Shown: positions 1 through 36,920, counted from the stretch's first letter. The stretch is DNA of 36,920 nucleotides from Klebsormidium nitens (GCA_000708835.1 DF237704.1:1-36920); one strand, 5' to 3'. The notes: generated by a model not told the origin, from the letters alone. Program-made: numbers and translations.

Positions 1-289
1 AATTTGATTGTTGAGGCAAAACTCTGTACTACTGATCTGTTATATTTTCTACTCCAAACTGTCAATTACTATATTGTATCTTTTCAGGTATGGCCTTACA
101 TAAATACATATTCCCAAAAGGAAACCAAATGGAAAACCCTATACTGCTTATCTGTTATGATTCCTTCCCAGAGAAAGAAGAGAAAATATAACAGATTCTA
201 GTACAAGAGTTCTGGTTCCCCTTGACTTTGGCTGATATGTATGTATGCAAGGTCCCTCGGAAGAAAGATGAGAGTCCGATTTGCCTAAC

Positions 290-902
290 CCGTACCTTTG
301 CTGTACCTTGGTGCTTGCTCCGAAAGTACAAAGCGCTGCTCTGGAAATGAAAAATTGGCCGCCTCAAAATGCCTTTTATATGGACTTGAAGATGGCGCAT
401 TAGAGCAGTCATTGGCCGGCGGTGGCGCGGGCTGAAAAGGTTCTGGCTCGTACTCCTGCAGAAATGTGTTATTCAATGGCAAACGCTGGCAAACAGAAAG
501 AACGAAACATGTTTCTTACCCGTTGGAGAAGGACAGTCAGCCCCGGGCCCCAAGTGTTGCGTCTCGTGGAGCGTAATCACCTGCGGAATGGATTGAAAAG
601 AGCTCAGTGGTAGAGTCAAGCATATGCGTGCCAGTCCCCCAAGGCAGCTAACCGAGATAACACTTTTGCAACATCCTGAGCTTCACGACCTTTCAAGTGG
701 CCATTTGCCACACCTTCGATAAACTGCCTTAACAGATTGTCTTCTTGAATATGTAATTCTTCAAGATCCGCACCGCTCCAAGTGAGTCTACCTTGCTTTA
801 TGAGTGCTTTGATGTGACTCCAGAATGCTGTTGCAGCTGCAAGCAAACTTGGCATCCTGGTATTGCCTAATCTGATGGTTTTAATCTTGTGCGCAATGAC
901 CC
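290..902 (-). CDS. Possible spliced hypothetical-protein fragment
   Basis: ORF 616..987 has a protein-like helical segment (AFWSHIKALIKQGRLTWSGADLEELHIQEDNLLRQFIEGVANG). Several plausible minus-strand donor/acceptor sites lie between ~290 and ~660. I could not build a phase-consistent model or recognise a family. Confidence 0.25.
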
Positions 903-954
903 TACCACCCCACTGAGAAGAAGTAAAGGCAGTAACCCTGGCACCCCCGTCGAA

Positions 955-2080
955 AGGCAATGGAAGTGCCAAAGCATCCCCAAGCAATGCAGCAACCTCA
1001 GCACTTCACAAGAAAGTAGCCACATCAAATATGAGAACAGCACAGCAATCCGCAAGTTATCCCCACAGCACTGCAGCAACCTCAGCACTTCACAGCATTT
1101 AAAAAATGCTAGAACTAACAGGTGCAACCCTAGCATCCTCGGCAGGGATCACTGCCGAGACATTATTTTCAATTGCTACAGCAACCCGCAGCAACCCAAC
1201 CCCCAAGGACTGCAGCAACCTCAGCACGTCACAGGAAAGCAGCATTCATTTTTGTCAGCTGCAACTCTGGCATCCCTGCATTTTAAACTGCTAAAGGAAA
1301 ACGCAGCAACCTAGCCACCACAACAAAGCAGCATTTTTTAAACGCTGCCAGAAGCAACCCTAGCACTTCTGCCTAGAGCAGCATTTTCAAAGTGCTGCGG
1401 CAACCCTAACACCCCATCAAAGTGCTGCCAAAAGAAAACACAGCACCCTCCACCTGCCAGAAGAAACCCTAGGCCCACCAAAAACCACCATTGAAGAAAG
1501 GCACCCTTTACCACCTGCCAGAAGCAACCCTAGCACTCCCGCTAAAAAGCACAATTTCCAAAGCGCTGTCAGAAGCAACCCAGACACCCGCACCAAAGAG
1601 CACCATTTCCAAAGCGCTCTGTCAGGAGCAACCCTAGCACCCCTACTAGAAAGCACCATTTCTAAAGCGCTGTCAGAAGCAACCCTAGCGCGCCACCCAA
1701 AAGCACCATTTCCAAAGCGCTGCCAGAAGCAACCCTACCACCCCTGCCGAGAGCGGCATTTCTGCGACCAAAGAAACAGCATTTTCAGAGCGCTGTCAAC
1801 TACAACCATAGCACCGAGAAGCAACATTCATAAATGCTGTCAGCCCCAACCCTAGCAAAGTAAAGCAGGATCTTCAAAGCTGCAGCAATTCTAGAACCCC
1901 ACAGGGAAGCAGCATTTCCAAAGTGCTGCCAGAAGGAACCCTAGCACTTATTCTAAGAAGCACCATTTTGGTGCTGTAGGTGCTCACTTCCAAAGCGCTC
2001 CAGCACCCCTAGTAGTCCCATAGCATCCCCAATTCAACAAGCAGAGAAGCAGTGTCAAGAACAACACTGCAACCCCTGTG
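955..2080 (+). repeat. Degenerate minisatellite, ~50-53 bp period, core AGAAGCAACCCTAGCAC...AAAGCACCATTTCCAAAGCGCTG(T/C)C
   Basis: Best-preserved units start near 1520, 1571, 1624, 1675 and 1725. More degenerate CAACCCTAG and GCAGCAACCTCAGCAC copies run from ~990 to ~1940. Confidence 0.8.
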
Positions 2081-2538
2081 CTCTCCCCGTGCTGTCTTCC
2101 GACAATGCCGTGCTCCTCTGCTTGCAGCGCCCGCGCTCCCTGCTTTGCAGCGCAGCGCCCCCCTCTTGTGGTTGTGCTGTCCTTCTGTGGCCTCCCCTTC
2201 TTGCTGTGCGCCTGGGCGTTGCTGCTTCTGAAATGGCTGTTTGGAATGGCGCCTTGCCCCAAGTCTCTTCCTTATGTACCCTTTCCAACAATGCCGCACC
2301 TTCCTGCCCCCTTGCAGCAACTGGCAGTCTGGAAAACGACGGCCATGCCCGGGCTGGCAGGGTCTCATATCCCTAAGCCCGGTGGGTGCCATGGTTGGCA
2401 GCGCCATGTTCCTAAGTAGCTAAACTGAGCGGTATGGTGCTCCCTAAGTCCCTCAACCCCCCTGCCATACCACCAAACTTGGACCGGATTCCGGCCTTTT
2501 CGGGGCTCGGTACTTAAGGCCCAAGTCCCTAAGCCAGT

Positions 2539-3034
2539 TTGGAGTTCTCGACTCAATCGCCGGCCTCCGCTTCTGACTGGGGCCTTGCCCCGACGGTCTT
2601 AAGGGCCGCCTTCTCGCTCTTCGGCCAGCCAGTCGTGGACCTTTTCGCTTCCGACACGTGGCACGTAGCGGACCGCTTTGTAACCCCCCGCTATATGCCG
2701 GGCTGCTATGCAGTCGACGCCCTCCGAACCGTACTGGCGGACTCTTCTGGAGAGAGGCGAAACGGCGTGGATCTTCCCGCCTGTGAGAGCATTGCCTAGT
2801 GTGATTCAGTCAATCCGTAATTTCAGAACGGATGCGATTCTGGTAGTTCCTGAGGCAACCACCACTAACTGGTGGCTAGAATTGATGCACCTAGGCAGCG
2901 ACTCTGCAATTAGGGCAGGCCCGCTCGAAATTGAGCGATCTACGGACGCGTGCATCCCGAGCAGGCGGGTGCCCGCGGGAACGGTAAATCCTGCCTTGTA
3001 TAAGCTCCGAGTATTCAAGATAAGCTGGAAGTAG
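2539..3034 (+). pseudogene. DIRS-associated DNA N6-adenine methyltransferase-like domain (C-terminal part of pol), one frameshift
   Basis: Motifs SDWGL, VDLFASD, GCYAVDAL, then AWIFPP, DAILVVP and NWW. Deleting T2732 joins ORF 2539..2799 to ORF 2708..3034 as DALRT-DW-RTLLERGETAWIFPP, the usual DIRS MT pattern. Confidence 0.85.
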
Positions 3035-3384
3035 GGCGTGCAGGTAGCAGCCAGTAAGTGAAGAGTCAATGCACGTGACTGTACAGCTCAGATGTAAGAC
3101 ACAGCGGCAGCCTCCTGACAAGCGGATGTCATAAGCAAACAATCTGTGACAGGATCCGTTTGCTAGGTAATAAGGCGATCGATACAAGTACTAGCCATCA
3201 GAATTGCAATCATTCAATAAGCGCACCGCTGGTGGCCCAAGCATGAGCGAAACATGTGCAAGTAAAGGCCGAAATTCATCCCGGCATCCAGCCAATTGCG
3301 TATGCGTCAGGATAAATTGCTTGTTGAAAATATGACAGTAGAAAACAGGGCCGACGATTCAATCTCCCTGAGTTATAAAAGTCC

Positions 3385-4671
3385 TTACTTGCGCCACACT
3401 TCCTCCACATACAGTCGGAAGGCGGCATAACTTTTCCACCGCCCTAACTCCATTAATTGCTTAACGTTGTAGTTCAGGTTTACAGCCGCATGCTGAACGG
3501 CAGAGCGGCGGAAGCTATGTACAGTTTCTCCCTCAAACAACCCGGCTTCTTTGAGCCGTTTTTGCAACCTTTTTCTCAGAGTATCACTGCTCATTGGCTC
3601 GTTGACAAAGCCGGTCCGGCTCCTGTTCATGGCTCGGAACAAGAACCCATCCCCTCCGACTGAATGCCCTCCGTCCTCCATGCCAAGGAGCAGCGCCTCG
3701 GCTGCCTCCACGAAGGTTAGGCGACTTTGAGAGTCCGGCGCCGCGAGCGGAATCCGCGCGCTTGGCTCCTGCCGGACCGTCTTGCTCCAACCCGGGTAAG
3801 CCGCCTGCTCTTCCAACTCTACTTGCCGCCGCTGCAGCTGCCCGCACTCCTTTCCCCGCGCGAGCGTCTCCCACAGGTATAGCACGGCAGCCTGGTCTGT
3901 CAGCATCACACACCTCTCTAAACCAGGGGAACTATCCTGGATTAGCTGCGCAAGGTGCGCCAGCAGAGCATCCAGCTTCGCTTCTGTAAAGACTTTAGCC
4001 CGTTGCACCTTTACCCCTTGCTCGTGCAACATCTTCTCATAACCGACGCGGAATGATTTCACCACCTCAGCTTTGGCAGGATTGTTTCGCCCTTCGAAGC
4101 CGAGGAGGGAGTAGGACTTTGATAAATCCTTTACCACGTGGGTCACGGCTGACGCTGACGGAATGGGCTTCCCCGTCCTGGGCAGCTTGGTCCTGCAACC
4201 GGCCCTATGATTGGGGGATCAAATCCCCCGTTATGAACGCCCCTACGTCTGCAGCTGTAGCGGTCTCAACCGTTACACCGAATGCATTCCGCGCCAAGAA
4301 ATCTTGGTACTGCTGAAACGTCCGCTTACGGCCGCTGTACTGGCTTCATTAACGCTCTTCTCTGCAATCTTCCCAAAGCTGGCGAGCGCCCCGTCATAAA
4401 ACCGTTGCGTCTGCTCCGCACTCATCTTTCCGCTCGCTCCGCAGGTCCCACCCAAACCCACCCCACGGATTGCTCGCAGCTGTTCCGCGCACCTTCGTTG
4501 GAAGCCCAACCTGCAGACCAAAAACCCACCTGTGATCTCCAATAATTGTCGTTTGGGCAAACGATTGTCTTTTTGGGGCCCGGCGTTTTCGGCACAGCAG
4601 AGGCGCTTTGCAGCCGTCCGGGCGCCCCCCAACACCCGTATCGGAAGGTTGATATTGAATGGAACTGACAA
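3385..4671 (-). pseudogene. DIRS-type tyrosine recombinase; catalytic domain intact, two compensating frameshifts in the N-terminal part
   Basis: ORF 3385..4146 has ARGKECGQL (RxxE), WSKT, HSFRR, GRWKS and RLY (catalytic R-K-H-R-W-Y). The upstream core-binding region reads KSVNEA / YSGRKRTFQQYQDFLARN...DVGAFITGD / IPNHRAGC...SAVTHVVKDL, with shifts near 4340 and in the G-run 4213-4217. Start codon uncertain. Confidence 0.9.
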
Positions 4672-4715
4672 TTCTGACCCTGTGATTGGCCGTCAAAGTG
4701 TTCTGATGATTTTAG
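4640..4715 (+). repeat. 76-bp direct repeat, copy 1 (candidate split-direct-repeat B1)
   Basis: ATCGGAAGGTTGATATTG...GATGATTTTAG matches 5514-5589 with one mismatch (C4703/T5577). Confidence 0.85.
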
Positions 4716-5413
4716 TCATCGGAATGCTCGCGCGTTGAGCGATGAGCAGTCAGCTGACGTGAGTCCGTTAGATTGCACAGGCACTTTGAGCACGGAATGC
4801 GTCATTCCGCATAAGCAGCGCCCGCTTATGGTCGGAACCCTGGCCCCGCGGCCGCCTGACCGCGGAGCAGCGCGCGGCCGCGACTAGCTGACTAGGCCAC
4901 TGAACAAGAAGACGTCTTGCTCAAACTTGAAGAAGACGTTCAGTTTGTTCTCAATAATATCACAGAAGGAAGCGCCTGTGGCGCCTCCAGACTTAGCTCT
5001 ACGCTTCTTTCGAGAAGCTCCGCTTCGACCCTTCCCACCCACCCTGAAATAATTAGGACATTTGCTAACGCCTTACCTGTCTTCTGCCAGTCTGCCACAC
5101 TCTGTCAGCGCAGAATCCATGGCTCCCTGCGCCATCTCTGCCACCACGTACCGACAAGTGAGGCCTAGCATTCACCAATATGGCCATATCGTATGGGATC
5201 GAACCCGTCGCTTCACGCCGCGCCCGCCCAACCCCCCAAACCCTTCATCACCGCGGTCAACGAATCCCGACCGTCCATCTGACCTCCGGAAATGTCGACA
5301 CCATTAAATATCAACCTTCGGTCCGCGGCGACCTACTGCGTAATTTTAACCGCGTCGGTCGCCGCATTTCCTCCGGACGCTCATACGCTTACCTCCGGTG
5401 CCCCTATGCCTGA

Positions 5414-5513
5414 NNNNNNNNNNNNNNNNNNNNNNNNNNNNNNNNNNNNNNNNNNNNNNNNNNNNNNNNNNNNNNNNNNNNNNNNNNNNNNNNNNNNNNN
5501 NNNNNNNNNNNNN
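5414..5513. other. Assembly gap (100 N)
   Basis: Run of exactly 100 N, the usual unknown-size placeholder. Confidence 0.99.
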
Positions 5514-5589
5514 ATCGGAAGGTTGATATTGAATGGAACTGACAATTCTGACCCTGTGATTGGCCGTCAAAGTGTTTTGATGATTTTAG
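5514..5589 (+). repeat. 76-bp direct repeat, copy 2 (candidate terminal B2); left edge hidden by the gap
   Basis: Matches 4640-4715 with one mismatch and starts immediately after the 100-N gap. Confidence 0.85.
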
Positions 5590-5827
5590 GCAACGTGTAG
5601 GAAAGATTTACCCCTAAGTAAAATCGGGTGTTTAGAGGAGAGGGGGGGGCTGGTGGTCATGGTTTCATTTTCGGAGTTCCAGACGCCCCAGCACACATGT
5701 TTTAACGCGGTGCCCCGTACGGCGATGCTTAGCTGACCGCCATAGGACCATAGCTCATCCGTAGCTGTGCGCTTAAGCTGTCATGCGATACGTTAGATTG
5801 CCATGGCATGTTGCAACTAGGCAACCC

Positions 5828-5855
5828 CAGCTAGGCTTGCATGCGAGCCTAGCTG
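5828..5855. repeat. 28-bp near-perfect palindrome CAGCTAGGCTTGCATGCGAGCCTAGCTG
   Basis: Self-complementary except one T/G pair. Confidence 0.85.
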
Positions 5856-6314
5856 ACTGTTGCGGGAGGGTCCCAACCGACTGAGTAGCGCGCAACTGAA
5901 GATCTATCGGATATACCATCATCAGCATGTAGTATGCGTTAACAACACTAGCAATTTGGAAGTAATGAACAGGTCACTATTTTCACGTCCAACCACGACC
6001 ATACATGCGGCACTCTAAGCTATAGCCGCCGAATGCAATCGCTTCTACGCAAAACGTTCTCTATTCTTGGCCGTTCCTTTTTGAGGACTAGGTTTTCACC
6101 ATAGGTGCTCGGTGAAAGGGCACGTGGAAGAAGTCATTGGTAGAGAGTCGATTACTTGGAACGCCCCGGAATACATTAGATCAATCAATTTTCAGTTAAG
6201 GACAACATTGTGCTGGCAGACTTTGATAACCTTGCAGATTAAACAGACCTTCATATAAAAGAGTCCGTTGCTGCAACAGTGCATCCATAGATCAAATACC
6301 TTTTATTGAGTTGG

Positions 6315-9300
6315 TTAATCACTACGTCGGCGCCCTTCGTCTTCCGTAAGGAAAGGCTCTGAATCAGAATAATGATTTGGATTGATGCACTTGACAAGGT
6401 CAACGGGACTTTCGACCTGCAACCAACGAAGGGAATCCGTTGGATCCGGTGCAGTTTTCTCCAAGCTGGCCCGGTCAACTCTTCTCGAATCCTAGTTGTT
6501 TGGGTCAAAGTGCGCGACTACTGTTTCCCTGTAGAACGAAGTTGCAGACCCGCACTGGAGGCCGGTGGCCCCAAGTTGCAAAGAATGCAAACCTGACTAC
6601 AGGGAGCGAGCACACCTGACGAGAAGGGTACGTAAGGCGATTTGGAGCAAAGTAGAGCCGCAACACCCACGGCACCAATCCCATCAACACGCAGAAAACA
6701 GGAGCTTCCCGGGGAATCTGACTCAAGTTCAACCTCTGCCAATCAGAGAACAAATCCAAGTGCATTGCTACAATGCGACAACGACCAGAATAGGAGTCAG
6801 GTTCGGGCGGCCAGGTCTGACGTAAAGTGCAACGTCAGCAAACGCGGAGCGCCCACCTGCAGCAACTCCCGCACGTTGTTTTCCAGGTCGTTGGCTTCCG
6901 CAATGAGCGCGCGCATGCTGAAGACGAGCGCGTTAAAGGAGAGCATGGCCGTGTTGTCCACGATGCGGATGTCCGGGTTGGACAGCTTCGCGGAGATCAG
7001 CCCCGAGATGACGTCCTCGTACCTGGGAAATACACGTGGCGGGGCCGAGTTTTGGTACCAAATACATGGATGAGCAGTAGTTTTTGAGGATTTTGGATTG
7101 CAAACGTGAGGGTAATGGAGCAGACGTCGAGAAGCGCCAGAAGCCGCAGTGAGGAAAGGCCTCGATGCACAGTCTTCGGTCCTTCGTCTGTTCTGTCAAA
7201 GAGTTGAGAAGCCGCTGTGCTTTTTGCCACCGAAGCCTCCGCTTTTCATTCTTTGACACTCAGCTCAAGCTAAGAACAGCATCTTAAATGGCTCTCGTCC
7301 TTTATTCCAGCTCATGCTTCGATTCCATGATCGGGTAAGCGCTACACGCACCCTGATAGCGCAGCTTGAATGCGAAAGCTGGCTGCATGGAGCAGTCAAG
7401 GCTCATTACAAACCCTCTGACGAGCGAAAAACCCCGTCGCTCTGCCGCCTTTTAGCAACTTGCGTTCCAAATGACTTCCATGACCCAGGACGTGTTTGGA
7501 ACGAACTTGCAAAAGCACAGGATGAAGACAGTCCCTGAAACATATCCCCAGGTCAACTCACTGATACCGCTCACCTGTCTTCGAACNNNNNNNNNNNNNN
7601 NNNNNNNNNNNNNNNNNNNNNNNNNNNNNNNNNNNNNNNNNNNNNNNNNNNNNNNNNNNNNNNNNNNNNNNNNNNNNNNNNNNNNNNNNNNNNNNNNNNN
7701 NNNNNNNNNNNNNNNNNNNNNNNNNNNNNNNNNNNNNNNNNNNNNNNNNNNNNNNNNNNNNNNNNNNNNNNNNNNNNNNNNNNNNNNNNNNNNNNNNNNN
7801 NNNNNNNNNNNNNNNNNNNNNNNNNNNNNNNNNNNNNNNNNNNNNNNNNNNNNNNNNNNNNNNNNNNNNNNNNNNNNNNNNNNNNNNNNNNNNNNNNNNN
7901 NNNNNNNNNNNNNNNNNNNNNNNNNNNNNNNNNNNNNNNNNNNNNNNNNNNNNNNNNNNNNNNNNNNNNNNNNNNNNNNNNNNNNNNNNNNNNNNNNNNN
8001 NNNNNNNNNNNNNNNNNNNNNNNNNNNNNNNNNNNNNNNNNNNNNNNNNNNNNNNNNNNNNNNNNNNNNNNNNNNNNNNNNNNNNNNNNNNNNNNNNNNN
8101 NNNNNNNNNNNNNNNNNNNNNNNNNNNNNNNNNNNNNNNNNNNNNNNNNNNNNNNNNNNNNNNNNNNNNNNNNNNNNNNNNNNNNNNNNNNNNNNNNNNN
8201 NNNNNNNNNNNNNNNNNNNNNNNNNNNNNNNNNNNNNNNNNNNNNNNNNNNNNNNNNNNNNNNNNNNNNNNNNNNNNNNNNNNNNNNNNNNNNNNNNNNN
8301 NNNNNNNNNNNNNNNNNNNNNNNNNNNNNNNNNNNNNNNNNNNNNNNCACCTGTCTTCGAACTCCTGAAAGACGTGCCGGATGTTGACCGCCCCCGCCTC
8401 GCCCAGGCGTCCCGCCGCGTCAGTCCCTTGCACGGGGTGCTGGAACACCTCCTTGTCAACCGGCTTGTCCCCCCCTCCCCAATGAAGGTGCAAGTTGCCG
8501 TGCTTATGCCGCTTCTTTTTCGTGCCCCCCTCCCCTGCTTCCGCTGTGCCTTCGCCTGACGCTTCCTGCGACTCGATATCTAAGGCTGCCTCCTTGTCCG
8601 CTGACCCTTCAGGCTCCTTCTGTACGCTATCCACGCTAGGAGGCCCCAAGCGGCCCTCTCCCCCTACGTCTTCCGTTGGATGGACTCGATCCTGCGGCCC
8701 TCGTTGATTCGCGCCAGCTTGCGCTTCAGAGTGGATCTTCGCACTAGATGGTGGTTCAGAATCCAGATTGCCGTCCGTTCCGTTGACGGCCGCCGCTGCG
8801 GCCGTCAACTCGGTTTCCGAAGAGGGTTGCTTGGTTTGCGTGGGGTTTGCGACTTTTCCGACGGCCCTGGCGGGCGCTCTGAGGTCGATGATCAGACTGT
8901 CGAGGGTGAGAAGGACTTCAGCTTCGAGGGATCGGAGCGGGCCCCTGCGTCAAGGATGGGTTTTGAGACGTCAGATGCAAGGTTTTGGAGCTCTCGAAAA
9001 CCTGCTGAAATCCACAACTTTCGACTTATTTGTAAATATTGCCGGATAGGCGAGCAGTACATGGACGACCTCCGACGTTCCCGGAGATTGTTTGGTTGGA
9101 TAAGCGCATATTGCTCAAGAAGCACCAAGTCCCTGCGGCACTTGTGAGCAGTAGGAAATGTAGATCCATTCAGGAAGCACCAAGCAACGCTAATGCAGGA
9201 AATGTCGACTCATTAAGATCCTCTTTCCAAGTTTCCGCGGAAAAGATGCCTGGTCCTCGACAGGCTTCCATTGTTGAGGTTCGAATTGTTTCATTCTAGG

Positions 9301-12300
9301 AGAGGTGTGGCGCCCAAATCGCAGTTGCAATTCAAGACCAAGACCCTTTGGCTGCGTGGCTACACTCACTGCAAGGGCTTGACGAGCTTCTCGGTCTGTT
9401 CGCCGGCCGTCTCCATTCCCGTTACCCTCAAAGCGCAGTCCATGGCATACTGCAGGACAAGAGCCGGCAGTCAGTGTGGGACATCCGTGTAATTTTGCTG
9501 CGCTTCAATCGGAGACGCATTTGAAGCCCACATGGCTCGCAGCAAACCTTCAATCGTAGACAGAGCAACTTGACAGTAACGCATCGGTGACGTCAGTTTA
9601 CACGTCGAGCGATCCGCTCGCAAGCTAGCAACATTCGTCGACAGAGATATATTTTTCAAACGTCTCTCAAAGGGGCCTCGTTTGCCCCAGTACAATCGAG
9701 GAAAGCGCATTAGATTAGGTGGCGACCCGTTTGCCAAACATTTGAACCCGTGGCAGGTATGATCTAACAACGACTCGTCCCTTTCGCCTCGGGTTTATCA
9801 GGAAGACTGCAGGTTCGGTCAAACCTGGCCACGTAACCTGGCTCCGTTTTGAGCCCATCGTAGAACTTGGCCTTATGCGCAAAATCTTGGCCTTTCGAAG
9901 AATGACGTCTGAGTCATCGAAAGGTCCAAGATCTGCGCTTCAGGCAAAGTTCTGCCATCGGCTCAAATCGGACTTGGATCAAGCAGCCAAGTTTGACCTT
10001 ATGTGCAGTAGAAGGAAACGACAACCAGTGCGCCTCACCAGGAGCCGTGCCATGCGCTTCTGCAGGTCCAGAAGTTTGCAGTACACAGGGATCGGGAACG
10101 GCGCACGCCAAAAGTCGGGCTCCGAGGCCGCCTCGTCGATCAGCGGGCCCTGCTTGGCCATCAGCGCAGCGAGGGTCTTTTCCGTCGCGGCGACCTGCTG
10201 CACGGCCTTCTGACGACACCTGGAGAAAGCAGGGGAAGGCACGTGCCGTTTTAATGGTATGGCGAACAGGACCTGTGTGGAAAGCTCTGTCTGGAACGTC
10301 TTTTGACCGGGCAAGAACCGGTCGGCACAAAGGAAGCGCACGAGTGAAAGACTTAAGAGTAAATGAAGACAGTTTGATTTCAACTGAAGAGGTAAGAAGA
10401 GGTTGGCTAACATCGGCTTTCGCTAATGTTAGTGGCCGGGGTCGTTAATTTCTGCTTGATGACGTGTTACAGTCGATCTAATGGACTGAAAAGAGTGCAA
10501 GGCAGCGGCAGAGGGCAGCCCTGAGGAGATCACAGTAAAGCCGATCACTGGAGTTACAGCAAGAAAACCGGAAAAGCATTTGCTGCTGAAGCTGAACCAA
10601 TGTAGAACCGGGACCCACGTTTGCATTCAATTAAGACCTAGATTGAGCGGTTTCAAAGCCCAACAACTCACTGCATGCACTCCTCCTCCATGTAGGACCG
10701 CACAATGGCCGCGAAGCAGGCGCGCGCGTCTTGCAGTGCGGAGATGAGCGCCTCGCGCACGAGCAGCGCCGCACGGTTGGGCCACACGCACGTCTCTACC
10801 ACGATGAACGTCACGATACCGATGCACGTCTGCCACGGAACAACGTCAAATGACACGTCAAGGTTCAGCTAATTTGCATGCTCCCGTTACAAGAACAAGG
10901 CCTGATTTTGGTTCTGAGCTTCATGCATTGCAGTGGTGCTTATGCTTCATTCGTTTCAGATATCTTCCACGGTAGGCATGACAATCCCGACTCTTGCTTG
11001 CGCTTCTGTTATCGTGGGGAATCCCCTACGCGCTAGGGCAAGGGCAAACCGACTCAGGCAAGAGAGTCACGCTAAAGTTAGATTTAGCTTTGTGACTCTG
11101 CATACATATTTCCCGAGAGGGTCCGTATAGCAAATTGAATCTGCAGAGATACCCATGCGAAGGTCCACGATGAGCAGGTTTGGCTCTATGGGCTCGCAGT
11201 GACTGACCTCTGTGATCCTCCCCAGCGCATAGTCCTGCACATTCTGGTTGGAGCTTTTGTAGCCCAACATGATGATGGCCGCCGTGAAGCCAGCCACGAC
11301 GCCCGAGTAGCCATACGCTTTGCTGCAACAGCAAGGAAGTGGAATTTGTGTCCGCTTTGCTATCTGGATGTTGAACCTTCCGCAGATCACCACGATTCGC
11401 CGAAGACGAACGTGCAAAGGCAAAGATGTCTTTTCCGCTCGTCGAGGAGAAGCTTCTGGAGAACTGATTACATCTGATGAAAGTAACGATTTCGTGAAAC
11501 GCATGTACATCAGAGCAAGACTTGAAAATTGGTGGCTAAGGAAGCCCTACAACCGCAATCTCCGAAACATCTGGCATACCTTCTGCTCCCGGTCGTGAAA
11601 GCATTTCCTAATGAGCCCATTCAGTTGCAACTCAAGCAGCAATACATCAACCTTCGTAGAACGAATCAAAATCCTTTTGAGCACTTCAAAGGAAAATCCT
11701 GACAAACTGACCCCGGCATTGGAAGCCCTCTATCGTCAGGTTGCTCAGTTGCAATTCAAGCTGCCGCCGCTTCCAAATTCGTTACAGACGGGTCATCCTT
11801 CTCTTAACAACAAACATATCTTTTCCCGTTTTTCTTTAAAGTGACATTCCTTGTCTGGCTTTCCTTTATCCTTGCTGAAGAGTCGCAGTCTTACCTGTAC
11901 CGTATGAAGGTGACAAGCGCAACCCAGGGCACAAGTAGCGCGCCTACGGCGACCGGATGTCCGTGCACGACCAGAATCACAAGGTACCCGTAGATCGCCC
12001 CAGCCACAGTGCCCTGGAGAAAAAGAAAGAAACCATGGATTGAGATGGAATATCAGATCTTATGACATCCAGAGACAGTTCCATGATGCACAATGATCTA
12101 TGTGATGAACGTAGGTACTACTATTTAGATTGAGGATCTTGAACGACTGACGTTAAAGAAGACTCAGGGAGAAGCTCTCTGAGACTACCAACGAAGCCAG
12201 GCCTCAAACAGATTTTCCTGCGGAAAAGACGCCTGCCTGTCTTGCTAATCGGCATATGATCAGCTGCAAAGTTCGCTGACCTGGAACCGATTGAGCGCAG

Positions 12301-15300
12301 TTCGGAAGCTACCCCCCTGGTAACCGCCCACTAGCACCCCCACAGTGGCGGCTGCCAGAAACGGAAAGGGGCTATCTACTTTCATGCCGAAAGCGGCAGC
12401 AGCACAGATAGCTATGGCATATCGGAAAGCGCTCTGATGTACGACAGGGCCAAATGAGATAGAAGCGAAGATAAATCCAGGTCGACCAGCAGGAAAGAAC
12501 GGAGAACGAGCAGAGCAGTGAACAGATTGAGCAAGGCAAAGGCAGGTGTATGACAGCCACGTGACAGGATTGGATGACGGCGATGTTGACGGATGCAGAC
12601 GGGGACCGGGTAGGAGACGTGGACGAAAGCGGGGAACATGCAGAGAAAGGACGCGACTGCTTTAGGATTGGGTCGCCGGAAGTACCTGGAGACGAAGCCA
12701 CGCGGCCCGAAAGCTGGTCCCTTGGTAGCCCCCGATAATGAAAGCTATGGTGACAACAGCCCAATAGCCGTAGTTACGCCCAGCAATGATTCCTAAGAGG
12801 CCTCCCACGCCCACGGCACACGCGACTTTACTGCCGGCCTGTAGGCATGAGGGGGATCCCTCAGAATTGCTCTCAAATTTTTCATGAAATCACAACTGGA
12901 TGTCTGAATTTCGTGCCTTGACCATTTTATGTTGAACGAAGAAACGTGGGAAAGGAGTCCAGCAATCAGAACGCAAGAAAGAAGCATTCAACATCCGGCT
13001 ATTTGTTCTACGCAAGTAGACCATCTTGTTTCTCGACTAATTTGCTGATCTAGAAAGCTGACATTCTAGCAGAGTTTCGGCTGGTCTGCAATGCTCAATA
13101 GCCGTTGAGAAAATATCATTTGAAGGTTCTCTAAACTGAACATCTGGAACACTTCTGCAGGACCGGGTTCCAAAGCGGACTTACCTTCAACTTCCTGGCA
13201 TCCGGCTTGAATCGCCCGGCAAACTCAAATACCCCGTCAAACCTCCTCTTTCCCTTATCCCCGTTTTTGCTTGCTAAATTGCTCGATCCCAAGGGACCAA
13301 AACCGTTCGTTTGAACACCTCCCTCTGGCATCTGGACGCTTGTTGCATCTTGTGAGCGTCTTCGTGATTTCTTGGCATCCGTGCTTCGACCGGACGATGC
13401 ACAGTTCGGGTTTGTACAAGGGGGCGCTGGCCGCATGGATTGCACAAAGGACAGGCGCGGGGTTTGGGGAGGCGGGGCGGGGGAGTCAGACAGGAGGGAG
13501 AGGGCTTCCTGGGCGATGTGCTTGACGTTGAAGAGAAAGAACTGGGATGTGATCAGGCTGCACGAAAAAGTGGCGGTGGGTTGGCCAACTCAAGAACTCA
13601 CACACGCTCTTCTAGAGCATCATCTGCATTTGGGTTTAAGAAGACGCAAGCTGACAGCCCTTTACCCAGTGCGACGAGATCCGTTGTATCAATATGGGTC
13701 AAAGTCCCCAGGGCAAGTCGGGTTGGGACTTACTCTTGTGCTTGATGCGGAGATGTCCTTATAAGACCTAAACTCCCGGCTCAAGAACTAGACGCTTGAA
13801 AGTGGTTTTGAACTACTGCAGCAGCAACCTCTTTTCTTGAAACAGAGGCTCTCATACACAGTCTGCACAGTAAATCTCGATGCTCCAAGTACTTGTCACA
13901 TGCCCAGACGTTCCACCGCTGCTTGTCTTCCTCACCTTTCGACAGAGCACTTCATCAGCGTCTCCACGTGGCTGCTTCTCTTCCGCCTACGGGGCTGGTT
14001 CAGATTCAGATCGTCAGCTTCTTCGCTCGAGGAGTCTGTCACCGGAGCACTGGCATCGCCACCCTTGACTCCGTAGTACGCCCTTTCTCGAGCGACTTGA
14101 AGAGTCGCGTCAAAGCGCCTCAAGAGCTGGATGCCTTTGCCAGCAAGCTGCTCCCCCTTTTCTGCTTTTACTGCACACAGAGGCTGGTAGTCAATAAGGC
14201 GCTGTACTCTCCGCATCAGAATTGCTTCTGCTGTATGCTCGATAGATATCTAACGAGATGTGTAAAGTGACAGGACAAGACAATTGACGTCTCCTCTTCT
14301 TATTGGATGACAAAAAGTGGAGGTGACTCTTCATCAGCTCCTGGTCGCTCTGGAACACACCGTGCTGGTGATGAGCGCCTGTTTAATGTCACTGAACATC
14401 CTAGCCCTGTCACAAAAACAATCTAGCCCTAAATCTGATCACGAAGTTCGATCGGAAAGAGAATGAGTTGTTTGCCAGGAATCGTACACCAACACGCTAA
14501 TCACCAGGCGTCAAAACAAAGGCAACGATCCAAAGTTCTGACCCAACTCACCCTTCCTGCCTTTGAACTCGTCGACAGCCACCCCAAGCACCAGTCCTGT
14601 CCAGACCCCAATGTCGACCAGGGATGGCCGCAGAATCCTAAGCAGGAGCTTTGGAGATTCGTGGATGTGCCCTGTCTGGAGCGCCATGTCCAGAGCAGCT
14701 GAATGCCCGAGCAGGGTGTCATACACCTGGAGACATGGTTCACTGAAGACTGTTAGCTTCCATTTCGGCTCTCATCTAATGATGATCTTCACTATCAGAC
14801 AGAGTTCTCTGTCGGATGGCACCAACCAAAATCCAGTGAGTAGCTTCTCTGCACTACTTTGAAGGATTCCCAGCAAACGGAGCCATGGATATAGGATGTT
14901 TTGTTGGGCAGTAGATGTCATTATTGCATATTCCCTTTCTTACTCGTTGCCCAAACATTCCGGCGGCGATCAATTGAAGAAGGACAGCTTCAAGTCGTCT
15001 GAGCATTCTCTTTTGGAGATTCCTGGCTTCAGCACGTTTTACACCACCCTTGAATCATAACAATCAACAATTCCTCAAGACCGGAGAGTAACATCCCAGA
15101 GAGACTCTTTTGTCCATCTCCACCATGAGTTGGGATTCACGGGATGGGGATTTGCCACCACAGTGCCCCACCTTGAGTAGCCGCTGCAGTTTCCTAGTTG
15201 GCGCCCCTCCAGCCCCTTCCCACCAAAGCTCTTCCTGCCTGTCTTTCATGCTCTGCAGGTTGGTCATCACCGCCTGCCGCAGCATCCCCGCCTGGACTTT

Positions 15301-15955
15301 GAGCTTCGACAGGCTGCGCCCTTCCACCGCACAGAACGCGTCCATCTGAGTACTAAGAAGCGCCGCTAGCGACTTGGCCGCCAGCTCAGCGCGGTCTCTC
15401 ACTAGAGTGGTGGCTCTTAAAGGAGTCGGGACAATCATGCTGGCAACGGCACATGCTGCTCCTAGCATCGTTGTGGCTGCGAGCCTGAGGGGAAACGTGA
15501 TTGAGGTGGTCTGGGGCCTTATTGAAAAGGTGATGAAGTCGATGCCAGCAAGGGCGAGGCCAAACTTCTTGATAAGCACGTGGACGTCTGGATAAGCTAT
15601 CAGGAAGGCCGTCCCTGTGAGGCACAGGAGCATGGCCGTGTACGAGCGGCCAAAGATCTCAACGCAGACTATGGAAGCGACGGAGGAGGCGACGCAAGCC
15701 CAGAAGACCATGACTGCGTTGTGAATAGTTCGCCCCAGGCTGGAGTCTGTGATAATGATAGCGGTGACGCTTGCAAAGAAGGCGATGGTGAGGTTGCGGG
15801 AGATCTCGGGGGTAAGCGCCAGGACTGCTGTGAGCAAGGCGGCAATTGACGTGCGGATGCCGCTGCGAACGCGCCGCCAAAAGACCTGGAAGAGGTGGTG
15901 ATGTCACAAGTAGGAATAATGATGGCAAATCCTTGATGCTGAAATACTGCACCAT
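6315..15955 (-). CDS. FUSC/ALMT-related multi-pass membrane protein (At2g28780-like family), 14 coding exons, ~1055 aa
   Basis: Phase-consistent exons: 15955-15953 (ATG), 15885-15172, 14726-14552, 14170-13936, 13557-13185, 12838-12686, 12013-11895, 11322-11208, 10829-10672, 10219-10039, 9449-9370, 8944-8351, 7022-6857, 6416-6315 (3168 nt). Recognised family motifs: WRRVRSGIRT, AFFASVTAIIITDSSLG, GYWAVVTIAFIIGGYQGTSFRAAWLRLQGTVAGAIYG, YGYSGVVAGFTAAIIMLG, YALGRITETCIG, PNRAA, EPDFWRAPF..Y.KLL, LSFNALVF..EANDLENNVRELLQ. Confidence 0.88.
7587..8347. other. Assembly gap (761 N) flanked by a 15-bp direct duplication
   Basis: CACCTGTCTTCGAAC occurs at both 7572-7586 and 8348-8362. Confidence 0.97.
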
Positions 15956-17285
15956 GGTGGTACTGAAAGTCCAGCTGAGGATGATGAGGTGAGCTTAATC
16001 TTCCACGACCAAGTGCAGCTGCAAATTGTATGCTGGCGGAATTCATAAAGAACGCTTCTACTTTCAAGGCAGCAGAATGTCGCCTGCGCAGCTTGAACTG
16101 GTTGCCACTGAGAAGAAAAGCAACTAAGGACCTTAACTAATACAGCAGGCAATGGCAGGATATCCCGGGAGTTGTAGGCGAGAATAACGTGAAGAACTTG
16201 TAAGCCCTCTGGCTGCTTAAGATAATGTTGAGCTGAGTCCAGCTTATACTCACCTGCCGGTGAACATTGCTTTTTGACACCATAATTGCAAGGTGGTGCA
16301 ATTCACTTCATTTTCCTACGGGCTTGCCCTCTTGCATGCCATGAACCTTAGATGTCTCAGCTGCAGGGGGGGGCAATAGCCAAGTCCATTAGCGACTCAG
16401 ACAGAGACTGACAAAGACGGCCTTTCCTGTCTGCCCTGCCTACTCCACTCCCTAAACCTAAAGACGGACCAGGCCTTCCTCAACTTTCAAGGCCGTCTGC
16501 TCAAAATCTAGGCGTTTCGAAGACATCTTGTGAGAATTAGATGTCACTGTTGTCTTCTCATGGCCGCCCTTCGTCTCGACTTTTGACTCGAGTGCCACTG
16601 CTCGGAGTGGCGTCCTGTGTTTGCACATCTGTTTCTGTTCAGATTCTTTAACCTGCCCACGCTTGACACTTCAAGCCTCAAGGAAAGACTTCCAAGACTC
16701 AGAGCATGCTCGTTGTGAGAAATGTCTGCTGGTCTACTTCGAGTCAAGAGTGGTGACCTTCGAACCGTCGATGTGCAATCACGAGGCTAAATGACGGCCT
16801 GAAACCAGTGTAAGTACGCATCAGCATCAAGGAGACGCTTTTGCCATACGAGCTCCTCCTGTTGCAAATGGTTTCATTTCGCGACCGACCGTTTTACCGG
16901 TACGGCATTTACAAGGTTTTCGAGCACGAAGTATTTCGATTACCTACCGAATGAGAGGCAATCCTGACTTATGTGTTCGTAGCGTTAAATGGCTGCACAA
17001 CCTAAGCTGACGAGATACACCTATCATGCAGAATCTTCATGATAAGTTTTCACTTAGGCTAGTCTTCTGCCCAAAGTCCTACATCTTGGCTAAATGTCTA
17101 GATACGGATATCTATACACAAATTTCAAGCCTTGAAGGCTCAAGTTTCAAATTTGCTCAAGTTCTGAAGCTGGTTATTTTGTGGTCCTGCAAGGATCCCT
17201 GCAAGTTGCAACTTCAAGCGAAAAGTTAGCAAGGTATCATTTTCCCCACAAAGTCAGGAGCCCGCGGCGCACTCTCTTTGGCAGG

Positions 17286-18385
17286 ATGGCTTTCGGCGCC
17301 GGGCTCTTCGTTGGGCTTTTCATGGGCATTGGGCTTGGTCGGACGGTGCTTGCCAAGCTGAAGAAAGGCACCACACGGCATGTAAGTTCTGGCAAAGCAC
17401 CAAAGTTTCCAACTGCCTCAATGCCACAATGAACCACATAGGACTTTGCAGGTTTGGCTGACGATGTTGCCAAATTGCTACATGATGAAAAGCGCCATCT
17501 ATCCAAGCAAACAACTTGTCTATCACAACCTCACCAATCCACTTGAGTAGCTTGCAGTTCATGAGGAATCAGGTCCTCTCAGCAAATGAAATGCTGTGAA
17601 TCTCGCTGCTCTCAGTCCCTCTTGCTTGATATCTGAAACCAGTTTGAGGAGAAGGTGCTTGTTATCCTGATTGCTGGGGGCATCTTCGTGATGCGCTACA
17701 ATTCCCAATTGTAGCTGCATGCTGGTCCATATCAAAGACGTCCCCATTGGTTGGCACTGCCTTTTTAGAGGAGCCTTGGACTGTGGTGGCGCCTTGCCCG
17801 GACCTCCTCGTTTTTTGGCCGCCTGCATTGAATCTTACTTTTCTGGCAGTTGATCTGATTCCCAGAAATGATTATATGGTGGCAAGTCTCTTCAAAGACC
17901 TGAGACAGCTTGGGATTCTCTTTCTTGGAGCTCTGAGTAAAATTGAAGCCAACTTCGACTCAATGAACTTCATGTCACATGCTAGCTCAACTGCAACAGC
18001 GAAACCTAGTGTTCATACCTGTCAACTTAAAGGGGTTGATGGGACCTTTTGTTTATCCTATGTCCAGGTAGTGCTGTTCGGATTCAAGCCTAGTGTCTCG
18101 GAGGAAAGGAAGTGGGCTATAGCGGCACAGTTTGAGGGCCTTGCAGAAACCATTCCCCAGGTCCAATCGTTTGAGTGGGGCACTGACGTCAGCATTGAGA
18201 ACAAAGCTGAGGGCTTCACTCATGCCTTCCTGTTGACGTTCCACTCCCAAAAGGATCGGACGGCGTATGTTGACTCTGAGGCGCACCAATCATTCGTGCG
18301 ATCTGGGATTCCTGACCTGGACAAGCTGATCATCATTGACTATCTGCCCAAGTCTGTCAAAGTCGACCCTCGGCCCTTCTTGTAG
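17286..18385 (+). CDS. Dabb / stress-responsive A/B barrel protein (HS1-like), isoform A: exons 17286-17381 + 18068-18385
   Basis: The leader MAFGAGLFVGLFMGIGLGRTVLAKLKKGTTRH|GTAAGT joins in phase 0 to CCAG|VVLFGFK...FEWGTDVSIEN..EGFTHAFLLTF...YVDSEAH...LDKLIIIDYLP, the classic Dabb signature. Confidence 0.88.
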
Positions 18386-18948
18386 AACCTGTGCCTCAGA
18401 GGTCAGTCAAATCTTCCCATTGCCCCCCGTTTTGTGAGGTTGAGAACATGATCTTTTCCGCCTTGATGTGACAAGGAGACTGCGGCTGCTTCGTCCGACT
18501 CATCCGTTTGGCTTCCGCATATTTTGACCAATCTTTTTCCGAGATGGTTGAACTTCTAGACTGCCTCTTGCTTCAACTACTAAAGTTGCTGAACTTTCCT
18601 CAACTCCCCCATTGCCTGGCGCCTGTATGGCTTCCTGCTTACAAGTGGATGATCCCTTTCAGGCAGTTGCCTGCACTTTTGCCTGATTGATGAAAGGGGC
18701 ATTTTCCCTAGGGCTGAACTCTTCCTCCTTTTCGCAAAAGTCCACTCGAAGCCGAGCAGTATTGTCTCTCGACATTCATTGCGTACATGGTTCCACACGC
18801 TTTGCTCTTTGCGGCCAAGTACACTTAGGTTACACTTCGACTGAAGCTGGAAGGATCATTCGCAATCTTGGCGCCCTCATATTTGATTGCAATCGCCTAG
18901 GAATCCCAGCATTTCTTTGTTCTTTCTAACCTCGCCACATGTCTGCAG

Positions 18949-19269
18949 ATTGTCCTCTTCAAGTTCAAGGACTCAGTGTCACTGGAGAAGAAGAAGGAGC
19001 TCATCTCCAAGTACGAGGCCTTGTCAGATAAGCCGGACCTAAAGATGAAGGCATTTGAGTGGGGCAAGGACGTGAGCATAGAGGGTAAGGCCGACAAGTA
19101 CTCGCACGCGTTCATGGCCACGTTTGCAAGCGAAGCGGACCGCACCGTGTATGTAGAACACCCAGTCCATCAAGAGTACGCTCGTGAGTTGGTTCAGTCT
19201 CTAGACAAGCTGCTTATAATCGACTACCTGCCGAGGACTGTCAAAGCAGATCCTCGGCCTTTTGCGTAG
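18949..19269 (+). CDS. Second complete Dabb terminal exon (isoform B, predicted to use the same 17286-17381 leader)
   Basis: CTAAC branch point and TGCAG acceptor, then IVLFKFK...FEWGKDVSIEG...YSHAFMATF...YVEHPVH...LDKLLIIDYLP...DPRPFA-stop, phase 0. No private first exon found in 18386-18948. Confidence 0.85.
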   Translation: MVLFKFKDSVSLEKKKELISKYEALSDKPDLKMKAFEWGKDVSIEGKADKYSHAFMATFASEADRTVYVEHPVHQEYARELVQSLDKLLIIDYLPRTVKADPRPFA

Positions 19270-21169
19270 GGCTGCCAAAGCCTTGAAAGTGGCTGCCACA
19301 TTAGTCAAGGCGGGCTTAGGAAAATAGGGTTGCGATTAGGGACGGAGCTTGTCAAGGTCGACCCAGGTTTGGAATAAGTGCAGGTAGAATTAAGCTCCAT
19401 CAGAAGACCTTCTATTTTGGCGCGGGACATACTACCTGATTGTACAAGCAAGTCGATCGGTTTTTAGCTAGGTATGGCTGTGTTTGAATCGAGTGTCTGG
19501 CCTTACCAGCTTACACTGGTGGGAGCCCACACCAACAGTACCTTCAACTTGGCAAATGGATAAGAGGGCTCATAAGCCGCCAGATCGTGAAGGCCATTGA
19601 CTAGAGTCCGTCTTACCGGCCGGCCTACAATGAAGTCGTTGTGCAATGCATGAATCTGGACAATTCGCTGACACAAGTACCCGTTAAACTAGTCGATTGC
19701 ATGCATGTATGCTCGACGCAATGCTCAACAGCTGGCCATGATTTTGCATGCTTTTGTTTCATGTGCCCTAGCTACTAGTGCATACATCTGGATTATATTC
19801 GGAGTCGATCACCGCATGTGGTCGGGAAGGATTTCAGAAGATATGCACCCATTGAAATCAGGTACAGGTCTTGCCGGCGCTGCCGCGTTGATGCTTCATG
19901 CAATCTCGAAGCTGCAGTCTGTTGCGCCCTTAACAATCCAAGTCTATGCTTCAATCATGGAGATTGCGACCGCCAATTGCAAGCCGCCATGTGTGCATAC
20001 GCAATTAATCACCATATATATGCGTATGTATGTTGATTCGCGGTGACCTGCCAGGTTGAGGCTGTCACTCGACGCTCATGCTTTCCATACTCACTATAGC
20101 TGTTAGCGAAGTACGCATATGATGGCCACGACACATTATTGTCGCACAAACGCAGGCAGTATCCAGACAAAGTTTTTCATAACGTAGTTGGCGTTATACG
20201 CATATGTCGTGTGATCATGCTAACTTTTATCATGAGACTCCTACTGTAGTAGTACACATCGACTCAGTGACTGTAGATATATCCATTCTCGCATACGAAG
20301 AGCTAGACACCATCGTGCGGCGTACGTATTCGCAGGTGGCGGCTCCGGTCGCGCGGCCCGCCCGGCTGTCCTTCCGCGTATAATGAGATCGCCGGGGCCA
20401 ACGATACACTCGTTTCCACTCAAATTTCACCGAATCATCGGATGAGCCACATGCATTGATTAACTAGCTCACATTGTATCACGTGCAGCACTGCAGCAGC
20501 CCAATCTTACTCCAAGATTCGATGATAACATAAATCCTTAAGGCTTCATCCTTGAAATACTATGGCACGTGTTTTCGTGAATTTCAGCTGCATGCTGAGG
20601 AAGGGGCAGCATGAGGAAGCAAGAAGGGATCATTGATGAAATCACCGCCAGGGCCTTCAATTGAAACGTACGTACACATAAGTGTAAGCCACACCAATGC
20701 GGACTGGACAGACTACTCGGCCGCCGTCTTGCTGCCAGGCCATAGATATGAAGGCGCATGTATGGCAGGCTTCGGAGCATCCGTTTATCCCGACAAAGGC
20801 CAGAGCACACTTGCAAACGCAGGGCGTTCTAATCACTCATCTGATTCCTCACAAGGCTAGTCCGTTTGAGTGGCAGCAAAGTGGTCACCTAAACTCCAAC
20901 CCTTTCTCTTCGATTGCAAGAAAGTATGTGAACAAGGAAACGCGACACTGGCTAGTGTCCTTCAGATGAGCGTGCGACACTGGCCTCTCTTAGCTTCTAA
21001 TTGTTTGTTGCTCCCGCGACGAGGGGAGCAAAAACTTCAATAGCACGACACTGCACACAGTAATAAGCACGATCAGAGTGCCGCCCTGTGTGTAACCTTT
21101 CACACAGCGTCACATATAAGAAAAGTCAACGAGCGCTTCTGCTTTTCAGTGTACCGCTCTGCATCATTT

Positions 21170-24100
21170 TCAACCGAGCGATGTATTCGAAGCAAGCCTG
21201 CTTTGGAAGCTAGAGGCCCCTCTCTACTTAGAGAATAAGAAGCACATACAGACGTGTCCCACCTTTGCACTGCTGCAAATCGGAAAACCGGCACTCGCCA
21301 TGCTTGGGCCTTCTGAACAGCGAGCGGGTCCCCGTTCAACGACTTGGACACAACTCGAGCGGGATTTGATGTCGTCGCAACAAGGACGAACTGATGATGA
21401 AACAATATCTGGCATCAGTCTCTTAGACAAAGAGTCTACTGTGCAGCTTGTGCAATCAAACTTTTGTGTAGCTTCTGTGCAATCAGACTTCAGAGCGACC
21501 TGGAGCTAAGAAACGAACACTCCAAAAGTGAAACCCAACTTTTGACGCTCCGAGCACGCCAGGAGTAATACCAACTCATTCCGCAAGGCACAGAGGATTC
21601 GTCGTTTCCGAAACGTGATGTCCATCCTGATACTCTGTTGCGGCGATCGATACCAGCCAAGCTTTAGCTTTGCCGTGCAACGATGTGGTCTTCTCTGGAC
21701 CTGCCACAGAAAGCCCTCGCACACAGGCAAAAGTTGGCGGAAAGAGAGGGCAGGTGAGGCTTACGAGTGGAAAGATGAGGGCCCACACTGCGGCACTTGC
21801 AAAGAATGGCAAGAAGTAGGTGGCTATTGTACACGGCGCTCCTGTAAGGAACGACTTTTAGTACACGTCCATTCATGAGCTGAGACTGATTGCGGTTCCC
21901 TTCCGCTTCTCTTCTGTTTGTCTGGCTGCGAAAAGATCAGAACAGCGCTAACATGGTTCAGAACAGGTCGATTGACCAAAACCCAACCAAGGAATCTGGT
22001 GTGATGTCCGGAGCAAACGAATGAGGCCATATTCTATGGTGCTGATGGAGGAGCCGAATACGCCCTTTAAACGCTAACCGGGGCGCGCAATCTGAGCCCG
22101 CAAAAAATAAAGCAGAGAGTCTGGCACAATGTTCTTCATCTGTTAGCACCAGAGCTTTACAGAAACACAACTTACCAAACCCCGCGAAGAACGCCCAATG
22201 CGTTTCGAAGAAGCTGAGCCGTTCGTCCAGAGACCAGCCAGCCGACGACCACTTGTAACTGCATAAAGGGCACATGTCATGGTTTCTGACAAAGAGCAGG
22301 GGGAGCTGATAAAACAAGCGCTCGACAGGTCTAGCAACGGTTCTTCCCCAGTTGCAGATCGAAATTTACAGCGTACCAATCGACGTTCAAGGTTGAGAAG
22401 GTTACAGATCAAACTTCTGACCGATGACAGATAGTACCCCGGAACAAAAGCACCAATGTTGATTCAAATTATAACTCAAAAGTCAGATGTTCGCCCTGGT
22501 CCTAAAAAGGAGCAGTGAATGCGAAATATCGGATTCTCTGGCGTGTGCTTCGACAAGGCTGCAGAAAGCAGTGAACAATATTCTTAAGATCTGGCCTCTG
22601 GACGTGACCTGGGGACTGACTTGCAGGCAGAGAAATGTGAGATAGGCTTCATCAGCAGTACTTACTCATAGCAGTAGTATGCGTACAACCACGAGAGCAG
22701 CAAAAAGTTCATCGTCGGTCCGACGTACGGAACGATGCTGACGGCGTAAACCTGTGAAGATGAACGGCAAATGTTGTTGCTTCTGCGGTCTTGGCCAGCA
22801 TTCTATGACCTCAGCAACGATCGAGGATACCACAAAGCGCTTGACGAGCTGTGACTGGGCCATGAATTGACAGAATTGCGCCTCCAACAAACGTTGACAT
22901 CAGATAACGGCCTACAACCCGGTTATGAGTACTCAAAGAACTTGTTTAAGCCACGTAATACCACATTTCGTCGTACACTGGTCACACACGCCGGAAAAGC
23001 TCCGTTCGGCGGCCAGATTGTTCAACTTCCGGCCGCCGTCGACGGCGCCGTCGGCCACAAGATTCTTTCCCAGCTTTTTCCGGCCGACCGTCTGGGGACG
23101 GCCGGTGAACAATCCAGTAGGCTTTAAACACTGAAAATTTCGGCTGGCCGGTCCCCTCTGCCGGTATGTGTGAACAAGTGGCTTTTTCTGGCCGACGTCG
23201 ACGATAGAAGGGACCGCCGGCCGGAAAAGACCTCCGGCGTGTGTGACCAGTGTATCAGCATCTAACCGGGGCCATACAAACTTCGATACGTTCAGAGCCA
23301 CAAGCACCACAAGCATGACGTCAGCGAATGTCCTCAGCATAACGTCAGCTTGCTCACCTGTATTACAAAGACGGCAAACATGACGACCCGGTACACCTCC
23401 TCCCCAATCATTGTCACCAGCGTTTCAACCCCGCTCCCGCCCTGCTTGCTGGCGGGTGGGGGCGCCGGTTTTGACAGATCTGGCGGTTCGACCCCGAGCG
23501 CGGCAGCAAGCGAGCGGTCCCCCTGAAGGGCTTGATACGCGCGCTTCGCAATGTCTTGATGCCTGGGTAAAGTGCACGAAATGAACATGTGTCCTAAGAG
23601 ATTTTTGTTGGTCTGTTTCTCTTGGTTTTGTCGTCAGCTTCCTCTCTCGACTTGTCCGAAGGGAGCAAGAGCCAATTGGTTTTAAAACGAATGATGAACG
23701 TCAATAATAACCCGTGTGATAGTTGTGCTATGCGAACCAAAACCTCTAACGTCGATTGATAGGCAGTACTCTAAATAGTAAGGGACAAACCGGAAAATAA
23801 GAAAGGGCTAATCCGATTGGCAGCGGTCAAAATGTGACTTGAGACTCCTTGACGCACCCTTGTCAGTCTCGTTTGCAGAATGTTATAGAAGGCCTTTCCA
23901 TCTCTACCTTGTCCATCTCTACCTTATCGTTCCAATCGAACTAAGAAAGACAAGGTCAAGTACTTGGTCATAGTACAAGCGCCGTCCTCAAAAGCTTAGG
24001 TAAGAGATCGGTGCTATCAAAAGCAGCAGGCACAAATGATTGACATTGGTTACTTGAGCATCAATGATTTTCCGAAGTACGGGCTAGAGACTCAAACGTC

Positions 24101-26175
24101 CCTGTTGACTGGCGGAGGCCTCACCACATGCAGTTGATGACGAAGCTGACCACATAGATAGGGTAGAGCCACAACATCTGCATAGCAACGGACTGTCCAT
24201 CATGCTTCTTCCAATGACAGACAAAGGAGCAGGTTGCCACCATTTTTCCCACCTTGGCAACACTACAAGTGCGTAATGACAGAATCGATGTCAATCGGGT
24301 CCCAGCCTCCACTTGTTACTGGCTTATGATAAAAGGCTACCTGTTCAAAAGAAAAAACAGTCTCCAGACTGGTTTAGTCCAAGCTAGCTTCTGACTCCTC
24401 TTCTCAATCGCCTCTGGTCAAAACCGCAGCTCCAATGGCGGTGATCAATCCTGCCTGCTTACCACACCTACTACATAACGAAGGGTATATTATGCAAAAT
24501 CTGAAGTGCAACTCACGTTATACACGACAATGAGGAGAGAGTGCAGGGCCGCCAGGCCTCCTGCTCCGACGCCAGCGGTTGTTTCTGCTTTTGAGTGACG
24601 GGGTAAGTCGAGGAGGTAGCGCAAGGAAGGGTCAAGGAAACCCTTGAGCAGGATTATACTGGGAAAGCAGAAAAAATTTGGTCAGGTCAGAGGGTTGAAT
24701 ATCGAATCGGAGGTACTTCATCAACCTTCTGATAAGGGGCAAAAACATGCACCTCCATCTATGGTCCTCTCCTGGCAAAACCAGTCAACAGAGGGGTTGG
24801 TCAAAGTCGACATGAAACATTTGGAAGGGGCAGCTGACACAACATGTCACTCTTGTTGCAGAAAGCATCTACACTGCTCTTGGAACCAAGAACATCGCAT
24901 GCTATGTCTTGATTGCAAGGGGCTCATAGGAGAACTCAACAATTCTTTTCCTGGTATCTTGGAAACGCCAATTGTTAGCACTACTTAGTGGTAGTCCAGT
25001 CCAAGTCTCACAAAAATCCTTTTTAAAAGTCTAAACAAGACTAAAACAAACTTCTGGGGAAAAAGTGGTCAATAAAGGAAAAGAGCAAAGGTGCAGTTTC
25101 TACCTTCCCAAGAAGAAGAACCCGTTGAGAAGAGAGCACTGGCTGGTCCGCACAAGCACGGGGCGCGACCTACATTGGAGATGCACAAAATGGTCTTTCC
25201 TTGCCCCATTGCAGAGAAGTTGCCCCATTGCAGAGAAGAACATTCCGACTTGGATTACCCACTAATATGACAGAGAGTCAATGGAGAGCCCTGTTTGTTG
25301 ATGACACTGTAAATGGCAATTCAGCATGGAGCTTCCTTGCTTACCTCTTCTGACAAATATTTTCTGAAACCAGGTGATAACCCAACCTACTGGGTGACCA
25401 CCACTCTCTTGTTCAAAGCGGGACAAACAAAGTTGTGGAGAAAAAAAAAGCAAAAGTGAAGCACCAACAAACGACTATTTTCAAACATTCAACATGAAAG
25501 GAAGTGAAAACCAGCCAACTTTCAAGGACTTATTACCACCATTTCTGCTCATGTCTGGCGCCACCTTTCAGAACACCAAGACTGGCTCTCTGGAACAACG
25601 CTGCTGCTTAAGGTTCTAGGTTACAGGCATGATGTGACAAGTCCCATGACGAAAAAGAGAGCTGGACTGCTACAAGACCGATCTCTAACTTAAAGATGTC
25701 CCTATCAACAAGGGATGAGAACAAACCTGGCAAGAATTCCCACAGTCCTGTGAATCATCAGGGCCTCCCAAAAGCCCAATAACCAGCTTTGCACCGCATA
25801 CTTCAGAGACTCCCCCCAGGAGACGGGACCGCTAGGTGCAACTCTGCTGCCCCCCTTTTTGCTTCCCTCGTCAATTGTGGGCAGAATTTGCTGAGCAGTA
25901 TTATCTCGCTCCACCTCCCGAAGCAACCCTAGCCCCTGGAAAGCTGAGCTTTCGGAAGTGCTGGCTTCAAACCCGGAGCTAACTCTCTCATGACCACTTT
26001 CCTCCTTTCTAAATGTCTCCTCAAGTTTGGGAGTTCCACGCTTCCGGCTCCCACTTCCATCTGACGATGCAACCTCACTAGGGCGCATATTCCCAACGGC
26101 CGCCCTGCCCTGCAAAGGAGCGTAAGATGGGGAAGTGCTGAAGGGAAGACCACCTCGCGAGGGCGCCACGGCCAT
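21170..26175 (-). CDS. EI24: EI24 (etoposide-induced 2.4) homolog, 10 exons, ~438 aa
   Basis: Exons 26175-25727, 25169-25104, 24658-24517, 24177-24125, 23562-23358, 22751-22666, 22258-22176, 21841-21765, 21390-21263, 21197-21170 (last exon uncertain). Motifs: WLLGFWEAL.IHR, RTSQCSLLNGFFFLGS, LWLYPIYVVSF..N..WHQDIA, IGEEVY, PYVG..MNFLLLSWLYAYYCY.YKW, RL.FFETHWAFFAGFG, IFPLFV. An alternative upstream ATG lies at 26241. Confidence 0.92.
22976..23252. mobile_element. 277-bp MITE with perfect 20-bp TIRs (CACTGGTCACACACGCCGGA) and TA on both flanks, in EI24 intron 5
   Basis: Left TIR 22976-22995 and right TIR 23233-23252 are exact reverse complements. TA at 22974-75 and 23253-54. GC-rich, non-coding interior. 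Confidence 0.9.
23897..23925 (+). repeat. Short tandem duplication TCCATCTCTACCTT x2 (intronic)
   Basis: Copies at 23897-23910 and 23912-23925. Confidence 0.8.
25201..25238 (+). repeat. 19-bp tandem duplication TTGCCCCATTGCAGAGAAG x2 (EI24 intron 1)
   Basis: Exact adjacent copies. Confidence 0.85.
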
Positions 26176-26445
26176 TCCGTAGCGCCGCTTCAGCCTCAGG
26201 CTCAGCTCTGCAGACTGCAGCTCAGCTTGCCAAATTGGCATACGGCTGGAGGACTCGTGTTCCGTCCACTGGTAAGAATGAAGCGGACGGAAGTGTCCCA
26301 CGAGCAGCGGATCGCAAATTCTACCCGTCGAAGGAGGCTGTACTCAACTGTCCACAAGATGCTTTCGACGCCGGATGACGGTCGAACTTTTCCCTCCAAT
26401 TTGAGACTTCTCGAGACGAGTCTGCACGGTCTTGACTCTCTCTAG

Positions 26446-26466
26446 AGTAGGTATTCAATACCTACT
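26446..26466. promoter_or_regulatory. Perfect inverted repeat AGTAGGTATT-C-AATACCTACT in the divergent EI24 / RING-PUF intergenic region
   Basis: 10-bp arms with a 1-nt spacer, seen directly. The regulatory role is inferred from position only. Confidence 0.4.
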
Positions 26467-26564
26467 ACCGTAGGCCGGTATGAGCTGCACTGCCACAGGG
26501 AAGCTCAGCCTCAGCCAGGCTCAGGCTTTGTGGCTCTAGTGAGGGGACTCGGAACACGTGAAGA

Positions 26565-29500
26565 ATGGCGCACTCATCAAGGTCAAATGCAACAGACGGG
26601 CGCCCTAGGATGAAGGAGGGCGCCAAGATGGACGACCCCGAGGACCGGCTATGCAACATCTGCTGCGTGGAGCCGTCGGATGTCTACTTTGTACCCTGCT
26701 GCCATCAGAGCTGCGCGCAGTGTGTGCAGAAGCTTCGGATAGCAAACATTTACAAGGTACGCACGCGAGGATAGGTTCTGCTTGGAGGAGAATTTGTTAC
26801 AAAGAAGCTTCATTGGTGATCTCCTTATGCAGGAGAAAGAAGAGCTGCTGATGGGCTTTGAGACTTAGGGTTTCTTGGTAATGGTGCACAGTTCTTGTCC
26901 TTGGTCTGGTTGAATGATCAAGCAAACTAGAAAAGAGCCTGGTCATCGGGTTTTTGAGGAAACGGGCGCCTGAAAAGTCTAAATGATATTTAATTTGACT
27001 GCCCATGCTAAGTCAGGCTGGTCGGCGAAATTGACTTCGTCACGATCCTTGTGGTTTTTGAAGTGCAAAGCTGGCAGATGACCCCGTCAGAATCTCGGAG
27101 TTGGGGAATGCAACCAATAGGGACTGCCAGGGTTTGTGTGGGCTCCTGGTTTTACTACTCGATCTCAAAGACCTAGTCCTTTGGGGTTCTTTCCCCATGT
27201 CAAGTTACAGGGTTTGTAAACCTGTTCTTCTCTGAATTCTTGTAGCTCAGCAAAACTCTCTGCAATTGAATCAAAGTATGTGGCTAGACATTGTCCCCTC
27301 TACTGTAGATCTGAGCGGCAGGTTTGAATCATAGGCCCACAAATAGAGTGGAACTATTTATGAGGGAGTGGTGGCATTATCAGGAGAAAGAAAAGCTGCA
27401 AACCGTGGGTCTGAATGCACGGAGATCCTTGAAATAGGGGCATCGAAAGTTGGCGGCACGCTGCACTGTTTGACTGGGGTTCTGCGCATATCAGCGGTGT
27501 GGCAGGAGAATTCTCTTTTGGACTTCCGTGTTGGGATGGGGTTCATATCGGCTGGAGACCCTGAAGCGGTTTGCGAATGAAAGTCATTGTGAAAATAAAA
27601 TTTGAATGATTGCTATCTTTTCCTCTGTTCGTTTTTGAGAACATCGTGCAGTGCATCTATATCTACTGCATTCTTTCCATGCAGGCTGATAAAGGCGTTC
27701 GGTGTCCCTTCTGCCGCCAAGTAGTTGAGGGCTACAGTGATACTCCTCCTGTCCTTCAAAAAGAAACAAAACCAGTTGTTGAGGCCCCTAAAGGCCCTGA
27801 TCCTCGGACACTCTATGGGAGGAATGGGATCCAATCGATTGGCCAGGTCAATGAGTATGTGCCACCCCGGGGCATCTCAGAGCATATTCCCACCTTAGAC
27901 TCGTTACGAACAGATGCAATCCCAGAGGGTTATATTATACCACCGCTGACCGCAAAGAATGACGTTGTGGATATGATTCACGACAAAACGGTGAGTGGGC
28001 TCGTCATTTTGGTCCCTCTCTGCATTGTTTTTCTTGAAGAAGTATTCGGTGCTTGATCTGGCTTTTACGGGCTGCGGTCTAGGAACCATTTGATTGGTAT
28101 CAACTGCATTTATGGAGCAGCGCAGATTGGTGAGCTTCACATAAGTAGGTCTCAAAGTCCTTCAGACTGCTGACACTTTCTGTAGTTCGAATGCACCTCT
28201 CTTGATATGGTGGTCTGTCGCTTTTGGGAGGTTGCAATCTGTTCGAAGTGAATCATCTTCATCGCTCCTTGCAATGTTGCTGTGTGATTACATTGAGGAG
28301 TACTTCGTTGGAATTTCATTATCTCAGTCCGAACGGTTGATCAGAGAAGTTCGTCTTATGGTTGAGGACTTCTGCCACTTCAAGTGTGCCACTCCAAGTA
28401 TACTTACAGATGAACATTGCAGCAACATCACATGGTCTCTTTAATGCAAGAATGCATGTTCAAAAGGCTGTTTCATGAGCAAAGCAGCTTGACTGATACA
28501 CGATTGTTTGAGCATGCAATGCTTTGTCAGAGCATGTGCTTTTCAATATTGTTATGCTCACAACTGATCCGCAAATCACTGTGCAGGGTGCTCGTCATCT
28601 TGACTTCATGCTCAGAGATACCTACCCGAAGAGCGGAAAAGTAGCTCGTCAATGTGTAGTTTTGGGGCCTCATCTTAGCAAATTGGCGGCACATCGTAAG
28701 TGTGAACACGCACCTCTTGCAGCATCAATCCCCCTCCAAGCACTTCTAGTGTTGAATACCGCCTCTGAAAGCCTGCAGTTGTTGAAGTTGTTCCAAAAAG
28801 CAGGGAACAGGGGTTTCTTTGTGGTCAGGTGTCGGATACGCTCTTCTTTGGAGCTTCGCGAGTCAGATGCAATCGCTGCGACAGTAGCCCTGCGCTCCGC
28901 CCAGAAAGTCGTCCAGCCCATTGCCTTAAGGAGCTTGTCATTCAGACCTCAAGTCGGGGTTCCCACACTTCGCCTGTCGCTCAAGTTACTTTCTTGTCAC
29001 TTGCAGCTTTTGCAAACTATGTGGTTCAACGCCTTCTAGACTATGCCCACGCGCATCGGGACGGCCCCGACGGGTGGCCGGGCGGTTTTTTGACCCTGCT
29101 CAAGGCATTCTGTGCAAACGGGGGCCTTGTGGAAGCGGCCAAGGAGCAACGCGGAACTTTTGCTTGTCAGAGGCTGGTGAGATAATGTCTGTTGATTTCG
29201 ATCCTTGCATCCTGGTGCGGTCTACTGGACTCCTTGTTTGATTCACCTGTTGTCTACTCGTTCTCTTCTCCTGGCTTGCGGACAAGGAAAGGAGGGTACG
29301 AGCTTCAAAGCTTGACATTGAAAGGGCGAAATGAAGTAGGACAGCATTTGGACCAATGGAAGCAGAGCTGATAGAGGGAATGCGTACCCATGTCTGGCAG
29401 TCCGATGCAAAAGACAGTCACACATTCAAGGTGTCTACTAGAGGATTTCAGCAAGAGGATTTTGTAGAAGGTAATTTATGTAGTTGGATTCCAGGTGTCA

Positions 29501-32500
29501 GCAGCTTGGGAGTAGACTGTGTTAGCTCAGAGATTCGGAAAGTGGATCAACCCGAGAGCTCTGTTTGTGTGGCTGGTGGTTTGGGGTATTGGCTAGCTGA
29601 TTGCGGCTGCTATTGCGAACAGATACTGCATGATTCACTCTTGCAAACTCGTTTTTCTGTGTCTCACTGTACTTCTGTCCGCTGTGCTTCAGGCGTTATG
29701 GCTGCGCACGCAAGAGGATGTAGCTGTCTTCATAACAAGCCTGAAAGGTCACATGGTGAGACTGCTTGCCCCTTCACTCAGTATGTCCTTGCTCTGTTTT
29801 CAGCAGCCTTAATCTGCTGACCTACTGGACTTGCAGGTTCCCTTGTTGGGCAGGATTCAGATGGCAACCAGAGGGTTCAAACAGAAGTTGCTGTGCCAGT
29901 CAGCGTTGGGGCCTGTGAGAGAAGCGACTCTTTTCAAAAGCTGCAAGCGGGGAGGCTACAAGTCGCAAGTTACTTCATGCTGACATGGTCATCATTGGGT
30001 ACATGCTAAAAGAAGTGTTACATGGAGCAGTGCGCAAGCAGTCCTCTTGTCGAGGTCAAATTTCACTTCTGAAAGCTGTGAAGAGTTGCTGAATGGCTCT
30101 GGGAGACTAGTTGGGCGGCTAAGGATCCGCCTGAGCTTGGTGGGGTGCTCGAGAGGACGCTCGAATTGTTGTCCGCCCTAAAGAAAGGCTGTCGTTTCTC
30201 ATTGTTCTTGTCTAGCAGAAACGTAGAAGCCAGCGTGCTGACGTCATTCCGTCTCTCATCCCAGGTCACTCTGGCACTGGATCCCCATGCTTACTGGGTG
30301 ATTGAGCGCCTGGCAGAATCGTTCATCACGTCATTAGCTGCTCCCGTGGGGGCGAAACGAAACATCCCAATTGCGGTGGCACTGAAAGGCCTGCAGATAA
30401 TGTGCGAGGATATGGGGCCGCAAGCAGCACGGTTGTCAAAACATCAGGTAAGGCATTGAAAGCAAAGATTTATTCTCAGCATGAGAATCAGTGATTAACA
30501 GGCTTTCAGAGTTTTCGTGAGATGAGAAATATATGGATTACGAGGTGTATTGCATGTTGAGGGTACATTTGCAATTCTCGACTAGATTGAAAGAATTGAG
30601 GCTGCCGTTTTCCGCAATGGAGAGACGAATCGATTATAACTTGGATCAGGCCCTTTATGATCAAGGGACAATTTGACTACTTGTTTCGCTTCGACTGGTT
30701 TTTTTTGGTCCACATTCTGGAAGGTTTACCAGCATCTAATTGTCTCTCGCATTTCCCTCAGTTCGCAACAGCTGATTGCAACCAGCAGTGATCCTCCTAT
30801 TGTGCAATGAAACCGAGTGGCGTGGGCAATACTAAGCAGATCTACAAAGGCGACTCAATATGCTTGCACCTGTACCCACAATAGTAGACCACCCTCACCT
30901 CACCTTGCGCAATGGCTATCTCTACGTTGTTTTCGTCCACTTTAGTCGCTAATCAGTGCATCCTCTCTTGTGTGCTTCCAGCAAGCCAGCATGACCCTGG
31001 TTGAGTGCATCCGTTGGTGCGTACCGGCGCCCGAAGCCATGTCTGCTGCCATGACGTTAGCGGATTCCGCAAGGGAGATTGTGGGGTCCCGGTACCCTAA
31101 TCGTGCATTGCAAGGTTTGCTCACGTAAGTGTTTGATTCCCGCCGCTTTTTCGAAGCTGAACATCTTTGCATCGCTCTTGTTTCACTCTGATCTCATCGT
31201 TGCCTGGTTGGGCCACTTTCCGGGGCCTATGCTTTGGTTCACGAAAGTTTAGTGACGCTCGGATCCATCACATAACGAACATCTTTTTCTGGATTGGCCA
31301 CAGTCCACAGGGAGGAACGTCAGTACGACCTGATCCTCTGAGCTGTACCAGTCCCTTTCTGCTTTGAACCTCAAGACTTTATTGCTTTGACCGAGCGAAA
31401 GGTTTTTGGAGGGCTAAGGGCGCCGTTCGAAGTATTCAAGCTCTTCTGTAGCACAGTCTTATGCGTTTCCTCTTGTTTTTGCAGGTTAAACGTTCCGATT
31501 ATTGCAGAAGCCATTGTAACCCAATTGCGAGGAAAGCATGCGGAGCTGTGTCTCGATAAGGGCCCCAGTCTCGGTCCGAAGCTGACCAAGTCCATCCTGG
31601 CAACCCCCTGTGGTGAGAACACCGCTTCTTCGTATACGCTTTCCTCCACGAAAAGCGTGTGCTAGACTAGCTTGTGATCCAAGCAGTCTGCCGGCCGTTG
31701 GTTGTGACAGTCCCCGCCTGTTGCAAGCCCGAATAGTAACGGTAGATTTTGTCGGAAAGGCCGAATCTGGACGCTGCTGCTTGGACTGTGTATGTAACCA
31801 TGTTGCCAAACTCTAGTTGGATAGGCAGATGGTTCCTGCTTTCAGATAGGTAGATCGAGACCCGTCCATCCTGGGCAAATACCACCGGGAGTCCATAGGC
31901 TCAGCTCAGGATCCCCTTCCCCGTTCAATGTCGACGTTGACAGCCTTCCTTCCATCACCGGAGCTTTTCACCACTTGACTAGCAAACACCCATCGCACGG
32001 TCTTGGATTCCATTCGGGTTTTGGAGTTGAAATCTTGATACCCTTGCAAGTCATTTGGTATCCATGTAAACAATACCCGCCCGCGCTCTCCCACAAAAGT
32101 CTGCTACTCACGGACCCTGGATTCCGGAAATCTAGACTTCGGAACATCTTAACTTCTCATTCACCATCTTTGTGAGTGCAGTGGGCGACGAGCATCGCGT
32201 CGAGATCGTGGACGAGCTGCTGCATCCCGCCGTAATCATACCCATCCTCGAGAACGTTTTCGCAACAGACACGCTAGCATTTGGACTGGCCCTGCTGCCA
32301 AGAAGGTGAGCGGGCAACACATATCGTGGCAACACTGTGGATACTGGTGTATTTGTTTTGCTGACGTTGATTGCTGCTGGACCTGGCGTCACTGGTTGGC
32401 TGGTGGTATGTTCCAGATCAAATTGACTCCTTGCGAAAACGTCATCTCTATCAGGACCCCGTTGTAATAACCGTTATGATTTATTGCGCTCAAGAGGAAC

Positions 32501-35319
32501 ATATCCGATAAGCAAGCTTGCTTGCTCTTGAGTCAATACTTCTTTGTCTCTGCCACAGAAGACTGGTTGATGAAAGCCGAGTGTTTCCAAGAGTCGAAAG
32601 AAGAACGAGCGAAATGCCCCTGCTTCTGAATGCGCCGCACTCTTACACGTTCCAGTCGTAAGCCTGCTTTAAAGGAATGCTGTCAGCACAGTCTTCCGTC
32701 TAAAGAAACGACCATTTTTTTTAACGTCACGATTATTAGCCTGGCTCAAGAGGCGCGTACTATTCCTCCCAGGACAATTGACTCAGCTCACCGGCCTGAC
32801 AATGGCCTAGCAGCCACGTGCGTCACTCGTTTCTATTGATCAAACAACCTGCGGTTCTACAATCGGCGGTTCATTACTGGAAAACGACTGTAAGAGTAGT
32901 ACAACCTGATTTCTTCGACGGAGCTTTCGACGCTGACCACCAGACGTGTCCGCCCGCAGGTTTTTGGACGTCCGGCTGGAGCGCCTGAGCCACGTGGAGC
33001 GCCGCCACCCATCCTTCATCCTCGCCGAACTGATCAAGCTCGTCCACCAGAACCGAGTCATCTGCGGCATCGTCAGTCATCCCCAAAACGCTCGACCCAA
33101 CGGAACGGGGGCATCGATCGCCCCCCAAAGCAGACCCCCAAGCGCGGAAGGGTTCCCAAATCACGCGAACGGCCAGCCTTTACCCACTGGCTTCGTGCCG
33201 AATCCCCCTCCGCGGGCGCAATTGCCAAAGGACCTGTTTCAGAACTTGGAGGGTTTTGAGCCGGCACCCCCCCCGATCGCAGCCCAGCCAAACCCCCCTC
33301 CAGTCACGATTCCTGCAATTCCGTCGGCGCCCCCCCCAGCCCCTTATAGTGGTTCTGAACCATCTTTGGTAAACAATAGCCCCATGCCACAGACCCCAGG
33401 ACAGAGTAGAGTGAACTCCTTCGAGGGGGGTGGTTTTAGCAGCGGAAGCAGCCCCCCCGAGGGATCGTACCTGCCCCCCCACAAGGCGGACAAGATCAGG
33501 GAGCCGTCGGCTGTGTTTGTGCCGGGCCCCAAGGAGGCCAATGGGGGAGCGCCACGTGTCGATCCGCAGGAGGCGCTCGCCCGGGTGGAAAGGAACGCGG
33601 GGTACGTTCCGCCACACATCCGCAAGGTCGCTGAGCAAGCGAAGGGCCCGGGCGCGCCCGCCCAGAAGACGCGGGACGGAGATATGTGCGGCAAGTGCAA
33701 CGTCAGGCTGGCGAACATGGTGCGTGGACGGTTATTTCTGCTTGTCTCGTTATTTGTAAGCCCGTTTGGAATGTAGACATGATTGCTATTGTTGCATTGG
33801 GGAGCACCCTTGTTCTAATCATTAGGAGGTTTATGCGCGTCATCTAGGACTCGTGGTTGCTGCTGTTGGTGCTTTCCGAGTTCTTTCACAGAGTCCTGCT
33901 GGTGAAGTCAGCGGAAAAAGTCTTGCGGAGTCGCTGTGGTGAAACTAGCGTAAAAGATAGAGATATCGGTCGGCCCTGCTTTGGCTCAAGCAGTGAAAGG
34001 ATAAGAATGATGACCTTCCAAAGGGTGATTTTTGAACCCCAATTCTTAAGCTGACTGGTGTGGAGTGCACGATCTGCGTCCATGTTGCAATCTATGCGCA
34101 TGCTAGGAATTAAGTCCCTATCGACATGTGTCTTCTAACGGGGCTGTTTCGTTCAGTCCTGTTTCATTCCGAGCGCTGTAGATTTTGGTGCAAGATCTTG
34201 CACCACTTGTACTCTGCGCGTATTTTATGCCTCTTCCCTAATCAAAATCGCTTGCTCCACAGCTCTTACCGGAAGCTACCCTCATCATTGGAAATGTCCT
34301 TGTCCCCATATCTCGCAGGTGCTGTTTGGTCTATCTGCCGAATTAGCGTGCCATCAGAGTACTGCAAAGCTTTGTCTTAGATGTCCTAGATCTAACTTGC
34401 GGGCGTCCTTTTCTGCAGGTACTTCTGGACTGCGCCCACCTATGCGCCTGCTCCAACTGCGCGCAATTCCTCAGGAACTGCCCCACCTGCAACGCTCCGG
34501 TTATGGGCGTCATCGAGGTCGAGCTCCCCCCTCCCAAAGGCCCTGTTTCCGAGGCCCCCGCACCGAGCACCCCCACGGAGAGGCCGCCCGTCACGCCAAC
34601 AGGGCCCCGGGAAGATTCCCCCGCCCCGGCTCCCAGCACCCCCTCCCCCAAAGCGGGCCAGCAGCCGAACCGAGCGCGCGCCCCGTATAACCCGCTGAAA
34701 CCCACACAACCTCCGCAGCCGGGATACGGGCAGGCGAGCGATGCTTCTGAGGCGCAGCCAACGCATCCTGCGCAGCAGAATGGATACGGGATGAGCGGTC
34801 TGGCGCAGCCAAACGGGCCGATCACATTTCCGGCACAGAACGGGTTCAGGCAAGGGGCGCCTGCGGGATCCGCTTTTGGGCAAGGTAAGACTGGGCACAC
34901 GGTTCCTTGGTACTTTATTCTGTTTGTCTTTGGTGGTTCGTGCGTCCTGTGCCTGTTTTTGTCAAGTGTTCCGCAGGAGCACTTCTCTTTTCAAACGAGA
35001 GGAGCTGGTTCTGCCCGACCATGCAAACCCGACGTACGGTCGCACCGAATCTTGAAGCCCTTGTCCCCAATAGGCACTTGCTTTTGGGATCATGTGCTCC
35101 CTACTCCACTTCAATCTTCAACGGCTTCTTCTTACCCTTTCGCTGTCTTGTGCAGCAGGTCCATCGCAAGCGGCACCAGTGTACCCCCCACCACCCATGG
35201 CCGCTCCCTTTCCCGGCAGACCACAAGTGCCAGGTGGCATGCCTGCAGCACTGCCAGCTGGCGTGCGGCGCCCTGCGCCATATCGCCCTCCCCTAGCTTA
35301 TCGGCCTCCCGGAGTGTAA
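26565..35319 (+). CDS. RING finger + divergent Pumilio/PUF-like repeats + Pro-rich region + second RING finger protein, 12 exons, ~934 aa
   Basis: Phase-consistent exons: 26565-26756, 27685-27990, 28587-28695, 29007-29176, 29693-29755, 30265-30447, 30982-31124, 31485-31612, 32182-32305, 32960-33719, 34419-34884, 35159-35319 (2805 nt). RING1: CNICCVEPSDVYFVPCCHQSCAQC...|...CPFC. PUF-like: LAAH|PFANYVVQRLL, GHM|VTLALDPHAYWVIERL, SRYPNRALQGLL. RING2: CGKCNVRLANM|VLLDCAHLCACSNC...CPTC. Confidence 0.8.
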
Positions 35320-35507
35320 GCGGCAGTACGGGGGCCGTAAAGATCGTTGGGCTGGGACTGGAAGCCGCTACGAACAAGATCCCGAAAAGAGCAGCATCCG
35401 ACTTAGGAACACGTGTCGGCGCCAAGGTGGTTGTGGGGGTCTGCCGGCATTTGTGTACAGGAAGCAACGGGAGTGCGGATTGGAAGAGACACTGGGTTTT
35501 TTGTGTC

Positions 35508-35615
35508 GAGAAAGCGTAATCGGGCGGAAAATTTTGTGAAAGTAGGGGGTTTTATCTGGCCGAGAAGCGTAATCGGGCGAAAAACTTTGTGAAAGGTAGG
35601 GGTTTTATCTGGCCG
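35508..35615 (+). repeat. Two imperfect ~54-bp tandem copies downstream of the RING-PUF stop codon
   Basis: GAGAA(A)GCGTAATCGGGCG...TTTGTGAAAG...GGGGTTTTATCTGGCCG occurs twice. Confidence 0.8.
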
Positions 35616-36920
35616 GCAAGGGAGAGGTGTGGACACTGCAGATCGTCAAGCTGTCCCGTTGCTCATAGTTCTCTTTCCAGACGTCTCGTCTGTCACCTGA
35701 CACTTCTGGCTCTTGTTGCTGATCAAGCGCTTGATGCACGGGTTTTGATAAACCGGCGGCTTCTGTATGAGAAAGTGCTGGTGTAGCTTCATTGTCTTTG
35801 ACTATTGGAATGGGTAATGGTTACAGTGGTTGTAAGCATGACCACCTTCTCAGGCATTCTTGTCAGTGACTAGTATCTATAAACACACTTTGGGATATCA
35901 TTCTCATCGATCACATGGAAGAGTTGTTGCCAGGCTGAGTTGGACTGATCTAGCTTACACCATGACGCTCAGGTTTGGTAAGGTAGCGAGGCGTTAGGAA
36001 ATCAAACCGACATGGATCCATATAGATGCCATGGAAAGCCTATGCATTATGTGGCTGCGGCGTCTAAAAAGTCGGAGAGCATAGCTACGTACAGATAGGC
36101 TGCATTGTCTCTCCTTGCAAGATACTTCGCACATGGCTGCAAGGTTGATTTGTAGGTCACAAGCAAACATTAGTACGAAACATGCTATTGCAGCGTTGTA
36201 GTGTGCTTTGAGAGATCGAGCTAGATAGCGGTCTCAACCATTGACCGGTGAATTGCTTTTCGAACATGCCACGCCGTTTCATAGCTAGACGAGGTTGTAG
36301 GCGTGGCATGCATATACATTTGCGTCTGCATGTTTGTTTCCTTCCACAGCCGCCACTACCCAGCCAGTGCAACGTTGTTCGAAATCAATCCAGGATCTCG
36401 AACTCAAGTTCCGCTATGATTTCGAGTGAAAAAGATCAAAGGTTGCCAGTGAGGGCCGTTGATCAAGCATGATGCATCAATCATTCATGCTTTTGGTTTG
36501 CATCGCATTGAGGACGTTATGCACAGATTCACGTGTGTTCGCGACGTATTAGTTGTAACTGTACATGTGGCACATATGGTTTCTTTACTAGTAGCCGCAG
36601 GGTTTCCCATCCCGGCCGGCCCCCTGCCGGCACCCCCTCGGTCGTACCGGCTGGCTGGCCGGCTGCGCCGGCCGGCCACCTTTGCCCATGATGCAAGCCT
36701 GGCGTTAATGGGTGACGGCCGGAGCTCCCGGGGGACCCCCCCGCGCGGGCTGGGCCCTTTTTGTGACGATTACGTCTGGTTAAGCCTAACCTCGTTCTCG
36801 TCAGGATTTCGTTAGCTGCTTGTTAGCGAAACGACAGCGGTTACGTCTTAACGGCGCGCTGTGAGACCGTTGATGTACGGCGTTCTATCCAGATGACTCG
36901 ACCTGGTCTTGTCTATCTGT

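What the first reader, a model, noticed from the sequence alone, without database searches (positions are those of the whole stretch)
26565..35319. RING - PUF-like repeats - disordered Pro-rich region - RING: candidate RNA-binding ubiquitin ligase of unfamiliar architecture
Seen: 12 exons join in phase into one ~934-aa ORF. Both RINGs and several PUF repeats become recognisable only after splicing (e.g. LAAH|PFANYVVQRLL; ANM|VLLDCAH). RING1 is C3HC4. RING2 has C-x2-C-x11-C-x-H-x3-C-x2-C-x6-C-x2-C spacing, as in the IAP/Neuralized/MEX3 type. Known: PUF repeats read single-stranded RNA, and RNA-binding E3s exist (MEX3 KH+RING, Roquin, Makorin). I do not know of a characterised protein with PUF repeats between two RINGs, and Arabidopsis APUMs are not known to have RINGs. 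Inference: a transcript-targeted ubiquitylation system coupling mRNA recognition to turnover of ribosomes, mRNP proteins or itself.
Basis: partly seen in the sequence, partly recalled or inferred. Interest (0 to 1): 0.85.

Follow-up and report, generated by a model that had tools for sequence, protein, structure and literature searches.

The report
RING–Pumilio–RING ubiquitin ligase gene
This is a real, expressed 12-exon gene of a streptophyte alga whose protein places a classical eight-repeat Pumilio (PUF) RNA-binding domain between two RING ubiquitin-ligase fingers; the layout is conserved from charophyte algae to mosses and lycophytes, and I found no study of it.

Summary
Spliced contigs from four public studies join exons 2-10 into one molecule through eight GT..AG introns and run on into exon 1. 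The 12-exon model at 26565-35319 gives 2808 nt, or 935 codons plus a stop, with no internal stop. A close relative's contig (L001) carries all 12 exons, DNA similarity ends at the exon borders, and dN/dS is 0.07 over exons 2-9.

Each RING is split by an intron, and each half passes Pfam zf-C3HC4_3.

Full-length orthologues have the same layout in Selaginella, Physcomitrium, Ceratodon, Chara and Mesotaenium. All are named "uncharacterized".

Their helical domain is a classical PUF domain, not ARM/HEAT:
- Its profile hits only PUM-HD chains in the PDB (PUM1, 2.4e-16).
- The AlphaFold model has pLDDT 91.5.
- The model matches Puf4, PUM2, Puf5 and FBF-2 at Z 22-26, against 13 or less for ARM repeats.

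RNA binding and ligase activity are inferred, not shown. I found no paper on a PUF-RING fusion. I class it as a new variant of the known RNA-binding E3 ligases.

The parts
26565..26756 (+). Exon 1 (aa 1-64): start codon and the first six zinc ligands of RING1 (RING1 begins at 26652)
   Evidence: Pfam zf-C3HC4_3 at 29.4 bits (GA 27), profile positions 1-34/49. An in-frame stop lies just upstream of the ATG. The contig loose end equals 26725-26754.
27685..27990 (+). Exon 2 (aa 65-166): last Cys pair of RING1 (CPFC, to 27714), a disordered linker holding the conserved motif YGRxGIxSIGxxN[DE]Y (27814-27858), and the start of the PUF domain at GY[IV][IV]PPL (27928)
   Evidence: Spliced contigs. Alignment to orthologues. 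The AF2 model of the orthologue shows the linker at pLDDT 23-29, with order resuming at GYIVPPL.
28587..28695 (+). Exon 3: PUF repeat 1 (GARHLDFML)
   Evidence: Joint 27990/28587 in 4 runs. 57-59% identity to Ceratodon and Chara.
29007..29176 (+). Exon 4: PUF repeats 2 and 3 (ANYVVQ with triad N-Y-Q; GTFACQ with triad T-F-Q)
   Evidence: Joints. Weak Pfam PUF hit, E 0.06. phmmer found the Selaginella orthologue. Triad table.
29693..29755 (+). Exon 5 (21 aa): a helix between repeats 3 and 4
   Evidence: Joints 29176/29693 and 29755/30265. 81% identity in L001.
30265..30447 (+). Exon 6: PUF repeat 4 (AYWVIE) and an inserted loop
   Evidence: Joints. Alignment.
30982..31124 (+). Exon 7: PUF repeats 5 and 6 (TLVECIRW; NRALQG with triad N-R-Q)
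   Evidence: Joints. Alignment.
31485..31612 (+). Exon 8: PUF repeat 7 (GPKLTKSIL)
   Evidence: Joints. 86% identity in L001. Alignment.
32182..32305 (+). Exon 9: PUF repeat 8 (TDTLAFGL)
   Evidence: Joints. Alignment.
32960..33719 (+). Exon 10: C-terminal cap helices of the PUF domain (to ~33059), a Pro-rich disordered region with the conserved Y[AV]PPH[IL]R motif (33603-33623), and the first Cys pair of RING2 (CGKC, from 33687)
   Evidence: Joint 32305/32960. 22% Pro. Alignment. Coordinates checked.
34419..34884 (+). Exon 11: the remaining six ligands of RING2 (to 34490), then a Pro-rich tail
   Evidence: Pfam zf-C3HC4_3 at 29.3 bits (GA 27), profile positions 16-47/49. Exon-limited conservation in L001.
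35156..35319 (+). Exon 12: Pro-rich tail ending in the conserved C-terminal motif RRPAPYRPPLAYRPPGV (35266-35316), then the stop codon
   Evidence: Phase consistency. 72% identity to the Ceratodon C-terminal motif. The motif is present in mosses, Selaginella and Chara.

Best explanation
SHOWN. This is one expressed 12-exon gene encoding a 935-aa protein. In order, the protein has:
1. A C3HC4 RING finger of the zf-C3HC4_3 type.
2. A ~70-aa disordered linker with a conserved short motif.
3. A classical-type eight-repeat Pumilio homology domain (~aa 146-506).
4. A ~200-aa proline-rich disordered region.
5. A second, IAP-type RING.
6. A proline-rich tail ending in a conserved PAPYRPP-type motif.

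It belongs to an unstudied orthologous family present in the window's alga and its relative, in Charophyceae and Zygnematophyceae, and in mosses and a lycophyte. The family is under strong purifying selection.

INFERRED. The protein works as an RNA-binding RING E3 ubiquitin ligase. The concave face of the PUF crescent binds single-stranded RNA. Repeats 2, 3 and 6 keep invariant base-contacting triads: N-Y/F-Q, x-F-Q and H/N-R-Q. The RINGs recruit E2~ubiquitin to modify proteins sitting on or near the bound RNA, or the ligase itself.

RING1 looks like the catalytic one. It keeps the invariant Ile between C1 and C2, the Pro of CPxC, and an Arg directly after the last Cys. RING2 lacks that Arg and, in this alga, has Lys at the Ile/Val position. 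It may instead serve as a pairing or dimerising partner, held close by the flexible Pro-rich tether.
For: - Single transcript: spliced contigs in 4 studies.
- Clean 12-exon ORF.
- Orthologous gene in L001, with conservation confined to exons and dN/dS of 0.07.
- RING halves pass the Pfam gathering score. The orthologues' two RINGs together score 58-68 bits.
- PUF identity: Pfam PF00806 scores 33-34 bits (GA 26.3) in mosses. The family profile hits only PUM-HD chains in the PDB (PUM1 2.4e-16, PUM2, Pumilio, Puf4, Puf3, Mpt5, FBF-2). The AF2 model has pLDDT 91.5 and pTM 0.87. Foldseek's top 50 are all PUM-HD over 330-390 columns. VIA Z is 22.5-26.4 for classical PUFs, 13.6-18.6 for Nop9/APUM23/Puf-A/Puf6, and 13.1 or less for ARM/HEAT.
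- The triad residues N/Q (R2), F/Q (R3), E (R5) and R/Q (R6) are among the invariant columns across roughly the whole streptophyte range.
- Precedent: RNA-binding RING ligases are an established class (PMC5707401). One of them, MEX-3C, is described as an RNA-binding E3 in which ubiquitin regulates deadenylation (PMC4617606 abstract).
Against: - No RNA-binding or ubiquitylation assay exists for any member.
- On the window's own exons taken singly, Pfam PUF reaches only E 0.06. The PUF call for this protein therefore rests on colinear alignment to orthologues at about 40-59% identity.
- Five of the eight repeats (R1, R4, R5, R7, R8) have non-canonical triads, so sequence-specific RNA reading may be partial or lost.
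- The structure was predicted for the moss orthologue from an alignment of only 6 sequences.
- The roles assigned to RING1 and RING2 rest on textbook E2-contact positions, not on any test.
- The runs are labelled 'RNA?' by guess only, although intron-less GT..AG joints can hardly arise otherwise.
Confidence: 0.6

Rival explanations
1. The PUF-fold domain has lost RNA binding. It serves as a protein-binding substrate receptor, ARM-like in use, of a two-RING E3 ligase.
For: Repeats 1, 4, 5, 7 and 8 carry non-canonical residues at the base-contacting positions (A-R-D, Y-W-E, M-T-E, P-K-K and T-D-A in the window). Pfam PUF scores are low, with only one repeat matched.
Against: The canonical-like triads of R2, R3 and R6 are invariant from Chara to Selaginella. 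This is hard to explain without a nucleotide-type ligand. The best sequence and structure matches are RNA-bound classical PUFs, well above ARM proteins.
Confidence: 0.2
2. It is a nucleolar, ribosome-biogenesis PUF in the manner of Nop9, APUM23 or Puf6. It binds pre-rRNA, and its ligase activity acts on pre-ribosomal factors rather than on mRNPs.
For: Pfam PUF_NOP9 (PF22493) scores 27.0-28.9 bits against a GA of 27 in two Physcomitrium proteins. APUM23 and Nop9 are the next-best structural matches, at Z 18.6 and 17.7.
Against: Classical mRNA-binding PUFs score clearly higher in structure (Z 22.5-26.4). They also score far higher in sequence (PUM1 2.4e-16 against APUM23 0.14). The domain has 8 repeats in ~350 aa, not the 10-11 repeats of Nop9 or APUM23 (that repeat count is from general knowledge).
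Confidence: 0.1
3. The RINGs are structural zinc modules or dimerisation devices without ligase activity. The protein would then be a PUF-type translational regulator with zinc-finger accessory domains.
For: RING2 lacks the Arg after the last Cys and, in this alga and its relative, has Lys at the E2-contacting hydrophobic position (CGKC, CAKC). No activity data exist.
Against: RING1 keeps all eight ligands plus the invariant I, P and R of canonical active RINGs in every orthologue (invariant columns). Both RINGs pass a curated RING model.
Confidence: 0.07
4. These are two neighbouring genes, RING1-PUF and IDR-RING2, wrongly read as one.
For: None found. The E10/E11 and E11/E12 joints were not directly laid with reads.
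Against: One contig per run spans E1 through E10 and continues ~1.3 kb beyond the laid stretch. RING2's first Cys pair lies in E10, on the same exon as the end of the PUF domain. Six orthologues from five species are single proteins with both RINGs.
Confidence: 0.02

Closest known systems
Classical Pumilio/FBF (PUF) proteins: human PUM1/2, Drosophila Pumilio, yeast Puf4/Puf5, C. elegans FBF-2, plant APUM1-6 type
   Same: An eight-repeat, ~350-aa crescent. The helix-2 motifs sit in the same register (G-x-x-V-[IVL]-[QE]). The family gives the best sequence-profile and structure matches. Repeat 2 carries the N-Y-x-x-Q triad that reads uracil in classical PUFs (the code itself is from general knowledge).
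   Different: Sequence identity is only 13-20%. Only about three repeats keep canonical triads. Known PUFs, including the Arabidopsis, rice, moss and Chlamydomonas sets surveyed in PMC2848763, are not reported with RING domains. Known PUFs act by recruiting deadenylase or other partners, not by carrying a ligase domain of their own.
RNA-binding RING ubiquitin ligases (RBULs): MEX3A-D (KH+RING), Roquin, Makorins (CCCH+RING), CNOT4 (RING+RRM)
   Same: An RNA-binding module and a RING E3 module in one polypeptide. In MEX3 the RING is a C-terminal IAP-type (zf-C3HC4_3) finger, as RING2 is here. Low-complexity regions are present.
   Different: The RNA-binding module is a PUF domain. PUF is not among the RBD classes listed for the human RBUL families (CCCH, KH, RRM, K-rich; PMC5707401). 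There are two RINGs, one on each side. Pfam found no KH, CCCH or RRM in the exons or the orthologues.
XB3/XBAT31-type and IAP/BOI/LOG2-type plant RING ligases
   Same: Both RINGs belong to the zf-C3HC4_3 group. RING1 aligns end to end with the RING_XB3-XBAT31 model (2-56/57), including the long second loop.
   Different: Scores of 22-27 bits are well below that model's cut-off of 50, so RING1 is not a member. There are no ankyrin repeats or other XBAT features.
Non-classical PUFs: Nop9, APUM23/24, Puf-A/Puf6
   Same: PUF-fold helical repeats. Borderline Pfam PUF_NOP9 hits in mosses.
   Different: The structural fit is lower (Z 13.6-18.6 against 22.5-26.4). The sequence signal is negligible (E 0.14). 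The repeat number and shape differ.

Membership tests
PUF / Pumilio homology domain | Eight tandem three-helix repeats forming a crescent (PUM-HD fold) | tested here: met
   Tested on the moss orthologue P0009:183-540. AF2 gives pLDDT 91.5. Foldseek's top 50 are all PUM-HD. VIA Z is 22.5-26.4 over 303-327 residues. The window exons E2-E10 align colinearly to this domain.
PUF / Pumilio homology domain | Sequence match to the curated PUF repeat model (PF00806) at or above its gathering score | tested here: inconclusive
   Window exon 4 alone scores 13.6 bits, E 0.06; the exons could only be scanned singly. Moss and Mesotaenium orthologues score 26.6-34.3 bits, at or above the GA of 26.3. Selaginella (15.7) and Chara (24.3) fall below it. 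The family profile against PDB gives PUM1 at 2.4e-16.
PUF / Pumilio homology domain | Base-contacting triad (helix-2 positions 12, 13, 16) in each repeat | tested here: inconclusive
   Canonical-like and invariant in R2 (N-Y/F-Q), R3 (x-F-Q) and R6 (H/N-R-Q). Glu at position 16 in R4 and R5. Non-canonical in R1, R7 and R8.
PUF / Pumilio homology domain | Binds single-stranded RNA | not testable with these tools
   Needs EMSA, SELEX or CLIP.
RING-type E3 ligase (zf-C3HC4_3 group) | Eight zinc ligands in cross-brace C3HC4 spacing | tested here: met
   RING1 is C-x2-C-x11-C-x-H-x2-C-x2-C-x17-C-x2-C across E1/E2. RING2 is C-x2-C-x11-C-x-H-x3-C-x2-C-x6-C-x2-C across E10/E11.
RING-type E3 ligase (zf-C3HC4_3 group) | Match to PF13920 at or above its gathering score | tested here: met
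   The window halves score 29.4 and 29.3 bits against a GA of 27. The orthologues score 58-68 bits with two stretches.
RING-type E3 ligase (zf-C3HC4_3 group) | E2-contact residues: a hydrophobic residue between C1 and C2, the Pro of CPxC, and a basic 'linchpin' after C8 (general knowledge of RING:E2 complexes) | tested here: inconclusive
   RING1 has all three and they are invariant (C-N-I-C, CPFC-R). RING2 has the Pro, but Asn after C8, and Lys between C1 and C2 in the window and in L001.
RING-type E3 ligase (zf-C3HC4_3 group) | E2-dependent ubiquitin transfer | not testable with these tools
   Needs an in vitro ubiquitylation assay.
MEX3 family | Two KH domains upstream of the C-terminal RING | tested here: not met
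   No KH hit in any exon or orthologue. It works like an RBUL but is not a MEX3 member.
Nop9 / APUM23-type PUF | Match to PF22493 above its cut-off and the best structural fit to Nop9 or APUM23 | tested here: not met
   At or just above the GA of 27 only in two Physcomitrium proteins (27.0, 28.9). Scores of 19.6-24.4 bits elsewhere, and no hit in Selaginella. Z is 17.7-18.6, below the classical PUFs.
ARM/HEAT repeat proteins | Best structural and sequence match to ARM or HEAT solenoids | tested here: not met
   Best ARM-type Z is 13.1, within the background range for helical repeats and far below PUFs. No ARM or HEAT Pfam hit.

The most novel reading that the evidence does not exclude
This is an ancestral streptophyte 'PUF-guided' ubiquitin ligase. 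The PUF domain reads a short RNA motif and places the ligase on particular mRNPs. The two RINGs, tethered by the Pro-rich linker, form an intramolecular pair of an active RING1 and a partner RING2, and RNA occupancy controls its assembly or access to E2. Ubiquitylation of mRNP, decay or ribosomal proteins would then be RNA-sequence-dependent. The system would have been kept from Klebsormidium-grade algae to lycophytes and then lost, or strongly diverged, in seed plants. Because the PUF code can be engineered, such a ligase would be a natural template for RNA-programmable ubiquitylation.
Probability: 0.3. Interest if true: 0.8.

Novelty: new variant of a known kind. Interest (0 to 1): 0.62.

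Why it matters
RNA-binding E3 ligases link post-transcriptional control to the ubiquitin system. The characterised ones use KH, CCCH, RRM, ROQ or K-rich modules. A PUF domain is the one RNA-binding fold whose specificity is modular and largely predictable. Fusing it to RING domains would therefore give a ligase whose RNA address could in principle be read from sequence and re-engineered.

The family is old, being shared by streptophyte algae, mosses and a lycophyte, and it is under strong constraint. It is also present in genetically tractable Physcomitrium, so the hypothesis can be tested directly. Its apparent absence from the well-studied angiosperm PUF sets may explain why it has gone unnoticed.

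Tried and rejected
1. My first exon guesses from splice consensus were wrong: an exon at 28166-~28300, exon 3 starting at 28531, a 70-nt exon at 29401-29470, and exon 7 starting at 30946. The spliced contigs replaced them.
2. Pfam on single exons gave no usable PUF signal (E 0.06). I went round this through orthologues.
3. phmmer of exon 4 against 1.84 billion representatives gave only 6 hits, and canonical PUFs were not reached. A 56-aa query is too short to bound the family's range.
4. The search for homologous proteins was run with the orthologue, with the family alignment and with the PUF region only. It returned the same 5-7 proteins and never a protein of the window itself. The tool's word filter missed even Chara and Mesotaenium in the region search. 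Absence of seed-plant hits is therefore weak evidence.
5. The ESM Atlas feature search gave nothing usable.
6. Literature searches for PUF/Pumilio with RING or E3, and for the orthologues' locus names, found no relevant paper.
7. Rfam and tRNA scans of the window were empty.
8. Two-gene and ARM/HEAT readings were considered and rejected.
9. A PY-NLS or WW-ligand reading of the C-terminal PAPYRPP motif was considered. It does not fit cleanly in all orthologues, so I leave it as unexplained.

Full report
**What is there**

The window is eukaryotic DNA of about 50% G+C. Earlier notes of this scan call the genome Klebsormidium nitens. I did not test that. It does fit the phylogenetic spread of the relatives found here and the two coded organism labels of the runs.

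Stop-free stretches on the + strand between 26565 and 35319 contain recognisable pieces of two RING fingers and several helical segments. Pfam scans of the stop-free pieces, given by reference, found zf-C3HC4_3 twice. One hit is the N-terminal two thirds of a RING in 26565-26771 (29.4 bits, profile 1-34/49). The other is the C-terminal two thirds of a RING in 34347-35516 (29.3 bits, profile 16-47/49). Both are above the curated cut-off of 27. The PUF model gave only E = 0.06 on the stretch holding FANYVVQRLL.

**One gene, twelve exons**

Twenty public runs from seven studies hold 22-44% of the sampled words of the 8.75-kb stretch. That is about the exonic share.

I laid the contigs of four runs from four studies on 27600-33599, the 6-kb limit set by the operators. 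Each run showed one long contig (2.2-3.9 kb) that skips eight intervals. All eight have GT..AG ends: 27990/28587, 28695/29007, 29176/29693, 29755/30265, 30447/30982, 31124/31485, 31612/32182 and 32305/32960. The part of each contig that hangs over before 27685 reads the last 30 nt of exon 1, found once in the window at 26725. The contigs also run about 1.3 kb past 33599.

The run kind is only guessed as RNA. Even so, intron-less GT..AG joints in four studies are what spliced transcripts give.

The resulting model has 12 exons and 2808 nt, or 935 codons plus a stop. All introns are GT..AG and there is no internal stop. This corrected several of my own consensus-based guesses.

The last two joints (33719/34419 and 34884/35156) lay outside the permitted stretch. 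They rest on three things: phase, completion of RING2, and comparative evidence.

**Comparative support**

phmmer with exon 4 (56 aa, by reference) against 1.84 billion representatives found six proteins. One was an 82-aa fragment at 80% identity (P0001). Another was an 847-aa Selaginella moellendorffii protein (P0005).

The contig that encodes P0001 is from a JGI metagenome (L001). It carries the whole orthologous gene:
- tblastn of each window exon finds all 12 in order. Identity is 80-87% in RING1 and PUF, and 50-60% in the Pro-rich parts.
- blastn similarity begins and ends within a few bases of every exon border from E1 to E11. The introns do not align.
- Nei-Gojobori counts, made exon by exon and then summed over exons 2-9, give pN 0.097 and pS 0.64, so dN/dS is about 0.07.

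**The family**

P0005 retrieved three Physcomitrium patens proteins (at least two distinct), plus one each from Ceratodon purpureus, Chara braunii and Mesotaenium endlicherianum. All are named 'uncharacterized', 'hypothetical' or 'RING-type domain-containing protein'. They map colinearly on the window's exons.

Every exon fell in place from the first Met to the last residues.

Besides the domains, four short motifs are conserved:
- YGRxGIxSIGxxN[DE]Y, in the RING1-PUF linker.
- GY[IV][IV]PPL, at the start of the helical domain.
- Y[AV]PPH[IL]R, in the Pro-rich region.
- PAPYRPPGxYRPP, at or near the C-terminus.

**Is the middle a PUF domain?**

Yes, and of the classical type.

1. Pfam PUF reaches 33-34 bits (cut-off 26.3) in the mosses and 26.6 in Mesotaenium, but falls below the cut-off in Selaginella and Chara. 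PUF_NOP9 is borderline.
2. A profile of the helical domain of six orthologues (A2) was searched against all PDB sequences. It hits PUF proteins only down to E = 0.2: PUM1 at 2.4e-16, then PUM2, Drosophila Pumilio, Puf4, Puf3, Mpt5, PUF-8 and FBF-2. APUM23 scores only 0.14.
3. AlphaFold2 of the moss domain gives pLDDT 91.5 and pTM 0.87, with 22 helices.
4. Foldseek's best 50 PDB matches are all PUM-HD structures, aligned over 330-390 columns.
5. An exhaustive VIA-align search separates three tiers. Classical PUFs score Z 22.5-26.4. Non-classical PUFs (APUM23, Nop9, Puf-A, Puf6) score Z 13.6-18.6. ARM/HEAT and other solenoids score Z 13.1 or less.

Eight helix-2 motifs can be laid in register. 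The residues at the three base-contacting positions are:

| Repeat | Triad in the window | Note |
|---|---|---|
| R1 | A-R-D | non-canonical |
| R2 | N-Y-Q | N and Q invariant in the family |
| R3 | T-F-Q | F and Q invariant in the family |
| R4 | Y-W-E | Glu at position 16 |
| R5 | M-T-E | E invariant in the family |
| R6 | N-R-Q | R and Q invariant in the family |
| R7 | P-K-K | non-canonical |
| R8 | T-D-A | non-canonical |

By the established PUF recognition code (general knowledge), N-Y-Q reads U, and Ser/Cys-Arg-Q reads A. About three repeats therefore look competent for base reading, and the others are unclear.

**The RINGs and the disordered parts**

- RING1 spans 26652-26756 and 27685-27714. 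It is C3HC4 with a 17-residue second loop. It aligns end to end with the XB3/XBAT31 RING model, but well below that model's cut-off.
- RING2 spans 33687-33719 and 34419-34490.
- RING1 keeps, invariantly, the Ile between C1 and C2, the Pro of CPxC and an Arg right after C8. RING2 has Asn after C8 and, in this alga and its relative, Lys between C1 and C2.
- From general knowledge of RING-E2 complexes, I infer that RING1 is the better candidate for the catalytic RING.
- A second AF2 model covering RING1, linker and PUF shows the linker as disordered (pLDDT 23-29). Order resumes at GYIVPPL.
- The stretches between PUF and RING2 and after RING2 are 22-34% Pro with few hydrophobic residues.

**How it probably works**

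Shown: the architecture, expression as one spliced molecule, conservation and constraint.

Inferred: it is an RNA-binding RING E3, in the manner of the known RBULs. The human RBUL families are classified by CCCH, KH, RRM and K-rich RNA-binding domains, and PUF is not among them (PMC5707401). MEX-3C is described as an RNA-binding E3 in which ubiquitin regulates deadenylation (PMC4617606 abstract).

I put about 0.6 on RNA-binding E3 ligase. The rivals are a PUF fold used as a protein receptor (0.2), a nucleolar Nop9-like role (0.1), non-catalytic RINGs (0.07) and two genes (0.02).

**Novelty**

I found no paper on a PUF-RING fusion or on any of the orthologous loci. The survey of plant PUF families never mentions RING or ubiquitin (PMC2848763).

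The proteins are, however, already in public databases with automatic PUF and RING marks, so the architecture is unstudied rather than unseen. No seed-plant member turned up, but the searches that could show this were insensitive, so loss in seed plants is only a suggestion.

- The joined 935-aa protein was neither assembled for nor sent to any search or fold. Natural full-length orthologues returned by the tools were used instead.
- Read laying was given 6,000 letters.

Noticed in passing
window 7588-~8300: There is a run of N here (an assembly gap). The long ORFs listed at 7452-8808 on both strands, and the G+C dip at 7001-9000, are artefacts of it.
   Followed up: partly
window 3385-4146 (-): A 253-aa ORF matches Pfam Phage_integrase (tyrosine recombinase) at 28.8 bits, just above the cut-off of 27.1. 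It may be a Crypton/DIRS-type mobile element in this eukaryotic contig.
   Followed up: no
window 17747-18385 (+): This ORF holds a Dabb stress-responsive A/B-barrel domain (PF07876, E 3e-21). It is probably an exon of a neighbouring gene.
   Followed up: no
window 35507-35615: A 53-nt unit is repeated twice in tandem at 91% match, about 190 nt after the stop codon. It probably lies inside the gene's 3'UTR, since the contigs run ~570 nt beyond the stop if the last two introns are spliced as modelled.
   Followed up: no
window 1515-1744: A 51-nt tandem repeat of 4.5 copies lies in the stretch with extreme AT skew (+0.32) and GC skew (-0.30).
   Followed up: no
window 27814-27858, 33603-33623, 35266-35316: Three short linear motifs inside disordered regions are conserved from Chara to Selaginella: YGRxGIxSIGxxN[DE]Y, Y[AV]PPH[IL]R and C-terminal PAPYRPPGxYRPP. 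Their partners are unknown. A PY-NLS-like reading of the last one fits only some orthologues.
   Followed up: partly
window 29736-29927, 31158-31421, 31709-32145: Short low-depth contigs (depth 2-5, against 250 for the mRNA contig) lie inside introns in run X1. Similar ones lie in the 31613-32181 intron in X5 and X13. They are probably traces of unspliced pre-mRNA.
   Followed up: no
L001 6159-6752 (-) and window 25705-26301 (-): Both the window and the relative's contig have a ~197-aa ORF on the opposite strand just upstream of the gene. This suggests a conserved, divergently transcribed neighbour. It has no Pfam hit.
   Followed up: no
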